NCBI GenBank assembly: GCA_019244185.1
Contig: JAFATB010000014.1
Span: 512,001 to 576,000 of the forward strand
Direction: 5' to 3'
DNA: 64,000 nucleotides
Origin: Acidobacteriota bacterium
GTDB lineage: Bacteria > Acidobacteriota > Thermoanaerobaculia > Gp7-AA8
Part shown: piece by piece, positions 1-64,000 of the stretch
Layout: each line of letters starts with the position of its first letter
How positions within the stretch are numbered: position 1 is the first letter of the stretch
Notes under the pieces: model-generated
Seen by the model: only the letters and a program-made list of their open reading frames with translations
Databases searched by the model: none
Told to the model about the DNA's origin: nothing
Position numbers and translations under genes: made by a program

Positions 1-2
1 AG

Positions 3-215
3 CTCGTGCCGGACGCCATCGCGCAGCCGGTGGTGCAGCCCGGCTGGCGTCCGTTGGTCGTGCTCCGCGACGCGAGCCGCGCGCTCGTTTCCGCGATGCA
101 AGGACTTGCAACCGCGGCGATCTGGTTCATCATCTACCTCGCGCCGCTGCTCGTGCTTCTGCTGCTGGTCGTCCTCGGCATCCGGAAGCTCGCGCGGCGC
201 CTGCGTACCGCATGA
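3..215 (+). CDS. Partial (C-terminal end) DUF4349-like membrane-anchored protein
   Basis: Open from the window edge. Ends with an amphipathic segment, a hydrophobic helix (IWFIIYLAPLLVLLLLVVLGI) and a basic tail, as in DUF4349 C-termini. ATGA overlap with the next gene. Confidence 0.55.
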   Translation, partial: LVPDAIAQPVVQPGWRPLVVLRDASRALVSAMQGLATAAIWFIIYLAPLLVLLLLVVLGIRKLARRLRTA

Positions 216-706
216 ACGAGCTCGTCGCCTACTTCGATCGCATCCGCGCGCGCACGATGCGCCTCGTCGCCGTCGTGCCGCCGGATCGCATCGACTGGAC
301 GTACAAGCCGGGCAAGTTCACATTCGGCGACGTCATGCGGCACCTCGCGGCGATCGAGCGCTGGATGTACGCGGAGAATGCGCAATTCCGGCCGAGCCGC
401 TACGAGAGCCACGGACGCGAGCTCGCCGACGGCTACGACGCCGTCGTCGCGTACATGCAGCGGATGCACGCGGAGTCGATGGAGATCTTCGCCGCGCTCA
501 CCGACGAAGAGCTCGAGCGCCGGACGATGACTCCGGGCGGCGCCGAGCTCTCCGTGCGCAAGTGGCTGCGCGCGATGATCGAGCACGAGGTGCATCACCG
601 CGGGCAGCTCTACCTCTACTGCTCGCTGCTGGACATCCCGACGCCGCCGCTCTACGGCCTCACCTCGGAAGAAGTCGCGGCGCAGTCGGCGTCGGCGAAA
701 CGTTAG
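212..706 (+). CDS. DinB family protein
   Basis: 164 aa with the His pattern TFGDVMRHLA...EHEVHHRGQL typical of DinB/YfiT four-helix bundles. Confidence 0.85.
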   Translation: MNELVAYFDRIRARTMRLVAVVPPDRIDWTYKPGKFTFGDVMRHLAAIERWMYAENAQFRPSRYESHGRELADGYDAVVAYMQRMHAESMEIFAALTDEELERRTMTPGGAELSVRKWLRAMIEHEVHHRGQLYLYCSLLDIPTPPLYGLTSEEVAAQSASAKR

Positions 707-1347
707 CGCAGGTACAGCTTCAGCACGAACGCCGCGCCGATCGCGCCGCCGTTCGTGGTCGGACCGCCGGCCCACCAGACGTTCACGTCGTACGTGCCCG
801 GCGGGACATCGCCCGGCCCGGTGCCGACGCGCTGGAAGAAGTTGGCGCCGATCTCGTCGACGTCCTTCTCCGCCTCGATCGCCACCGCGGGCGCGGGACG
901 GCCGAACGGCGTCTCGTAATGCCCGAACATGTGCCGGTGCGCGGCCGTGCCGGCCGCGGTGAGCGTCACCTGAAACATGGTGATGCTCGAGACGCCGTAC
1001 GTCTGGCGGCTGCCGACGAGCGCGCTGAAGTGCGCGTCGAGACACGTGCCGGCGCCGAGCTTCACGCGCGTGGTGAGGATCGGCGTCTTGTCGAACAGAC
1101 CGCCTTCACCGCCGCCCGCCGGCGCGTTCCAGTTCGCGGCCGTGGTCTTGATTCCTTCGAAGCCGACGTCCTGCACGTACGTGATGGGCGCGCGGCACTC
1201 GCTGGCGGCGGGATGCGCGAATGACTTCGCGCCGGGGATCTGCCGCGGCGCCTGCGCGGGTTTGGACAACATGCCTCCGCGCTCCTGCGCGAACGCGCCG
1301 AAACCGCAGAGAACGATGACAACACTGAATGCGATCCTGATCTTCAT
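703..1347 (-). CDS. Hypothetical secreted protein
   Basis: AGGAGG SD 8 nt before ATG 1347. Signal peptide MKIRIAFSVVIVLCGFGAFA. Beta-rich, two Cys in the mature part, no recognised family. Confidence 0.7.
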   Translation of the reverse strand: MKIRIAFSVVIVLCGFGAFAQERGGMLSKPAQAPRQIPGAKSFAHPAASECRAPITYVQDVGFEGIKTTAANWNAPAGGGEGGLFDKTPILTTRVKLGAGTCLDAHFSALVGSRQTYGVSSITMFQVTLTAAGTAAHRHMFGHYETPFGRPAPAVAIEAEKDVDEIGANFFQRVGTGPGDVPPGTYDVNVWWAGGPTTNGGAIGAAFVLKLYLR

Positions 1348-1414
1348 GGAACGCACCTCCTTGTCCGGATAGTGCGTCCCGCGGCGGAACCGTTTCAGCG
1401 TGCGTTCTAGCGTT

Positions 1415-3631
1415 TCAGTGCACGGCGCGGCGCTTCGGCGGCACGCGCGTGAGCGTCACGTGCGTGGTCTGTCCGCTGTTGCGCGGAATCGTCAGCACCG
1501 TGCCGTGCGCGGTGCGCGACGAACGCACGTCGCTCGTGTTGAACGCGCCCGGAAGCGTGAGCTGGAACGAGCCGCTGGCATTCGCGCTCGGATCGGCGGC
1601 GTAGAGTTGCATCGTGTTGAAGTCGCCGGTCATGTAGACGACGGCCGCCGCGCTCGACGAAATGCCTTCGACGCTGCCCGCGCGCCAGAAGGCGATGCCG
1701 AGCGCATTCGTGCGCGTGTCGCGCACCGCGCTGACCGTGTCGTCGTTCGCGACGATCGCAAGCGGACGCGAGGCCGCCCACGCGCGCATCTGCGACGACG
1801 TCACGTTCGGCACGATCGCGTACTCGGCGGTCGCATTCACGGGACTCGTGCCGTGATCGAAGCGCAGCGTGACGAACGACTTCGTGTGCGGCGTCGTATC
1901 GCTCGAGCCGCCGAGGGCTGCCCAGGTGCCGGTGCGCGTCTCGCGCGAGGTCTGCACCGCGTCGGCGCCGCCGGGGAACCAGTAGCCGACGTTTTCGAGC
2001 TGCGCCCAGTCGGTGCCGCGCGCGAGCTGCGACGTTTCATTTACGAGCGGCCACTGATTGACGATCGTTTCGACGCGATTGCCGCTCAGCGCGGTGATGT
2101 CGTTCGCGAGGAAGACGATCGCGTCGTCGAAGAAGAACCACGACTTCTTCGCGGTCATCGACGATCCGAGCGGCGCGAGCTCCATCGCGGAGACGCCGTT
2201 CTGCGCGTCGCCGGTGCCGCCCGCATACGAGCGCGTGCCGAGGCCGTAGAGATCGTTCGCGGTGTCGGCTTTCTGTTCGACCGTGATGCCGGGGAGGCGC
2301 GTCCAGTCGAGCGCCGGCCAGACGTCCTGGTTGAAGTATTCATCGCCGCGGATGACGAGATAAAGACGTCCGTCCGACTGCCGCGCGCCGTGGAGATTCT
2401 CTTCGTTCGTTTTCTCGCCGGACTTCGTGCGCGTGGAGAACATCTTGATCGACGCGAACCAGTTGGGCCGGCGGTGCACGGTGTAATCGGACGTGAAGTA
2501 GTGGCGATGGCCGGACGGCCACGCCGCGGCGAAGCGCGCGCTCTCGATCTGCGCGGCGAGGCCCGCGAGCTCGGTCGGCATCGTGCCGTGCCACGTCTCG
2601 AGCGCTTTCGCGGCCGAGGCGCGGAGCTCGTTCGCGCGCGGGGACGCGAACTGCGAGGCCTGCAGCAGCGCGGCCACGCCGTTGTAGCCGCTCGTCGTCG
2701 GACGCGCGACTTCGCGGCTGATGACGGAGACGTCGAAGTAGTTGCCGTACAGCGACCACGCGATGCCGTCCTGTACGTAATCCGCGAACGCGGAGAGCGC
2801 GTCCGACGTCAGCTCGTACGGCGTATTGCGCGTGAGCAGCGCGTAGCGCGCGAAGTCGTTCGCGAACGAGCCGCCGTAGCCGCCGGTGTAGAGCTGCGCG
2901 CCGTGCTGGTGGAACGAGCGGTCGCTCTGGATGCCGTCGCCGGTGGTCGTGCGCGTGACGCCGCTCATCGCGTCGCGCACCGCCGCGAGCATCGTCGCGT
3001 CGTTCTTCAGGATGCCGAGCGAGAGATGCGTGTAGCAGGACCAGACGAGGTTCTCGCCGGTCGGTGTCGGACCGATGATGCCGCGCGACGCCGGCGAGCT
3101 GCCGATGCGCACGTACATCGCGGTCGTGAGATCGCTCAGCGTCTGCGGATCGATCTCGTCGCGCATGAGCACGAGCGTCGGTCCGAGGTCGAGCGGAATG
3201 CCCATCGTCCAGAACCACCAGTTGCCGGTGGGGATGATGGTCGCGCCGTAGAACTTCTTCTCGTACGCGAGCGCCGCGTCGATCTGCGTGCGCAGCCGCG
3301 CGTCGCGATAGAACGCCTGCCCCGGCGTCTGGTACGCCTTGGCCATCACCAGCGCGCGCTGCGAGTGACTCCACGGGCTCCAGCTGCCGTCGGGCGTTTC
3401 GCTGTAATTGACGTCGGACCAGCTGCCGTCGTCGCGCAGGAATCCCGCGGCGGTGATGCCGCGCGTTTCCGCCTCGAGGTTCTGCAGCGCCTCGGTCATG
3501 CGCGGCGTCGTGCGATCGGCGCCGGCGGCGGTGTAGAACGCGACGAACTGCTGGCGAAGCACGTCGGACGCCGACGCGGAAAGCGACGCGAAGGAGAGCA
3601 AAAGCAGCGCGAGGGAAAGGGTCCGTTTCAT
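1415..3631 (-). CDS. Polysaccharide lyase family 8 (chondroitin AC/hyaluronate/xanthan lyase-like), secreted
   Basis: Signal peptide. Motifs NWW, TGENLVW, DGIQSDRSFHQHGAQLYTGGYG, SREVAR, DWTRLPGIT, AKKSWFFFDD match PL8. Ends in PPKRRAVH. Confidence 0.9.
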   Translation of the reverse strand: MKRTLSLALLLLSFASLSASASDVLRQQFVAFYTAAGADRTTPRMTEALQNLEAETRGITAAGFLRDDGSWSDVNYSETPDGSWSPWSHSQRALVMAKAYQTPGQAFYRDARLRTQIDAALAYEKKFYGATIIPTGNWWFWTMGIPLDLGPTLVLMRDEIDPQTLSDLTTAMYVRIGSSPASRGIIGPTPTGENLVWSCYTHLSLGILKNDATMLAAVRDAMSGVTRTTTGDGIQSDRSFHQHGAQLYTGGYGGSFANDFARYALLTRNTPYELTSDALSAFADYVQDGIAWSLYGNYFDVSVISREVARPTTSGYNGVAALLQASQFASPRANELRASAAKALETWHGTMPTELAGLAAQIESARFAAAWPSGHRHYFTSDYTVHRRPNWFASIKMFSTRTKSGEKTNEENLHGARQSDGRLYLVIRGDEYFNQDVWPALDWTRLPGITVEQKADTANDLYGLGTRSYAGGTGDAQNGVSAMELAPLGSSMTAKKSWFFFDDAIVFLANDITALSGNRVETIVNQWPLVNETSQLARGTDWAQLENVGYWFPGGADAVQTSRETRTGTWAALGGSSDTTPHTKSFVTLRFDHGTSPVNATAEYAIVPNVTSSQMRAWAASRPLAIVANDDTVSAVRDTRTNALGIAFWRAGSVEGISSSAAAVVYMTGDFNTMQLYAADPSANASGSFQLTLPGAFNTSDVRSSRTAHGTVLTIPRNSGQTTHVTLTRVPPKRRAVH

Positions 3632-3644
3632 GGTCTCGGAGAAA

Positions 3645-3672
3645 CAAAAAGGACGGCGCTACGCCGTCCTTT
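3645..3672 (-). terminator. Intrinsic terminator after the cold-shock gene
   Basis: Stem AAAGGACGGCG / loop / CGCCGTCCTTT, followed on the minus strand by a T tract. Confidence 0.8.
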
Positions 3673-3696
3673 CATCCATTGTGGTTCTGTCGTTGA

Positions 3697-3900
3697 TTAG
3701 ACGGGAACGACGTTCGCGGCCTGCAGGCCCTTGGGTCCCTGGACGAGATCGAACTCGACCTGAGCTCCCTCGGCGAGCGAGCGGAAGCCCTTCGACTGAA
3801 TCGCCGAGAAATGGACGAAGACGTCTTCGCCTCCCTCGGTAGTGATGAAGCCGAAGCCTTTTGCGTCGTTGAACCACTTGACTTTACCGGTGCTACGCAT
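3697..3900 (-). CDS. Cold-shock protein (CspA family)
   Basis: 67 aa, [16 protein letters not shown] and DVFVHFSAI (RNP1/RNP2). Start moved to ATG 3900. Confidence 0.95.
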
Positions 3901-4022
3901 ACCTCGAGGTTCTCCTTCTTCTGACGACCGTACGTGATTGGACTGCACGGAGATCAACGCGTGCCGATCGCAACACCTCATTTCGACAAATAAATTTCAA
4001 GGCATTACGCGGGGCGCAAAGT

Positions 4023-6293
4023 TTACCCTGCGGTGAAGTAGACGTTCTGTTCGCGACCGCACATAGCGCACTGGCGCGTGACGATGGTCATGTCGCGCTC
4101 GCCATACCGCGCGCGCTGCAGCTCGGGCACCGACCACGCGCGCGTGCCGCACGTGCAGGCGAGACCGGCGAGATGCGCGTCGATGCCGGTGCGGTCTGCG
4201 ACGGCGACCGCGACGGCGGGCGCCTCGCCGGGACGGAAGCCGACCCGCGGCACGACGGCCGTGGCGCGACGCTTCGAGCGCGTGGCGAATAATCCCGACG
4301 CTCCGAAGACGAGCGCCACGATCAAGAGGCCGACGCCCCACTTCAGCGGCGACGCGGCCGCGCTCGCGGCGGCGACCGGCTGCTCGCGCTGCACGCGCGC
4401 GCCGTCGGGCGAGAGTCGGTAGCCGAGGGAATCCCAGATCGCGTTGATCTGCGTGAGGTGTTCGGGGACGTCATGGACGTCGACGTAGTCGCGGCGCGCG
4501 CGCAGCGACTTGCGCAGCCAGACGCTGCGGCCGTCGCTGTCGACGACCGACTCGTAGCGGAACGTCGGCGTCTCGGTGACGCTCTTCGTCTTCTCGATGT
4601 CTATGCGCTCGGGCAGATGGAACGTCACGGTCTGCCGCACGTCGAGCGGATAGTCGAACGCGAGCGGCATCGAGCGGATCATCGTGTCGGGGCGATCGAA
4701 GTGCGCGTCGAGCACGCGCGGATACCACGTCCAGTTGCCGTCGTTCCAGAGGTCGGGGATGCGGTAGTGCTCGTTGACGACGATGACGTCGCGCAGGCGG
4801 TCGTCGTCGATCTTCGGCGCGCCGGCGGACGCGATCTTCGGCTGATCGGCGGCGAGGTCGTTGATGCGGTCGTGCGCGAAGTCCTCGACCGACATCCGCG
4901 CCAGCGACGCGCGCATGTCGTCGGCGTCGGCGCCGGTGTAGGTCGTCTTCACGTCGAGCAGCGTCGGCTTCGCGTAGTCGGTGGTCGTGTACGTCTGCTC
5001 GACGACGGTCGAGCCCTGCTCGTTGGTGACGATGTTCGCGAGCGCGCGCGTCTCCGGACGCACGACCAGCGCGCGGCGGTCGTTCGGCGTCTCGAGCGTG
5101 CGCAGCGTGCCGCCCTGATCGGCGATCGTGCCGTCGACCCAGTACGTGCGGCCGCCGTCGATGACCTGCGTGATCACGTGATCGAAGAGGAACGGCGAGG
5201 GGAGGCGATCGGCGAGCCGTTCGCGCAGGCGCGTGTTGACGAGCGCGGGATACGCCTCGAGGCCGAGCTCGCGCAGCAGCGCGACGAGCAGGAACGTTTT
5301 GTCCTTGCAGTCGCCGTAGCGCTGGTCGAGCGTTTCCGACGGCTGATGCGGCTCGTGCGAGTTGCGGCCGAACTCGATGCCGAGGTAGCGGACGTCGTCC
5401 TGCACGAACCGGATGGCGGCGGTGATGCGCGCGTCGCGGTTCGGGTTCTCGCGCGTGAGGCGCGCGGCGAGCGCGCGCACGGCGTCGCGCGAGCGCGCGT
5501 CGAGCTGGAACATCGCGTCGGACCAGCGGGCGACGTCGTTCCAGCTCGCGAAGTCGGTGACCTGCACGAGGTCCCACGGCTCGTACCACGACGGGATCGC
5601 GTCCTCGACGTCGAGCGCGTGCACGTTCGCGCGCTCCCACACGAGCTCCTGTTCGGCGCCATACGGCGTGATGCGCGGCCGCGTGCCGCGCCAGAAGAGC
5701 GGGCGATTTGCGGGGAAGAGCAGGCGGCAGCGCACGCGCCGGGTGGGCACGGCGGAGCTGAGGTCGTACGAGTCGGCGTAGCGACCGTCGAGCAGCGGAT
5801 TGTCGCCGTCGATCGACCACGCGTAGTCGATGACGTCGCCGGGACGAACATCCTTGAGGAAGACCAGCGCGCTGCGCTCGCCATCGTAGATGTCCTCGTC
5901 CGCATCCTCTTCTTTGTCGACGACGCGCACGGCGTCCGGCTCCAGCGCGTCGACGCGTTTGCCATCGCGGACGATCGTGATCGCGTGCAGCGTCAGCCGC
6001 TCGTACGACGGATCGAAGTCGAGCGAGAGCTCGGAGGCGTTCTGCACGCCGCTCGGCGAGAGCACTTTGCGCACGGTGCGGTGAAAGTGCGACGTCGTGC
6101 GATCGGCGACGCGCACCTGATGGTCTTCGAGGATGTCGTAGATGCCCCAGCGGACGTTCGACTTCGCGACGGAGAGCGTCGTGTCGGCGTCGGCGCGATC
6201 GACCCACGCCGGAACCGGGCGCACGTCGAACTCGCGCGCGGAGGCCGCGAACGCGACGAGCGAACAGAGGAAGAGGAGAATCGTGGACCGCAC
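4023..6293 (-). CDS. DUF3857 plus transglutaminase-like domain protein with C-terminal TM and Cys4 ribbon
   Basis: Signal peptide, DVRPGDVIDY (DUF3857), FVQDDVRY, RYGDCKDK (catalytic Cys), FDHVI, YWVDGT. Confidence 0.85.
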   Translation of the reverse strand: MRSTILLFLCSLVAFAASAREFDVRPVPAWVDRADADTTLSVAKSNVRWGIYDILEDHQVRVADRTTSHFHRTVRKVLSPSGVQNASELSLDFDPSYERLTLHAITIVRDGKRVDALEPDAVRVVDKEEDADEDIYDGERSALVFLKDVRPGDVIDYAWSIDGDNPLLDGRYADSYDLSSAVPTRRVRCRLLFPANRPLFWRGTRPRITPYGAEQELVWERANVHALDVEDAIPSWYEPWDLVQVTDFASWNDVARWSDAMFQLDARSRDAVRALAARLTRENPNRDARITAAIRFVQDDVRYLGIEFGRNSHEPHQPSETLDQRYGDCKDKTFLLVALLRELGLEAYPALVNTRLRERLADRLPSPFLFDHVITQVIDGGRTYWVDGTIADQGGTLRTLETPNDRRALVVRPETRALANIVTNEQGSTVVEQTYTTTDYAKPTLLDVKTTYTGADADDMRASLARMSVEDFAHDRINDLAADQPKIASAGAPKIDDDRLRDVIVVNEHYRIPDLWNDGNWTWYPRVLDAHFDRPDTMIRSMPLAFDYPLDVRQTVTFHLPERIDIEKTKSVTETPTFRYESVVDSDGRSVWLRKSLRARRDYVDVHDVPEHLTQINAIWDSLGYRLSPDGARVQREQPVAAASAAASPLKWGVGLLIVALVFGASGLFATRSKRRATAVVPRVGFRPGEAPAVAVAVADRTGIDAHLAGLACTCGTRAWSVPELQRARYGERDMTIVTRQCAMCGREQNVYFTAG

Positions 6294-6311
6294 GAGGCCG
6301 AGGATTGTAAG

Positions 6312-6932
6312 TTATTTGGTAGCCCACGAACAGATGAGGCAGGCCTTTGAGTCGTGTCCGCGCGCCGGACAGTACTCGCGGCCGAAGTAGATCAGCTGCA
6401 GGTGCCGCTTGCCCCATTCTTCCGGCGGGAAGAGCTTCTTGAGATCGCGCTCGGTCTGCTCGACGCTCTTGCCGTTCGAGAGACGCCAGCGCTGCGCGAG
6501 GCGATGGATGTGCGTGTCGACGGCGAACGCGGGCGTGCCGAACGCCTGCGACATCACCACGCTCGCGGTCTTGTGGCCGACGCCGGGCAGCGTCTCGAGC
6601 GCCTCCATGTCGCGCGGCACCGTGCCGCCGTAGTCGTCGACGAGCGTCTGCGAGAGCTTCTTGATGTTGCGCGCTTTCGACGGCGCGAGGCCGCAGCTGC
6701 GAATTGCGCCGAGGATCTCCGCTTCGCTCAGCTTCGCCATCGCGTGCGGTGTCGACGCGAGGGCGAAGAGCGCGGGCGTGACTTTGTTGACCTGGACGTC
6801 GGTGGTTTGTGCGGACATCAGCACCGCGACGAGAAGGGTGAACGGATCGCGATGCTCCAGCGGAATCGGTGGCGTCGGATACAGCTCGTCAAGAATCTCA
6901 CCGATGCGTTTCGCTTTGTCCGCACGCTTCAT
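6312..6932 (-). CDS. nth: Endonuclease III
   Basis: LLVAVLMSAQTTD, HhH motif LPGVGHKTASVV, AVDTHIHR. ATGA overlap with the upstream gene. Confidence 0.92.
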   Translation of the reverse strand: MKRADKAKRIGEILDELYPTPPIPLEHRDPFTLLVAVLMSAQTTDVQVNKVTPALFALASTPHAMAKLSEAEILGAIRSCGLAPSKARNIKKLSQTLVDDYGGTVPRDMEALETLPGVGHKTASVVMSQAFGTPAFAVDTHIHRLAQRWRLSNGKSVEQTERDLKKLFPPEEWGKRHLQLIYFGREYCPARGHDSKACLICSWATK

Positions 6933-7462
6933 CGCGCATCCTCGGATGCGCGCCACTGCTCGACGAACACCGGCAGCGGCGGCGAGGTCGTCTCGGCGAT
7001 GTCCATCATCGCCAGCACGTCGCGCGGCGGAATCGTTCCCTGCTTGCTGCGAATGACGGTGCGTGCATGTGCGACCGCACAGAATTCGGCGGCGCCCTTT
7101 TCAGCGTTGCGCTTTTCGACGATGTGCTCGAGGTAGAACCAACGCTCGTCCCAGCCGACGAGCCGCGTGCGGATCGTGAAGCGCTCGAACGGCAGCACCG
7201 ACTTGCGATAGCGCACCACGATGCCGCCCATCACCGGACGCCAGCCGCGCGCGAGCATGCGCCGGATCAGCCGCATGCGTCCGATCAGCTCGATGCGCGC
7301 GATGTCCATGAACGAGACGAAGCGCCCCGCGTTGAGATGGAAGTTGAGATCGCAGTCGGTGGGCAGCGCGGTGAAGGTGACCTGCGATTCGTCGAGCGTG
7401 CCGAGGCGCTTCCTCAGCACGCTCGCGAACATGGCCAGGAGAAACCGCGGCAGCAGCAGCAT
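6929..7462 (-). CDS. Hotdog-fold thioesterase family protein (4HBT-like)
   Basis: PTDCDLNFHLNAGRF, GWDERWFYLEH. Confidence 0.8.
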   Translation of the reverse strand: MLLLPRFLLAMFASVLRKRLGTLDESQVTFTALPTDCDLNFHLNAGRFVSFMDIARIELIGRMRLIRRMLARGWRPVMGGIVVRYRKSVLPFERFTIRTRLVGWDERWFYLEHIVEKRNAEKGAAEFCAVAHARTVIRSKQGTIPPRDVLAMMDIAETTSPPLPVFVEQWRASEDAR

Positions 7463-8157
7463 CAGTCGAGATCGAAGAGCAGCGCCTCGGCGCCGCGTCC
7501 CACGATCGTAACCGATGCCTCGTCTTCGATGGCCGCGCCGTCGCCCGCGCGGAGCGTCGTGCCGTTGACGTCCACTTCGCCGCGCGCGACCTGCAGCCAG
7601 CCCGCGCGGTTCGGCGCGAACGCGTGCGTCACCGACGCGTCGCCGTCGAGCAGCGTCGAATAGACGGACACGTTCTGATGGATCGTCACCGAGCCGTCGC
7701 GGCCGTCGGGCGAGGCGACGAGGCGCAGCGTGTTGTGGCGCGCGTTCTCATCGAAATGCTTCTCTTCGTAGCCGGGGGTGAGGCCGCGGCGCTCGGGGAG
7801 AATCCAGATCTGCAGAAAGTGCACGCCCTCGTCTTCCGACGGATTCATCTCGCTGTGCAGTACGCCGGTGCCGGCGCTCATGCGCTGCACGTCGCCGGGA
7901 CGGATCGCGGAGCCGTTGCCCATCGAGTCGCGGTGCGCGAGCGTGCCCTCGAGCACGTACGAGAGGATCTCCATGTCGCGGTGGCCGTGCGTGCCGAAGC
8001 CGACGCCCGCCTTCACGCGATCCTCATTGATGACGCGCAGCGAGCGGAAGCCCATGAAGCGCGGATCGTGGTAATCGGCGAAGGAAAACGTGTGGTACGT
8101 GTTGAGCCAGCCGTGGTCGAAATGACCGCGCTCGTCGGCGCGGCGGACGGTGATCAT
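7462..8157 (-). CDS. Pirin family protein (YhhW-like)
   Basis: GWLNTYHTFSFADY, LRVINED, THGHRDMEI, MSAGTGVLHSE. SD GGAGG before ATG 8157. Confidence 0.92.
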   Translation of the reverse strand: MITVRRADERGHFDHGWLNTYHTFSFADYHDPRFMGFRSLRVINEDRVKAGVGFGTHGHRDMEILSYVLEGTLAHRDSMGNGSAIRPGDVQRMSAGTGVLHSEMNPSEDEGVHFLQIWILPERRGLTPGYEEKHFDENARHNTLRLVASPDGRDGSVTIHQNVSVYSTLLDGDASVTHAFAPNRAGWLQVARGEVDVNGTTLRAGDGAAIEDEASVTIVGRGAEALLFDLD

Positions 8158-8212
8158 CGTGTGCCTCCTGCCACCAGCAACAAGCATGCATTCCCGCTAT
8201 GATGCTCCGCCA

Positions 8213-8392
8213 ATGCACGACGAGCCTCCGCCGCGCGAGCTTCCGGAGCGCACCGGCAAGCATTACTGCGTGACGTGCCTCGCGCAGGTGCCGGCCGACG
8301 AGTATTTCGCGAACGATCACATCTGCAATGCCTGCGCGTTGAAAGAGAGCGAGAAAGAAGCAGGCAATGAGCCGCGTCGCCGTCGTCCATGA
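8213..8392 (+). CDS. Small CxxC...CxxC putative zinc-binding protein
   Basis: 59 aa, HYCVTC...HICNAC. TATGAT 9 nt upstream. Overlaps the start of the glycosyltransferase. Confidence 0.55.
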   Translation: MHDEPPPRELPERTGKHYCVTCLAQVPADEYFANDHICNACALKESEKEAGNEPRRRRP

Positions 8393-9452
8393 CTGGCTGA
8401 CCGGAATGCGCGGCGGCGAGGCGGTGCTCGAGGCGATCCTCGACGCGCTGCCGTCCGCCGAGCTCTTCACGCTCTTCCACTTTCCCGGCTCCGTCTCCGC
8501 GAAGATCGAGTCGCGCACGATCCATACGTCGGAACTGCAGCCGCTCGCGCGGCGCGCGCGCGACTACCGGACGCTCCTGCCGCTCTTTCCGCGCGCGGTG
8601 CGGCGCTGGGACTTCCGCGAGTTCGATCTCATCGTGTCGTCCAGTCATTGCGTCGCAAAGGGCATCGACGCGCGCGGCAAGCCGCACCTCTCGTATTGCC
8701 ACACGCCGATGCGCTACATCTGGGATCGTTTCGACGATTACTTTCCGCGCAAAAACATGCTGCGGCGCGCGGCCGCGCAGTCGATCGCGCCGTGGCTGCG
8801 GCGGTGGGACGTTGCGACAGCGAAGGAAGTGACGCACTTCGTCGCGAACTCGCGCTTCGTCCGCGACCGCATCCGCCGCTACTACGACCGCGACGCGGAG
8901 CTCGTGCATCCGTATGTCGATGACGAGTTCCTCGAGACGCCGCTGCGCGAGGGGCGCGACGACTACCACATGATGGTTTCCGCGCTCGTTCCGTACAAGA
9001 AGGTGGAGCTCGCGGTTGCCGCGGCGGTAGCGTCCGGCCGGAAGCTGGTCGTGGCCGGCGGCGGACCGCTGCTCGGCGAGCTGCGCGCGCGCAGCGGGAG
9101 CGGCGTGACCTTCATGGGACCGGCGTCGAGAGCGAGTATCATCGAGCGGCTGGCACGGGCGAAAAGCCTGATTTTGCCGGGAGTCGAGGACTTCGGGATC
9201 ACGCCGCTCGAGGCGATGGCGCTCGGGACTCCGGTGGTGGCGCTCGGCGAGGGCGGCGTGCTGGATTCGGTGGTCGACGGGGTGACAGGAATTTTCTTTC
9301 CACGGCCGGACGTAGAGTCGCTGCGCGGCGCGCTCGACGCGGTCGAAGCCCGCGTGTGGGACCGCGCGGCCATTCGCGCACACGCCTCCGCCTTCTCGCG
9401 CGCGCAGTTCGACGCGCGGTTCGCGGCGGCGCTGGAACGAGTTCGCGGATGA
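8367..9452 (+). CDS. Glycosyltransferase family 4 (WbaZ-like)
   Basis: VHDWLTGMRGGE, YCHTPMRY, EDFGITPLEAMALGTPV. Confidence 0.92.
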   Translation: MSRVAVVHDWLTGMRGGEAVLEAILDALPSAELFTLFHFPGSVSAKIESRTIHTSELQPLARRARDYRTLLPLFPRAVRRWDFREFDLIVSSSHCVAKGIDARGKPHLSYCHTPMRYIWDRFDDYFPRKNMLRRAAAQSIAPWLRRWDVATAKEVTHFVANSRFVRDRIRRYYDRDAELVHPYVDDEFLETPLREGRDDYHMMVSALVPYKKVELAVAAAVASGRKLVVAGGGPLLGELRARSGSGVTFMGPASRASIIERLARAKSLILPGVEDFGITPLEAMALGTPVVALGEGGVLDSVVDGVTGIFFPRPDVESLRGALDAVEARVWDRAAIRAHASAFSRAQFDARFAAALERVRG

Positions 9453-10867
9453 TCGAGAAAAAGCACAAGACCCTCGCGTCGGTGTACCTGGTCAACGACG
9501 CCGTGGCGTCGAACCTGGCCATGCTCAGCGCTTGGTTCCTGCGCTTCCAGTTCGAGCTCATCCCCGTCACGAAGGGACAGCAGGAGTTTGCGACGTACGC
9601 AAAGCTCCTCCCGCTCGTGACGATCGTCTTTCCGCTCGCGTTCGCCGTGCAGGGGCTCTATCGCATCCGTCCCACGCGCGGCAAAGCGGAAGAATGGGTC
9701 GGCGTCGCGATCGGCTCGATCGTCGGCACGGTCGTCCTCTCCGGCGTGCTGCTCTGGATCCGCCCCGACTCGACCGCGGTCTACTCGCGCGCGACGCTCG
9801 CGCTGTTCCTCGTGCTGGCGATGATCTTCACCGCCATCGGACGCACGCTCGTGCGCGTCGTCGTCGAGCGTCGCCATCGCGAAGGGAAGGATCTCGACCG
9901 CGTGCTGATCGCCGGCAACGGCGATCTCGCGCGCGCGGTGCTCGAGCGCGTGGCCTCGCATCGCGAGCGCCTCGGCTTCCGCATCGTCGGCTATCTCGCC
10001 AACGGTGACGGCAATGGCGACGATAGCGACCTCGCCGGCGTCCCGCGCCTCGGCCGCATCGAGAACGCCGAGGAAGTCGTTGCCGAGCACGCGATCGACC
10101 ACGTGTTCGTGGCCATGCCGCACGCGTCGTCGCAGGCGATGATGGCGCTGCTCGACCGGTTGATGCGCAGCTGCGTTTCGATTCACGTCGTGCCCGATCT
10201 CCTGCAGTTCATGGCGCTGCGCTCGCGCGTCGAAGACCTCGACGGACTGCCGACGATCAACCTCTCGGAGACGCCGCTCGAAGGGTGGAGCCGTTTCGTG
10301 AAGCGCGCGTTCGATCTCGTCGTCGCCGCCGCGGCGCTGCTGCTCTTCTCGCCGGTGATGCTCGCCGTAGCGCTCGCGATCTGGATCGAAGACGGGCTGC
10401 CGGTGTTCTACCGCCAGACGCGCATGGGACTCGACGGCAAGCCGTTCGAGATCCTGAAATTCCGCTCCATGCGCGTCGGCGCGGAACAGCAGACCGGCGC
10501 GGTGTGGGCGGAGAAAGACGATCCGCGGCGCACGGCCGTCGGTCGCGTGATCCGCGCGTGGTCGCTCGACGAGCTGCCGCAGCTTTGGAACGTGCTCGTC
10601 GGCGACATGAGCGTCATCGGCCCGCGTCCGGAACGCCCCGAGTTCGTGCAGCAGTTCCGCGCCGAGTTCCCGCACTACATGCTCCGCCACAAAGTGCGCG
10701 CGGGCATGACCGGCTGGGCGCAGGTGCACGGCTGGCGCGGCAACACGTCCATCCGCATGCGCATCGAGCACGACCTCTACTACATCGAGAACTGGTCGCT
10801 GCTGCTCGACGTGAAGATCCTCTTCATGACCGTGCTGCACGGGCTGCGTCACGAGAACGCGTACTGA
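9449..10867 (+). CDS. Undecaprenyl-phosphate sugar phosphotransferase (WcaJ-like priming transferase)
   Basis: Four N-terminal TMs, KRAFD, KFRSM, SLDELPQLWNVLVGDMSVIGPRPERP, GMTGWAQV, DLYYIENWS. Confidence 0.92.
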   Translation: MIEKKHKTLASVYLVNDAVASNLAMLSAWFLRFQFELIPVTKGQQEFATYAKLLPLVTIVFPLAFAVQGLYRIRPTRGKAEEWVGVAIGSIVGTVVLSGVLLWIRPDSTAVYSRATLALFLVLAMIFTAIGRTLVRVVVERRHREGKDLDRVLIAGNGDLARAVLERVASHRERLGFRIVGYLANGDGNGDDSDLAGVPRLGRIENAEEVVAEHAIDHVFVAMPHASSQAMMALLDRLMRSCVSIHVVPDLLQFMALRSRVEDLDGLPTINLSETPLEGWSRFVKRAFDLVVAAAALLLFSPVMLAVALAIWIEDGLPVFYRQTRMGLDGKPFEILKFRSMRVGAEQQTGAVWAEKDDPRRTAVGRVIRAWSLDELPQLWNVLVGDMSVIGPRPERPEFVQQFRAEFPHYMLRHKVRAGMTGWAQVHGWRGNTSIRMRIEHDLYYIENWSLLLDVKILFMTVLHGLRHENAY

Positions 10868-10877
10868 CGATGGTCCT

Positions 10878-11411
10878 ATGCACATAGTCAATGTCTTGAC
10901 CGTTCCCGGTCTGTGGAACTCCGGTCCGCAGCACTGGCAGACGCACTGGGAAGCCGAGTCGCCCGACGAGTTCCGCCGCGTCGTGCAGCGCGACTTCGAC
11001 CATCCCGATCGCGACGAATGGGTGTCCACGCTCGACGCCGGGATCCGCGCCTGCGACGCGCCGCCGCTCCTCGCCGCGCACAGCCTCGGCTGCTCGCTCG
11101 TTGCGGAGTGGGTCCGTCAGCGCGGCGGTGCGGGCGTGCGCGGCGCGTTCCTCGTCGCGCCGAGCGACGTCGAGGCGCCCGACTATCCGATCGAAGGACG
11201 CAGCTTCGCGTCGATGCCGCTCGTGCCGCTGCCGTTTCCGTCGCTCGTCGTGGCCAGCACGATCGATCCGTACGTGAGCGTCGCGCGCGCCGAGGAGTTC
11301 GCGCGCGCGTGGGGCAGCCGGATCGTCTTCATCGGCGACGCCGGACACATCAACGGCGCGTCGGGATATGGCCCGTGGCCCGAGGGAAGATCGCTGCTGC
11401 GGCTCATATAA
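10878..11411 (+). CDS. RBBP9/YdeN-family alpha/beta hydrolase
   Basis: VPGLWNSGPQHWQ, AHSLG nucleophile elbow, AGHIN. Confidence 0.88.
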   Translation: MHIVNVLTVPGLWNSGPQHWQTHWEAESPDEFRRVVQRDFDHPDRDEWVSTLDAGIRACDAPPLLAAHSLGCSLVAEWVRQRGGAGVRGAFLVAPSDVEAPDYPIEGRSFASMPLVPLPFPSLVVASTIDPYVSVARAEEFARAWGSRIVFIGDAGHINGASGYGPWPEGRSLLRLI

Positions 11412-11423
11412 TCCGCCGCGACT

Positions 11424-12713
11424 ATGGGTAAGCAATCGGACGCTCTTTTCCAGCGCGCGCAGGACGTCATTCCGGGCGGCGTCAACTCGCCGGTGCGCGC
11501 ATTCGGCGGCGTCGGCGGCACGCCGCCGTTCATCGAGCTCGCGCAAGGCTCGCGCATCTTCGACGCCGACAATCTCCAGTACATCGACTGCGTCGGCTCG
11601 TGGGGGCCGATGATCCTCGGGCACGGCCATCGTTACGTCGTCGAAGCGGTGAAGAAGGCGGCCACGCGGGGCTTCTCGTACGGCGCGCCGACCGCGGCGG
11701 AGATCGAGCTCGCGGAGATGATCGTGCAGGCCGTGCCGTCGATGGAGATGGTGCGCCTCGTCAACTCCGGCACCGAGGCGACGATGAGCGCGCTGCGGCT
11801 CGCGCGCGCGGCCACGGGGCGCAACAAGATCCTCAAGTTCGAAGGCGGCTATCACGGCCACGTCGACTCGCTGCTCGTGAAGGCCGGCTCCGGCGGCGCG
11901 ACGTTCAACGTGCCCGACTCCGCGGGCGTGCCGAAAGAGCTCGCGGAGCTCACGCTCATCGCGCGCTACAACGACCTCGACGACGTGCGCGCGCAGATGA
12001 GCGACGAGGTCGCGGCGATCATCGTCGAGCCGATCGCCGGCAACATGGGCTGCATTCCGCCGAATCCGGGATTCCTGCAGGGACTGCGCGAGATCTGCGA
12101 CGACCATGCGTCGCTGCTGATCCTCGATGAAGTCATGACCGGCTTCCGCGTCGCGTACGGCGGCGCGCAGGCGCGCTACGACGTGCGCCCCGACATCACC
12201 ACGCTCGGCAAGATCATCGGCGGCGGCATGCCGATCGGCGCGTACGGCGCATCGAAGCTGCTGATGGAGTACGTCTCGCCCCTCGGCCCGATGTATCAGG
12301 CCGGCACGTTGTCCGGGAATCCGGTGGCCGTCGCCGCCGGACGCGCGACGCTCAGCGTGCTGCGCAACTCGTCGATCTACGACGACCTCGAAGAGCGCAG
12401 CGCGGAGTTCGAGAACGGCGTGCGCGCGGCGTCGGAGAAACACGCCGTGCCGCTGACGTTCAACCGCGTCGGTTCGATGTGGACGATCTTCTTCACGGAA
12501 GGTCCGGTGACGGACTTCGCGTCGGCGAACAAGTCGAACCGCGAGAAGTTCTCGCGCTTCTTTCACCTCATGCTCGGTGAAGGCGTCTACCTCCCGCCGT
12601 CGCAGCTCGAAGCCGCGTTCTTCTCCGCCGCGCATGCGAAGAAGGACATCCTGCAGCTCGTCGAGCGCGTGGATCGCGTGCTGAAGAAAGTGGCGTGGGA
12701 ATTCGGGACTTAG
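11424..12713 (+). CDS. hemL: Glutamate-1-semialdehyde 2,1-aminomutase
   Basis: IPGGVNSPVRAF, NSGTEATMSALRLAR, DEVMTGFR, LGKIIGGGMP, YQAGTLSGNP. Confidence 0.97.
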   Translation: MGKQSDALFQRAQDVIPGGVNSPVRAFGGVGGTPPFIELAQGSRIFDADNLQYIDCVGSWGPMILGHGHRYVVEAVKKAATRGFSYGAPTAAEIELAEMIVQAVPSMEMVRLVNSGTEATMSALRLARAATGRNKILKFEGGYHGHVDSLLVKAGSGGATFNVPDSAGVPKELAELTLIARYNDLDDVRAQMSDEVAAIIVEPIAGNMGCIPPNPGFLQGLREICDDHASLLILDEVMTGFRVAYGGAQARYDVRPDITTLGKIIGGGMPIGAYGASKLLMEYVSPLGPMYQAGTLSGNPVAVAAGRATLSVLRNSSIYDDLEERSAEFENGVRAASEKHAVPLTFNRVGSMWTIFFTEGPVTDFASANKSNREKFSRFFHLMLGEGVYLPPSQLEAAFFSAAHAKKDILQLVERVDRVLKKVAWEFGT

Positions 12714-13423
12714 TCGCTGTCGCGAACGACGCGAAAGCCGATGCTGAAGCCGCGTAGTTGCGGCTCGTGCGTGTAGCGCAACGCGCTGCGCGCGCTGTCG
12801 GCGCCGAAGTACCAGCTGCCGCCGCGGATGACTTTGTATTTGCTGCCGCACGCTTCGAGCGGATACGGGCAGTACTCGGTCGCGCACCACTCCCAGACGT
12901 TGCCGTGCATGTCGTAAAGGCCCCAGACATTCGGCGCGAACGACGCGACGCGCATCGTGCGCTTGCCGTCGAAGTTCGCCTGCCGCGTGGTCAGCGTCGC
13001 GCCGAACGCGTACGGTGTCGTCGTGCCGGCGCGGCACGCGTACTCCCACTCCGCTTCGGTCGGCAAACGGAACCGTCCTTCGCCGAACGCGTTCAATCGC
13101 CGGAGGAACTCCTGCACTTCGAGCCACGACACGCGCTCGACCGGCGCGTTCGGATCGCCGCGGAACCAGCTCGGATTGCGGCCCATGATCGCCGTCCACT
13201 GCGCCTGCGTGACTTCCGTCGCGGAGAGGAAGAACGGCCGCGCGATGGTGATGCGATGGAGCGTTTCATCCGCGCGATGACCGGGATCGCTCGCGGGCGA
13301 GCCCATCGCGAACGTTCCCGCGGGCACGCGCACGAAGCGAAGGTGCGTGTGCGCTTCGACGAACGTCTCGCGGCGGCAGGCGAGGAGCGCCGCCGCCGCG
13401 AGGAGCGCGAGCAGGCGTTTCAC
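12710..13423 (-). CDS. FGE-sulfatase (SUMF1/PvdO-like) domain lipoprotein
   Basis: GTG start in a GTGA overlap. Lipobox LLAC. EVTQAQW, RLPTEAEWEYACRAG, PNVWGLYDMHGNVWEWC, RGGSW. Confidence 0.85.
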   Translation of the reverse strand: MKRLLALLAAAALLACRRETFVEAHTHLRFVRVPAGTFAMGSPASDPGHRADETLHRITIARPFFLSATEVTQAQWTAIMGRNPSWFRGDPNAPVERVSWLEVQEFLRRLNAFGEGRFRLPTEAEWEYACRAGTTTPYAFGATLTTRQANFDGKRTMRVASFAPNVWGLYDMHGNVWEWCATEYCPYPLEACGSKYKVIRGGSWYFGADSARSALRYTHEPQLRGFSIGFRVVRDSD

Positions 13424-13959
13424 TGCGCGGCAGTATCGCCCGCGCGGTGCTCGACCGCCTGGAACTTCAGGAACGCGTGGATCGCTTCGATCGCCTCGGC
13501 GTTCTTGGTCATGAGGTGCACGCGTCCGCCGTCGGGCAGCGGCTCGTAGTGATACATGATCGACGCGTGCAGGCGCTGCATCGTGTCGACGCCGTCGGGC
13601 ATGCGTCCGTGCACGAACTGCGGCTTCGAGAAGTCGTTCTTCGCGAACTCGCCGCGGATCGACTGCAGATGCTTCTGGATCGCGGCGATGGTCTTCGCGT
13701 CCGCGGCGTCGTTCGCGCGCAGCTCGATCGTGCCGCCGTCGTCCGTCGCGGTGAACCTGTGATGCGCCGCGTCGTGGGCCATACCGAACGAGTCGTGGCG
13801 ATGATCGACTTCGGCGGCGTGATTCCCGTCCGCATGCGCGTCGCCGGCATTCGCATTCGCGGCGGCTTCGGCCATGTGCTGCGCGTGCAGCGGACACGAG
13901 GCCATTGCGGCGTCGTCGGCGAGGAGCAGGTTTGCGGTGAGCAGTAGTGCCTGAATCAT
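13420..13959 (-). CDS. His-rich secreted hypothetical protein (paralogue A)
   Basis: ATGA overlap with merR, SD GGAGG. N-terminal hydrophobic leader, many His and one Cys. Clear paralogue of 14442..14924. Confidence 0.8.
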   Translation of the reverse strand: MIQALLLTANLLLADDAAMASCPLHAQHMAEAAANANAGDAHADGNHAAEVDHRHDSFGMAHDAAHHRFTATDDGGTIELRANDAADAKTIAAIQKHLQSIRGEFAKNDFSKPQFVHGRMPDGVDTMQRLHASIMYHYEPLPDGGRVHLMTKNAEAIEAIHAFLKFQAVEHRAGDTAAQ

Positions 13960-14375
13960 TTCGTTTCCTCCATCAGCGTCTCGAATAAATTCGCGAACGC
14001 GCCGTCGGGCGTGTCGCGAAGGCGGTCGTCCCATGAGCTGAGCGTGTCGACGAGTGCCGCGCGCACGGTGGTGAGGGCGGCGATGCGCTCTTCGACTTCG
14101 GCGAGCTTGCGGTCGGCGAGAGCGCGCACCTCGCGGCACGGCGGCTTGCCCGCCGCGCGCTGGCGGAAGATGCGCGAGAGCTCGTCGAGCGTGAAGCCGA
14201 GCGTGAGCGCGCGGCGGATCATGCGCACGCGCTCGACGGTGTGCGGCGGATAGCGGCGGTAGCCGCTGGCGTCGCGCGCGACGTCGCGCAGCACGCCGAC
14301 CCGCTCGTAGTGGCGGATCGTGTCGACGCTCACGCCCGCGGCGTTCGCGACTTCACCGATCAGCAGCAGTTCCAT
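13956..14375 (-). CDS. MerR-family transcriptional regulator
   Basis: IGEVANAAGVSVDTIRHYERVGVL, GYRRY, LGFTLDEL, PCREV. Confidence 0.92.
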   Translation of the reverse strand: MELLLIGEVANAAGVSVDTIRHYERVGVLRDVARDASGYRRYPPHTVERVRMIRRALTLGFTLDELSRIFRQRAAGKPPCREVRALADRKLAEVEERIAALTTVRAALVDTLSSWDDRLRDTPDGAFANLFETLMEETK

Positions 14376-14383
14376 GGGTACGC

Positions 14384-14415
14384 AAGGTAGGCCATGGAAC
14401 CGGTTCGAGGGTCAA
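14384..14415 (-). promoter_or_regulatory. MerR-type promoter with 20-bp spacer and internal palindrome
   Basis: TTGACC (14415-14410), 20 nt, TACCTT (14389-14384). Perfect palindrome GAACCGGTTC at 14397-14406 lies in the spacer. Confidence 0.75.
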
Positions 14416-14441
14416 GTCAACATTGTGCGAACAGTGCGCGG

Positions 14442-14924
14442 TTACTCGGCGGACGAGTTGCCCGCGCGATTCGCCACCGTCTGGAACTTGAGGAACGCGC
14501 GGATCGCGGCGACCGCGTCGGCGTTGCCCGTCTGCAGACGCATGCGCCCGCCGTCGGGCAGCGCTTCGTAGCCGTAGGAGATCGAGTCGTGCAGGCGTTC
14601 CATCGCGTCGACTCCCTCCGGCATGCGGCCGTTGACCGACTCCGCCTTCGAGAAATCGTTCGTCGCAAAGTCGCCGGCGATCGCCTTCAGGTACTTCTGG
14701 ATTGCGTCGATCGTGTCGAGGTCCGCGGTGTCTTTTGCGCGGAGCTCCATCGAGCCGCCGTCGTCGGTCGCGGTGAACTTGAACTGCACGGCGTCGTGCG
14801 CGAAGCCGTGCGCATCGTTCGCGGTGGTCTCGGCGGCCCCGGTGCGCACGGCGGCGGCGGCCTGCGCGGTCGCGGCGTCGTCAGCGAGGAGCAGGTTCGC
14901 GGTCAACAGCAATGCGTGGATCAT
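14442..14924 (-). CDS. Secreted hypothetical protein (paralogue B, His-poor)
   Basis: ATGA overlap with the ureohydrolase stop. MIHALLLTANLLLADD aligns with paralogue A over nearly the full length. Confidence 0.8.
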   Translation of the reverse strand: MIHALLLTANLLLADDAATAQAAAAVRTGAAETTANDAHGFAHDAVQFKFTATDDGGSMELRAKDTADLDTIDAIQKYLKAIAGDFATNDFSKAESVNGRMPEGVDAMERLHDSISYGYEALPDGGRMRLQTGNADAVAAIRAFLKFQTVANRAGNSSAE

Positions 14925-15871
14925 CTCGACTCCTTCTCGATCCGGGGGCTCGGTTGGACGTTGTGCCGCACAGTGTACGGCGCAAAGACTTCGAGGAACA
15001 GCCGCGCCGCGAGTTTGGCCGTGCGGCCGTCGACGTCCCACGGCGGCGAGAGCTCGGAGAGATCGGCGCCGATGAGCTTCGGCGACGCGGCGAGCTGGCG
15101 CACGATGGCGATCGTCTCGCGCGCGGTGAGCGTGCCCGGCGCCGCGGCTGACGAGCCGGGAACTTCCGCGGCGTCGATGTCGATCGACAGAAAAATCGCA
15201 TCCGACGATTGCTCGAGCTTCGCGCGCACCTCGGCTGCCAGCTCCCATGCCGCGTGCAGATCGAACCAGTCGACGGGAATCGTGGTGATGCCCTGCTCGC
15301 GCACCCACGCGTCGTAGTACGACGAGTTCGCGAAGTCGCGCGTGCCGAGGATGAAGGTGCGCGAGCCGTGGCAGATCGGCGTCTCCAGCGCGCGGCGATA
15401 TGGCGTGCCGCTGGAGAGCGAGTCCTCGTCGTCGTATTCGCGGACGTCGTAGTGCGAGTCGATCACGACGAGGCCGAGCTTCAGGTTCGGACGCGCGTCG
15501 GCGAGTCCGCGGAGGATCGCGCCGGTGAGGCCGTTGTCGCCGCCGATGAAGAACGGCGTCGCGCCGGCGGCGAAGACGTCGCGCGCGAACGCGTGCACGC
15601 GCTGGTGCGCCGCGCGGATCGAGTCGAGCGGCAGCTCGAGATCGCCGAGGTCGCGGCAGATGCGGCCGGAGAGCTCGATGCCGTTGCCGAACGTCGTGAG
15701 CGACGGCAGCGCCTCGCGGAATGCGTGCGGACCGTGTTTGGCGCCGGGACGCGAGCGCGCGGGAATCGAGCTGTCGAACGGCAGTCCCGCGAGGACGAAG
15801 TCGCCGCGGTCGAACGTCGTCGACGGCACGAGCAGCGACGAGGCGCGCGGGTCGCGCGGATCGGCGGCCAT
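14921..15871 (-). CDS. Ureohydrolase family protein, likely formimidoylglutamase (HutG-like)
   Basis: GLPFD, RPGAKHGP, GGDN, IDSHYDVR, SSGTPY, LSIDIDA, ELSPPWD. Adjacent to ftcD. Confidence 0.8.
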   Translation of the reverse strand: MAADPRDPRASSLLVPSTTFDRGDFVLAGLPFDSSIPARSRPGAKHGPHAFREALPSLTTFGNGIELSGRICRDLGDLELPLDSIRAAHQRVHAFARDVFAAGATPFFIGGDNGLTGAILRGLADARPNLKLGLVVIDSHYDVREYDDEDSLSSGTPYRRALETPICHGSRTFILGTRDFANSSYYDAWVREQGITTIPVDWFDLHAAWELAAEVRAKLEQSSDAIFLSIDIDAAEVPGSSAAAPGTLTARETIAIVRQLAASPKLIGADLSELSPPWDVDGRTAKLAARLFLEVFAPYTVRHNVQPSPRIEKESR

Positions 15872-17550
15872 CACGCCTGCTCGCGCAGCTTCACGAGGAT
15901 CTCGTCTTCGGCGAGCGCGTGCCGCTCGCGCGACTGCTGCCACGCCGCGTCCGCGCGCGCGAGCAGCGACGTCTTGCGCGTTGCGTCGGTGAGTCCCGCG
16001 AGATTGATGCAGACGTTCTGGTACGCGCCCGCGGCCGCCGCGCGCGCGGCCTGCGCACCGACGCCCGCGTCGGACAGCGACGCCTGCATGCCGATGCGCG
16101 CGATCTCGCGACAGAGGTCGATGATCTCGGGACAACTCTCGAGCACGCGCAGCGGCACTTCCGCCGCGACGACCGTCGCATCGGCCAGCGCCGCGTCGCG
16201 CGCCGCGATTTCCTCGGGCGTGCCTTTCGGCATGCGCATCGCGTCGAGCAGCGCGTCGAATGCGGCGGTATCAGCGTCAACGGCGGCGAGCTGTTGATCC
16301 TTCAGCTCCTGAGCGCGATTGGCGATGCGATCGAGCGCTTCGTGTTTCGACTCGAAGCCCTTCTTCGTGTGCGACAGCACGGCCACCATCGCGGCGAGTC
16401 CCGCGGCCATCGACGCCGCGAGCGCGGAGACCGAGCCGCCGCCCGGCGCGGGCGACTCGCTCGACAGCTCGTCGACGAAGTCGCGCAGCGAGAGCGACGC
16501 GAGACGCGGCGGCAACGTAGCGAGGCGATATTCGATGACGCGCTCTTTCGGATCGAACGGCTTCACTTCCGACAGGCCGAGCGTGCGGATCGCGGCGTGC
16601 ACGAGCGCGCCTTCCGGCACGCCGGTCGGACGTCCCATTTTCGCGAGCGCGTGGCGTCCGGCGTCGAGCAGGACCTGGCGCGGCACGAGACCGACGATCT
16701 CCGAGCCGGTGACGCGCAGGCCGCGCTCGCGCGCGCGCTCGTCGCACGTGTCGAAGACGACGTGCAGCGGCGTGATGTCGAGATCGGTGAGGTTGATCGA
16801 CACCTGCGCGCAGCCGAACTCCGGGATCACCCAGCCGACCGCTTTCACGGACTTCAGCAGCCCCGGCTCCCACACCGGCTCGCCGTGCTCGTCGAGGGTC
16901 GGGTTGTCGTCGGCGTCGCGTTTCATGCGGCCGCGCTCGCGGATGTCGAACGCGACGCGGTTCGCGAGCCGCTTGTCGAGCGTGTTGAGGTTGACGTTGT
17001 ACGCGACGAGGAACTTGCGCGCGCCGATCACGATCGCGCCCGAACGCGGCACGAAGGTGTTCGGTCCGAAGTCCGGCTGCCACTGCGGATCGGCGAGCTT
17101 GCGCGCGCAGCCCTCGTACTCGCCTTCGCGGACGTCGGCGAGATTGCGCCGATGCGGCGCGCTGCACGCGTGCTCGTAGAGATACACCGGCACCTGCAGC
17201 TCGCGTCCGACGCGTTCGCCGAGCTTGCGCGCGAGCTCCGCGCACTCGTCCATGGTCACGTTCGCGACCGGGATGAACGGCACGACGTCGACCGCGCCGA
17301 TGCGCGGATGCGCGCCGCGGTGCGTGGTCATGTCGATCAGCTCGATGCCTTTCTTGACGAGCCGGAACGCCGCCTCGAGCACCGCGTCGGGCGCGCCGAC
17401 GAACGTGATCACGGTGCGATTCGTATCCGCGCCGGGATCGACGTTCAGCAGCGTGACCTCGGAGACCGACGCCGCGGCGGCAGCGACGGCGTCGTAAATC
17501 TCAGCGCGGCGGCCTTCGGAGATGTTGGGAACGCACTCGACGATCTGCAT
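15871..17550 (-). CDS. ftcD: Bifunctional glutamate formimidoyltransferase / formiminotetrahydrofolate cyclodeaminase
   Basis: IVECVPNISEGR, NRTVITF, HRGAHPRIGAVDVVPF; C-terminal PAPGGGSVSAL cyclodeaminase domain. Confidence 0.93.
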   Translation of the reverse strand: MQIVECVPNISEGRRAEIYDAVAAAAASVSEVTLLNVDPGADTNRTVITFVGAPDAVLEAAFRLVKKGIELIDMTTHRGAHPRIGAVDVVPFIPVANVTMDECAELARKLGERVGRELQVPVYLYEHACSAPHRRNLADVREGEYEGCARKLADPQWQPDFGPNTFVPRSGAIVIGARKFLVAYNVNLNTLDKRLANRVAFDIRERGRMKRDADDNPTLDEHGEPVWEPGLLKSVKAVGWVIPEFGCAQVSINLTDLDITPLHVVFDTCDERARERGLRVTGSEIVGLVPRQVLLDAGRHALAKMGRPTGVPEGALVHAAIRTLGLSEVKPFDPKERVIEYRLATLPPRLASLSLRDFVDELSSESPAPGGGSVSALAASMAAGLAAMVAVLSHTKKGFESKHEALDRIANRAQELKDQQLAAVDADTAAFDALLDAMRMPKGTPEEIAARDAALADATVVAAEVPLRVLESCPEIIDLCREIARIGMQASLSDAGVGAQAARAAAAGAYQNVCINLAGLTDATRKTSLLARADAAWQQSRERHALAEDEILVKLREQA

Positions 17551-17562
17551 GCGCGGGCGATG

Positions 17563-18480
17563 CTATTCGCTTCGCTCGCGAACCGACAACCAGCTTCCGA
17601 ACCAGCCCGCGACCATGCCGCCGGCGACGAGCGCGGCGACCTTCTGCCACGGCAGGAACGTCGTGAACAGAAAGCCCCACAGGATCGAGCTCGATGGCGC
17701 GAGCGCGTGCTGCGCGCCGCGGAAGAGCGCGTAGAGCAGCGCGACCGCCACGAGGCCGCCGAGTGTGCCTTGCAGGAAGCCTTCGATCAGGAACGGCCCG
17801 CGGATGATGCGCTCGGTGGCGCCGACGAGGCGCATGATCTCGATCTCTTCGCGGTACAGCATCATCGTCAGGCGGATGACGTTCGCGATCGTGAACGCCG
17901 CGGCGATGGCGAGCACGCCGCCGGCGACGAGGCCGATGCCGTTGATCACGCTCACGAGCCGGCGCAGGCGCGTGATCCATTCCCAGTCGTACTGCACCTG
18001 ATCGACGCCGGGCGTCGCGCGCAGCGCGTCCATGCGCTGGTGAAACACGCGCGACTGCGCGAGGTGCGGCGCGACGTCCGCCTCGTACGACGCGGGGAAC
18101 GGATTGTCGTCGAGCTGGCCGACGACGTCGGAGAGGTTCGCAAAGTACGTCTTGAAGCGCGCGAGCGCTTCCTCGCGCGTCACGAAGCGGCGATGCGTGA
18201 GATCGGGGATCGCCGCGAGCGTGGTGTCGACGGCGTGGATCTGTTCCGGCGTCGCGTCGACTTCGAGATAGACGATGACGCGCGACTTCCCCTGCCATTC
18301 TTCCGCGGCGCGGTTGAGGTTTTCCGCGATGAGGAGGAACACGCCGACGATCAACAGCGAGATCGCGATCATGGCCACGGCGACGAAGCTCGTGCGCTTC
18401 GACACGTAGATCCGCCGCACCGCCTCGCGGAAAAAGTACGAAAACGTGTTCGACGGAGTTTCGGGCTCGCGCGTCGACAT
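17563..18480 (-). CDS. ftsX: Cell division permease FtsX
   Basis: TM, periplasmic domain, DNPFPAS, IANVIRLTM...REEIEIMRLVGAT...IRGPFLIEG. Follows ftsE. Confidence 0.9.
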   Translation of the reverse strand: MSTREPETPSNTFSYFFREAVRRIYVSKRTSFVAVAMIAISLLIVGVFLLIAENLNRAAEEWQGKSRVIVYLEVDATPEQIHAVDTTLAAIPDLTHRRFVTREEALARFKTYFANLSDVVGQLDDNPFPASYEADVAPHLAQSRVFHQRMDALRATPGVDQVQYDWEWITRLRRLVSVINGIGLVAGGVLAIAAAFTIANVIRLTMMLYREEIEIMRLVGATERIIRGPFLIEGFLQGTLGGLVAVALLYALFRGAQHALAPSSSILWGFLFTTFLPWQKVAALVAGGMVAGWFGSWLSVRERSE

Positions 18481-18486
18481 GAGGCG

Positions 18487-19200
18487 TTAGCCGCCGAGGC
18501 CGAAGACGCCTTCGCGCGCGGGCCGCGGCTCGACGACGCGCGCTTTCTCTTCGGCGAGGCGTCCGTGCTCGAGGAGGATCGTGCGGCGCCCGCTGCTGCG
18601 GATGAGATCGCGGTCGTGCGTGGCGAGGAGCACCGTCGAGCCGCGCAGGTTCGCCTCCGCGAAGATCTGCACGATTTCGTGCGAGAGGTCGGGATCGAGG
18701 TTGCCGGTCGGCTCGTCCGCGACGAGCACGAGCGGGTCGTTGATGAGCGCGCGCGCGATGGCCACGCGCTGCTGTTCGCCGCCGGAGAGCTGCAGCGGAT
18801 ACGCGTTCAGCTTGTGGTGCAGGTTCACCATCCGCAGCGCCTGGTACGCCTTCTTCTTGTGCTCCTTCGGCGGCACGTTGAGCACCGTGAGGATGAACGA
18901 GAGGTTCTCGAACACGGTCATGCGCTCGATGAGCTTGAAGTCCTGGAAGACCATCCCGATCTCGCGGCGGAACCACGGCAGCTGCGACTTCTTCATCGCG
19001 TTGAGGTTCCGGCCGTTGACGACGACCTGCCCTTCGGTCGGCGCCATCTGCCGCAGGATCAATTTCAGCAGCGTCGACTTGCCGGCGCCGCTCGGTCCGG
19101 TGAGGAACACGAACTCGCCTTTGTCGATGTGGAACGTGACGTCGTACAGCGCGGTCGAGTAGCGGTCGAAGCGCTTCGTCACGTGGTAGAAATGGATCAT
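18487..19200 (-). CDS. ftsE: Cell division ATP-binding protein FtsE
   Basis: FLTGPSGAGKSTLLKLI, IGMVFQDFKLI, LSGGEQQRVAIARA, ADEPTGNLDP. Confidence 0.93.
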   Translation of the reverse strand: MIHFYHVTKRFDRYSTALYDVTFHIDKGEFVFLTGPSGAGKSTLLKLILRQMAPTEGQVVVNGRNLNAMKKSQLPWFRREIGMVFQDFKLIERMTVFENLSFILTVLNVPPKEHKKKAYQALRMVNLHHKLNAYPLQLSGGEQQRVAIARALINDPLVLVADEPTGNLDPDLSHEIVQIFAEANLRGSTVLLATHDRDLIRSSGRRTILLEHGRLAEEKARVVEPRPAREGVFGLGG

Positions 19201-19214
19201 CGGTTTCCGATGAC

Positions 19215-19592
19215 ATGATACGCGACGTGCTCGCGCGCTTTCTCTACGTCTCGCTCGGCGGCGCCCTCGGCAGCGCGGGCCGCTACGCGACCGCGCTCGC
19301 GGCCGTGGCGTGGCTCGGTCCCGGCTTTCCGTACGGCACGATGATCGTGAATCTCATCGGTTCTTTTTGTATCGGCGCGGTGATGGAGCTCGTGCCGATG
19401 TCCGACCTGCGTCTCTTCCTCGTCACCGGCGTCCTCGGCGGCTTCACGACGTACTCGAGCTTCAACGAGGAGACGCTGCGCATGCTGCGCGACGGCGCGT
19501 TCGGCGGCGCGGCCATCAACGTCGCCGCGACGGTGGCCGGCTGCATGGCAGCCGGCACCGCCGGATTTCTGATCGCGCGAATGTTTCGCTAG
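19215..19592 (+). CDS. crcB: Fluoride efflux channel (CrcB/FluC)
   Basis: LGGALGSAGRY, FPYGTMIVNLIGSF, TGVLGGFTTYSSF. Start could be GTG 19227. Confidence 0.92.
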   Translation: MIRDVLARFLYVSLGGALGSAGRYATALAAVAWLGPGFPYGTMIVNLIGSFCIGAVMELVPMSDLRLFLVTGVLGGFTTYSSFNEETLRMLRDGAFGGAAINVAATVAGCMAAGTAGFLIARMFR

Positions 19593-20779
19593 CGCTCGCG
19601 CAGCGCGTTTGCGACGGGCATCCGCGCCGCGCGGATCGCGGGGAAGAAACCGCCCACGAGTCCGATGAACAGCGCGTACACGATCGCCCACGTCATGAGG
19701 CGTGCGTTGACGTCGAACGCGAACGTGACCTGGCTGAACGTCTGCCAGTTCATCGTCGCCGCGCGGTAGCCGTCGAATGCGACATACGCGAGGCCGGCGC
19801 CGAGGACGCCGCCGGCGACGGCGAGCAGCAGCGCTTCCACGATGACGGACATCATCACCGCGAAGCCGCCGAAGCCGAGCGCCTCGAGCGTCGCGATCTC
19901 ACGCGCGCGCGCCGCGACGGCGGTGTACATCGTGTTGAGCGCGCCGAAGATCGCGCCGACGCCCATGAGGCTGCAGACGATGAACGCCAGTCCGGTGACG
20001 AGCCCGCGCAGCGTGCGCGACTGCGACTCGTAGTACTCGGTCTCGGTCTGCACCTTCACGCTGAGCTTCGGATCGGACGTGAGCGCGTCCTTGAACTGCT
20101 GGAAGCTGGCGGGCGAGGCGAGCTTCGCGATGACGATCGAGTTCGACGCGTGGCGCTGATACGCCGGTCCGAGGACCGCGGCATCGGACCAGAGCTCGGA
20201 CTCGGAGATCGAGCCCTTCGCGTCGAAGATGCCGACGACTTTCCAGACGTTCGTGCCGAAGTGCAGCTCGGAGCCGACGTCGGTGCCGGCGAACTCGCTG
20301 TGCGCGCCGCGACCGACGATCACTTCGTTCTTGCCCCACTCGAACGTGCGGCCTTCGATGATCTTGACCTCGGGGCGGATGGCGAACGCTCCCTGCGAGA
20401 TGCCGCGCAGCGGCACGTTCGCGTCGGTGTGCGACGAGCGTTTCGGCAGGTCGACGACGACATAGAGCTCGGGTGAGAGGAGCGGCTTGCCCTGCGCGTC
20501 TTTTGCGACGCCGGGCGCGTTGCGAATCAGTTCGACGTCGTCGCGGAGCAGCACGGACGTCATCTCGTTGTCGGCGCCGGCGCGGAGCACCATGGCCGTG
20601 TCGGGTTTTCCGGCGACGACCATCACGCGGCGGAAGCCTTCGCCGATCGAGAGGACGCCGACGAGCACGGCCACGACGCCGGCGATGCCGAAGACGGCGG
20701 CGCCCGCGGAGCCGAGGCGGCCGCGAAGCGTGCGAACGTTGAATGCGATGAGCGCGGCGAGTTGACGGAACGGTTTCAT
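19589..20779 (-). CDS. ABC transporter permease (MacB/FtsX-like)
   Basis: N-terminal TM, large periplasmic domain, GALNTMYTAVAARAREIATL, FPAIRAAR. Confidence 0.88.
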   Translation of the reverse strand: MKPFRQLAALIAFNVRTLRGRLGSAGAAVFGIAGVVAVLVGVLSIGEGFRRVMVVAGKPDTAMVLRAGADNEMTSVLLRDDVELIRNAPGVAKDAQGKPLLSPELYVVVDLPKRSSHTDANVPLRGISQGAFAIRPEVKIIEGRTFEWGKNEVIVGRGAHSEFAGTDVGSELHFGTNVWKVVGIFDAKGSISESELWSDAAVLGPAYQRHASNSIVIAKLASPASFQQFKDALTSDPKLSVKVQTETEYYESQSRTLRGLVTGLAFIVCSLMGVGAIFGALNTMYTAVAARAREIATLEALGFGGFAVMMSVIVEALLLAVAGGVLGAGLAYVAFDGYRAATMNWQTFSQVTFAFDVNARLMTWAIVYALFIGLVGGFFPAIRAARMPVANALRER

Positions 20780-21933
20780 TACTCTCTCCGAAGTGCGTCG
20801 ACGGCGTTGAGCCGCATCGCCTGCAGCGCGGGCAGCGCGCCCGCGACGAGGCCGAGGGCGAGCGCGATCACGAGACCGAGCGTGCGCGCCTCGGGCGGGA
20901 AGAAGAAGATCGGCAGCGCGCCGTGGGTCGGATCGCCCTGCGCGACCGACATCCAGCCGAGACCGAGGCCGGCCAGGCCGCCGACGATGGCGATGAGCAG
21001 CGATTCCGCGAGGACGAACGAGAGCACCTGCGCGTCGGTGAAGCCGATCGCTTTCATCACGCCGAGCTCGTTGATGCGCTCGCGCACCGCCTGCGCCATC
21101 GTGTTGCCGGCCACGAGCAGGATCGTGAAGAAGACGGCGGACAGGATCGCCTGCACGATCGCGCCGATGTTGCCCATCTGCTCGGCGAAGCCTTTGACGA
21201 ACGCCTTCTCCGTCTCCGTCTTCGTCTCCTGCGGCGAGTTCGCGAACGTCGCGTCGACCTTGCGCGCGACGTCTTCCGCGTACTTGGGATCCTTCACCCG
21301 AATGCCGTACCAGCCGGTCATGCCTTTGCCGAACATCCGGTTCTCGTCCATGTAGTCGTGGCGGAAGTAGAACGCGGTGGTGTCGGTCTCGGGATTCGCG
21401 CCGTCGTAGATGCCGACGAGATCGAACGTCCACGCGTTGCCGCCGGTCTTCGGTCGCAGGTACGTGGCCGTGAGGACGATCTTGTCGCCGACTTTCCAGT
21501 GGTACTTCTCGGCGGTCTTGCGTCCGGCGATGGCGCCCGTGCGCGTCTTGAACCACGCCTCGCGCTGCGCCGGCGGCAGGATGAACTCGGGGTACATCTG
21601 GAGGAACTCGGGCGGATTGACGGCGATCTGCGCCCACGCGGTCGGCTTGTCCTGATAGAGGCCGCCGAACCACGCGTTCTCGGTCGCGTCGACGACGCCG
21701 TCGATCTGCTCGATGCGGCGCTCGTAGCTCTGCGGCAGCGGCTGGATGAGCGACACGCGGTGGCGCACGACGAGGCGGTTCGCGCCGGCGACGCTCACGC
21801 CCATCTGGAACGCGCGGCGGATCGCCGAGAGATACGCGAACAGCACGAACGCGATGAGGATCGAGCCGATCGTCAGCAGCGTGCGCAGCTTGTGGCGCTT
21901 GAAGTTCGAAAGGATCAGCAGCGCGTATTTCAT
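20779..21933 (-). CDS. ABC transporter permease (MacB/FtsX-like)
   Basis: RTLLT, NTMAQAVRERINELGVMKAIGF, PALQAMRL..VDALR. Confidence 0.88.
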   Translation of the reverse strand: MKYALLILSNFKRHKLRTLLTIGSILIAFVLFAYLSAIRRAFQMGVSVAGANRLVVRHRVSLIQPLPQSYERRIEQIDGVVDATENAWFGGLYQDKPTAWAQIAVNPPEFLQMYPEFILPPAQREAWFKTRTGAIAGRKTAEKYHWKVGDKIVLTATYLRPKTGGNAWTFDLVGIYDGANPETDTTAFYFRHDYMDENRMFGKGMTGWYGIRVKDPKYAEDVARKVDATFANSPQETKTETEKAFVKGFAEQMGNIGAIVQAILSAVFFTILLVAGNTMAQAVRERINELGVMKAIGFTDAQVLSFVLAESLLIAIVGGLAGLGLGWMSVAQGDPTHGALPIFFFPPEARTLGLVIALALGLVAGALPALQAMRLNAVDALRRE

Positions 21934-22619
21934 GCGGCCATCTCGCTGGAGAGCTGTCCGTCGACCATGTGCAGGCGGCGCGACGCGCGGTCGGCGGCGT
22001 GCGGGTCGTGCGTCACCATGACGATCGTCTTCCCGTGCTCGCGGTTGAGACCCTGCAGCAGGTCGAGGATGCCGTCGCCGGTCTTGCGATCGAGGTCACC
22101 GGTCGGCTCGTCGGCGAGGATGAGCGTGGGGTCGGTGACGATCGCGCGGGCGATGCCGACGCGCTGCTGCTCGCCGCCCGAGAGCGTGCGCGGCGTGTGC
22201 TTGGCGCGATGCGAGAGGCCGACGATCTCGAGCGCCGTGGCGACGTGGCGCTTCCGTTCGGCGGACGAGAGATTCGTCAGCAGCAGCGGCAACTCCACGT
22301 TGCGCGCGGCCGTCAAGACCGGCAACAGGTTGTAGAACTGGAAGACGAAGCCGACGTGGCGCGAGCGCCAGTGCGCGAGCTCGCGGCGCGAGAGCGTGTC
22401 GATGCGCTGGCCGTCGATCTGGATCGAGCCGGCGCTGGGGCGGTCGAGGCCCGCGAGGAGATTGAGCAGCGTCGACTTGCCCGATCCCGACGGACCCATG
22501 AGCGCGAGGAACTCGCCCGACGCGATGGTCAGGCTGAGGTTGTTCAGCACGCGCACTTCCTCGCTGCCGCGATGGAAGACTTTCTCGACGTTGGACAGGC
22601 TGACCAGGGTGTTGGGCAT
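21930..22619 (-). CDS. ABC transporter ATP-binding protein (LolD/MacB-like)
   Basis: GPSGSGKST, GFVFQFYNL, LSGGEQQR, ADEPTGDLD, MVTHD. Confidence 0.93.
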   Translation of the reverse strand: MPNTLVSLSNVEKVFHRGSEEVRVLNNLSLTIASGEFLALMGPSGSGKSTLLNLLAGLDRPSAGSIQIDGQRIDTLSRRELAHWRSRHVGFVFQFYNLLPVLTAARNVELPLLLTNLSSAERKRHVATALEIVGLSHRAKHTPRTLSGGEQQRVGIARAIVTDPTLILADEPTGDLDRKTGDGILDLLQGLNREHGKTIVMVTHDPHAADRASRRLHMVDGQLSSEMAA

Positions 22620-22642
22620 TGGGTTGTTCTCCTGCGTTGATT

Positions 22643-22755
22643 GTTGACGGCGTCGCCGAGGCCTCGACGACGGGGCGCCTATGGTTTTTACTGCGACGAG
22701 GGCTCGCCTATGGTTTGACGGCTTCGCCTAGGGTTTGACGTTGACGGCGTCGCCG
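22643..22755. repeat. Intergenic short direct repeats copying the 3' end of the upstream gene
   Basis: CGCCTA(T/G)GGTTT at 22676-22687, 22705-22716 and 22725-22736. GTTGACGGCGTCGCCG at 22643-22658 and 22740-22755. Confidence 0.7.
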
Positions 22756-23936
22756 TCTTGCAGATCGGGTCCTTCGCTCACGACGCTCTCCCCCTGGGAG
22801 ACGCCCGACGCGAGCCGGGCGAAGTCGCCTTCCGATTCGGCGACCTTGACGGCGCGTCGTTCCGCCTTGCCGTCCTTGACGACGAAGACGACATCCTGAT
22901 CGCCGTCTTTGCGGACGGCGGTCTTCGGCACTTCCACGAGCGGCGCGGCGGCGGGCGCGCTGTCGTCGGTGATGAAACCGACTTTCACGCCCATGTCCGG
23001 CAGCACGCGCTGGTCGCGCGCGTCGAAGGCGATGCGCACCTTCACCGTCGCCTTCTGGCGGTCGGCGGTCGGCACCGCGGTGATGACGTGCGCGGGGATC
23101 TTCCAGTCGGGATACGCGTCGAGGATCGCCTCGACTTTCTGGTTCGGATGCACGCGGTTGATGTAGGCCTCGTTGACGTCGACCTCGATCTCGAGCGAGG
23201 CCATGTCGACGATCGTGCAGATGCCGGTGCGCGTGAAGCCGCCGCCGGCTGACATCGGCGAGATCATCTCGCCCGGCTGCGCGTCCTTCGAGACGACGAT
23301 GCCGTCGAACGGCGCGCGCACGATGGTGTCGTCGACGTTCTGCCGCTGCAGCTCGACCTGCCGTTGCGCGCTCGCGTACTGATCGCTCTGCGCGGCGAGG
23401 CGCGCCTTGGCGGCATCGAGCTCGGCGAGCGCGCGGTCGGCGTCCGCTTTCGACGAGATCGCGCTCGCGGCGAGCCGCGACGCGCGGTCGTAGTCGAGCT
23501 GCGCCTGGCGGATGCGCACGCGCGTCTCCTGGAGCGCGCTCGACGCGGACGTCGCTTCCGCTTCCGCGAGCCGCAGCCCTTTCTGCGTGAGCGAGTCGTC
23601 GAGGCGCGCCAGCTCCTGGCCCGCCGTCACGTGCATGCCTTCTTCGATGAACAGCTGATCGATCTTGCCGGTCACTTTCGCCGACACCGTGGCCTGCCGG
23701 CGCGCGGTGACGTAGCCGCTCGCATTGAGCACCGCGCCGCCGTTCGTCGACGCCGCGGCGATCGCGCGCGCCTGCGCGACCTTGACTTCTTTCTTCGAGC
23801 CGCGCGTCAGCGCCCACGCCGCGATCGCGACGACGAGCACGATCGGGATGACGATCCACCAAGGCTTGCGCCGCGGCGCGGCGACGGTTTCCGTGCGGGC
23901 GATGCGAAGGCCATCGAGTGCTGTTTTATCGACCAT
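22728..23936 (-). CDS. Efflux periplasmic adaptor (membrane fusion protein, MacA-like)
   Basis: N-terminal TM, LNASGYV, lipoyl half motifs, coiled-coil hairpin, VRAPFDGIV, EVDVNEAYI. Confidence 0.9.
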   Translation of the reverse strand: MVDKTALDGLRIARTETVAAPRRKPWWIVIPIVLVVAIAAWALTRGSKKEVKVAQARAIAAASTNGGAVLNASGYVTARRQATVSAKVTGKIDQLFIEEGMHVTAGQELARLDDSLTQKGLRLAEAEATSASSALQETRVRIRQAQLDYDRASRLAASAISSKADADRALAELDAAKARLAAQSDQYASAQRQVELQRQNVDDTIVRAPFDGIVVSKDAQPGEMISPMSAGGGFTRTGICTIVDMASLEIEVDVNEAYINRVHPNQKVEAILDAYPDWKIPAHVITAVPTADRQKATVKVRIAFDARDQRVLPDMGVKVGFITDDSAPAAAPLVEVPKTAVRKDGDQDVVFVVKDGKAERRAVKVAESEGDFARLASGVSQGESVVSEGPDLQDGDAVNVKP

Positions 23937-23947
23937 TGGACGGCGTC

Positions 23948-23991
23948 ATTATGGCGATCGGCCCCTCCTTTGTCAGTTGACGTTTGTCAAC
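23948..23991 (-). promoter_or_regulatory. Putative sigma70 promoter and inverted repeat upstream of the efflux operon
   Basis: CTGACA-N17-CATAAT on the minus strand, 11 nt before ATG 23936. Inverted repeat GTTGAC-N4-GTCAAC at 23976-23991. Confidence 0.5.
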
Positions 23992-24085
23992 CCGTTCACC
24001 TGCCGTTCATCACCGTAACGTCGTTTTACATCGTGTGACGCGGGAGGGGCAGACTGCCCGCGCCCGCGGCGCGCATCGTCGCGTC

Positions 24086-26152
24086 ATGCGACGCACGCTG
24101 CTTTTTCTACTGCTCGTAGGGACAACGAATCTCCACGCCGAGCCCGCGCACATCGACCTCGCCAAACGCTCCGGCGGCGCCATCACGATCGACGGCGATC
24201 TCGCCGACGCAGGCTGGGCGCACGCGACGCGCATTGACTCGTTCGTCGAGTACTTTCGCGGCGACAACACCGCGCCGCCGGTGAAGACGTCGGGATTGCT
24301 GACGTACGACGATCAGGCGGTGTACGTCGCGTTCCGCGCCGACGATCCGCGTCCGCGCGAGATCCGCGCGCCGCTCGTCGACCGCGATCAGGTGCGCGAG
24401 GATCAGGACTACGTCGCGGTGATGATCGACACGGCCAACGACCGCCGCGCTGCCGTGCAGTTCCGCGTGAACCCGCGCGGCGTGCAGACCGACAGCGTCT
24501 ACAACGACACGAGCGGCGACGAGGACTTCTCGCCCGACTTCGTCTATCAGGCCGTGGCGCGGCGCACGCCGGAAGGGTGGGCGGCGGAGCTGCGCATCCC
24601 GCTCTCGTCGCTGCGTTACCCGTCGACCGATCCGCAGACGTGGGGCGTGCTGCTCATCCGCAATTACCCGCGCGACTTCCGCTACGTCATGGCCAACACG
24701 CCGATCCCGCGCAACTCGAACTGCTTCGTCTGTCACTCCGCGGTCGCCAGCGGCATCGCCGGACTGCCCACCGGCAGCCATTTCACGCTGACGCCGTATT
24801 CGACGATGCGCGAGCAGGGCTTCGATCTGAAGTGGAATCCCTCCGCGCGCCTCACGTTCGACGCGACGCTCAATCCCGATTTCTCGCAGATCGAAGCGGA
24901 TGTGCCGCAGCTCGCCACCGACAGCAGCTTCGCGATCTCGTATCCGGAAAAGCGCGCGTTCTTCCTCGAGAGCGTCGATCTGCTCGCGACGCCGCTCACC
25001 GCCGTCTACACGCGCGCCATCACCGCACCGGCGTGGGGCATGCGCGCCACGGGACAGAGCGGCACGAACGCGTACACGCTACTCCTCGCCGAAGACCGCG
25101 GGGGCGGCTCGACGATTCTGCCCGGCCCGTACGGCTCGAGCGAGATCCCGCAGGAACAATCCGAAGTGCTCGTCGGACGGCTGCGGCACACGCTGGGAAC
25201 GTCGTTCGTCGGACTTCTCGCGACCGCGCGCGAGAACGAGTCGGGCACGTACAACCGCGTCCTCGGCCCCGACTTTCTCTGGAAGCCGTCGAAGCGCGAC
25301 CGCGTCGCGGGCCAGCTCCTGCTCAGCGACACCGACGGCGCGCGCGGCAACGCGGCCCGCGTCTACTACACGCACGACGCGCCGCGCTGGGACGCGTACG
25401 CCGGCGCGCGGCAGTACTCGCCGGAGTTCCGCGCGGATGACGGCTTCCTGCCGCAGGTCGGCATCCGCCAGACGTACGTCGAAGTCGCCGGGCACCTCTA
25501 TCCGAAGAAAGGCATCACGTTCCTGCGCACGTACTTGGGTGTCGACTACGCGCACGAGTACGACGGCGCGGCGCGCGTGCACACGCAGTTCTTTCCCGGC
25601 TTCTTCTTTCAGGGCAAGTGGGGGAGCGAAGGCTGGGTGACGCTGCGCGCGCACAACCAGGAGCGCGTGAACGGACGCATGCTGACGACGCAGTTCGTCG
25701 AGTTCTCGCTGCGCGCCGCGCCCGCGCGCTGGCTGCCGGCGCTCCGCTTCGAAGGCGCGGCCGGCGAGAAGATCGACTACGCGGAAGGGCGCACCGGCAC
25801 CGGCGCGAATCTGTCGCTGAGCGGCACCGTGCGTCCGACCGATCATTTGCAACTGCAGGCGACCGCCTCGCGCGAATGGCTCGACCTCGATGCCGGACGG
25901 CTCTTCGACGCGCAGTCCGCGTTCGTGCAGGCGACGTACACGTTTTCCGCGCGGTCGCTCATGCGCGTGGTCGCGCAACAGGGGACTACGACGCGCAACG
26001 CGGCGCTGTATGCGGGCGACGTCGTCGAGCACGAGCGGAAGCGCGTCGTGTCGGCGCTGTACGGCTACAAGCTGACGTTCCAGACGGTGTTCTTCGTCGG
26101 CGTCAACGACGATTCGGTCTTCGCGAAAGTCGCCTACGCGTTCAACCGCTGA
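24086..26152 (+). CDS. CBM9-like / DUF5916 domain protein, probable outer-membrane beta-barrel
   Basis: Signal peptide, [54 protein letters not shown]. Ends FAKVAYAF. Confidence 0.82.
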
Positions 26153-26214
26153 CAGGGACGACACAAGTTGTGACAAGTGCCGTCCGGAGGTCGTGCGACG
26201 ATACCGCCGACCCG

Positions 26215-27795
26215 ATGCGTCATCTCTTCCGCCGTTCGATTTTCTGGCTGCTGCCGGTCGTCATCGTGCCGCTCATCGCGCTCGTGGTGATGCAGTACCG
26301 CTTCCTGCGATCGCTGGAACAGAAGACGATGATGGCGGAGCGGAACTCGATGCGTACGTCGCTCGAGCTGGCGACGTCCGAGATCGAGACGCGCATGCGC
26401 CACGACGCGCGCATGGCCCTCTCGCTCACCGAGCTCCAGCTCCGCGACGTCATGCACCTCGGCGCGCACTTTCGCGCGCATCCCGTTCCCGGCGCGCACA
26501 CGTTCTTCGCCATGCGCTTCAAGGGTCCGGTCTACGAGACCGGCTACTTCGACGCGAATGCCGTCGAGCGCCTGCCGCACGACGACGAGATCGAAGCGGT
26601 GAAGATGGCCACGGTTTCGTGGCACGTCGCGCACAAGCTCGGGCGCGTCGCGCAGCCGTCGCTCAGCGTCGACGAGCGCGATCCGCGGCACGCGATCATC
26701 CTGCGGCCGGTGGTCGATGCGTCGTGGCGCGTGGTCGGCGTCGCGGGCGTCGTGCTCGATCCGGAGCGCACGCGCTGGGCGATGACGGAGATCGGCGCAC
26801 GCGCGCTGAAACGGCACATGCCGTCCGATCCGATGGCGCTGCGCATCGGCGAGCAGTTCCCGAAGATGCCCGGCGGCAGTCCGTTCATCACGCAGCCGCT
26901 CGGCTTCGTCTTCACGAACTGGCGCGCGGGCGTGCGCGACCTCTGCGCGAGTCCCGAGGAGATCGCGGCGTACAACTTCCGCAACAACGTGCTGTGGACG
27001 GGCGGCGCGTTCATCGTCCTCCTCGGCGCGATCGGACTCGCGCTGGCCGCGGTCGCGCGGCAGATGCGCCTCTCGCAGATGAAGAGCGACTTCGTCTCGA
27101 ACGTCTCGCACGAGCTGCGCACGCCGCTCTCCTCGATCCGCGTGTTCGGCGAGTACATGCGCCTCGGCCGCGTCGAAAAGCCGGAGAAGGTGCGCGAGTA
27201 CGGCGAGTACATCGAGGCCGAGAGCCGGCGGCTCACGCAGCTCATCAACAACATCCTCGACTTCTCCAAGATCGAGTCGGCGGAGAAGAAGTACCGCTTC
27301 TGCGCGACCGACATCGTGGCGCTGGTCGAGCAGACCGTCGACGCGTTCGCGATGCCGCTGCGCGAAGCCGGCGTGGCCATCGCGTTCCGCGCGCCGGCCG
27401 CGCGTCCGGTGCTGCCGCTCGACAAGGACGCGCTCGGTCAGGTGCTCGTCAACCTGCTCGACAATGCGGTCAAGTACTCCGGCGACCGCAAGGAGATCGA
27501 CGTCGCCGTCGACGTCGGACGCGAGGTGCGCGTGGCCATCCGCGACCGCGGCATCGGCATCGCGCCGTCCGAGCAGAAGAAGATCTTCGAGAAGTTCTAT
27601 CGCGTCGGCAGCGGTCTCGTGCACGACGTGAAAGGCAGCGGCCTCGGGCTCTCGATCGTGCAGCACGTCGTGCGCGCGCACGGCGGACGCGTCGAGGTCG
27701 CGAGCGCGCCGGGCGAGGGGAGCACGTTCACGATTGTGCTGCCGTTCGCCGCGAAACAGGAAGTGCCGATCCCAACGACGACGGAGTTCGCATGA
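26215..27795 (+). CDS. Membrane sensor histidine kinase
   Basis: Two TMs, H-box [14 protein letters not shown]-box [11 protein letters not shown] boxes DRGIGI and GSGLGL. Confidence 0.93.
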
Positions 27796-28469
27796 GCAAA
27801 ATCCTGATTGTGGAAGACGATCCCGCGATGTCGGTCGCGCTGCGCGACGGCTTCGAGTTCGAAGGCTTTCAGGTGGAGATGGCGGCCGACGGCGAAGCCG
27901 GCCTGCACCTCGCCATGCGCGGCGGCCACGACCTCATCGTGCTCGACGTCATGCTGCCGAAGAAGAGCGGCCTCGATGTCTGCAAGGAGCTGCGGCGGAT
28001 GAACGCGCATACGCCGGTGATCATGCTCACCGCGCGCGGCCAGGAGATCGACAAGATCGTCGGCCTCAAGCTCGGCGCCGACGACTACGTCACGAAGCCG
28101 TTCAGCTTCATGGAGCTGCTCGCGCGTGTCGAGGCCGTGCTGCGCCGCACCTCGCGCGTGGCGGCGGGCGACGAGGTCGAATTCGGCGACGTCCGCGTCG
28201 ACTTCCGCACCTACCAGGCGACGAAAGGCGAGCTGCCGCTCGAGCTCACGCCGCGGGAGTTCCGCATCCTCCGCTACTTCATCGATCACACCGACGAAGT
28301 GGTGTCGCGCGACGCGCTGCTCAACCACGTCTGGGGCTACGACAGCGCGGCGTTCACGCGCACGGTCGACACGCACATGGCGCGGCTGCGGCAGAAGATC
28401 GAGAGCACGCCGTCCGAGCCGCGGCACCTCATCACCGTGCACCGCGTCGGCTACAAGTTCGTGCCCTGA
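27792..28469 (+). CDS. OmpR-family response regulator
   Basis: [23 protein letters not shown], winged helix [20 protein letters not shown] overlap with the kinase. Confidence 0.95.
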
Positions 28470-28597
28470 CGCGACGCCGCGCCGAACCGCGCGGATTCGT
28501 GCCGCGGAGCGAAGGGATGCGAGACGTTGGTTCGGACGTCGAGCAGTTCGTGTCGCGAACGTTGCTGCGACTCCGCGGCGATCGCACAATCCAGCCC

Positions 28598-29941
28598 ATG
28601 AACGCCAAGCGTTTCGCTGTTCAATCGCTCAGCCAGTGCGCGATCCTCCTTTTTGCCGTTGCCACCGCGACCGCCGCCGTTCCGCCGTCACGGCAGGAGC
28701 TCGACCGATCGGTCGCACAGTATGTCGCGCCGTACGTGAAGTACCACGCGTTCAGCGGCGTGGTCCTGGTGGGAAAGGGCGACGACGTACTGATCAACAA
28801 AGCCTTCGGGAATGCGAACTACGAGTTCGGGGTGCCGAACACGCCCGATACGCGTTTCCAGGCAGGCTCGATCAGCAAGCGATTCACGTTTGTCGTGGTC
28901 ATGCACCTGGTCCGGGAGAAGAAGCTCGCCTTGACGGACGCGCTGTTCAAGTGGGTGCCCGACTTTCCCTCGGCCGACAAGATCACGGTCGCGGATCTTC
29001 TCGATCACCACTCCGGCATTCAGGACTCGGACAAATGGCGCGGGATCTTTCGCCGGAACTTCACGACCGCCGACGCCGTCGATGCAATCAAGTCCGAGCC
29101 CCTCGACAGCGTCCCCGGACAGAAGTACTCCTACACGACCTGGAATTACGCCGTGCTCGCGCACATCATCGAGCGCGTGACCGGCGACTCGTACGCGAAC
29201 GTGGTGAAGAAGTACGTCTACGATCCGGCGGGCATGCGCGACTCCGGCGAGTTGTCGACGACGGTCGTCGTTCCGCGCCTCGCGAACGGCTACATGCCGG
29301 GGCCGTTCAGCGACGTCCTGTCCGTCTGCGGGCCGGAAGACACGTCATGGAAAACCGGCGGCGGGGCTTCGTACTCGACGACGCGCGACCTCATGCGATT
29401 TGCACGCGCGTATACGACGACACTGCTCACGAACGAAGAACGGGCGCTGTGGGATACCGAAGACGAGAACACGACTCTGCTCGATCGCAACGTCCTGGAG
29501 GCGAACGGTTCTGCCCCCGGCGCGAACGCGATCATCAACTATTTTCCGGAGTCGGAACTGAGCGTCGTCGTGCTCTCCAACAACAATTCTCCCGTCGCAA
29601 GGACGATCGCGCGCGATGTGGCGTCGATGTACTTCCGCGAGAAGTACACCGTGCCGACTGTTTCGCTCGCGCCGGGCAAACCGTTCGACGCGCGCCTGCT
29701 CCGCGGATACGCGCTCGAGGGGAGAGACTTTACGTTCGAAATCCGGCTGCACGACGGCACGCCGTTCGTTCGCTGGGGCCAGACGCGATGGGAAGCCATG
29801 CTGCCCGAAGGCGACGATCGGTGGTTCCTGCCGCTCGACTTCGGGCACATGACGCTGCGCCTCGATGACACGGGTCAGCTCGTGGAAGGGACGATGACCA
29901 CGACGTGGAGTCGCACGCCGATGAAGGTCATTGCCCGGTAG
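28598..29941 (+). CDS. Serine hydrolase (beta-lactamase-related, class C-like)
   Basis: Signal peptide, FSGVVLV, GSISK (SxxK), LLDHHSGI, PGQKYSY. Confidence 0.85.
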   Translation: MNAKRFAVQSLSQCAILLFAVATATAAVPPSRQELDRSVAQYVAPYVKYHAFSGVVLVGKGDDVLINKAFGNANYEFGVPNTPDTRFQAGSISKRFTFVVVMHLVREKKLALTDALFKWVPDFPSADKITVADLLDHHSGIQDSDKWRGIFRRNFTTADAVDAIKSEPLDSVPGQKYSYTTWNYAVLAHIIERVTGDSYANVVKKYVYDPAGMRDSGELSTTVVVPRLANGYMPGPFSDVLSVCGPEDTSWKTGGGASYSTTRDLMRFARAYTTTLLTNEERALWDTEDENTTLLDRNVLEANGSAPGANAIINYFPESELSVVVLSNNNSPVARTIARDVASMYFREKYTVPTVSLAPGKPFDARLLRGYALEGRDFTFEIRLHDGTPFVRWGQTRWEAMLPEGDDRWFLPLDFGHMTLRLDDTGQLVEGTMTTTWSRTPMKVIAR

Positions 29942-29963
29942 ACGCGTCGACAGCCGGCAGCGT

Positions 29964-30785
29964 TCACGATGCGCCGAAGCGCGCGAGGATGCCGAGGACG
30001 AGCGCGGTGAACTGCTGCTGCACGCGCGCGGTCGTGTCCATCACTTCCTGATGCGTGAGCTTCTGCTTGAGGATGCCCGCGGCCATGTTCGTGATACACG
30101 AGATGCCGAGGACGGGGATCTGCATGTGCGACGCGGCGATGACTTCGGGCACGGTCGACATGCCGACGGCGTCGGCGCCCAGCACACGGAACGCGCGGAT
30201 CTCCGCGGGCGTCTCGTACGTCGGTCCGGAGAGCGCGAGGTAGACGCCTTCCTTCAACGAGAGTCCGAGTCCGGCGGCGACTTCTTTGGCCATGTTGCGC
30301 AGCGACTCGGGATACGCCTCGCTCATGTCGGGGAAGCGCACGCCGAGGTCGTCGACGTTCGGACCGCGCAGCGGATTCACACCCATGAAGTTGATGTGAT
30401 CGGAGATCAGCATCAGATCCCCGGGGACATACGACGTGTTGATGCCGCCGGCCGCGTTCGTGACGACGAGGCGCTTGATGCCGAGGCGGCCGAGAACGCG
30501 CGCGAGGAACATCACCTCGCCCATCTCGTAGCCTTCGTAGAAATGCACGCGTCCCTGCATGATCGCGACGGGGACGCCGTTCGCGCGGCCGAGGATGAGG
30601 CGGCCCTGATGTCCGAGCACCGTCGACGCGCGCGCGCCGGGGATCTCGCCGTACGGAATCGAGGCATCGGTTTCGACCGCGTCGACGACGTTGCCGAGGC
30701 CCGAGCCGAGGATCACGCCGGTCTGCGGCGCGAGCGAAGACTTGCTGCGGATGTACGAGACGGCGGTGTCGAGCGCTTCGAGCAT
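29964..30785 (-). CDS. punA: Purine nucleoside phosphorylase (trimeric type)
   Basis: ILGSGLG, QGRVHFYEG, TNAAGG, GPTYETPAE, GADAVGMSTVPE. Confidence 0.93.
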   Translation of the reverse strand: MLEALDTAVSYIRSKSSLAPQTGVILGSGLGNVVDAVETDASIPYGEIPGARASTVLGHQGRLILGRANGVPVAIMQGRVHFYEGYEMGEVMFLARVLGRLGIKRLVVTNAAGGINTSYVPGDLMLISDHINFMGVNPLRGPNVDDLGVRFPDMSEAYPESLRNMAKEVAAGLGLSLKEGVYLALSGPTYETPAEIRAFRVLGADAVGMSTVPEVIAASHMQIPVLGISCITNMAAGILKQKLTHQEVMDTTARVQQQFTALVLGILARFGAS

Positions 30786-30881
30786 GGCGCGCGAGTATAG
30801 CGTTGACAGCCGACCGTCCCTCGTTCATAAAGCTGGCGGCGGTTCTGCCCGAAAAATCCAGCCAACGAACGGAGCGTCCAG

Positions 30882-32288
30882 ATGGAGCGAGCCACGGCCC
30901 TCATCGGCTTCTTTGCGATTCTGCTGATCGCGTTTGCGATGTCCACGAACCGAAAAGCCATCAAGTGGCGCCCCGTGATCTGGGGCCTCGCGCTGCAGAT
31001 CGTCGTGGCCATCTTCGTGCTGAAAGGCACGCAGATCTCCGCGCTCTTCGCCTCGATCACGCCGCCTCTCACGCGCGCTGGCGCCGCGCTGGTGTTCGTC
31101 GCCGTGGCCGTCGTCGTGGCCTTGCTCGCGAAGCGCATCGCGGCCGAAGCGCGCCGCATTCTCTGGATCGTCTTCGGCATCGTCTCGCTGTATCTGTTCC
31201 TCGCGTTCAACCTGCTCGCGTATCTCTTCGAGACGATGAAGGGCGTCGTCAACAATCTGATCGGCTACACGCAGGTCGGCGCGACGTTCGTCTTCGGCGA
31301 CCTCGGCGCCGCGAACAGCAAGATCGGCTTCGTCTTCGCGACCCAGGTGCTGCCGACGATCATCTTCATCGCGTCCATCTTCGCGGTGCTCTACTACCTC
31401 GGCGTGATGCAGATCGTGGTGCGCTTCTTCGCGAAGCTGATGTCGCGCTTCATGGGCGCGTCGGGCGCGGAGTCGACGTCGGTCGCGGCGTCGATCTTCA
31501 TGGGCCAGACCGAGGCGCCGCTGACCATCCGCCCATTCCTGCCCGACATGACGCTCTCGGAACTGATGACCATCATGACCGCGGGCATGGCGCACATCTC
31601 CGGCGGCATCATGGCCGCGTACGTCCTTGTGGCGAAGGTGGACGTCATTCACCTGCTCACGGCGGTGATCATGACCGCGCCGGGCGCGATCATGATGGCC
31701 AAGATCATGGTGCCGGAGACGGAGCAGACCAAGACCGGCGGCGACGTCGAGGTGGTCGTGCCGAAGCAGGACGTCAACGTGATCGATGCGGCCGGACGCG
31801 GCGCGATCGAAGGACTGCATCTGTCGTTGAACGTGGCCGGCATGCTCATCGCGTTCATCGCGCTGGTCGCGCTCGTGAACGGGATGTTCGGCTACGTGCA
31901 CGGCTACTTCGCCTGGTTCCCCGCGAGCCTCGACGTTCTCCTCGGCTGGGTCTTCGCGCCGATCGCGTGGGCGATGGGCGTAGCGTGGAAGGACGCGATC
32001 ACGGTCGGGAATCTCCTCGGCACGCGCATGGTGCTCAACGAGTTCGTGGCGTTCGCCAAGCTCGGTGAGCCGGGCGTCGGCTCGAGCCTCTCGCCGCGCA
32101 GCTTCGTGATCGTGACGTACGCGCTCTGCGGCTTCGCGAACTTTTCGTCGATCGCGATTCAGATCGGCGGCATCGGCTCGCTCGCGCCGTCGCGTCGCGG
32201 CGATCTCGCGCGGCTGGGCTTGCGCGCGATGATCGCGGGGACGCTGGCGAACTTTCTGACGGCGACGATCGCGGGAGCGATTTTGTAG
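30882..32288 (+). CDS. Concentrative nucleoside transporter (NupC/CNT family)
   Basis: VLPTIIF, IFMGQTEAPL, NEFVAF, YALCGFANFSSIAIQIGG. Divergent from punA. Confidence 0.92.
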   Translation: MERATALIGFFAILLIAFAMSTNRKAIKWRPVIWGLALQIVVAIFVLKGTQISALFASITPPLTRAGAALVFVAVAVVVALLAKRIAAEARRILWIVFGIVSLYLFLAFNLLAYLFETMKGVVNNLIGYTQVGATFVFGDLGAANSKIGFVFATQVLPTIIFIASIFAVLYYLGVMQIVVRFFAKLMSRFMGASGAESTSVAASIFMGQTEAPLTIRPFLPDMTLSELMTIMTAGMAHISGGIMAAYVLVAKVDVIHLLTAVIMTAPGAIMMAKIMVPETEQTKTGGDVEVVVPKQDVNVIDAAGRGAIEGLHLSLNVAGMLIAFIALVALVNGMFGYVHGYFAWFPASLDVLLGWVFAPIAWAMGVAWKDAITVGNLLGTRMVLNEFVAFAKLGEPGVGSSLSPRSFVIVTYALCGFANFSSIAIQIGGIGSLAPSRRGDLARLGLRAMIAGTLANFLTATIAGAIL

Positions 32289-32306
32289 GGAGCAGGTGAG
32301 GGATCG

Positions 32307-32885
32307 CTACTCCTCTCCCTCCTCCTTCACCGGCACCATCGAAATCGTGATCGCGTAGCGCGTGCCGCGCGTGCGCGGACCGCGCGCCGCGTTCTGCGTG
32401 CGGGTGAGCGCGCCGAGGAGGTCATCGCGGAGCGCGCGGGCAGCGCGTTGGGAGAGGCGGAGCACGCCGCGCACGGCGACGATCAACTCCGACGAGTCGT
32501 CGTCCGCCGTCGCCAGCGCGCGGGCGAGCTCGTTGCGCGCTTGATCGAACACCAGCATGCCCATCGCGGCGCGTTCGCGCGCGCCGGCGCGTGACGTTGG
32601 GAACGTCTGCTCGTCGGCGAGAAAACGATGGGCGACGGCCTCGAAGTACTTTTCCGTCGTCCCGCGGTTCGGCCGCGTCTCGCGCAGCCGGATGAGGCCC
32701 GCACGTTCGAGCGCGGCCACGTGGTGGTAGAGCCGCGTCGGAGACTCGTCCATCGCCTCCGCGGCCTGCTTCGTCGTCCGCGGGCGCGCCGCGAACAGCT
32801 CGAGCAGACGGAGGCGGGTGGGGTGGGAGAGGGCGCGGACCTGCGCGAGTCCGTTCACCGTTTGCGTTGCACGCTTCCTGGCCAT
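32307..32885 (-). CDS. ArsR-like winged-helix regulator
   Basis: RALSHPTRLRLL, LYHHVAALERAGLI, EKYFEA. Confidence 0.85.
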   Translation of the reverse strand: MARKRATQTVNGLAQVRALSHPTRLRLLELFAARPRTTKQAAEAMDESPTRLYHHVAALERAGLIRLRETRPNRGTTEKYFEAVAHRFLADEQTFPTSRAGARERAAMGMLVFDQARNELARALATADDDSSELIVAVRGVLRLSQRAARALRDDLLGALTRTQNAARGPRTRGTRYAITISMVPVKEEGEE

Positions 32886-32907
32886 GTCGCCGGCGAATGT
32901 AGCGTAT

Positions 32908-32939
32908 TTGACGATTATTCAACTTTTATTGAATAATCG
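32908..32939. promoter_or_regulatory. Palindromic operator overlapping divergent promoters
   Basis: CGATTATTCAA-N6-TTGAATAATCG (32912-32939), with TTGACG at 32908. Confidence 0.75.
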
Positions 32940-32946
32940 CGCGGTC

Positions 32947-33624
32947 ATGAATGAACTGCTCGCGCTGTGGATCGTGCTCGTCAACCCGCTGGTCGATGTC
33001 GTGCTTTACCGACAGCTGGGCCGTTCCTCCGCCGCGAGCTCGCGGCTGCGCTACTACGCGATCGGTCTCGCACTGCAGTGGACGGTCACGCTCTGCGTCC
33101 TCTTCGTGTCGCGGCGTGACGCCGCCGCGTGGCAGGGCTTTCGATTCGCGGTTGGACCACCGCTGCGGTTCGCGCTCGGCTTCGCCATCGGCGCCGCTTA
33201 TCTCGCGGTGATGCTCGCGCAGCGGCGGAAGCTCATCGCGCGGCCGGAGCTGATGCCGCTCGTCCGCCGGTCCTTCCATCGCGCGGAACTGCTGCTGCCG
33301 CATACGCGCGCCGAGCTCCGCGCGTTCACCGCGATCGCGCTGACCGCGGGTTTCACCGAGGAAGTGCTCTACCGCGGCTTCCTGCTCACGTATGCGAACG
33401 CGTTCCTCGGACTCGGACTGGCCATCTTCGCGAGCTCGCTCGCGTTCGGCTTCGCGCACGTCTACCTCGGCTGGCGTCACGTCGCGCGTACGGCGATCGT
33501 CGGGCTCGCATTCGCGGGACTGCTGTTTCTCTCCGGCTCGATCTGGCCCGCGATCGCAACGCACGCCGCGATCGATCTCGTGGCCGGCAACCTCGGATGG
33601 CATGCGCTCCGCGGCGCGGATTGA
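32947..33624 (+). CDS. CPBP (Abi/CAAX-type) intramembrane glutamic protease
   Basis: TAGFTEEVLYRG, FGFAHVY, H...D (THAAID), several TMs. Confidence 0.9.
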   Translation: MNELLALWIVLVNPLVDVVLYRQLGRSSAASSRLRYYAIGLALQWTVTLCVLFVSRRDAAAWQGFRFAVGPPLRFALGFAIGAAYLAVMLAQRRKLIARPELMPLVRRSFHRAELLLPHTRAELRAFTAIALTAGFTEEVLYRGFLLTYANAFLGLGLAIFASSLAFGFAHVYLGWRHVARTAIVGLAFAGLLFLSGSIWPAIATHAAIDLVAGNLGWHALRGAD

Positions 33625-33651
33625 GGAACCTCTGTACAAGGCACAGGTTCC

Positions 33652-34599
33652 CTAGCGCAGCGCGTCGAGCAATGCCGCGAAGTCCGGCGCGAGCGGCGCC
33701 ACGAACGTCATCCGCTCGCCGCTGCGCGGATGCGGCAGCGTGATGCGCGCGGCGTGCAGCGCCTGCCGCGTGAACGACGCGAGCGTGCGCTGCACCTTCT
33801 TGTCCGGAATGCCGCGCCACTGCGGGCCGGAGTAGAGCGGATCGCCGACGAGCGGATGTCCGGCGTGCTTCAGATGCACGCGGATCTGATGCGTGCGCCC
33901 GGTGCGGAGGCGGCACTGCACGAGCGAGACGTACCGCAACCGCTCGCGCAGCTCGTAGTCCGTCACGGCGCGGCGTCCACCGTTCGCGACGACGGCCATG
34001 CGTTTGCGGTCGCGCGGATCGCGACCGATTGCCGCGTCGATGGTGCCGCGATCGGGATCGGGCGTGCCGTAGACAAGCGCGAGGTACTCCTTGCGCATGG
34101 CGTCCGTGCTCCACGCCTCGGTGAGCCTGCGGTGCGCGTCGTCGTGCTTCGCGATCACCATCACGCCGCTCGTGTCCTTGTCGAGCCGGTGCACGATGCC
34201 GGGGCGGATCTCGCCGCCGACGCCGGAGAGGTCCTTCACGTGGAAGAGCAGCGCGTTGACGAGCGTGCCGTCGGCGTGTCCCGCCGCGGGATGGACGACG
34301 AGTCCCGCGGGTTTGTCGATCGCGACGAGGTCGTCGTCCTCGTAGAGGATCGTGAGCGGAAGGTCCTGCGAGACCGCCGAGGACGGCGCCGCATCGGGCA
34401 CGTCGATCGCAACGCGCTGCCCGTCCTCGACGCGCTGCGACGGTTTGGCCGCGACGCGATCGTCGACGCGCACGCGTCCTTCTTCGATGAGGCGTGCGAG
34501 GAAGTTGCGGCTGTGCTCGGGGAAGAGGATGCCGAGGGCACGGTCGAGGCGGAGACCGGCGTGAGCGGGGGTGATGGCGGCCTCAGACGTAGTGCTCAC
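33652..34599 (-). CDS. rluD: RluA/RluD-family pseudouridine synthase
   Basis: S4 domain, IDKPAGLVVHP, RPGIVHRLDKDTSG, TGRTHQIRVH, QALHA. GTG start after GGAGA. Confidence 0.88.
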   Translation of the reverse strand: MSTTSEAAITPAHAGLRLDRALGILFPEHSRNFLARLIEEGRVRVDDRVAAKPSQRVEDGQRVAIDVPDAAPSSAVSQDLPLTILYEDDDLVAIDKPAGLVVHPAAGHADGTLVNALLFHVKDLSGVGGEIRPGIVHRLDKDTSGVMVIAKHDDAHRRLTEAWSTDAMRKEYLALVYGTPDPDRGTIDAAIGRDPRDRKRMAVVANGGRRAVTDYELRERLRYVSLVQCRLRTGRTHQIRVHLKHAGHPLVGDPLYSGPQWRGIPDKKVQRTLASFTRQALHAARITLPHPRSGERMTFVAPLAPDFAALLDALR

Positions 34600-34748
34600 G
34601 AGGGTGACGTTCTCCGGATGTGATCCGTATACGTTCGTTGACAACGATGTGGAGCAGCAGCGCGCGATTCGCGTAGAATGCGGCGGCAGCATATCGTTGG
34701 ATGCAGTGCAGACCAATATCACGTGGTGTTAAAGGGGAGAATATGTTC

Positions 34749-35753
34749 ATGAAGAAACTCGGTGTCGCGGCGGCCATGATGCTCTGCGCGTTCGGCGCAT
34801 CCGCGAGTAACTTCCGCGGTGCGGACCAGGTGTATTTGCCGGTCGCCGGTCACGTGGGTGGTTCGAGCGGTACGTTCATCTCGGACGTGTATCTGTCGAA
34901 CCTCAGCCAGACCGAAGACGTCGACGTGTCGGTGATCTATCAGCCGATCGGCGAAGGTGGCGGCTCGGGAACGGAGTTCAAGAACGTCATCACGCTCACG
35001 GCCGGTGAGCGTCGCGAGATCACGGACTTTTTCCCGACGGTTCTCGGCCAGAACGGCTACGGACAGCTGATCTTCAACGGCTGCCTCAAGGGCGCGAACT
35101 GCGGCCCCGAGACGCAGGACGACAACGGCAACAGCCCGAACTATCGCGCCATCAGCGCGGAGAGCCGCATTTATCAGATCCCGAACGGCGGCTCGGTCAA
35201 CGACGGCACCACGGGCCAGCTCTTCTCCGGCATTCCCTGGTACAACTTCGTGAGCTCGCTCCAGAGCGCGCAGGGTCTCGACAAGATCTTCATCACCGGC
35301 ATCCGCCAGACCGGTCTCGCCGGAGCCGCTGGCACGTTCCGCACGAACATCGGCCTCGTGAACGCGTCGCAGTACAACACGACCGAGATGGTCGTCACGC
35401 TCTATCAGGGTTCGACCAGCGCGACCAGCAAGAAGGGCGAGTATCACCTCGACCTCGGCCCGCTCGGCAGCGTGCAGAAGGGCTTCGGCGAGATGTTCGG
35501 CAACGACATCACCGGCACGAACTTCTTCGTCACCGTCGAGCAGCGCAACAACCGCCCGAGCCCCGATTCGCCGAGCGGCTGCACGCAGGGCTGCCCGGCC
35601 TTCCTCGCGTACGGCTCGATCCTCGACAACAAGTCGGGTGACGCGACGACGCTCGAAGCGCAGTACATGCAGGCGCTCTCGCCGGAAGCGATCACCGTCA
35701 TCTACCCGAACGGCTCGGGCAAGACGCTGATGCACCGCAGCGTGCACCACTAA
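34749..35753 (+). CDS. Secreted hypothetical beta-rich protein
   Basis: SD GGGGAG, signal peptide MKKLGVAAAMMLCAFGASA. Two similar halves (GTFISDVYLSN / GTFRTNIGLVN), Cys pairs, C-biased codons. Ends HRSVHH. Confidence 0.8.
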   Translation: MKKLGVAAAMMLCAFGASASNFRGADQVYLPVAGHVGGSSGTFISDVYLSNLSQTEDVDVSVIYQPIGEGGGSGTEFKNVITLTAGERREITDFFPTVLGQNGYGQLIFNGCLKGANCGPETQDDNGNSPNYRAISAESRIYQIPNGGSVNDGTTGQLFSGIPWYNFVSSLQSAQGLDKIFITGIRQTGLAGAAGTFRTNIGLVNASQYNTTEMVVTLYQGSTSATSKKGEYHLDLGPLGSVQKGFGEMFGNDITGTNFFVTVEQRNNRPSPDSPSGCTQGCPAFLAYGSILDNKSGDATTLEAQYMQALSPEAITVIYPNGSGKTLMHRSVHH

Positions 35754-35777
35754 GATCCTTTCCCGGGACGTTGACGC

Positions 35778-35807
35778 AAGGCCGCGCCGAGAGGCGCGGC
35801 CTTTTTT
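35778..35807 (+). terminator. Intrinsic terminator
   Basis: AAGGCCGCGCC-GAGA-GGCGCGGCC-TTTTTT. Confidence 0.88.
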
Positions 35808-35822
35808 GTACCATTGCGCCGC

Positions 35823-36554
35823 ATGCAAAGCCCACGAACCCGCCGTGTTCAGCGGGTGCACCTGGCGCAGCCTCTGCTCGCGCGGCTCGGCTCGACGCAG
35901 GTGGTGCTCGTCGACGTGAGCGTGCTCGGCGCGCGGGTGGAGCATCACGTGCCGCTCGTGGCCGGCGCGCATGCGCGGCTCTCGTTCGTCTGCGAGGGGG
36001 AAGAGATCGCGACCGACTGCCGCATCGTCCGCTCGCGGCTGGAGCGTTTCTCCGTCGGCGCCGACGGCCTCACGGTCTATCACTCCGGACTCGAGTTCGA
36101 GAACCTCGACGAGGCGACGCGCGCGCAGCTCAAGACCATCATCGGCCGCTGCATCACGCGCGCGCTCGAGGAGCAGAAGCTCAACGCGCGCGGCGTGCTG
36201 CCGCAGCATTCGATCGACCGCATGCCGATCTTCCGCTTCGGACAGCTCACGGCCGACGCGCGCGACAAGGAAGTGGCGGGCGCCGCGTATCTCCCCGCCG
36301 CGCGCGTGGCGAACGAGACCGGCTACATCTGCTACGCGCTCGAGAACGATCACTGGCGTCGCAAGCGCACGCACGATCCCGGGCAGCCGCACGAGGGCTT
36401 CACGATCTCCGCGAATGAAGACCACGATCAGGCCGAGCTGCTGTGCGATGCGTACCGCCGTTCCGACCGCGACGGACGCAGGCTCATCCAGCTGTGCGCG
36501 CAGCTCAGCATCGTCGACGGCGAGGGGATTTCGCCGGGGCGTTTCGACCCCTGA
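35823..36554 (+). CDS. PilZ domain protein with uncharacterised C-terminal domain
   Basis: RxxxR (RRVQR), DVSVLGA (D/NxSxxG), GLEF. Confidence 0.8.
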   Translation: MQSPRTRRVQRVHLAQPLLARLGSTQVVLVDVSVLGARVEHHVPLVAGAHARLSFVCEGEEIATDCRIVRSRLERFSVGADGLTVYHSGLEFENLDEATRAQLKTIIGRCITRALEEQKLNARGVLPQHSIDRMPIFRFGQLTADARDKEVAGAAYLPAARVANETGYICYALENDHWRRKRTHDPGQPHEGFTISANEDHDQAELLCDAYRRSDRDGRRLIQLCAQLSIVDGEGISPGRFDP

Positions 36555-36616
36555 CCGGCGAGCCGTTTCCGGGAATCGTCCCCGGGAAGCCTCTGTTGTC
36601 GGCAAACGCAGTGCTG

Positions 36617-36679
36617 TGTTAGTCTTCGACGGCTTTCGAGCAACACCTTTCGAAAGCGGCCGATTCGGCCGCTTTTTTT
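36617..36679 (+). promoter_or_regulatory. rimP leader with terminator/attenuator-like hairpin
   Basis: TGnTAGTCT extended -10 candidate, then AAAGCGGCCG-ATT-CGGCCGCTTTTTTT just before rimP. Confidence 0.65.
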
Positions 36680-36692
36680 GTTGATGGGGCTA

Positions 36693-37160
36693 ATGAACGG
36701 ACTACCGGAACGGGTCGAGCAGCAGGTCCAGCGGATCGTCGAATCCGAAGGGCTGGAGCTCGTCCACATCGATTATCGGCGCCAGGGACACGCGTTCCTG
36801 CTGCGCATCGATATCGACAAGGAGGGCGGCGTCACGATCGACGACTGCTCGCTCGTCTCGCAGCAGGTGTCCGCGTGGCTCGACGTCGAGGATCCGATTC
36901 CGGCCGAGTACGAGCTGCAGGTGTCGTCGCCCGGCCTGGACCGGAAGTTCTACCGCACGTCCGACTACGAGAAGTTCGTCGGCCGTCTCGTGCGCGTGAA
37001 AACGAGCAAGGCCGTCCGCGGCCTGCACGTCATCGTCGGGACGCTCAAGCAGTTCGATGGAGCCACCGTCGTCGTCACCGATCCGGTGGTGAAAAAAGAT
37101 CCGGACTACGCGATCCCGCTCGCGGACATCAAGGAAACGCGTTTGGAAGTGGAGATCTAA
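36693..37160 (+). CDS. rimP: Ribosome maturation factor RimP
   Basis: LRIDIDKEGGVTIDDC, YELQVSSPGLDR. Upstream of nusA. Start may be 36684. Confidence 0.93.
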   Translation: MNGLPERVEQQVQRIVESEGLELVHIDYRRQGHAFLLRIDIDKEGGVTIDDCSLVSQQVSAWLDVEDPIPAEYELQVSSPGLDRKFYRTSDYEKFVGRLVRVKTSKAVRGLHVIVGTLKQFDGATVVVTDPVVKKDPDYAIPLADIKETRLEVEI

Positions 37161-37164
37161 CGGG

Positions 37165-38682
37165 ATGTTCAACGACAAAGACATCAAGGCGCTGGCTTAC
37201 GAGAAGTCGATCGAGCCGGATCGCGTCTACGCGGCGCTCGAAGATGCGCTTTCGACCGCGGCGCGCAAGTACTACAAGACGCGCGAGCCGATCGAGGCGA
37301 AGATCAACCGCACCGACGGCTCCGTGATCGTCATGGCGGTCAAGGAAGTGGTCGCCGACGAGAACGAGATCGAAGACCCGCAGGCGCAGTGGACGCTCGC
37401 GGCCGCGCGCAAAGTCGACTCCAACGCGGAGATCGGCACGCCGATCCGCCTGCCGTTCATCACCAAGGAAGTCGTGGACGTCGTCCGCGATCCGAACACG
37501 CAGATCCGCACGTACGAGGCGCAGAAGCTCGACTCCGAGGTCGAACAGGGCGATGAAGTGAAGATCGTGCTCAGCGGCAATGCCGCAGAGTTCGGCCGCA
37601 TCGCCGCGCAGTCGGCCAAGCAGGTCCTCTATCAGAAGGTCCGCGAGGCGGAGCGCGAGAAGGTCTTCAACGAGTTCAAGGACAAGATGGGCGAGCTCGA
37701 AAACGGCTACGTGAAGCGTTTCGAGCGCGGCGACATGATCATCGATCTCAACGGCAAGACCGAGGGGATCATCCCGCGCTCGCAGCAGTCGCGCGCGGAG
37801 CGTTACTCGCAGGGCGACCGCATCAAGGCCGTCATCGTCGACGTCCATACGCAGCCGAAGGGACCGCAGGTCGTGCTCTCGCGCACGGACCCGCGTCTGC
37901 TCATCAAGCTCTTCGAGATGGAAGTGCCGGAGATCTACGACGGAACGGTCGTGATCAAGGGCGCCGTGCGCGAGCCGGGCGAGCGCGCGAAGATCGCGGT
38001 CATGTCGCGCGAGCGCGACGTCGATCCGGTCGGCGCGTGCGTGGGCATGAAGGGCTCGCGCGTGCAGTCCATCATCCGCGAGTTGCGCGGCGAGAAGATC
38101 GACATCATTCCCTGGCACGACGACATCGTGAACTACGCGCAGAACGCGCTCGCGCCGGCGAAGATCACCCGCGTCTCCGTCACCAGCGACGAGAGCGCGC
38201 ATCGCCCGCACCTCGACGTCATCGTCGACAACGACCAGCTCTCGCTCGCCATCGGCAAGCGCGGCCTCAACGTCCGGCTCGCGGCGGAGCTCATCGGCGC
38301 GAAGATCGACATCAAGTCCGAAGAGGAAGTGAAGGGCGAGGTCGCGGACGCGCTTGCGGCCATGCTGCAGGAAGCGATGGCCGAGACGCGCGCGCAGACC
38401 GCCGTCACCGAGATCGAAAACATGCCCGAGGATTGGGCGCAGCTGCTCGAGGACGCCGGCTACGACGACCTCGACTCCGTGATCAACGCCTCCGTCGAAG
38501 ACCTCACGGCCATCGAAGGCGTCGACGAGGAGACCGCGGCGAAAATGATCGAGCTCGCGCGCAAGCACGAGCAGGTCGATGAAGGCGATGGCGATGCTGT
38601 CGCCGAAGAAGGCGACGAAGACGACGATGCAGCGGCGGAAGAGGCTTCCGACGAGCAGCAGGAAGAAGCCTCGGTCGAATGA
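37165..38682 (+). CDS. nusA: Transcription termination factor NusA
   Basis: FGRIAAQSAKQV, S1 domain, KH domains (DPVGACVGMKGSRV, SLAIGKRGLNVRLA), acidic HhH tail. Confidence 0.97.
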   Translation: MFNDKDIKALAYEKSIEPDRVYAALEDALSTAARKYYKTREPIEAKINRTDGSVIVMAVKEVVADENEIEDPQAQWTLAAARKVDSNAEIGTPIRLPFITKEVVDVVRDPNTQIRTYEAQKLDSEVEQGDEVKIVLSGNAAEFGRIAAQSAKQVLYQKVREAEREKVFNEFKDKMGELENGYVKRFERGDMIIDLNGKTEGIIPRSQQSRAERYSQGDRIKAVIVDVHTQPKGPQVVLSRTDPRLLIKLFEMEVPEIYDGTVVIKGAVREPGERAKIAVMSRERDVDPVGACVGMKGSRVQSIIRELRGEKIDIIPWHDDIVNYAQNALAPAKITRVSVTSDESAHRPHLDVIVDNDQLSLAIGKRGLNVRLAAELIGAKIDIKSEEEVKGEVADALAAMLQEAMAETRAQTAVTEIENMPEDWAQLLEDAGYDDLDSVINASVEDLTAIEGVDEETAAKMIELARKHEQVDEGDGDAVAEEGDEDDDAAAEEASDEQQEEASVE

Positions 38683-38741
38683 TCGGGTCCCTCATCATGT
38701 GACGCGCGAAGCCCGGCGGTAAACAGATCCAAGGAGATTGA

Positions 38742-41693
38742 ATGGCGGCAGCAAAGATTCGAGTGAGCGACATCGCGAAGAGGATGGGCAAGTCCGAGAA
38801 GGACGTCATCTTCCAGCTCCAGTCGCTCGGCGCGGAGGTCTCCGACGCCTCCCAGGTGCTCGAGCCTGAAGTGATTCAGGCGTTGATCACCGGGAAGAAG
38901 CTGACCACGCGCACGCGCAGCGTCATCATGCGCGAGGACAAACCGCAGGTCGAAAAGAAGAAGGAAGCGGTGCGTCCGCCACGCCCGATCGTGCAGCCGC
39001 CGGTGCGCGCCAAACGCGAGGTGCCGAAGGAAGAGCCGGTCGTTGCGCCCGCGCAGCCGGCTGTCATCATCCAGGAGTTCGTGGAGGCCGCGGAAGCCGA
39101 AGAGCGCGCCGCGAAGGAAGCGCCGCCGGCTCCCGAGAAGCACCCGAAGGTCGCCGCCGAAGCCGCGCCCGCCGTCGAAACGCCGGAGCCGGAAGTCAGC
39201 GAAGCGCCGCGCGAGGCGCCCGCCGCCGCAGCAGCGGCGCAGCCGTCCGCACCGGCGCCGGCAGCACCGGAGCGTCCGCGCGTCACGCCGCCGCGTCCGA
39301 TCACGCCGCCTCCCGCGGGCGCCGATCGCCGCCCGACCGGTCCCACCGGTCCGCGCGCGCGTGCGCCGCAGGGTCCGCGTCCGAACTACGCCGGCCAGCA
39401 GACCGTGCCGACCGGCCGTCCGATGAACGCGCCGGGCGCGCCGTCGGGTCCGCGTCCCAACGCGCCGATGGGCGCGCGTCCCGCCGGTCCTGGCGGTCCG
39501 CGTCCCGGCGGTCCGATGGGTCAGCGTCCGGGCGGTCCGATGGGAGCGCGTCCTGCCGGTGGTCCTGGCGGCATGCGCGGTCCGGGCACGGGTCCGGGCA
39601 ACTTCCGCCCCGCGGGCGGACGTCCGATGAATACGCCGCCTCCGCCACCGATGGTGCCGGGCGCGAACATCATCCGTCGCAAGAAAGAAGACGAGACCTC
39701 GGACGATCGCGAGAAGAAGAAGAGCACGCAGAAGCGCGGCAAGACCGTGCGCGCCGCGGAGTTCGATCAGGAACTGCTGACCAAGGGACCCTTCTCGGGC
39801 ACGCAGGTCATCAACGACGACATCGGTCCGGACATCGTCCTGCCCGACGTCGACGAGCCGAAGCGTGTCTCCTCGCGCCGCGACGCCCGCAAGCAGTCCG
39901 CGCCGAACGCGCGCGTGCTCGAGTTCAAGCGTCCCACCGGACGCGTGGCCCTCACCGAAGGCGTCACCGTGAAGGAACTCGCCGAAAAGATCGACGTCAA
40001 GGCGAGCGATCTCATGAAGCACCTCTTCATGAAGAAGGGGCTCATGGTCTCGATCAACCAGCCGCTCGGCGGCGAGCTCGCACTCGAAGTGTCGCGCGAG
40101 CTCGGCATCGACGCGGAAATCGTCTCCTTCGAAGAAGCGGTCGAGATGGAAGCGATGGAGCGTACCGAGGTCACCGGCACCGTGCCGCGCGGCCCGGTCA
40201 TCACCGTCATGGGTCACGTCGACCACGGCAAGACCTCGCTCCTCGACGCCATCCGAGAAACGAATGTCGCCGGCGGTGAAGCGGGCGGCATCACGCAGCA
40301 CATCGGCGCGTATCACGTCGAGAAGCGCGGCCGGAAGATCGTCTTCCTCGACACGCCGGGCCACGAGGCCTTCACGATGATGCGCGCGCGCGGCGCGAAG
40401 GTGACGGACATCGTCATCCTCGTCGTCGCCGCGGACGACGGTGTCATGCCGCAGACGAAGGAAGCGATCGATCACGCGAAGGCCGCGAAGGTCCCGATGA
40501 TCGTGGCCATCAACAAGATCGACAAGCCGAACGCGAACGTCGAGCGCGTGCGCCGCGAGCTCGCGGATGCGAACGTGCTCGTCGAGCAGTGGGGCGGCGA
40601 AGTCGTCTCCGTCGAGGTCTCGGCCGTGAAGCGCCAGGGCATCGACGACCTGCTCGACATGATCCTGCTCACCGCCGACATCCTCGATCTCAAGGCGAAC
40701 CCCGACATGCCCGCCAAGGGCGTGGTGCTCGAGGCGCGCAAGGAAGTCGGCCGCGGCATCGTCGCCACCGCGCTCATTCAGGACGGCACGCTGAAGATCG
40801 GCGATCCGTTCTTCTCCGGCTCCACGTGGGGCCGCGTGCGCGCGATGACCGACGAGCGCGGCGAGCGCATCAAGGACGCCGGTCCCGCGACGCCGGTGCA
40901 GGTCACCGGTTTCGAAGACGTCCCGAACGCCGGCGACTCCATCGCCGTCGTCGACGACGATACGCAGGCGCGCATGATCGGCCAGATGCGGCAGGAGAAA
41001 GTGCGCGAGGCGGCCCAGCAGAAGGGCGGCCGCATGTCGCTCGATCAGCTGTTCCAGCGCATGCAGAGCGGCGGTGTCAAGGAACTGAACCTCATCGTCA
41101 AAGCGGACGTGCAGGGCTCGGTCGAAGTGCTCAACGAGACGCTGCGCAAGCTCTCGACCAGCGAGGTCAAAGTCAGCGTCATCCACTCCTCGGTCGGGGC
41201 GATTTCGACGAACGACGTGCTCCTCGCGACGGCGTCCGACGCGATCGTGGTCGGCTTCAACGTCCGCCCCGAGCGCAACGCGTCCGAGCTCGCGGAGAAG
41301 GAAGGCGTCGACGTCCGCCTCTACACCGTCATCTACACCCTGGTCGACGAGATCAAGGGCGCGATGGTCGGCCTGCTCGATCCGAAGTTCCAGGAAGTCT
41401 TCCAGGGCCGCGCCGAAGTGCGCGACACGTTCAAGGTGCCGAAGATCGGCGTCATCGCCGGCTGCATGGTCACCGACGGCGTGATCCCGCGCACGGCCAG
41501 CGTCCGCCTGCTGCGCGACAACCGCGTGATTTACGAGGGAAAGATCGGCTCGCTCCGCCACTTCAAGAACGACGTTGCGGAAGTCCGCCAGGGCTTCGAG
41601 TGCGGCATCGGCATCGAGAAGTTCCAGGACATCAAGAACGGCGACGTGATCGAAGCCTTCAAAATCGAGAAGCTCGAGCCGGCGCTGGGCTGA
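38742..41693 (+). CDS. infB: Translation initiation factor IF-2
   Basis: [32 protein letters not shown]. Confidence 0.98.
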
Positions 41694-41700
41694 TGCGTCA

Positions 41701-41786
41701 AACGATGAATGCTGAACGATGAACGATGAACCGGGCGAAACCGGTCATCGTTCATGTTCATCGTTCCGCGTTCATCGCTCATCGTT
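41701..41786. repeat. Inverted array of heptamer tandem repeats
   Basis: AACGATG-like x4, CCGG-GCGAAA-CCGG, then CATCGTT-like x6. Confidence 0.85.
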
Positions 41787-41795
41787 CGTGTTCAC

Positions 41796-42101
41796 ATGAT
41801 CGTCGCCGTCGCGCTGTTCGAGTTGCACATCGAGTACGCCGAGTCGCTCAAGGACAAGCGCATGGTCGTGCGCAGCGTGCGCGACAAGCTCCGCCGCCGC
41901 TTCAAGGTCGCGGTCAACGAGGTCGCGTTCCAGGATCTGCATCAGCGCGCGCGCCTCGCCGTTGCCCTGATCGCCGACCGCAACGACTCGGCAGACTCGT
42001 TGCTCGATACAATCCAGCGGTTCGTCGAGTCGAACACCGACGCGGTGCTCACCGGCTGGATCAACGAGAAGCTCGACTTCGACGAAGAAGCGGATCTATG
42101 A
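41796..42101 (+). CDS. DUF503 (YlxP) family protein
   Basis: ELHI...SLKDKRMVV...FKVAVNEV...DLHQRA. Usual position between infB and rbfA. Confidence 0.9.
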   Translation: MIVAVALFELHIEYAESLKDKRMVVRSVRDKLRRRFKVAVNEVAFQDLHQRARLAVALIADRNDSADSLLDTIQRFVESNTDAVLTGWINEKLDFDEEADL

Positions 42102-42102
42102 A

Positions 42103-42537
42103 ATGAAGAAAACACGCAGAACGTCCCGCGTCGGCGAGAACGTGCGCGATGCGCTCGCCGCGGTCCTTCGCCACGATCTGAAAGGCGTCGACGTCGGCTG
42201 GTCGTCCATCAGCGAAGTCGAAGTCAGTCCCGATCTTCACTACGCCCGCGTCTACATGACCGGACTCGAGGAAGAGAAGACGAAGGAAGCCGTGGCCGCG
42301 CTGCGCAAGGCCGCCGGCCAGATCCGCCACGCCCTCGGCAAGCGCATTCACCTCCGCTACACGCCGGAGCTCGACTTCCGCTACGACGAGACGGCCATGC
42401 GCGCGCTGCGCATCGAGACCATCCTCCACGAAGTGATGCCGCCGAAAGGCGAAGACGCCGAACCCGAAAGCCCCGACGCGAATGCCGACGACGCGAATGA
42501 CGACCACGGAAACGACGAACCCGACACCGAATCCTGA
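42103..42537 (+). CDS. rbfA: Ribosome-binding factor A
   Basis: VEVSPDLHYARVY, LRYTPELDFRYD. Confidence 0.95.
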   Translation: MKKTRRTSRVGENVRDALAAVLRHDLKGVDVGWSSISEVEVSPDLHYARVYMTGLEEEKTKEAVAALRKAAGQIRHALGKRIHLRYTPELDFRYDETAMRALRIETILHEVMPPKGEDAEPESPDANADDANDDHGNDEPDTES

Positions 42538-43498
42538 CGCCGCCGCGCGCGAGGTCGCCGAGCGCATCCGCGCCGGACGCAACTTCCTCATCACCTCGCA
42601 CCGCAATCCCGACGGCGACGCGCTCGGCAGCGGGCTCGCGTTGCAGGGACTCATCCGCAAGATGGGCAAGGATGCGCGCGTCGTCGTGCGCGACGGCTTC
42701 GGCAAGCCGCTCTACAACATCCCCGGCGCGCGGGAAGTGACGGTGAGCGACGTGCTGCCGCCCGACTATCCCTCCGCGTACGACGCGATCTTCACGATGG
42801 AATGTCCCGAGGTCGAGCGCACCGGCTTCAACGTGCTGCCCGGTCCCGCGGTCAACATCGATCATCACCTCGGCAATCGCATGTACGGCGAGATCAACTA
42901 CCTCGACGTCGACGCGCCGTCGGTCGGCGAGATGGTGCTGCAGCTCAACCGCAATCATCTGCAACTCGAGCTCGATCGCGACATCGCCATCGCGATGTAC
43001 GTCTCGCTCGCGACGGACACCGGCTTCTTCCGCTATCACAACACGACGTTGCGCGCGTTCGAAGCCGCGCGGGAGCTCGTGCGCCACGGCGTCGTCCCAG
43101 GAGACGTCTCGCTCTGGATCAACGAGAGCGTCACCCGCGGCTCGATCCAGCTCCTCGGCCTCTGCCTCACCACGCTCGAGATGCACGCCGGCGGCAAGAT
43201 CGCCACGCTCGAGCTTCCGCGGCGCTTCTTCGCCGACGCCGGCGCGACGCCCGAGGACACCGAGGGCATCGTCAACTACGGCCGCAACATCGAAGGCGTG
43301 CTCGTCTCCGCGCTGCTGAAGGAAGGCGACAACGGAACGACGCGCGTCTCGCTGCGCGCGAAGCCCGGCATCGACGTGCAGCAGGTCGCGGCGCGTTACG
43401 GCGGCGGCGGACACGCGGCCGCGAGCGGATGCACGATGCCGATGGCGATCGGTGACGCGAAGCGCGAGCTGGTCGCGATTCTTGCGGCGATCGTCTAG
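42497..43498 (+). CDS. nrnA: DHH family nanoRNase / pAp phosphatase
   Basis: SHRNPDGDALGS, NIDHH, TDTGFF, YGGGGHAAASG. Start 42482 or 42497. Confidence 0.9.
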   Translation: MTTTETTNPTPNPDAAAREVAERIRAGRNFLITSHRNPDGDALGSGLALQGLIRKMGKDARVVVRDGFGKPLYNIPGAREVTVSDVLPPDYPSAYDAIFTMECPEVERTGFNVLPGPAVNIDHHLGNRMYGEINYLDVDAPSVGEMVLQLNRNHLQLELDRDIAIAMYVSLATDTGFFRYHNTTLRAFEAARELVRHGVVPGDVSLWINESVTRGSIQLLGLCLTTLEMHAGGKIATLELPRRFFADAGATPEDTEGIVNYGRNIEGVLVSALLKEGDNGTTRVSLRAKPGIDVQQVAARYGGGGHAAASGCTMPMAIGDAKRELVAILAAIV

Positions 43499-43500
43499 TT

Positions 43501-43571
43501 TTTGAATTCGTTCAAATTTCTCCTTGACGCTGGCGAGCCACCGACTTACCTTACTTTTGAACACGTTCGAA
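43501..43571 (+). promoter_or_regulatory. Sigma70 promoter flanked by two TetR-type operators
   Basis: TTGACG(43524)-N17-TACCTT(43547). TTTGAA-N4-TTCAAA at 43501-43516 and TTTGAA-N4-TTCGAA at 43556-43571. Confidence 0.8.
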
Positions 43572-43584
43572 AGAGAGGAAGCCA

Positions 43585-43983
43585 ATGCTCATAGTCACCA
43601 CCTACGCCGTCTACCTGGTCATCAGCATCACCGTCACGATCTGGGTCGCGCAGACGCTCCAGAAGCACGGGCGGGTGTTTCTCGTTGACTCGTTTCTCGG
43701 CAACGAGACGCTCGCCGACTCGGTCAACCACCTGCTCGTGGTCGGCTTCTATCTGATCAACATCGGCTACGTCTCGCTGGCGTTGCGAATGAGCGACCGC
43801 CCGGCCGACGCGGCGGAGGCGATCGAGCGGCTGAGCACGAAGATCGGCGTCGTGCTGCTGATCCTCGGCGTGATGCACTTCATCAACATCCGCATCTTCT
43901 CGTCGATGCGCCGCCGCGCCATCGAAGGCGCGCGTCCGCCCGTGCGCCCGCAGCAGTACGTCGTGCCGCCGGTGGAGGCCTGA
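43585..43983 (+). CDS. Small three-TM hypothetical membrane protein
   Basis: SD GAGG. GRVFLVDSF...ADSVNHLLVVGFYLINIGY...KIGVVLLILGVMHF. Confidence 0.8.
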   Translation: MLIVTTYAVYLVISITVTIWVAQTLQKHGRVFLVDSFLGNETLADSVNHLLVVGFYLINIGYVSLALRMSDRPADAAEAIERLSTKIGVVLLILGVMHFINIRIFSSMRRRAIEGARPPVRPQQYVVPPVEA

Positions 43984-43985
43984 CC

Positions 43986-44936
43986 GTGAAGATCGTCATC
44001 GCCGGCGGCTCGGGGCACCTCGGCCGCATCCTTACGCGTGCGCTTTCCGTTGAACACGACGTCGTCGTGCTGACGCGCGACGAGAACCACGCCGGCGTGC
44101 TGTGGGACGGCAGGACGCTCGGTCCTTGGTCGGCGGAGCTCGATGGCGCGGATGTGCTCATCAACCTCGCCGGACGCAGCGTCGACTGCCGCTACGACGC
44201 GGCGCACCGCGCGGAGATTCTCGCGTCACGCGTGGAGTCGACGCGCGTCCTCGGCGAGGCCATCGCCCGCGCGAAGCGGCCGCCGCGCGTCTGGCTGCAG
44301 TCGAGCACGGCCACGATCTACGCGCATCGCTACGACGCGGACAACGGCGAGGTCACGGGACGCATCGGCGGCAACGAGCCGGACACGCCGGAAGCGTGGC
44401 GCTTCAGCATCGAGGTCGCCGAGGCGTGGGAGCGCGCGTGCGATGAGGCGCGCACGCCGAGGACGCGGAAGGTGAAGCTGCGCACGGCGATGGTGATGAG
44501 CGCGGAGGAAGGCGGCGCGTTTCGCGCGATGCTGCGGCACGTTCGGCTGCGTTTCGGACGCTTCGGCGACGGGCGGCAGTACATGTCGTGGATACACGAG
44601 CGCGATTTTGTCGCCGCGGTGCGCTGGCTCATCGCGGATGACGAGGTCGGCGGCGTCGTGAACCTCGCCGCGCCGCATCCGCTGCCGAACGGCGACTTCC
44701 TGCGCGCGATTGCGAAGGCGTGGGGCACGCGGCTGGCGATTCCGACCGGAGGACTCGTGCTGCGATTCGGCGCGTGGCTGCTGCGCACGGAGCCGGAGCT
44801 CGTGCTCAAGAGCCGCCGCGTGGTGTCGCGGCGTCTGGCGGAGCGCGGCTTCCGCTTCGCGTTCACCGAATGGCCCGATGCGGCGCGCGAGCTCTGCGCG
44901 CGTGTGCGCGCCGGCGCGGAAGGGAGCACGTGGTGA
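43986..44936 (+). CDS. TIGR01777-like NAD-dependent epimerase (DUF1731)
   Basis: IAGGSGHLG, INLAGRSV, SRVEST, GRQYMSWIH, ELVLKSRRV. Confidence 0.88.
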   Translation: MKIVIAGGSGHLGRILTRALSVEHDVVVLTRDENHAGVLWDGRTLGPWSAELDGADVLINLAGRSVDCRYDAAHRAEILASRVESTRVLGEAIARAKRPPRVWLQSSTATIYAHRYDADNGEVTGRIGGNEPDTPEAWRFSIEVAEAWERACDEARTPRTRKVKLRTAMVMSAEEGGAFRAMLRHVRLRFGRFGDGRQYMSWIHERDFVAAVRWLIADDEVGGVVNLAAPHPLPNGDFLRAIAKAWGTRLAIPTGGLVLRFGAWLLRTEPELVLKSRRVVSRRLAERGFRFAFTEWPDAARELCARVRAGAEGSTW

Positions 44937-45346
44937 TCGACACTCTGTACGTGTTGTACGACGCGCGTTGCGGCATCTGCTCGCGCGTCCGCGCGTGGAT
45001 GCAGCAGCAGCCGGCGTACGTCGCGCTGGCATTCGTCGCCGCGGGCTCGGAGCGCGCGCGGCGGCTCTTCCCCGATCTCGACCACGACGCCGACCCGCGC
45101 GAGCTCGTCGTGATCACGAACGAAGGCGCGGTGTACGTCGACGACGCGGCGTGGCTGCTCTGTCTCTGGGCGCTCGCCGACTATCGCACTTGGGCGTTCC
45201 GATTCGCGCGCGGCCCGCTGCGGCCGCTCGCGCGCGTCGCGTGGCAACTGCTGTCGGAGAATCGCCGCGAGCTTGCACGTATCCTTGCGTTACGCAGTGA
45301 TGAGGAGGTGGCCCGTGAGCTCGAACGGCAGCCGGAGACTTGTTAG
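44933..45346 (+). CDS. DCC1-like thiol-disulfide oxidoreductase (DUF393)
   Basis: VLYDARCGIC (DxxCxxC). GTGA overlap. Confidence 0.85.
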   Translation: MIDTLYVLYDARCGICSRVRAWMQQQPAYVALAFVAAGSERARRLFPDLDHDADPRELVVITNEGAVYVDDAAWLLCLWALADYRTWAFRFARGPLRPLARVAWQLLSENRRELARILALRSDEEVARELERQPETC

Positions 45347-46283
45347 CGCCTTCGTCGCCGCGCTGTTCGTCGCCGCGGTGATCGACGGCCTGATCGCGCT
45401 GTCGACGGACATCGCGTACTCGTACGGTGTCGCGCTGTTTCTCCTCGTGCCGTTCGTCATCGGCTTCTCCACGACGGCGCTGCTCGCAATCACGGCTCCG
45501 CGCACGCTCGGCTTCTCGGTGCTGATCTCGCTGCTCAGCGGTGCCCTGGTCGTCTTCGGCATGCTGCTCATGCAGCGCGAGGGTCTCGTCTGTGCGCTGA
45601 TGGCGTCGCCGATCGGCATCCCGTTCGTGATCGGCGGTGCAGCGACGTCGTATGGCTTCTTCCACAAACGCCGCGTGCCGGGCGGAGGTACCGCGGCGAT
45701 CCTCGCGTTCGTGCTCGCCGCCGGTGCGATCGTGCTGGAGGCGTCGGTGCGCCGCGCGTCGTCGCCGGTCTACTCGGTCGCGGACTCGATCGTCGTCGAC
45801 GCGAGTCGCGCGGAGGTCTGGCGCACGATCGTCGCGCTCGGCGAGGTGCGTCCGGCCAAAGGCGATCTGCTCTTTCGCGCCGGCATTGCCTGTCCGCTGC
45901 AGACGCGCATCGCGCGCGGCAGCGTCGGCGGACTGCGCGTCTGCACGCTTACGACCGGCACGCTCATCGAGCGTATCGATGTCTGGCAGCCGGGCCAGCG
46001 GCTGGCGTGGCGCGCGCTGTCGACACCGCCGCCGCTGCACGAGCTCAATCCGTTCGGCGAAGTCGATCCGCCGCATTTGCACGGCTTCTATCGCAACATC
46101 CGCGGCGAGTTCGTGATCGAATCGCTCGGGCCGCGGCGCACGCGCGTCACGCGCCGCACGTGGTATCAGCACGACTTGTTTCCCGCCGCGTACTGGCGTA
46201 TCTGGTGTGACTTCGGCGCGTCGAAGATCCAGCGCTTCGTGCTGGAGGAAGTGCGGCGCCGCGCGGAGGGCTTGCCGATTTGA
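45315..46283 (+). CDS. Membrane protein with C-terminal SRPBCC-like domain
   Basis: SD GAGGAGG, GTG 45315. About five TMs (EGLVCALMASP), then VDASRAEVWRTI and LFRAGIACP. Confidence 0.75.
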   Translation: MSSNGSRRLVSAFVAALFVAAVIDGLIALSTDIAYSYGVALFLLVPFVIGFSTTALLAITAPRTLGFSVLISLLSGALVVFGMLLMQREGLVCALMASPIGIPFVIGGAATSYGFFHKRRVPGGGTAAILAFVLAAGAIVLEASVRRASSPVYSVADSIVVDASRAEVWRTIVALGEVRPAKGDLLFRAGIACPLQTRIARGSVGGLRVCTLTTGTLIERIDVWQPGQRLAWRALSTPPPLHELNPFGEVDPPHLHGFYRNIRGEFVIESLGPRRTRVTRRTWYQHDLFPAAYWRIWCDFGASKIQRFVLEEVRRRAEGLPI

Positions 46284-46957
46284 CGACGGAACGGGGACAG
46301 ACGGCGAAGGCGGAGGAGACGCGCGGGCGCATTCTCGACGGCGCGCTGCGTCTCTTTCGCGAGCACGGTTTCGCGGAGACGACGATGCGCGATGTCGCAT
46401 CCGAGGCAGGCGTGGCGACGGGAGCGGCTTACTACTATTACCGGTCGAAAGAAGATCTGGTGATGGCGTTCTACCTCCGCTCCGACAAGGAGGCGGGGGA
46501 GGCGTTCGCGAAGGCGATCGCATCGTCGAAGGACATCAAGAAGCGCATCCGCGGAATCATCGACGCGAAGTTCGCGCAGTTCGCGGAGCATCGCAGCCTG
46601 CTCACCGCGCTGCTGAAAGCGGGCGTCGATCCGCGCGATCCGCTCTCGCCGTTCGGACCGGAAACGAAGGAAGTGCGAGACGACAACATCGCGTGGTACG
46701 CGCGCGCCATCGAAGGCTCCGATCTCACGGTGCCGAAAGACGTCGCGCCATATCTGCCGCGGATGCTGTGGCTGTATCACATGGGCCTCATCTACTTCTG
46801 GATCATCGACGAGTCGCCGGGGCAGCGGCGCACGCAGCGGCTCGTCGATACGTCGCTCGATCTCCTCGTGCAGCTCCTGCGCGTCTCCTCGCTGCCGCTC
46901 ATGGGACCGCTGCGCAAGCGCGCGCTGAAAGTGCTGCGCGCGGTCGAGGAGGAGTGA
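46280..46957 (+). CDS. TetR-family transcriptional regulator
   Basis: ILDGALRLFREHGFAETTMRDVASEAGVATGAAYYYYRSKEDL. Confidence 0.93.
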   Translation: MTTERGQTAKAEETRGRILDGALRLFREHGFAETTMRDVASEAGVATGAAYYYYRSKEDLVMAFYLRSDKEAGEAFAKAIASSKDIKKRIRGIIDAKFAQFAEHRSLLTALLKAGVDPRDPLSPFGPETKEVRDDNIAWYARAIEGSDLTVPKDVAPYLPRMLWLYHMGLIYFWIIDESPGQRRTQRLVDTSLDLLVQLLRVSSLPLMGPLRKRALKVLRAVEEE

Positions 46958-46974
46958 ACTATCATCCGCGCCGG

Positions 46975-47904
46975 ATGATGGAGCAGAAGAAAAGCGTCGA
47001 CGGCGTGGTGCTCGTCGACAAGAAAGCGGGCATCACTTCCCACGACGTCGTCGAGACGTTCCGGCGGCGCGCGAAGATCAAGAAAGTCGGCCACACCGGC
47101 ACGCTCGATCCGCTCGCGACGGGCCTCCTCGTGCTGTGCGTCGGCAAGGCCACGCGCCTGCAGGCGTATCTCATGGGGATGGAGAAAACGTACGAGGGCA
47201 CGATCCAGTTCGGTTGGGCTACCGACTCGTACGACTCCACCGGCACGCCCGCGGGCGAAGCGGTCGAAACGGATGTGACCCACGTCGACTTCGCGCCGCT
47301 CGTCGACCGCTTCCGCGGCGAGATCGAGCAGATGCCACCCGCGTTTTCGGCGAAGAAGATCGACGGCGTGCGCGCGTACGAGCTCGCGCGCAAAGGCGAG
47401 GAAGTCAAACTGCAGCCGAAGCGCGTGACCATCTACGACTTTGAGCTGCTGCGCGTCGACGGCTCGCGTCTCGATTTCCGCGTGCGTTCCTCCGCCGGCA
47501 CGTACATGCGCTCACTCGCGCACGACCTCGGCCAGGCCGCCGGCATTCCCGCGCATCTCTCCGCGCTGCGCCGCACCGCCATCGGCAACTTCCGCGTCGA
47601 CGACGCGCTGCCGTACGACCGCGCCGCCGAATCGAACCTCGACGTGCTGCTCGCGAAACCGCACTTCCAGTCGCTCGCCGAGATCGACCTGCCGCTCGAG
47701 AAGCTGCGCATCGACTGGCCGCAGCAAGCCCGCCTTATGCAAGGCCAGCCCGTGATCATGGTCCCGCGCGTCCCTGTCCGCAAAGGCGATCTCCTCGCCC
47801 TCGGCAATCCGCACGATCAACTCGTTGCGATCGCCGAGGTGGTGAACGTGCTGCGGGAGGGCGGCCCGGTCGAGGTCAGGCCGAAGGTGGTTCTGGCGGG
47901 GTGA
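46975..47904 (+). CDS. truB: tRNA pseudouridine(55) synthase
   Basis: DKKAGITSHDVV, KVGHTGTLDPLATG, QMPPAFSAKKIDG, GTYMRSLAHDLG. Confidence 0.95.
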   Translation: MMEQKKSVDGVVLVDKKAGITSHDVVETFRRRAKIKKVGHTGTLDPLATGLLVLCVGKATRLQAYLMGMEKTYEGTIQFGWATDSYDSTGTPAGEAVETDVTHVDFAPLVDRFRGEIEQMPPAFSAKKIDGVRAYELARKGEEVKLQPKRVTIYDFELLRVDGSRLDFRVRSSAGTYMRSLAHDLGQAAGIPAHLSALRRTAIGNFRVDDALPYDRAAESNLDVLLAKPHFQSLAEIDLPLEKLRIDWPQQARLMQGQPVIMVPRVPVRKGDLLALGNPHDQLVAIAEVVNVLREGGPVEVRPKVVLAG

Positions 47905-48232
47905 GGGATTCGAGTTGTTCGAGGAGTTGCGGCACGGACACGGTGGCTGCTTTCCAGACGATATCCAGATTGATCGCGAAGTAATCGTGCACGAGCCGGT
48001 GCCGCATGCCGATGATGTCGGCCCACGGGATCTCGGGATGCGCGTCGATGAACGCGCGCGAGATGCGGCGCGCGGCTTCGCCGATGCTCTGGATCGCATG
48101 AGTCAGCGCAAATTGCAGCTTGACGTCGTCGTCGAGGCGCTCTCTCGTGGCGCCGGCGACGAGCGTCATCACGACGTGCGACAGATCGCGAATGTGGCCG
48201 AGAAAGACGCTGTCGTCAGTCCTGTTCGACAT
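47876..48232 (-). CDS. HepT-like HEPN ribonuclease toxin (DUF86)
   Basis: IGEAA, PEIPWADIIGMRHRLVHDY (Rx4HxY). Confidence 0.88.
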   Translation of the reverse strand: MSNRTDDSVFLGHIRDLSHVVMTLVAGATRERLDDDVKLQFALTHAIQSIGEAARRISRAFIDAHPEIPWADIIGMRHRLVHDYFAINLDIVWKAATVSVPQLLEQLESLTPPEPPSA

Positions 48233-48536
48233 ACTCGGGAATCGCCTCGCCGAGGACTCCGGCGCGCACCCAGCGGTTAATGCCGTCGAACGTGCCGAGG
48301 TCGACGCGCCGGCCGCCCAGGATCTGTGAGAGCTCGTTCGGGATCGTGCCGAAGAACTCCCAGCCCGGAATCCGATCGGGTTTGAACTCCACCAGCACAT
48401 CCACATCGCTCTCCGGCCCGAAGTCGTCGCGCACGACGCTGCCGAAGAACGAGAGCTTGCGGATGCCCCACTTGCGGCAGAATGCCGCGATCTCCTCGTG
48501 GGGGATTGGGATGGCGAGGGAGCGGGTGGCGGCCAC
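48216..48536 (-). CDS. Minimal nucleotidyltransferase antitoxin (MntA-like)
   Basis: FFGSVVRDDFGPESDVDVLVEF (GSx10DxD). Overlaps the HEPN gene. Confidence 0.9.
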   Translation of the reverse strand: MAATRSLAIPIPHEEIAAFCRKWGIRKLSFFGSVVRDDFGPESDVDVLVEFKPDRIPGWEFFGTIPNELSQILGGRRVDLGTFDGINRWVRAGVLGEAIPEYVEQD

Positions 48537-48654
48537 GGGGGGATTTTAGCGCGGCGGGCGGGATTGATTTCGGCCCGAGCCGCTGTTATGGTGTCGCGTC
48601 TTACAGCGATACGTGTATTCAGGCAACGGTTTCAACCTCTACAGGAGACGGATT

Positions 48655-48924
48655 TTGTCGACCACCAAGGAGCAGAAGTCAAATCTCATCAACCAGTATC
48701 GGGTCCATGACGCCGATACCGGATCGCCAGAAGTGCAGATTGCACTCCTCTCGAACCGCATTACCTACCTCACCGAGCACTTCAAGAGCCACACGAAGGA
48801 TCACCATTCGCGTCGCGGCCTCCTGAAGCTGGTCGGGCGGCGCCGCCGTCTTCTGGACTATCTCAAGAAGACCGACGTGGAGCGCTATCGCTCGATCATC
48901 GACAAGCTCGGCATCCGTAAGTAA
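48655..48924 (+). CDS. rpsO: 30S ribosomal protein S15
   Basis: 89 aa from TTG after [31 protein letters not shown]. Confidence 0.97.
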
Positions 48925-48936
48925 AGCGATCCCTCT

Positions 48937-48970
48937 TCGGGGCGGGCTTCGGCCCGCCCCGACTGTTTTT
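48937..48970 (+). terminator. rpsO terminator-like hairpin
   Basis: TCGGGGCGGGC-TTCG-GCCCGCCCCGA followed by CTGTTTTT. Confidence 0.7.
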
Positions 48971-49082
48971 CAGGCTCGGAGCCTGCAGCAAAATCCCACC
49001 GGCCGGATCCCATCATTCGGCCCCAAGCGGACAAATCAACAGCACGCGGTGATGAGTGGTCGCGTGCCACCGAAGGAAATCA

Positions 49083-51500
49083 ATGGCGTACAAAAGAGAA
49101 CTGGAGATCGGCGGGAAGTCCCTGTCGCTGGAGACGGGTGCGATCGCCAAACAGGCCCATGGCTCGTGCGTGGTGCGTTACGGCGATACCGTCGTCCTCG
49201 CCACGGCCTGCTACAAAGACGGCAATGTGCTCGGCGACTTCATGCCGCTGACCGTCGACTACAAGGAGTACACCTACGCGGGCGGCCGCATCCCGGGCGG
49301 CTTCTTCAAACGCGAAGGACGTCCCACCGAGAAAGAGACCCTGACCTCGCGCCTCATCGACCGGCCGCTGCGCCCGTCGTTTCAGAAAGGCTATCGTCAG
49401 GAAACGCAGATCATCGCCCTCGTTCTGTCGGCCGACGGCGAGAACGATCCCGACGTGCTTGCGATCAACGCCGCGTCGACCGCGCTCGTGATCTCGGAGA
49501 TCCCGTTTCACAATGCGATCGGCGCGGTGCGCGTCGGCTATGTCGACGGCCAGATCGTCATCAACCCCACCAACGCGCAGCGCGATCTCTCCGACCTCGA
49601 CCTCGTCGTGGCCGGCACCGACAGCGCGATCGTGATGGTCGAAGCGGGCGCGCGTGAAGTCGACGAGAGCGTTGTCCTCGACGCGTTCGACGCCGCGCAC
49701 GCGGAGATCCGCCGCATCTGCGCGCTGCAGAATCAGCTGCGCACCGACGTCGGCAAAGAAAAGCTGAAGGTCGAGTACACCCCGAAGTTCACCGATGAGC
49801 AACTCAAGGAGCTGATGGACCAGCACGGCGCCGCGCTGCGGCAGGCCATGCTCACCACCGGCAAGCACACGCGCTACGCGGCCATCAAAGCCGTCAAGCA
49901 GCAGATCGTCGGCAGCGTCCCGGCGGAAGAACCGGAGCGTCTCGCCGCCGTCACCGCGGCGTTCGGCGAGATGGAAGTGCAGATCTTCCGCAACCTCATG
50001 CTGCAGGAAAACATGCGCGTCGACGGCCGCCGCTTCGACGAGATCCGTCCGATCTCGATCGACCTCGGCGTCCTCCCGCGCACCCACGGCTCCGCGATCT
50101 TCACCCGCGGCGAGACGCAGGCGCTCGTCACCGTGACCCTCGGCACGCCGCAGGAAGCGCAGAAGATCGAAGACTTCGAAGGCGAGACCTTCCAGCGCTT
50201 CATGCTGCACTACAACTTCCCGCCGTTCTCGGTCGGTGAAGTGAAGTTCCTGCGCGGTCCAGCGCGCCGCGAGATCGGCCACGGCAATCTCGCGCGCCGC
50301 GCGCTCGCGCCGCTGCTGCCGACCGAGGACGAGTTCGCGTACACCATCCGCATCGTCTCCGACATCCTCGAGTCGAACGGCTCGTCGTCGATGGCGTCCG
50401 TCTGCGGCGGCTCGCTCGCGCTGATGCAGGGCGGCGTGCCGATGCGCGCCGCCGTCGCCGGTGTGGCCATGGGTCTCGTCAGCAGCGACGACAACGCGAA
50501 GCAGGCCATCCTCACCGACATCGCCGGCATGGAAGACCACGAAGGCGACATGGACTTCAAGGTCGCCGGCACGCGCACCGGCATCACCGCGCTGCAGATG
50601 GATATCAAAGTAACCGGCCTCTCGCGCGAAGTCATGGCGCGCGCGCTGGAGCAGGCCAAGGCCGGCCGCCTCTACATCCTCGACCGCATGGACGCGGTGA
50701 TCGCCGAGCCGAAGACCGAGCTCTCCGAGTTCGCGCCGCGGCTCTACACGATCCAGATTCCGAAGGACCGCATCCGCGACGTCATCGGTTCGGGCGGCAA
50801 GACCATCCGCTGGATCGTCGAGGAGACCGGGACCAAGATCGACGTCGCCGACGACGGCAAGGTCACGATCGCGTCGACCGACGCGAAGTCGGCTGAGCGC
50901 GCCATCGACATCATCAAAGGTCTCACGGCCTCGCCGGAGATCGGCACCAACTACAAAGGCACGGTCAAGCGCATCGAGCCGTACGGAGCGTTCGTCGAGA
51001 TCCTGCCGGGTCAGGACGGACTGCTGCACATCAGCGAGATGGCGCACACGCGTGTCGGCCAGGTGACGGACCTCTTCCAGCTCGGCGACGAAGTGGAAGT
51101 GCAGGTTGTCGGCATCGAGCCGGAGACGGGCAAGATCCGTCTGTCGCGCAAGCCGCTCCTGCCGCCTCCCACCGAGGAGGAGCTGGCAGCCGCGCGCGAA
51201 TCGCGTGGCAATCGCCCGCCGCGTGAAGGTGGCGAAGGCGGCGGTCACCGCGGTGATCGTGGCGACCGCGGCGGACATCGCGGCGGCGATCGCGATCGCG
51301 GTCCTCGCCGTGAGGGTGGTGGTGGTGGCGGTTTCCGCGACCGTGGCCCGCGCCGCGAAGGCGGAGACCGCGGCGATCGCGGCCCGCGTCGCGAAGGCGG
51401 CGGCAACTTCCGTGAAGGCGGCGAACGTCCGCCGCGCCGCGAAGGCGGCGAGGGTGGGGGCGAGTCGTCCGGCGGCGGCGGGAACAACAATCCGCAGTGA
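49083..51500 (+). CDS. pnp: Polyribonucleotide nucleotidyltransferase
   Basis: GRIPGGFFKREG, FTRGETQAL, SNGSSSMASVC, GDMDFKVAGT, KH and S1 domains, Arg/Gly-rich tail. Confidence 0.98.
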   Translation: MAYKRELEIGGKSLSLETGAIAKQAHGSCVVRYGDTVVLATACYKDGNVLGDFMPLTVDYKEYTYAGGRIPGGFFKREGRPTEKETLTSRLIDRPLRPSFQKGYRQETQIIALVLSADGENDPDVLAINAASTALVISEIPFHNAIGAVRVGYVDGQIVINPTNAQRDLSDLDLVVAGTDSAIVMVEAGAREVDESVVLDAFDAAHAEIRRICALQNQLRTDVGKEKLKVEYTPKFTDEQLKELMDQHGAALRQAMLTTGKHTRYAAIKAVKQQIVGSVPAEEPERLAAVTAAFGEMEVQIFRNLMLQENMRVDGRRFDEIRPISIDLGVLPRTHGSAIFTRGETQALVTVTLGTPQEAQKIEDFEGETFQRFMLHYNFPPFSVGEVKFLRGPARREIGHGNLARRALAPLLPTEDEFAYTIRIVSDILESNGSSSMASVCGGSLALMQGGVPMRAAVAGVAMGLVSSDDNAKQAILTDIAGMEDHEGDMDFKVAGTRTGITALQMDIKVTGLSREVMARALEQAKAGRLYILDRMDAVIAEPKTELSEFAPRLYTIQIPKDRIRDVIGSGGKTIRWIVEETGTKIDVADDGKVTIASTDAKSAERAIDIIKGLTASPEIGTNYKGTVKRIEPYGAFVEILPGQDGLLHISEMAHTRVGQVTDLFQLGDEVEVQVVGIEPETGKIRLSRKPLLPPPTEEELAAARESRGNRPPREGGEGGGHRGDRGDRGGHRGGDRDRGPRREGGGGGGFRDRGPRREGGDRGDRGPRREGGGNFREGGERPPRREGGEGGGESSGGGGNNNPQ

Positions 51501-51504
51501 ATGA

Positions 51505-51538
51505 ACGAAGGCCGGCGGCAACGCCGGCCTTCGTGTTT
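51505..51538. terminator. Hairpin terminator between convergent pnp and AraC genes
   Basis: ACGAAGGCCGGCG-GCAA-CGCCGGCCTTCGT-GTTT. Confidence 0.75.
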
Positions 51539-51551
51539 CAGCGACGCTTCG

Positions 51552-51887
51552 TTAACTGTGCGCGGACGATGCGCGCCGGTACTCATCCGGCGACATCCCC
51601 GTGCCGCGGCGGAAGGCGCGGAAGAACGTACGGCGCGTGCCGAAGCAGGAGAGGTAGCCGATGCGCGTGGTCGACAGCTTCGACGATGCGAGGAGGTTTT
51701 GCGCGAGCGCGAGTTGCTGCGCCTTGAGATAGTCGGAGAGCGCGACGCCCGTCGCGGCGGCGAAGTCGCGGCTGACTTTCTCGCGGGTCATGCCGAGCCG
51801 CTCGGCGAGGTCGGAGACGCGGGGAGGGGTTTCCGTCGCGAAGCAGTGCTGGAGGTATTGCTCGATGGCTTCGCGGATTTCCGACAT
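51552..51887 (-). CDS. Single-domain AraC-family HTH regulator
   Basis: 111 aa. LAERLGMTREKVSRDF, IGYLSCFGTRRTFFRAFRRGTGMSPDEYR. Confidence 0.85.
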   Translation of the reverse strand: MSEIREAIEQYLQHCFATETPPRVSDLAERLGMTREKVSRDFAAATGVALSDYLKAQQLALAQNLLASSKLSTTRIGYLSCFGTRRTFFRAFRRGTGMSPDEYRRASSAHS

Positions 51888-51967
51888 TCGGGACAAGCTT
51901 GCCCGCGTTGCCGCGTGCGCGTGTTGACGCAGATCACAGCGTTCGCGCGCGGGATACACTCTCGCCG

Positions 51968-53167
51968 ATGCCGCGCACGCTTCGCCTCACGCTCACGCTC
52001 CTCGGCGCGCTCGCGGCGATCTACGCGCTCGTCGTGACGTGGCGGAAAAACGAGCGCGCGGCGGGTCTCGATTTCTACATCTACTTCGTCGCGTCGCAGC
52101 TGCCGGCGCGCGCGGACGTCGACAACATCTATGCGCCCGAAGTGCAGGAGCGCGTCGGCGAGGAGTATTACGAACGCGCGCTGCGCAGCGGCTCGGAACT
52201 GCGGATTTACGACGCGAAACGGCGGCGTCGGCTCGACAACGTGTCCAGTCCGTTTCTCTACACGACCTTCCGCTGGGTGAGCCGCAACTACGAGCGCGCG
52301 CTGACGCAGGACCACGTGCTGCTCCTCGCAGCGTTCGTCGCCGGCGTGCTGCTGCTCGCGCGGCGCGTGGGCGTGTCGTGGGCGGCGGCGCTCTTTCTGC
52401 TCGCGGCGCTGCTGCTGTGGTATCGCGGCTTCGAAGCGGATCTGCGCGTGGGCAACGTGAACTCGCTCCAGCTCTTCGCATGCGCCGCGATGTTGTGGGC
52501 GCCGCCGCTCGCGGCCGGCGCGATCCTCGGCGCGCTGCTCGCGTTCAAACCGAATCTGCTCGCGGTCGCGCTGCTGCTCGCATTCGCGCGCATCGCGACG
52601 CGTGAGTTTCACCGGCTGCGCATCGAGATCGCGGGCGGTGCGATCGGCGGCGCGTTCGCGTTTGTCGCGGCGTCGATCAACTTTCATTCGCCGCGTGTCT
52701 GGCTGCAGTGGATCGCGGCGGCGAATCAGTTCTGGCACCGCATTCCGACGCGCCTAGAGCGCAACGTCACGCCCGCGCTGGCGCTGTTCGAGAAGCACGG
52801 CACCGCGCCGTCATATGCGATCGCGTTCGTGCTCTTCGCGATCGCGTGCGCGGCGATCTGGCGCGGACGCCGTGCCGACGATCCGCTCGTCGTCGGCATC
52901 GGCATCCTCATCTATCTGCTGTCGGCGCCGGTCGTGTGGCTGCACTACATGGTGCTCGTCGTCCCGGTCGCGATTGCGCTGCTGCGCTGGCGCGTGACCG
53001 GCGCGATCGCGCTGCTGGCGCTGGCGATGATTGCCGAGGTTCCGTTCGAGCGGCTCACGCAGGTGCCCGCGGCGAACGTTGAGGCGATGCTGATCGCGCC
53101 GGCGCTGTTCGCGTTGTACGTCTGCGCGATCGTCAGACTCTCACAGCGAGATCCAGCCGCCGCTTGA
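51968..53167 (+). CDS. GT87/DUF2029-like polytopic membrane glycosyltransferase
   Basis: TM then DFYIY, SPF, GNVN, LAFKPN, SAPVVWLHYMVLV. About ten TMs. Confidence 0.75.
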   Translation: MPRTLRLTLTLLGALAAIYALVVTWRKNERAAGLDFYIYFVASQLPARADVDNIYAPEVQERVGEEYYERALRSGSELRIYDAKRRRRLDNVSSPFLYTTFRWVSRNYERALTQDHVLLLAAFVAGVLLLARRVGVSWAAALFLLAALLLWYRGFEADLRVGNVNSLQLFACAAMLWAPPLAAGAILGALLAFKPNLLAVALLLAFARIATREFHRLRIEIAGGAIGGAFAFVAASINFHSPRVWLQWIAAANQFWHRIPTRLERNVTPALALFEKHGTAPSYAIAFVLFAIACAAIWRGRRADDPLVVGIGILIYLLSAPVVWLHYMVLVVPVAIALLRWRVTGAIALLALAMIAEVPFERLTQVPAANVEAMLIAPALFALYVCAIVRLSQRDPAAA

Positions 53168-54187
53168 CGCCGAGCGCCGCGCCGCGTCGAGCACGCGCTG
53201 CTGCGCGAGGCCGTCCTCGAAGGTCGCCGCGGGAGCGAGCGCGTCGCGGTCGCCGTCATCGAGCGCCGCGCGCAACGCGCGCCCGAGGTGCAGCGTGCCG
53301 GTGCCGAACGCACCGCCGGGAGAATTGCCGGGACGCTGTTCCAGGGGACCGCCGCCGATGCGCTCGTACGGCTGCTGGTTGCGCGAGAGGAACACTTCCT
53401 CGCCAACGAAACGCATCGCGCCGTGCTCGCCGTGAATGGTGATCGTGGCCGCGTCGTCGGGCGCGCTCGATACCGTGCTGATCGTCAGCGCGCCTGCCGC
53501 GCCGCCGCGGAAGCGCAGGTGAATCGCCGCGAAGTCGTCCGCGGTCACCTCGCGCAGATCATCGCCGAACGGCCGCTGCGCGATGAGCGAGCGTAGCATC
53601 GCCTGCACCGCTTCGATCTCCAGTCCGAAGTAGCGCAGCGCGTCGATGAAGTGCGAGCCGACCGCGCCCCAGATTCCGCCGCCCTGCGCCGCGTCGCTCC
53701 ACCAGTTCCACGCGCGCTTCGGATCGTTTCGTGCCGGGCTCGCGTACCGCACCTCGGCATACCGCGGCGCGCCGATCGTGCCGATGCGCGCGCGTGCGTC
53801 GCGCCACGAGGGGAGGAAGCACAGCTCGTGATCGATGAGCGCGAGCTGCGACGGCCGCTGGCGCGCCGCGTCGACGAGTGCTTCCGCTTCGCCCGCGTCG
53901 AGCGCCGTCGGCTTCTCGCACAGCACATGTTTCCCCGCTTCGAGCGCGGCGAGCGCCATCGCGCGATGTTCGGACGGCGGCGTGACGATCGAGACGAGAT
54001 CGACGTCGCTCGTGACGAGTTCGCGCCAGTCGTCGTACGCCGTGAGGCTGCCGAGGTCGTCGGCCGTCTTGCGGGTTTTCTCGGGCTGCGAGCCGGCGAT
54101 TGCGACGACCTCGAGCCCCGCCTCGCGGAACGTCGGCACTTGTACGCGCGCGCCCCAGCCTGTCCCGACAATGCCGATTTTGGCCAT
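53141..54187 (-). CDS. Gfo/Idh/MocA family oxidoreductase
   Basis: IGIVGTGWG, GKHVLCEKP, GGGIWGAVGSHFID. Confidence 0.9.
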   Translation of the reverse strand: MAKIGIVGTGWGARVQVPTFREAGLEVVAIAGSQPEKTRKTADDLGSLTAYDDWRELVTSDVDLVSIVTPPSEHRAMALAALEAGKHVLCEKPTALDAGEAEALVDAARQRPSQLALIDHELCFLPSWRDARARIGTIGAPRYAEVRYASPARNDPKRAWNWWSDAAQGGGIWGAVGSHFIDALRYFGLEIEAVQAMLRSLIAQRPFGDDLREVTADDFAAIHLRFRGGAAGALTISTVSSAPDDAATITIHGEHGAMRFVGEEVFLSRNQQPYERIGGGPLEQRPGNSPGGAFGTGTLHLGRALRAALDDGDRDALAPAATFEDGLAQQRVLDAARRSASSGGWISL

Positions 54188-54198
54188 TTTTTCGATCC

Positions 54199-54217
54199 TT
54201 GGCAGCTAATTTGCCAA
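54199..54217. promoter_or_regulatory. Palindrome TTGGCA-N7-TGCCAA matching sigma54 -24/-12 on both strands
   Basis: Plus strand TGGCAGCTAATTTGC, minus strand TGGCAAATTAGCTGC. Both have GG-N10-GC. Confidence 0.5.
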
Positions 54218-54229
54218 ATTACCGCTCAG

Positions 54230-54736
54230 ATGGCTCGCCGCAGAGCGGATCTTATCGTTCCGATTCACGATCGCCGAAAACACCGGCGCTTCGTGACGCT
54301 GCGGAACTTCCGGAACACGCTGCTCGTGTTCGTGGTCTTCTTCGTCGCGCTGACGGTCGCGTCGGAGCTGCGCAAGCCGGTTTCGGGTGCATACGGGCGG
54401 CTGGTGCAGGGCGAGTTGCAGCCGGACGTCGCGCAAAAGCCGGTCGAGGTCGTGCGCGAGGCGCCGCCGCCGGTCAGCGATCAGACCGGTGCCGATCCGA
54501 TGCTGCTCGAGCCCGCGGCGCGATCGCAGTATCTGCGCGAGCTGAACACGAACGCGCCCGCGCCCGTCGAGCCGATCGCCGCCGCGCGCGCCGACACGCT
54601 GGCGACGCCCGTGTACGAGCCGCCGCCGGTGCGCGGCGAGAACGACATCGCCGTCGTCGGCGGTGCCGACGGCGTCACGGTCGTGCAGCGCTCGCACGGC
54701 AAGCCGGTGCTGTCCGGCGGCTTCGGCCGCCACTGA
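54230..54736 (+). CDS. Hypothetical bitopic membrane protein
   Basis: Basic N-terminus, one TM, Pro/Ala-rich region, ends LSGGFGRH. Confidence 0.65.
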   Translation: MARRRADLIVPIHDRRKHRRFVTLRNFRNTLLVFVVFFVALTVASELRKPVSGAYGRLVQGELQPDVAQKPVEVVREAPPPVSDQTGADPMLLEPAARSQYLRELNTNAPAPVEPIAAARADTLATPVYEPPPVRGENDIAVVGGADGVTVVQRSHGKPVLSGGFGRH

Positions 54737-54782
54737 TTGACGCCGCGTCAGTGTCTAGTGTATGGTGACACCATACACTGAC
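54737..54782 (+). promoter_or_regulatory. Promoter with YtrA-type GntR operator
   Basis: TTGACG-N18-TATGGT. Perfect palindrome AGTGTATGGTG-A-CACCATACACT at 54757-54779. Confidence 0.8.
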
Positions 54783-55160
54783 ATGCTGCTGCGCATCGAT
54801 CCCTCCGACCGCCGTCCGATCTACCGCCAGGTAGCGGACGAGATCAAGATGCTGATCGCGGGCGGCAAGCTGCGCGAAGGCGCGCCGCTCCCGTCCGTGC
54901 GGCAGCTCGCGTCCGACCTCGGGGTGAACCTCAACACGATCGCCACGGCCTATCGCGAGCTGCAGGACGAAGGGCTGATCGCCGTGCGCCACGGTTCCGG
55001 CGCGGTCGTGACGTCGCGTACCTCGCAGAGCTCCGGCGCGGAGCTGCGCCAGCCGCTGCGCACCGCGCTCACGGAGCTCGTCCTCGGCGGTCTCTCACGC
55101 CGGGAGATCCTCAACCTCGTCTCGACCGAGCTCAATGACCTGACCAAAGGAGCGAAGTGA
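54783..55160 (+). CDS. GntR-family regulator (YtrA subfamily)
   Basis: PIYRQV, LPSVRQLASDLGVNLNTIATAYREL, short C-terminal domain. Confidence 0.92.
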   Translation: MLLRIDPSDRRPIYRQVADEIKMLIAGGKLREGAPLPSVRQLASDLGVNLNTIATAYRELQDEGLIAVRHGSGAVVTSRTSQSSGAELRQPLRTALTELVLGGLSRREILNLVSTELNDLTKGAK

Positions 55161-56200
55161 TGTTCGACCCATTCGTCCTCGCCGCCTACGCATTCCTGGC
55201 CATCGTCCGCTGGCTCGGTCTGCCGCCGTTGCTGCGCCTCGCGACGCATCGCGGCCGCGACTGGTTCTTCGACGTCGAGCTCCGCGACGATCTCGCCGTG
55301 CGCGACCGTTTCGTGTGTGACTATCGCCGCGCGATGTTCGCGACGTCGATCGCGTTCGAGCTCGCGGCGCTCGCGGATCTCGTCGTCTTCCGCGCGTGGT
55401 CGCACATCCTCTACGTGCAGATGCCGCTGCTCCTCGGCGTCGGCGTGGCGCGGCGCATCGTGCTGCGCAAGTACGTGCTCACGGCGCGCGAGCGGCGCGT
55501 GCCCGCGTCCGGCGAGCGCGTCGCGTTCTCGCTCGTGCCGCGGCGTCTCGTCGATTACACGAGCCGCACGTTCGAGCTCTGCAACGCCGCCATCGCACTC
55601 GCATCGCTCGCCGTCATCGATCGCGCGGGACGCTCGCCGATGTTTCTCGTCGCGTTCCTCGTGCTCTACCTGCACGCGGGCCTGCTGCTGTGGAAAGCGC
55701 GTCTCGTGCGGCAGCGCGTCGTGCTGCCCGCCGATCGCGCGGACGAGTATCTCGAACTGGTGGACGAAGCGTTCCGCGCCGGCATGCGCACGTTCGACGG
55801 CGCGCGCTCGGTGGTGACTTTCTTCCTGTTGATGCTCGCCGTGCGCGCGACGTACTGGGACGCGTGGCGCGAGCGGACGCAGACGATCACCGCGATCGCG
55901 ATTCCCGTGCTGATGGTGGCGTGGCTCGTCGTCATGACGACGCGCGGACGCCGCGTCACCGCGACGCTGCTCGCCCGCGCGCGCGAGTTCCGCCCACCCG
56001 CGATTCCGCGCTTCACGCCCGATCCCGCGCGCCTCGGCCTCGCCGGATTCGTCTACTGGAACGCCGACGATCCCGCGGTCGTCGTCGACGGCGGTCCGCT
56101 GCGCTTGTCGATCAACGTCGCCAATCGCTACACGTACGTTTACCTCGCGTACTGGATCGTGCTCGCGCTGCAGGTGCGCGCGCTGGCGGGTGCGCTGTGA
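55157..56200 (+). CDS. Polytopic membrane protein with DUF5808-like C-terminus
   Basis: Several TMs. YWNADDPAVVV...SINVAN resembles the DUF5808 motif. Start 55157 or 55160. Confidence 0.65.
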   Translation: MMFDPFVLAAYAFLAIVRWLGLPPLLRLATHRGRDWFFDVELRDDLAVRDRFVCDYRRAMFATSIAFELAALADLVVFRAWSHILYVQMPLLLGVGVARRIVLRKYVLTARERRVPASGERVAFSLVPRRLVDYTSRTFELCNAAIALASLAVIDRAGRSPMFLVAFLVLYLHAGLLLWKARLVRQRVVLPADRADEYLELVDEAFRAGMRTFDGARSVVTFFLLMLAVRATYWDAWRERTQTITAIAIPVLMVAWLVVMTTRGRRVTATLLARAREFRPPAIPRFTPDPARLGLAGFVYWNADDPAVVVDGGPLRLSINVANRYTYVYLAYWIVLALQVRALAGAL

Positions 56201-56865
56201 CGCGCGCGCGGGTCACCGGCCTCACGCCGCTGCTGGTCGTGAGCGACCTGCAGCGATCGCTCGCGTTCTACGAGCAACTCGGTTTCGGCGAGCCGAACGC
56301 GTGGGGCGAGCCGCCGTGCTTCGCGATGATGCATCGCGACGGCTTCGAGCTGATGCTCAGTCTCGTCGAAGGCGACGCCACGCCGCGGCCGAACGGCGCG
56401 AGCGAAGTGTGGGATGCGTACCTGCGCGTCACCGATCTCGCCGCGGAACAGGCGGCGCTCGCCGCCGCGAACATCCGCGTCGACAAAGGTCCGAGCGACA
56501 CGTTCTACAACATGCGCGAGATCGAGATCCTCGATCCCGACGGCTATCGCTGGTGCATCGGACAGGACACGAGCGACATGCCGGAAGTGTGGGAGGGGAC
56601 GCTCGACGTCGGAACGAAACTGCGGCTCGCGCTGCGGATCGCGAAACGCGACGGCGCGTTGCACGTGACGCTCGACAGCATCGACCAGGGCGCGATGAAT
56701 CTGCCGGTGACGGCGTTCACGCGCCACGAGCGCGCGCTGCACTTCGAGCTGCCGGCGATCGGCGCGAGCTACGACGGCGTGCGCAACGAGGAGGATGGTT
56801 CGTTCAGCGGCCACTGGTCGCAACGAGGCAACCAGTGGCCGCTGGTGTGGCGGAAGGTTTCGTAG
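56197..56865 (+). CDS. VOC/glyoxalase family protein fused to a small beta domain
   Basis: VSDLQRSLAFY, MREIEILDPDGYRW, then WEGTL...LDSIDQG...FSGHWSQ. Confidence 0.8.
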   Translation: MTRARVTGLTPLLVVSDLQRSLAFYEQLGFGEPNAWGEPPCFAMMHRDGFELMLSLVEGDATPRPNGASEVWDAYLRVTDLAAEQAALAAANIRVDKGPSDTFYNMREIEILDPDGYRWCIGQDTSDMPEVWEGTLDVGTKLRLALRIAKRDGALHVTLDSIDQGAMNLPVTAFTRHERALHFELPAIGASYDGVRNEEDGSFSGHWSQRGNQWPLVWRKVS

Positions 56866-56869
56866 CGAA

Positions 56870-59269
56870 TCAGCGCACCGCGCGGCGCCGCGTCGGCAGC
56901 ACGATCGCGGGCGTCGACGCGGGACCCACGCCGGCGTCGTTGAACGCGCGGACGCGCAGGCCGACGACGACGCCGGTGAATCCGAAGCGGATCGTGGCGG
57001 CGTGCGTGTTCGCGTCGTACCACCCTTCGACTTCGTTCCAGGTGCCGTCGTTGATGCGGTACTCGATGCGATAGCCGTTCACGGGCTGCGACGGTGCGGT
57101 CCAGTCGACGGTGATCAGGCCGTCGTGCGGCGTCGCCGAAACGCGCGGCACGACGGGCAGCTCGGGCAGCGGAATCGAGTCGGCGATCTGCATCACGATG
57201 CGCCGCGAGCCGTGATGCGGCGCATCGGGCCGCGGTGCGATCGTGATGAGCGCAGCGTTGCCGTCCGGCAGCGCGGTCCATTGCGCGGGAGTATCGGCCG
57301 CGTACGTCGTGCGCAGGGTGACGGTGCCGTCGTGCGCGAGCAGCACGGCCTTTCCGTGATGCGTGATCCCGACGCCGCCGCTCACGGCCCGCACGATCGC
57401 CGCGTTCGTGTAGCGCGGTTGGTCCTGAAGAACAGAGACGGGAGCCCCGACCTTTGTCCCGTCGGCTCCGATGCGTTGCATCAGCTCCTCGGTACCCCTC
57501 TGCCAAACGGCGACGAAGGACTCTCCGTCCCACGCCACGCCGCCCGCCAAATCGATCTCGTCATCGAGAAGGATGGCCGTTCCATCGATGGGCTGGAGAG
57601 CTGGCGTGAGGCGGACCGCCTCGAGGCGAGAAGTTCCCACGTTACAAATCAGGCCGCAGTGCTCGTACGTTTTGCTCCAGACCGCGAGCAGCTCTGTGCC
57701 GTTGAAGGCAATCGTCGCGTCAAAGGGAACGATGTCGTCGACGGTATGCTGGAGAAGGACCGGCGGGAGAAGCGTACCGGAGGGTGTGATCTCGGCGCCG
57801 AGGAGATTGAGCGTGAGGTCGAACCCGACACCATCGGGCGCATCGTCATCCGCCCATCCGACCACGACGTAGCCGCGGCCGTTGGCGGCGAGATCCATCG
57901 GCTCAAATGGCAAGGGACCGGTGGTCCCGGTGAGACGTCCCCGCGAGTCGAAGACGCGGACGACATATTCAAATGACGCATTGCGTACCACGAGCGCGAA
58001 GCCGCTAACGTCGCTCGCAGCGATGAGCGGCGTCTCTCCGTTAGCGACGACGCCCTCAGTCCAGCTTCCGTCACGCTGCCGCAGGCCGATATGCAGTTTG
58101 TTCTCGTCATCCGGCGACTCGTTCCATGCGACGAACGTCGTGTCCGCCGAGGACGCCGCGACGCTGTTCTGTTGATCGGTCGCCGCGATCGCCGCCGGCG
58201 TGCCGTTGCCGGCAGCGGACGCATTGCGCACGACGATGGGGTTGACCGACTCGTACGTTCTCCAGGCGATCGTGACCGCGCCGTTCACCGCGGCGAGACT
58301 GGTCATGGTGTCGAAGTTCACTGCCGCGGTGGGCTCGTTCGCGACGACACGGCCGGCCGTTGCATCGACGCGAACGATCCGCACCTCGTATGATTCCGCG
58401 CCCACGGCGACATACGCCACCGTGTACGACGAGCCGTTCCACACGACGGATGGACTATTGAACGGCACGGTATAAGCCGTCGTGGGCTCCGCGAGCGAGA
58501 ATCTCGGCTCGACCACACCGTCCCGGCGCACGCGCGCCGCGCTCACCTCGCCCAGCTTGTTCGTCCAGACGGCGAGCGCGTCGGATGGGCCGCTCGCGAT
58601 GGCGACACCCGTCGGCTCGAACCCGGACAAGACGCCAGTCTGCGACTCCAGCAGTCCGTTCGCCGTGTACTGAAGCACGCGCACGACGCCGTCGTGGATG
58701 CCGACTCCGGCAAAGCGGCTGCCGTTGGCGGTGAGTTGCTGCGGCCCGTGCGTGGCGGTGCCGTACGGGTCGTTCGTCGCCTGGCCGCTCAGCGTCAGAA
58801 GTTGCGATCGCCATTCGAAGCCGTAGAGGTACGTGAGCAGGAGGTTCTGGCCATTGCTCGCCAGCGCCGGCGCGGAGCCCTGCGTCAGCACGAACGCGGG
58901 GCCGAGCGGCTCGCCGGTCGTGCCGTCGAGGAGGCGGCCATAGATCGTGTACGGATCATTGGTCGCGGTTGCCGCGAGCAGGAACTGCGTGCCGGTCCAC
59001 ACGATCGCCGCCTGATTCGTGGCCGGAAACACCAGCCGTCCGACGCGCTTCTCGCCGTGAGCCAGACGCGTGAAGCGCAATCCGTCCAGCGTGTTCCAGA
59101 GGAGGAAGACGTCGCGGCCGTTGGCGACGAGCTGCGGCCGCGCGTCGTACGCGCCGTAGCGTGTATTCGTGAGGGGAAAGGGGGCGCCGAGGTGCGTGGG
59201 TTGGGCCGTGAGCGTCGTTGCGAGAACGAGCGTGAAGAGCGCGGCGACAGCGGTACGCAGATGCGGCAT
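56870..59269 (-). CDS. Large secreted beta-repeat protein with C-terminal fibronectin type III domain
   Basis: Signal peptide. Repeats of (W/F)(N/D/T)Gxx(F/Y)(L/V)xxW. FN3 motif ITVDWTAP...GYRIEY...VRAFNDAGVG. Ends PTRRRAVR. Confidence 0.8.
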   Translation of the reverse strand: MPHLRTAVAALFTLVLATTLTAQPTHLGAPFPLTNTRYGAYDARPQLVANGRDVFLLWNTLDGLRFTRLAHGEKRVGRLVFPATNQAAIVWTGTQFLLAATATNDPYTIYGRLLDGTTGEPLGPAFVLTQGSAPALASNGQNLLLTYLYGFEWRSQLLTLSGQATNDPYGTATHGPQQLTANGSRFAGVGIHDGVVRVLQYTANGLLESQTGVLSGFEPTGVAIASGPSDALAVWTNKLGEVSAARVRRDGVVEPRFSLAEPTTAYTVPFNSPSVVWNGSSYTVAYVAVGAESYEVRIVRVDATAGRVVANEPTAAVNFDTMTSLAAVNGAVTIAWRTYESVNPIVVRNASAAGNGTPAAIAATDQQNSVAASSADTTFVAWNESPDDENKLHIGLRQRDGSWTEGVVANGETPLIAASDVSGFALVVRNASFEYVVRVFDSRGRLTGTTGPLPFEPMDLAANGRGYVVVGWADDDAPDGVGFDLTLNLLGAEITPSGTLLPPVLLQHTVDDIVPFDATIAFNGTELLAVWSKTYEHCGLICNVGTSRLEAVRLTPALQPIDGTAILLDDEIDLAGGVAWDGESFVAVWQRGTEELMQRIGADGTKVGAPVSVLQDQPRYTNAAIVRAVSGGVGITHHGKAVLLAHDGTVTLRTTYAADTPAQWTALPDGNAALITIAPRPDAPHHGSRRIVMQIADSIPLPELPVVPRVSATPHDGLITVDWTAPSQPVNGYRIEYRINDGTWNEVEGWYDANTHAATIRFGFTGVVVGLRVRAFNDAGVGPASTPAIVLPTRRRAVR

Positions 59270-59328
59270 GACGAGCAATATATGTGGTTATGCCATAAAG
59301 CGCCAGCCCCACCTACAATACGCGCCGC

Positions 59329-60780
59329 ATGAGCGGCGGAATCTCATTCGGGACGGATGGCTGGCGCGCCGTCATTGCGGAAACGTTCACCTTCGACAAC
59401 GTGCGGCGCGTGGCCGACGCCATCGCCGTCGCGGCACGCGGCCTCAAGCCGCCCGACGACATCGATGCGAACGCGCTCCTCGTCGGCTTCGACCGCCGCT
59501 TTCTGTCGCGCGAGTTCGCCGGCGTCGTGGCGGAAGCGCTGCGCGCGGCCGGCTATCGCGTGCTGCTCTCCGATCGCCCGACGCCGTCGCAGACGATCTC
59601 CTTCACCGCGAAACACCGCAAGGTCCTCGGCGGCGTCGTCGTGACCGCGAGCCACAATCCCGCGACGTACAACGGCCTCAAATTCAAAGCGTGGTACGGC
59701 GGCTCCGCGCTGCCCGAGACGTACGCCGCGATCTCCGCGAGCGTCGGGCAACGCGACGCGCGCGACGGCGGCACGATCGAGGAGACGAACATCCTCGACG
59801 ACTACCTCGATGCGCTGCGCGCGCAGCTCGATCTCGCGCTGCTCAAGAACGCGCGCCTCGCGATCCTGCACGATCCCATTCACGGCGTCGCCGCGTCGCT
59901 GCCGTCGAAGATCCTCGGCCTCGACTACACCGGTGCGCATCGCATTCTCGAGCGCGACGCGCGTCCGATCGAGACCACGATCGTCGACGGCATCCGCGGC
60001 GAGGTGAATCCCGGCTTCGGCGGCGTCAATCCCGAGCCGATCCCGGAGAACGTCAACGCCGCGCGCAACGTGATGCTCGCCAACGACTACGACCTCGCCA
60101 TCTGCAACGACGGCGACGCCGACCGCCTCGGCATCCTCGACCAGCGCGGCAACTTCGTCTCGCCGCACAAAGTCATCTCGCTCCTCGCGCTCTATCTCGT
60201 GCGTGAGAAGAAGCGCGCGGGCGAGCTCGTGAAGACGTTCTCCACGACGCGCCTCATCGAGAAAGTCGCGCGCAGCCTCGGCGCGACGCTGCACGAGACG
60301 CCAATCGGGTTCAAGTACGTCGCCGATCTCATGCTGACGCGCGATGTCCTCATCGGCGGCGAAGAGAGCGGCGGCATCGGCATCGGCGCGTTTCTCCCCG
60401 AGCGCGACGGCGTGCTGTCGGGACTCCTCGTCGCGGAAGCCGTCGCGTACTACGGTCTGCCGCTCTCCGATCTCATCGAGCGGATGGAGAAGGAGTTCGG
60501 CGCGCTGCATTACGACCGCCGCGACGTGCATCGTCCGATGGAGCAGTGCGCGCGGCTCATCGAGCGCGTTCGCGCGGGCGCGCTCGACGGCGCGTTCGGC
60601 GTCGCGTTCGCGCGGCTCGAGGAGACCGACGGCGTCAAGATGAACTTCGCGGACGGCTCGTGGCTGCTCTTCCGCAAGTCGGGCACCGAGCCGATCATCC
60701 GCCTCTATTGCGAGAGTCCCGATCCGGAGCTCGTGCAGTCGATGCTGGCCACGGCGATGCGCGAACTGGATCGCGGCTGA
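59329..60780 (+). CDS. Phosphoglucomutase/phosphomannomutase family protein
   Basis: FGTDGWR, TASHNP, DGDADR, GGEESGG, RKSGTEP. Confidence 0.93.
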   Translation: MSGGISFGTDGWRAVIAETFTFDNVRRVADAIAVAARGLKPPDDIDANALLVGFDRRFLSREFAGVVAEALRAAGYRVLLSDRPTPSQTISFTAKHRKVLGGVVVTASHNPATYNGLKFKAWYGGSALPETYAAISASVGQRDARDGGTIEETNILDDYLDALRAQLDLALLKNARLAILHDPIHGVAASLPSKILGLDYTGAHRILERDARPIETTIVDGIRGEVNPGFGGVNPEPIPENVNAARNVMLANDYDLAICNDGDADRLGILDQRGNFVSPHKVISLLALYLVREKKRAGELVKTFSTTRLIEKVARSLGATLHETPIGFKYVADLMLTRDVLIGGEESGGIGIGAFLPERDGVLSGLLVAEAVAYYGLPLSDLIERMEKEFGALHYDRRDVHRPMEQCARLIERVRAGALDGAFGVAFARLEETDGVKMNFADGSWLLFRKSGTEPIIRLYCESPDPELVQSMLATAMRELDRG

Positions 60781-60808
60781 AATGCTAGGATTTCGCGCGG
60801 AGAACCAC

Positions 60809-63172
60809 GTGTCGACACCTGAGACCCAGACCACGCGTACGCAGTTCACGCGCGAGAGCATCATCGAGGATTACCGGATCGCCGTCCGGAGCCGCCACGC
60901 GAGTCTCATCGGCCGGCGCGAAGTGCTGACCGGCAAGGCGAAGTTCGGCATCTTCGGCGACGGCAAGGAGATCGCGCAGCTGGCGTGGGCGCGCGCGTTC
61001 CGCCGCGGCGACTGGCGCTCCGGCTACTACCGCGATCAGACGTTCATGTTCGCCGTCGGCGCGGCCACGCTCGACGAGTTCTTCGCGCAGCTCTACGCCG
61101 ACGCCGACGTCACGCGCGATCCGTGGAGCGCGGGGCGTTCGATGGACGCGCACTTCGCGTCGCGCTTTCTCGACGACGACGGCAACTGGAAGTCGCAGCT
61201 CGACGCCTACAACGTCTCCGCCGACGTCTCGCCGACCGGCTCGCAGATGCCGCGCCTCGTCGGCCTCGGCTGGGCGTCGCGGCTCTACCGCGAGCTCGGC
61301 ATCGATGGCGGCCGCTTCTCGCGCAATGGCGACGAGATCGCGTGGGGCACGATCGGCAACGCGAGCTGCGCGGAAGGGATGTTCTGGGAGTCGCTCAACG
61401 CGGGCGGCGTGCTCGGCATCCCGATGATCGTCTCGATCTGGGACGACGGCTACGGCATCTCCGTGCCGAACGAGCACCAGATCACGAAGGGCGATCTCTC
61501 CGAACTGCTGAAGGGTTTTCAGCGCGAGCCGAAATCGAAACAAGGCTACGACATCTACACCGTCCGCGCGTGGGACTACGCCGCGCTGTGCGAGACGTAC
61601 ATCGCCGCGGCGACGATCGTGCGGCACGAGCACGTCCCCGCGATCATTCACGTCATCGAAGTCACGCAGCCGCAGGGACATTCGACCTCCGGCAGCCACG
61701 AGCGCTACAAGTCGAAAGAGCGGCTCGAGTTCGAGAACGAGTTCGACGGCATCAAGCGGATGCGCGACTGGATGATCGCGCAGGGCATCGCGACGGCCGA
61801 GGAGTTGGATGGATTCGAGAAGGACGACGTGAACCTCGTGCGCGAGGCGCAGCGCCGCGCGTGGGAGGCGTATCGCGCGCCGATCGACGCGGAAGTGCGC
61901 GACGCGATCGGCATTCTCGACCGGCTCGGCGCGCAGGAGCTGAAGAGCGAGCTGCAGCGCACGCAGGCGCCGTATCACCGCGACGCGGTGCGCGCGGTCG
62001 CCAGCGCGGTCATTCAGACGCGCGACGAAAGCGCCGCGGAGTGGCTGCGCGCGCGCATGGCGGAGGGCGACGAGCGCTACGACTCGCACCTCTACAGCGG
62101 CGGCGCGCAGTCCGCGCTGCGCATCGAAGAAGTGAAGGCCGAATACGCGGCCGACGCGCCGTCGCTCAACGGCTTCGAGATTCTTAATCAGTGCTTCGAA
62201 CAGGCGCTGCGCCGCGACGAGCGCGTGCTGATCTTCGGCGAAGACGTCGGCAAGCTCGGCGACGTCAACCAGGGCTGCCTCGGCTTGCAGGAAAAGTTCG
62301 GCGTCTGCCGCGTCGGCGACACCGGCATCCGCGAGACGACCATCGCCGGGCAGGCAATCGGCGCCGCGCTGCGCGGCTTCCGTCCCATCGCCGAGATTCA
62401 GTATCTCGATTACATCCTGTACGCGCTGCAGATCCTCTCGGACGATCTCGCGACGACGCGCTGGCGTTCGGCGGGCGGGCAGAAAGCGCCGGCGATCATC
62501 CGCACGCGCGGACATCGCCTCGAAGGCATCTGGCACTCCGGCTCGCCGATGGCCGGCATTCTCAACCTCGTGCGCGGCATCTACCTCTGCGTGCCGCGCA
62601 ACATGACGCAGGCCGCGGGCTTCTACAACACGCTGCTGCGCGCGGACGATCCGGCCATCGTCGTCGAAGTGCTGAACGGCTATCGCTCGAAGGAAAAGCT
62701 GCCGGCGAACGTCGGCGACTTCACGGTGCCGCTCGGCGTGCCCGAGGTGTTGCGCGAAGGGCGCGATGTCACGCTGGTGTCGTACGGCGCGACGCTGCGC
62801 ATCGTGCAGGAAACGGCGGATCTGCTCGCGACCGTCGGCATCGACGCGGAAGTCATCGACGTGCAGACGCTGCTGCCGTTCGATCTGCGCGGCATCATCG
62901 CGGAGTCGGTGAAGAAGACGAACCGCGTCGTGTTCATCGATGAAGACGTTCCCGGCGGCGCGTCGGCGTTCATGCTGCAGAACGTGCTCGAGCGCGATCG
63001 CGCCTACGAATGGCTCGACTCCGAGCCGCGCACGATCGCGGCGAAGGAACATCGTCCCGCGTATGGCTCCGACGGCGACTACTGGTCGAAGCCGAACCGC
63101 GAGACGATCTTCGCCGGCGTCTACGATCTGATGCGCGAGACGGACCCGCGCAAGTTCCCGCGCATTTTCTGA
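60809..63172 (+). CDS. Fused 2-oxoacid dehydrogenase E1 alpha/beta (branched-chain type likely)
   Basis: GKAKFGIFGDGKE, TPP-binding region, QPQGHSTSGSH, GEDVG, AEIQYLDY. GTG start after GGAGA (alternative ATG 60782). Confidence 0.88.
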   Translation: MSTPETQTTRTQFTRESIIEDYRIAVRSRHASLIGRREVLTGKAKFGIFGDGKEIAQLAWARAFRRGDWRSGYYRDQTFMFAVGAATLDEFFAQLYADADVTRDPWSAGRSMDAHFASRFLDDDGNWKSQLDAYNVSADVSPTGSQMPRLVGLGWASRLYRELGIDGGRFSRNGDEIAWGTIGNASCAEGMFWESLNAGGVLGIPMIVSIWDDGYGISVPNEHQITKGDLSELLKGFQREPKSKQGYDIYTVRAWDYAALCETYIAAATIVRHEHVPAIIHVIEVTQPQGHSTSGSHERYKSKERLEFENEFDGIKRMRDWMIAQGIATAEELDGFEKDDVNLVREAQRRAWEAYRAPIDAEVRDAIGILDRLGAQELKSELQRTQAPYHRDAVRAVASAVIQTRDESAAEWLRARMAEGDERYDSHLYSGGAQSALRIEEVKAEYAADAPSLNGFEILNQCFEQALRRDERVLIFGEDVGKLGDVNQGCLGLQEKFGVCRVGDTGIRETTIAGQAIGAALRGFRPIAEIQYLDYILYALQILSDDLATTRWRSAGGQKAPAIIRTRGHRLEGIWHSGSPMAGILNLVRGIYLCVPRNMTQAAGFYNTLLRADDPAIVVEVLNGYRSKEKLPANVGDFTVPLGVPEVLREGRDVTLVSYGATLRIVQETADLLATVGIDAEVIDVQTLLPFDLRGIIAESVKKTNRVVFIDEDVPGGASAFMLQNVLERDRAYEWLDSEPRTIAAKEHRPAYGSDGDYWSKPNRETIFAGVYDLMRETDPRKFPRIF

Positions 63173-63504
63173 TGACGACTCCCGCGCGCACGCCCGAGCC
63201 TCCGTACTACGCGGTCATCTTCACCTCGCGTCGCACGGAAGGTGACGACGGCTACGGCGACATGACCGCGAAGATGATGGAGCTCGCGCCGCAGCAGCCC
63301 GGCTTCCTCGGCGTCGAGTCCGCGCGCGGCGCCGACGGCCTCGGCATCACGGTCTCGTACTGGGAGAGCGAGGAAGCGATCGCGAACTGGCGCAGCCACG
63401 CGGAGCATCGCATCGCACAGGCGAACGGCCGCGGCCGCTGGTACGCGGAGTTCGTCACGCGCGTCGCGAAAGTCGAGCGCGCGCGGTCGTTCGCGCGGGA
63501 GTAG
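63172..63504 (+). CDS. Antibiotic biosynthesis monooxygenase (ABM) family protein
   Basis: PPYYAVIFTS, QPGFLGVES, GITVSYWES, EHRIAQ. TGATG coupling. Confidence 0.88.
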   Translation: MTTPARTPEPPYYAVIFTSRRTEGDDGYGDMTAKMMELAPQQPGFLGVESARGADGLGITVSYWESEEAIANWRSHAEHRIAQANGRGRWYAEFVTRVAKVERARSFARE

Positions 63505-63515
63505 ACTTCGGGGCG

Positions 63516-64000
63516 ATGCTCGCCGAGCTGCTTCTGAAGTGGCCGTTGCTCCGCCAGATGCGCGGCGGCGGCGACGGCACCGGTGCCGAGGCGCTGAGCG
63601 AGCGGACGCGAGGACTGCGCAAGAAGAATGAAGAGACGCAGGTCGCGCGGTCGATTTGTCCGTATTGCGCCGTCGGTTGCGGACAGCTCGTCTTCCACCG
63701 CGAGAACAAAGTCGTCAGCATCGAAGGCGATCCCGCGTCGCCGATCTCGCGCGGACATCTGTGTCCGAAAGGCGCGGCGAGCCACGAGCTCGTAACGCAC
63801 GCGGGACGCGCGACGAAGGTGAAGTACCGCGCGCCGTACGCGAGCACGTGGAGCGAGCTCGATCTCGAGACCGCGACGGCGATGGTCGCGGATCGCATCT
63901 GGGATTCGCGCAACCGCACCTTCGACGCGGATGCGAATCACACCACCGGCGTCGCGCACCTCGGCGGTGCGACGCTCGACATCGAAGAGAACTACCTCAT
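63516..64000 (+). CDS. Formate dehydrogenase alpha subunit, N-terminal part (runs off the window)
   Basis: Translated by hand (absent from the ORF track): SICPYCAVGCG...IEGDPASPISRGHLCPKGA...LGGATLDIEENYL, a molybdopterin oxidoreductase 4Fe-4S motif. Confidence 0.88.
   Translation, partial: MLAELLLKWPLLRQMRGGGDGTGAEALSERTRGLRKKNEETQVARSICPYCAVGCGQLVFHRENKVVSIEGDPASPISRGHLCPKGAASHELVTHAGRATKVKYRAPYASTWSELDLETATAMVADRIWDSRNRTFDADANHTTGVAHLGGATLDIEENYL

Follow-up and report, generated by a model that had tools for sequence, protein, structure and literature searches.

A recurrent basic C-terminal tail on exported proteins of Thermoanaerobaculia: a candidate lineage-specific envelope tag

The last residues of a secreted polysaccharide lyase from an uncultured soil acidobacterium raise the question of whether a short basic peptide, following directly on the folded protein, can serve as a sorting signal. 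Few bacteria are as abundant in soil as the Acidobacteriota, which are also major degraders of polymers, and to our knowledge the delivery of degradative enzymes to the surface of diderm bacteria outside the model phyla is largely unexplored. All catalogued C-terminal sorting signals of which we are aware need either a membrane helix or a folded domain. The lyase tail contains neither, and the mismatch with the described signals that was claimed in an earlier note on this DNA is real.

The window, which is the whole stretch of 64,000 nucleotides analysed, contains the gene of the PL8 lyase at 1415..3631 on the minus strand. The gene codes for a protein of 738 amino acids with a Sec signal peptide and the Pfam domains Lyase_8_N, Lyase_8 and Lyase_8_C. 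The protein ends in ...TLTRVPPKRRAVH-stop, with the tail VPPKRRAVH encoded by the codons at 1418..1444 and the TGA stop at 1415..1417 (together 1415..1444, minus strand). In the structure of a hyaluronate lyase (8fnx_A, 765 amino acids), residues 72-762 align to residues 91-729 of the PL8 lyase. Since the alignment stops at residue 729, residues 730-738 form the tail, directly after the fold, and the position after the last folded strand was described correctly for this protein.

A second carrier is encoded at 56870..59278 on the minus strand. This exported protein of 802 amino acids has a Sec-type N-terminus and ends in ...IVLPTRRRAVR-stop, the tail LPTRRRAVR being encoded at 56873..56899 and, including the TGA stop, at 56870..56899 (minus strand). 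It belongs to a genus-wide paralogous family, and its C-terminal domain is FN3-like, a weak assignment, since the Pfam fn3 match (E 0.0003) does not reach the cut-off. The earlier note had given both C-terminal ends and both Sec-type signal peptides as they were found here. For the FN3 protein, it had placed the open reading frame at 56870..59269, with the correct stop end and a start which is set at 59278 in the present analysis, a matter of start-codon choice only. Its two carriers are both real, but a third one in the window had been missed, namely an exported protein of 350 amino acids at 34701..35753 on the plus strand, which has a signal peptide and no Pfam family and ends in ...TLMHRSVHH.

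Genome-wide, 31 predicted proteins were identified to carry the tail by a strict rule (a Pro-rich linker, [KR], [RH], R, [AS], V, [RH], an optional H and the stop), with the core located 0-3 residues from the C-terminal end. By a looser rule, the tail is present in 45 of 3562 proteins, compared to 5.4 expected. Across all predicted proteins (3648 crude gene calls, which like the signal-peptide rule are home-made), the strict motif was found in a terminal position, at most 4 residues from the end, in 11 proteins and internally in 6, whereas the internal rate predicts only 0.08 terminal cases. Among non-coding-like control ORFs, 1 of 9910 had an end of this kind. When the last 10 residues were searched for enriched 4-mers without bias, pieces of the tail ranked at the top, with RAVR observed 16 times (1.96 expected) and RRSV 9 times (0.61 expected). 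The suspicion that the tail occurs at the rate given by an Arg/Ala/Val-rich high-GC composition was thereby answered in the negative, and compositional chance was rejected on the terminal-versus-internal, control-ORF and 4-mer counts. The tail is supported as a real, recurrent C-terminal motif at the protein level, present on unrelated signal-peptide proteins.

For the first 19 carriers, the codons for Arg, Ser and Ala were shown to vary, the stops comprise 13 TGA, 4 TAA and 2 TAG, and the downstream DNA is not related among them. This implies selection at the protein level, and an origin from a DNA repeat or terminator was rejected. The tail is 8-9 residues long and has no hydrophobic run. 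In the 120 PL8 homologues listed, Arg at position 0 and A, S or T at position +1 are present in all 120, while Val follows in 76 (A, L, T, S, M or I in the others) and the next Arg is found in 85; the linker and the two basic positions preceding the invariant Arg are variable. After the Val, 0 to 5 residues follow, mostly 1-2. The tail terminates in H, R or P, with Lys as the terminal residue in 2 of the 31 carriers. The pattern P-x-[KR]-R-R-A-V-[HR]-stop, as originally proposed, contains the core but is too narrow, with R-[AS]-V-[RH] as the invariant core and variation at the two preceding basic residues.

The carriers are unrelated proteins of extracellular type from more than 15 different Pfam families. 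They include 6 of the 9 S8 peptidases in the genome and members of the M10, PL8, GH44, GDSL lipase, phosphoesterase and glucose-dehydrogenase (GSDH) families, in addition to proteins of the BNR/sortilin, CARDB, PKD, HYR and Calx-beta families. By a strict heuristic, a signal peptide was identified in 21 of 30 carriers compared to 718 of the 3344 remaining proteins (Fisher p = 2e-8), so that the tail is commoner on secreted proteins; among the 9 carriers which failed the rule, 4 look like signal-peptide proteins by eye and 5 are ambiguous. With a more permissive rule, applied earlier, the counts were 13 of 18 carriers and 1157 of 3444 others. The bodies of the carriers are acidic, with a median pI of 4.98 compared to 5.75 for 452 other signal-peptide proteins, and a pI of 6 or below in 97% and 61%, respectively. 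This acidity may simply mark extracellular proteins.

The tail is retained while the bodies of the carriers diverge. It is present in all 120 of the PL8 matches listed at 64-91% identity, and at FN3-family loci with 30-37% identity it was kept in 29 of 30, at an identity of about 33%. For GSDH, all 15 readable orthologues within the same family, which represent 8 genera, carry it, and the tail or a variant was identified in orthologues from a sister family. In GSDH orthologues from other families, the tail is present in 0 of 14, which bears out the lineage-specificity claimed for it. PL8 homologues elsewhere, at 45% identity or less, also lack it. As judged from orthologues of three protein families, the range of the tail would correspond to one order of Thermoanaerobaculia (Acidobacteriota).

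The orthologues without the tail carry other ends at the same position. In the 14 GSDH orthologues, SLH domains or short tails are found instead, one of these tails being of the DGFE..W type, which is present also on S8 orthologues of other families. Ends of the form ..PR.V.RP occur in family f6 and may be variants of the tag. Many of the PL8 representatives at 45% identity or less have ends that are PEP-CTERM-like, LPXTG-like or, as judged by eye, T9SS-CTD-like, and many PL8 homologues elsewhere have nothing beyond the last strand. The number of SLH matches per genome is 0-2 in family f1 and 10-76 in some other families, with none in the 10 genomes of family f14 and the 4 genomes of family f5. 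As a strict complement of the tail, SLH holds only partly, several families being devoid of both. In other Thermoanaerobaculia families, SLH follows the catalytic domain of the GSDH orthologues, a location which suggests that SLH and the tail share a role in envelope retention.

With moderate confidence, the tail is regarded as a lineage-specific C-terminal tag under protein-level selection, which most likely places or keeps its carriers at the cell envelope. Its layout would consist of a Pro-rich linker, two variable basic residues, the invariant Arg, a small residue (Ala or Ser), Val, either Arg or His, in many cases an additional His, and the stop. The tag would be joined without a gap to the final folded domain of proteins of extracellular type which are acidic and Sec-exported. 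At the envelope, it could retain or anchor its carriers on the surface or the wall, or serve in the hand-over to an outer-membrane step. The tail would work as a short linear motif, and its binding partner would be either a dedicated reader protein or an anionic polymer of the envelope. Directly supported are the recurrence, the enrichment, the conservation at the protein level, the association with signal peptides and acidic bodies, the restricted range and the positional equivalence in orthologues. Any binding partner is putative, and a localisation function would be read from the analogy with SLH, PEP-CTERM-like and T9SS-like ends, which is one of position only. The proposal of the earlier note, a tag for outer-membrane export, cleavage or surface anchoring, is supported for the lineage-specific tail itself; a reader or processing enzyme was not found, and the role as a signal is a candidate one.

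The search for such an enzyme bears on a different explanation, according to which the tail is a processing or transpeptidation site. Here, an envelope protease or ligase specific for basic residues would cut between the invariant Arg and the Ala or Ser, releasing a leaving group of 3-4 residues, and the protein would be either trimmed or coupled, through the C-terminus thus created, to a molecule of the envelope. With an anchored product, this explanation overlaps with the envelope tag. The motif [KR]-[RH]-R followed by [AS]-V resembles the dibasic sites of kexin/furin-type enzymes, and the variable spacing between the Val and the C-terminal end agrees better with an endo-site than with recognition of a free carboxylate. 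Many S8 peptidases, two large Peptidase_C25 genes and 5 matches to C14 caspase-like genes were identified in the genome. However, a kexin-type S8 peptidase with a P-domain was not found in the genome, the sole P-domain being located on an M36 metalloprotease, and neither omptin nor a C11 peptidase was found there. Across the class, C25 (gingipain-type) is present in 13 of 18 genomes of family f1 and in 0 of 1 of f3. As an obligate reader it was rejected, since it is absent from the tail-bearing genomes G053, G061, G077 and G026, and since many families do encode it although their orthologues, as far as sampled, are without the tail. In addition, we know of no bacterial precedent for a leaving group of 3-4 residues, and processing is considered unlikely. 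Around the 31 carriers (284 genes within 5 genes, clustered by blastp), no recurrent neighbour family was found; only two-component regulator families and local paralogues recur.

Components of known systems were also searched for in the genome. No match was obtained for the T9SS CTD (PF18962). PEP-CTERM (PF07589) gave none either, a negative which carries no information because the control was likewise without any match. IPTL-CTERM (PF18203) gave 8 matches, all in proteins other than the tail carriers, and one small exosortase-family gene was identified. The exosortase-family gene and the 8 IPTL-CTERM ends are a system separate from the tail.

Less probable still is the view that the tail is a protective cap without a role in localisation, a basic, non-hydrophobic end which shields exported proteins in transit from tail-specific or carboxy-terminal proteases. 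Tail-specific proteases prefer apolar C-termini, and the strictly terminal location on exported proteins would agree with a cap. For such a function, however, there is no need of an invariant Arg with a small residue, Val and Arg behind it, a replacement of SLH or sorting domains in orthologues is not expected, and about 450 other signal-peptide proteins of 300 amino acids or more in the same genome manage without the tail. That the tail is a leftover or artefact, by high-GC chance, by translation of a dispersed DNA repeat at the ends of genes or by decay of a PEP/IPTL-type signal which lost its helix, is hardly credible: the genome has a GC content of 67%, some of its ORFs end in repeat-derived ...RTQNAE, and Pro-Pro with an Arg cluster loosely recalls both ends of PEP-CTERM, but the terminal excess over the internal rate and the control ORFs, the unrelated codons and downstream DNA, the retention down to 30-37% identity and the different appearance of the genuine IPTL-CTERM ends in this genome argue against it.

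The envelope tag can be taken further, to a proposal which is held only tentatively. The order might use a linear signal without a membrane helix at the C-terminus, R-[AS]-V-R-H, which comprises about five residues and would be read by a receptor as a bacterial counterpart of KDEL or PTS1. Enzymes exported by Sec and folded in the periplasm would be directed by it to the cell surface, or through the outer membrane, by means of an undescribed machine, with the different short tails of sister families as lineage dialects of the same system. A conserved tail of 8 residues on about 30 secreted enzymes per genome would represent a new class of signal. It would allow a simple prediction of the surface and secreted proteome in uncultured relatives and, if transferable, could be used as a very small tag in surface display. 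Full-text searches of the literature outside subscription journals gave no description of a tail of this kind.

For the comparison with tripartite signals, the criteria were taken from a preprint by Haft (10.1101/2023.06.07.544157). Like LPXTG/sortase, PEP-CTERM/exosortase, IPTL-CTERM, GlyGly-CTERM/rhombosortase and MYXO-CTERM/myxosortase signals, the tail is located at the extreme C-terminus and occurs in many copies per genome (31 here). Both are found on unrelated signal-peptide carriers, have a short signature motif and an Arg cluster, and are restricted to lineages. However, tripartite signals contain a hydrophobic segment spanning the membrane, which is absent from the tail, with its total length of about 8 residues. 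In the tail, the basic cluster is found ahead of the conserved core, in tripartite signals at the end, and a cognate intramembrane enzyme for the tail was not found in the genome. An end of the IPTL-CTERM type, with motif, helix and basic residues, is present on no tail carrier.

The T9SS CTD is, like the tail, a C-terminal addition to secreted hydrolases, and T9SS-like ends occupy the same position in distant PL8 homologues; it is, however, a folded beta-sandwich domain of about 75 residues. SLH also follows the catalytic domain, as in the GSDH orthologues, but its modules, with a length of about 44 residues and often present as repeats, are folded and bind a specific wall polymer, while the tail is a linear peptide. 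In Braun lipoprotein, the C-terminal lysine is used for linkage to peptidoglycan, and an attachment of this type needs the terminal Lys that is rare among the carriers. KDEL, the SKL-type PTS1 and CAAX are eukaryotic targeting or processing signals, linear C-terminal motifs of 3-4 residues, read by a dedicated receptor or protease. To these the tail may be alike in its mode of working, although they belong to other kingdoms and compartments and share no homology with it; they are located at a fixed distance from the carboxylate, whereas in the tail 0-5 residues follow the Val.

In the window, two proteins were reported in the earlier note to share a basic C-terminal tail, which was proposed as a candidate sorting signal. 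The PL8 lyase (1415..3631, minus strand; 738 aa) contains all three Pfam PL8 domains and ends in ...TLTRVPPKRRAVH; the FN3-ended protein (56870..59278, minus strand; 802 aa) has a weak terminal FN3 match and ends in ...IVLPTRRRAVR. Both ends are real as reported, and both proteins have Sec-type N-termini. A third carrier is encoded at 34701..35753 on the plus strand, so that the window holds 3 of the 31 genes carrying the tail by the stricter rule. The solved hyaluronate lyase 8fnx_A (765 aa) was aligned over its residues 72-762 to residues 91-729 of the PL8 lyase, and since the alignment stops at 729, the nine residues 730-738 lie just past the fold. Located 58 bases downstream of the lyase gene on the same minus strand, a gene at 703..1356 codes for a 217-aa signal-peptide protein of unassigned family ending in ...FVLKLYLR, which may be cotranscribed with it.

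The genome of origin, G000, in which the window spans C4:512001-576000, comprises 5.30 Mb on 26 contigs with a GC content of 67%. Genes were called with a crude codon-usage scorer, giving 3648 genes which cover 83% of the bases. In the predicted proteome, 12 proteins match the pattern of the earlier note. A tighter six-residue form was identified at most four residues from the end in 11 proteins, with 0.08 terminal cases expected, at six internal positions among some 1.4 million residues, and in 1 of 9910 non-coding-like control ORFs. Amino acid composition, raised in the earlier note as a possible source of the motif, does not produce such rates. In an unbiased 4-mer enrichment of the last ten residues, pieces of the tail ranked at the top (RAVR, 16 versus 1.96 expected; RRSV, 9 versus 0.61), followed by VKRR and KRRA. 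A looser property rule was matched by 45 of 3562 proteins, compared to 5.4 expected.

The carriers belong to unrelated families. By Pfam assignment, the tail is present on six of the nine S8 peptidases of G000, and on an M10 metalloprotease, the PL8 lyase, a GH44 glycosidase, a GDSL lipase, a phosphoesterase, a PQQ-type glucose/sorbosone dehydrogenase (GSDH) and an S9/esterase fragment. It was also identified on three BNR/sortilin proteins, two CARDB proteins, and PKD, HYR, Calx-beta, LVIVD and FN3-like proteins, while seven carriers have no family and no typical cytoplasmic protein was found among the Pfam assignments. As the earlier note had anticipated, the tail is enriched in secreted proteins: a home-made signal-peptide rule was positive for 21 of 30 carriers versus 718 of 3344 other proteins (Fisher p = 2e-8), and a laxer first rule for 13 of 18 versus 1157 of 3444. 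Four of the nine rule-negative carriers have signal-peptide-like N-termini by eye; the remaining five may be start-codon errors or exceptions. The bodies of the carriers are acidic, with a median pI of 4.98 versus 5.75 in 452 other signal-peptide proteins of at least 300 aa, and a pI of 6 or below in 97% versus 61% (Mann-Whitney p = 3.5e-9).

Other shared C-terminal ends were identified in G000. Six exported proteins, five of them clustered, share a tail of about 20 residues, ...[IV]DVTGY[FY][KQ] (C7:246882-258323 and C10:154856-156346), and a basic-tail gene (C7:246336-246821) adjoins this cluster. Giant proteins of 4617, 1487 and 2097 aa share the end ...PTY[VI]PAQ (C2:135531-149384, C2:150367-154830 and C4:585462-591755); one basic-tail gene (C2:134298-135428) lies directly beside a giant gene, and another (C4:591754-593127) overlaps the end of one by 2 bases. 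The end ...SVTNN[DE]TQ.ITTITP is common to five exported paralogues (C6:457141-460088 and C2:344858-347260), and genome G027 (L069) has a similar one.

Among the PL8 homologues in the matches listed, with 64-91% identity, the tail is present in 120 of 120, following a variable linker; the named PL8 homologues are from Thermoanaerobaculia or Acidobacteriota. The FN3-ended protein is a member of a genus-wide family of tandem paralogues, 30-37% identical to it, in which 29 of 30 loci are tailed, or 28 of 28 without two loci, including the sole exception, from the unpublished genome G024. GSDH orthologues are present across the class Thermoanaerobaculia. Within the same family, the 15 orthologues that could be read, from eight genera, are all tailed, two as variants; a sixteenth with an in-frame stop was left out of the count. 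Within the same order, the sister family has the tail in one genome and a variant in another, and one of its S8 orthologues is tailed. Judged from orthologues of three protein families, the tail is confined to one order.

For the motif, 31 own tails and the 120 PL8 homologues were aligned on the best small-aliphatic core. Positions -4 and -3 are Pro-rich, -2 is K or R, and -1 is R, less often H, Q or K. Position 0 is R, in 120 of 120 of the PL8 set, followed by A or S (rarely T or G) at +1, V (less often A, L or I) at +2, R (less often H or G) at +3, and H, R or the end at +4; usually one or two residues, with a range of 0-5, follow the aliphatic position. The invariant Arg is never replaced by Lys, while the adjoining K/R positions exchange freely, which argues for recognition of a specific sequence and not of bare charge.

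The PL8 gene is present in 23 of 24 same-genus genomes versus 0 of 16 searched genomes of other genera. In a wider survey of the best 150 representatives at 50% clustering, five are tailed (P0122-P0125 and P0194), all at least 46% identical, and two further close ones are fragments or frame-shifted. As expected in the earlier note, distant homologues are without the tail: among 143 representatives at or below 45% identity no clear case was found, with P0270 as a borderline look-alike. On visual inspection, many of these have PEP-CTERM-like, T9SS-CTD-like or LPXTG-like ends or dockerin-like repeats, and others halt directly after the last strand. The 14 GSDH orthologues compared in the other families of the class are likewise without the tail. 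Of these, four run on into SLH domains, which for two were matched within the same open frame, two end in a DGFE..W tail, one has another basic, Pro-rich end, and four, all from family f6 (L139, L141, L144 and L145; genomes G097, G066, G050 and G082), end in ..P-R-x-V-x-R-P after an Ig-like domain. This last end has the Arg and Val spacing of the basic tail and may be the form that the tag takes in that lineage. Other-family S8 peptidases carry the DGFE..W tail or a different conserved tail, the G030 loci being from an unpublished genome. In the tail-bearing family f1, SLH matches number 0-2 per genome, with any match in 5 of 18, versus 10 to over 70 per genome in several other families; some tail-less families are likewise without SLH.

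The tail is a protein-level and position-specific motif, placed strictly at the C-terminus of exported, acidic proteins of extracellular type that are unrelated to each other. It is conserved through deep divergence and occupies the place at which orthologues in other lineages have modules for anchoring or sorting. The best-supported reading, to which we lean slightly, is a tag for localisation to the envelope that would be read in the form of a linear motif, its function and partner being those we infer. That it represents a categorically new, receptor-read short signal is a tentative suggestion; no description of such a tail was found in the full-text literature covered, which excludes most subscription journals.

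That the invariant Arg marks a site of cleavage or transpeptidation is rather unlikely, and this reading would overlap with the localisation tag if the product were anchored. Because the motif resembles a dibasic processing site, basic-residue-specific proteases were examined. Caspase-like C14 genes exist in G000. Neither an omptin nor a C11 peptidase was found, and a P-domain is present on an M36 peptidase only. Two large Peptidase_C25 (gingipain/PorU-family) genes, in frames of 1073 aa (C26:20192-21202) and 2011 aa (C26:30397-31383), lie 10 kb apart, and no T9SS CTD match was found in this genome. The C25 family is widespread but patchy across the class, absent from the tail-bearing genomes G053, G061, G077 and G026 and common where sampled orthologues lack the tail, and was rejected as an obligate reader. 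No recurrent family was found near the 31 tail genes of G000. A protective cap against C-terminal proteases is still less probable.

An artefact or non-functional remnant is highly improbable: a dispersed repeat was worth testing because some G000 ORFs end in repeat-derived ...RTQNAE, but a repeat or terminator as source was ruled out by the first 19 carriers, in which the Arg, Ser and Ala codons vary, stop codons are mixed (13 TGA, 4 TAA, 2 TAG) and the 90 bases past the stop are unrelated, and the terminal excess over expectation also opposes an artefact. Five unrelated ORFs end in ...RRTQNAE (for example, C26:429314-432616 and C2:206981-208522) and a similar string opens one ORF, which suggests a dispersed DNA repeat that has been read as part of these genes.

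Compared to known systems, the tail shares all features of tripartite signals, as defined in the Haft preprint (10.1101/2023.06.07.544157), except the membrane helix and the cognate enzyme. Because neither of these was found, the tail was set outside this class. A small exosortase-family gene (PF09721; 174 aa; G000:C10:203319-203843, L087:1462-1986) is present once in G000, followed by a 194-aa membrane protein. About nine helix-plus-basic ends were seen by eye; with eight IPTL-CTERM matches, G000 has a classical tripartite sorting system alongside the basic tail. In contrast to the tail carriers, which are devoid of a hydrophobic segment, the IPTL-CTERM set consists of separate proteins.
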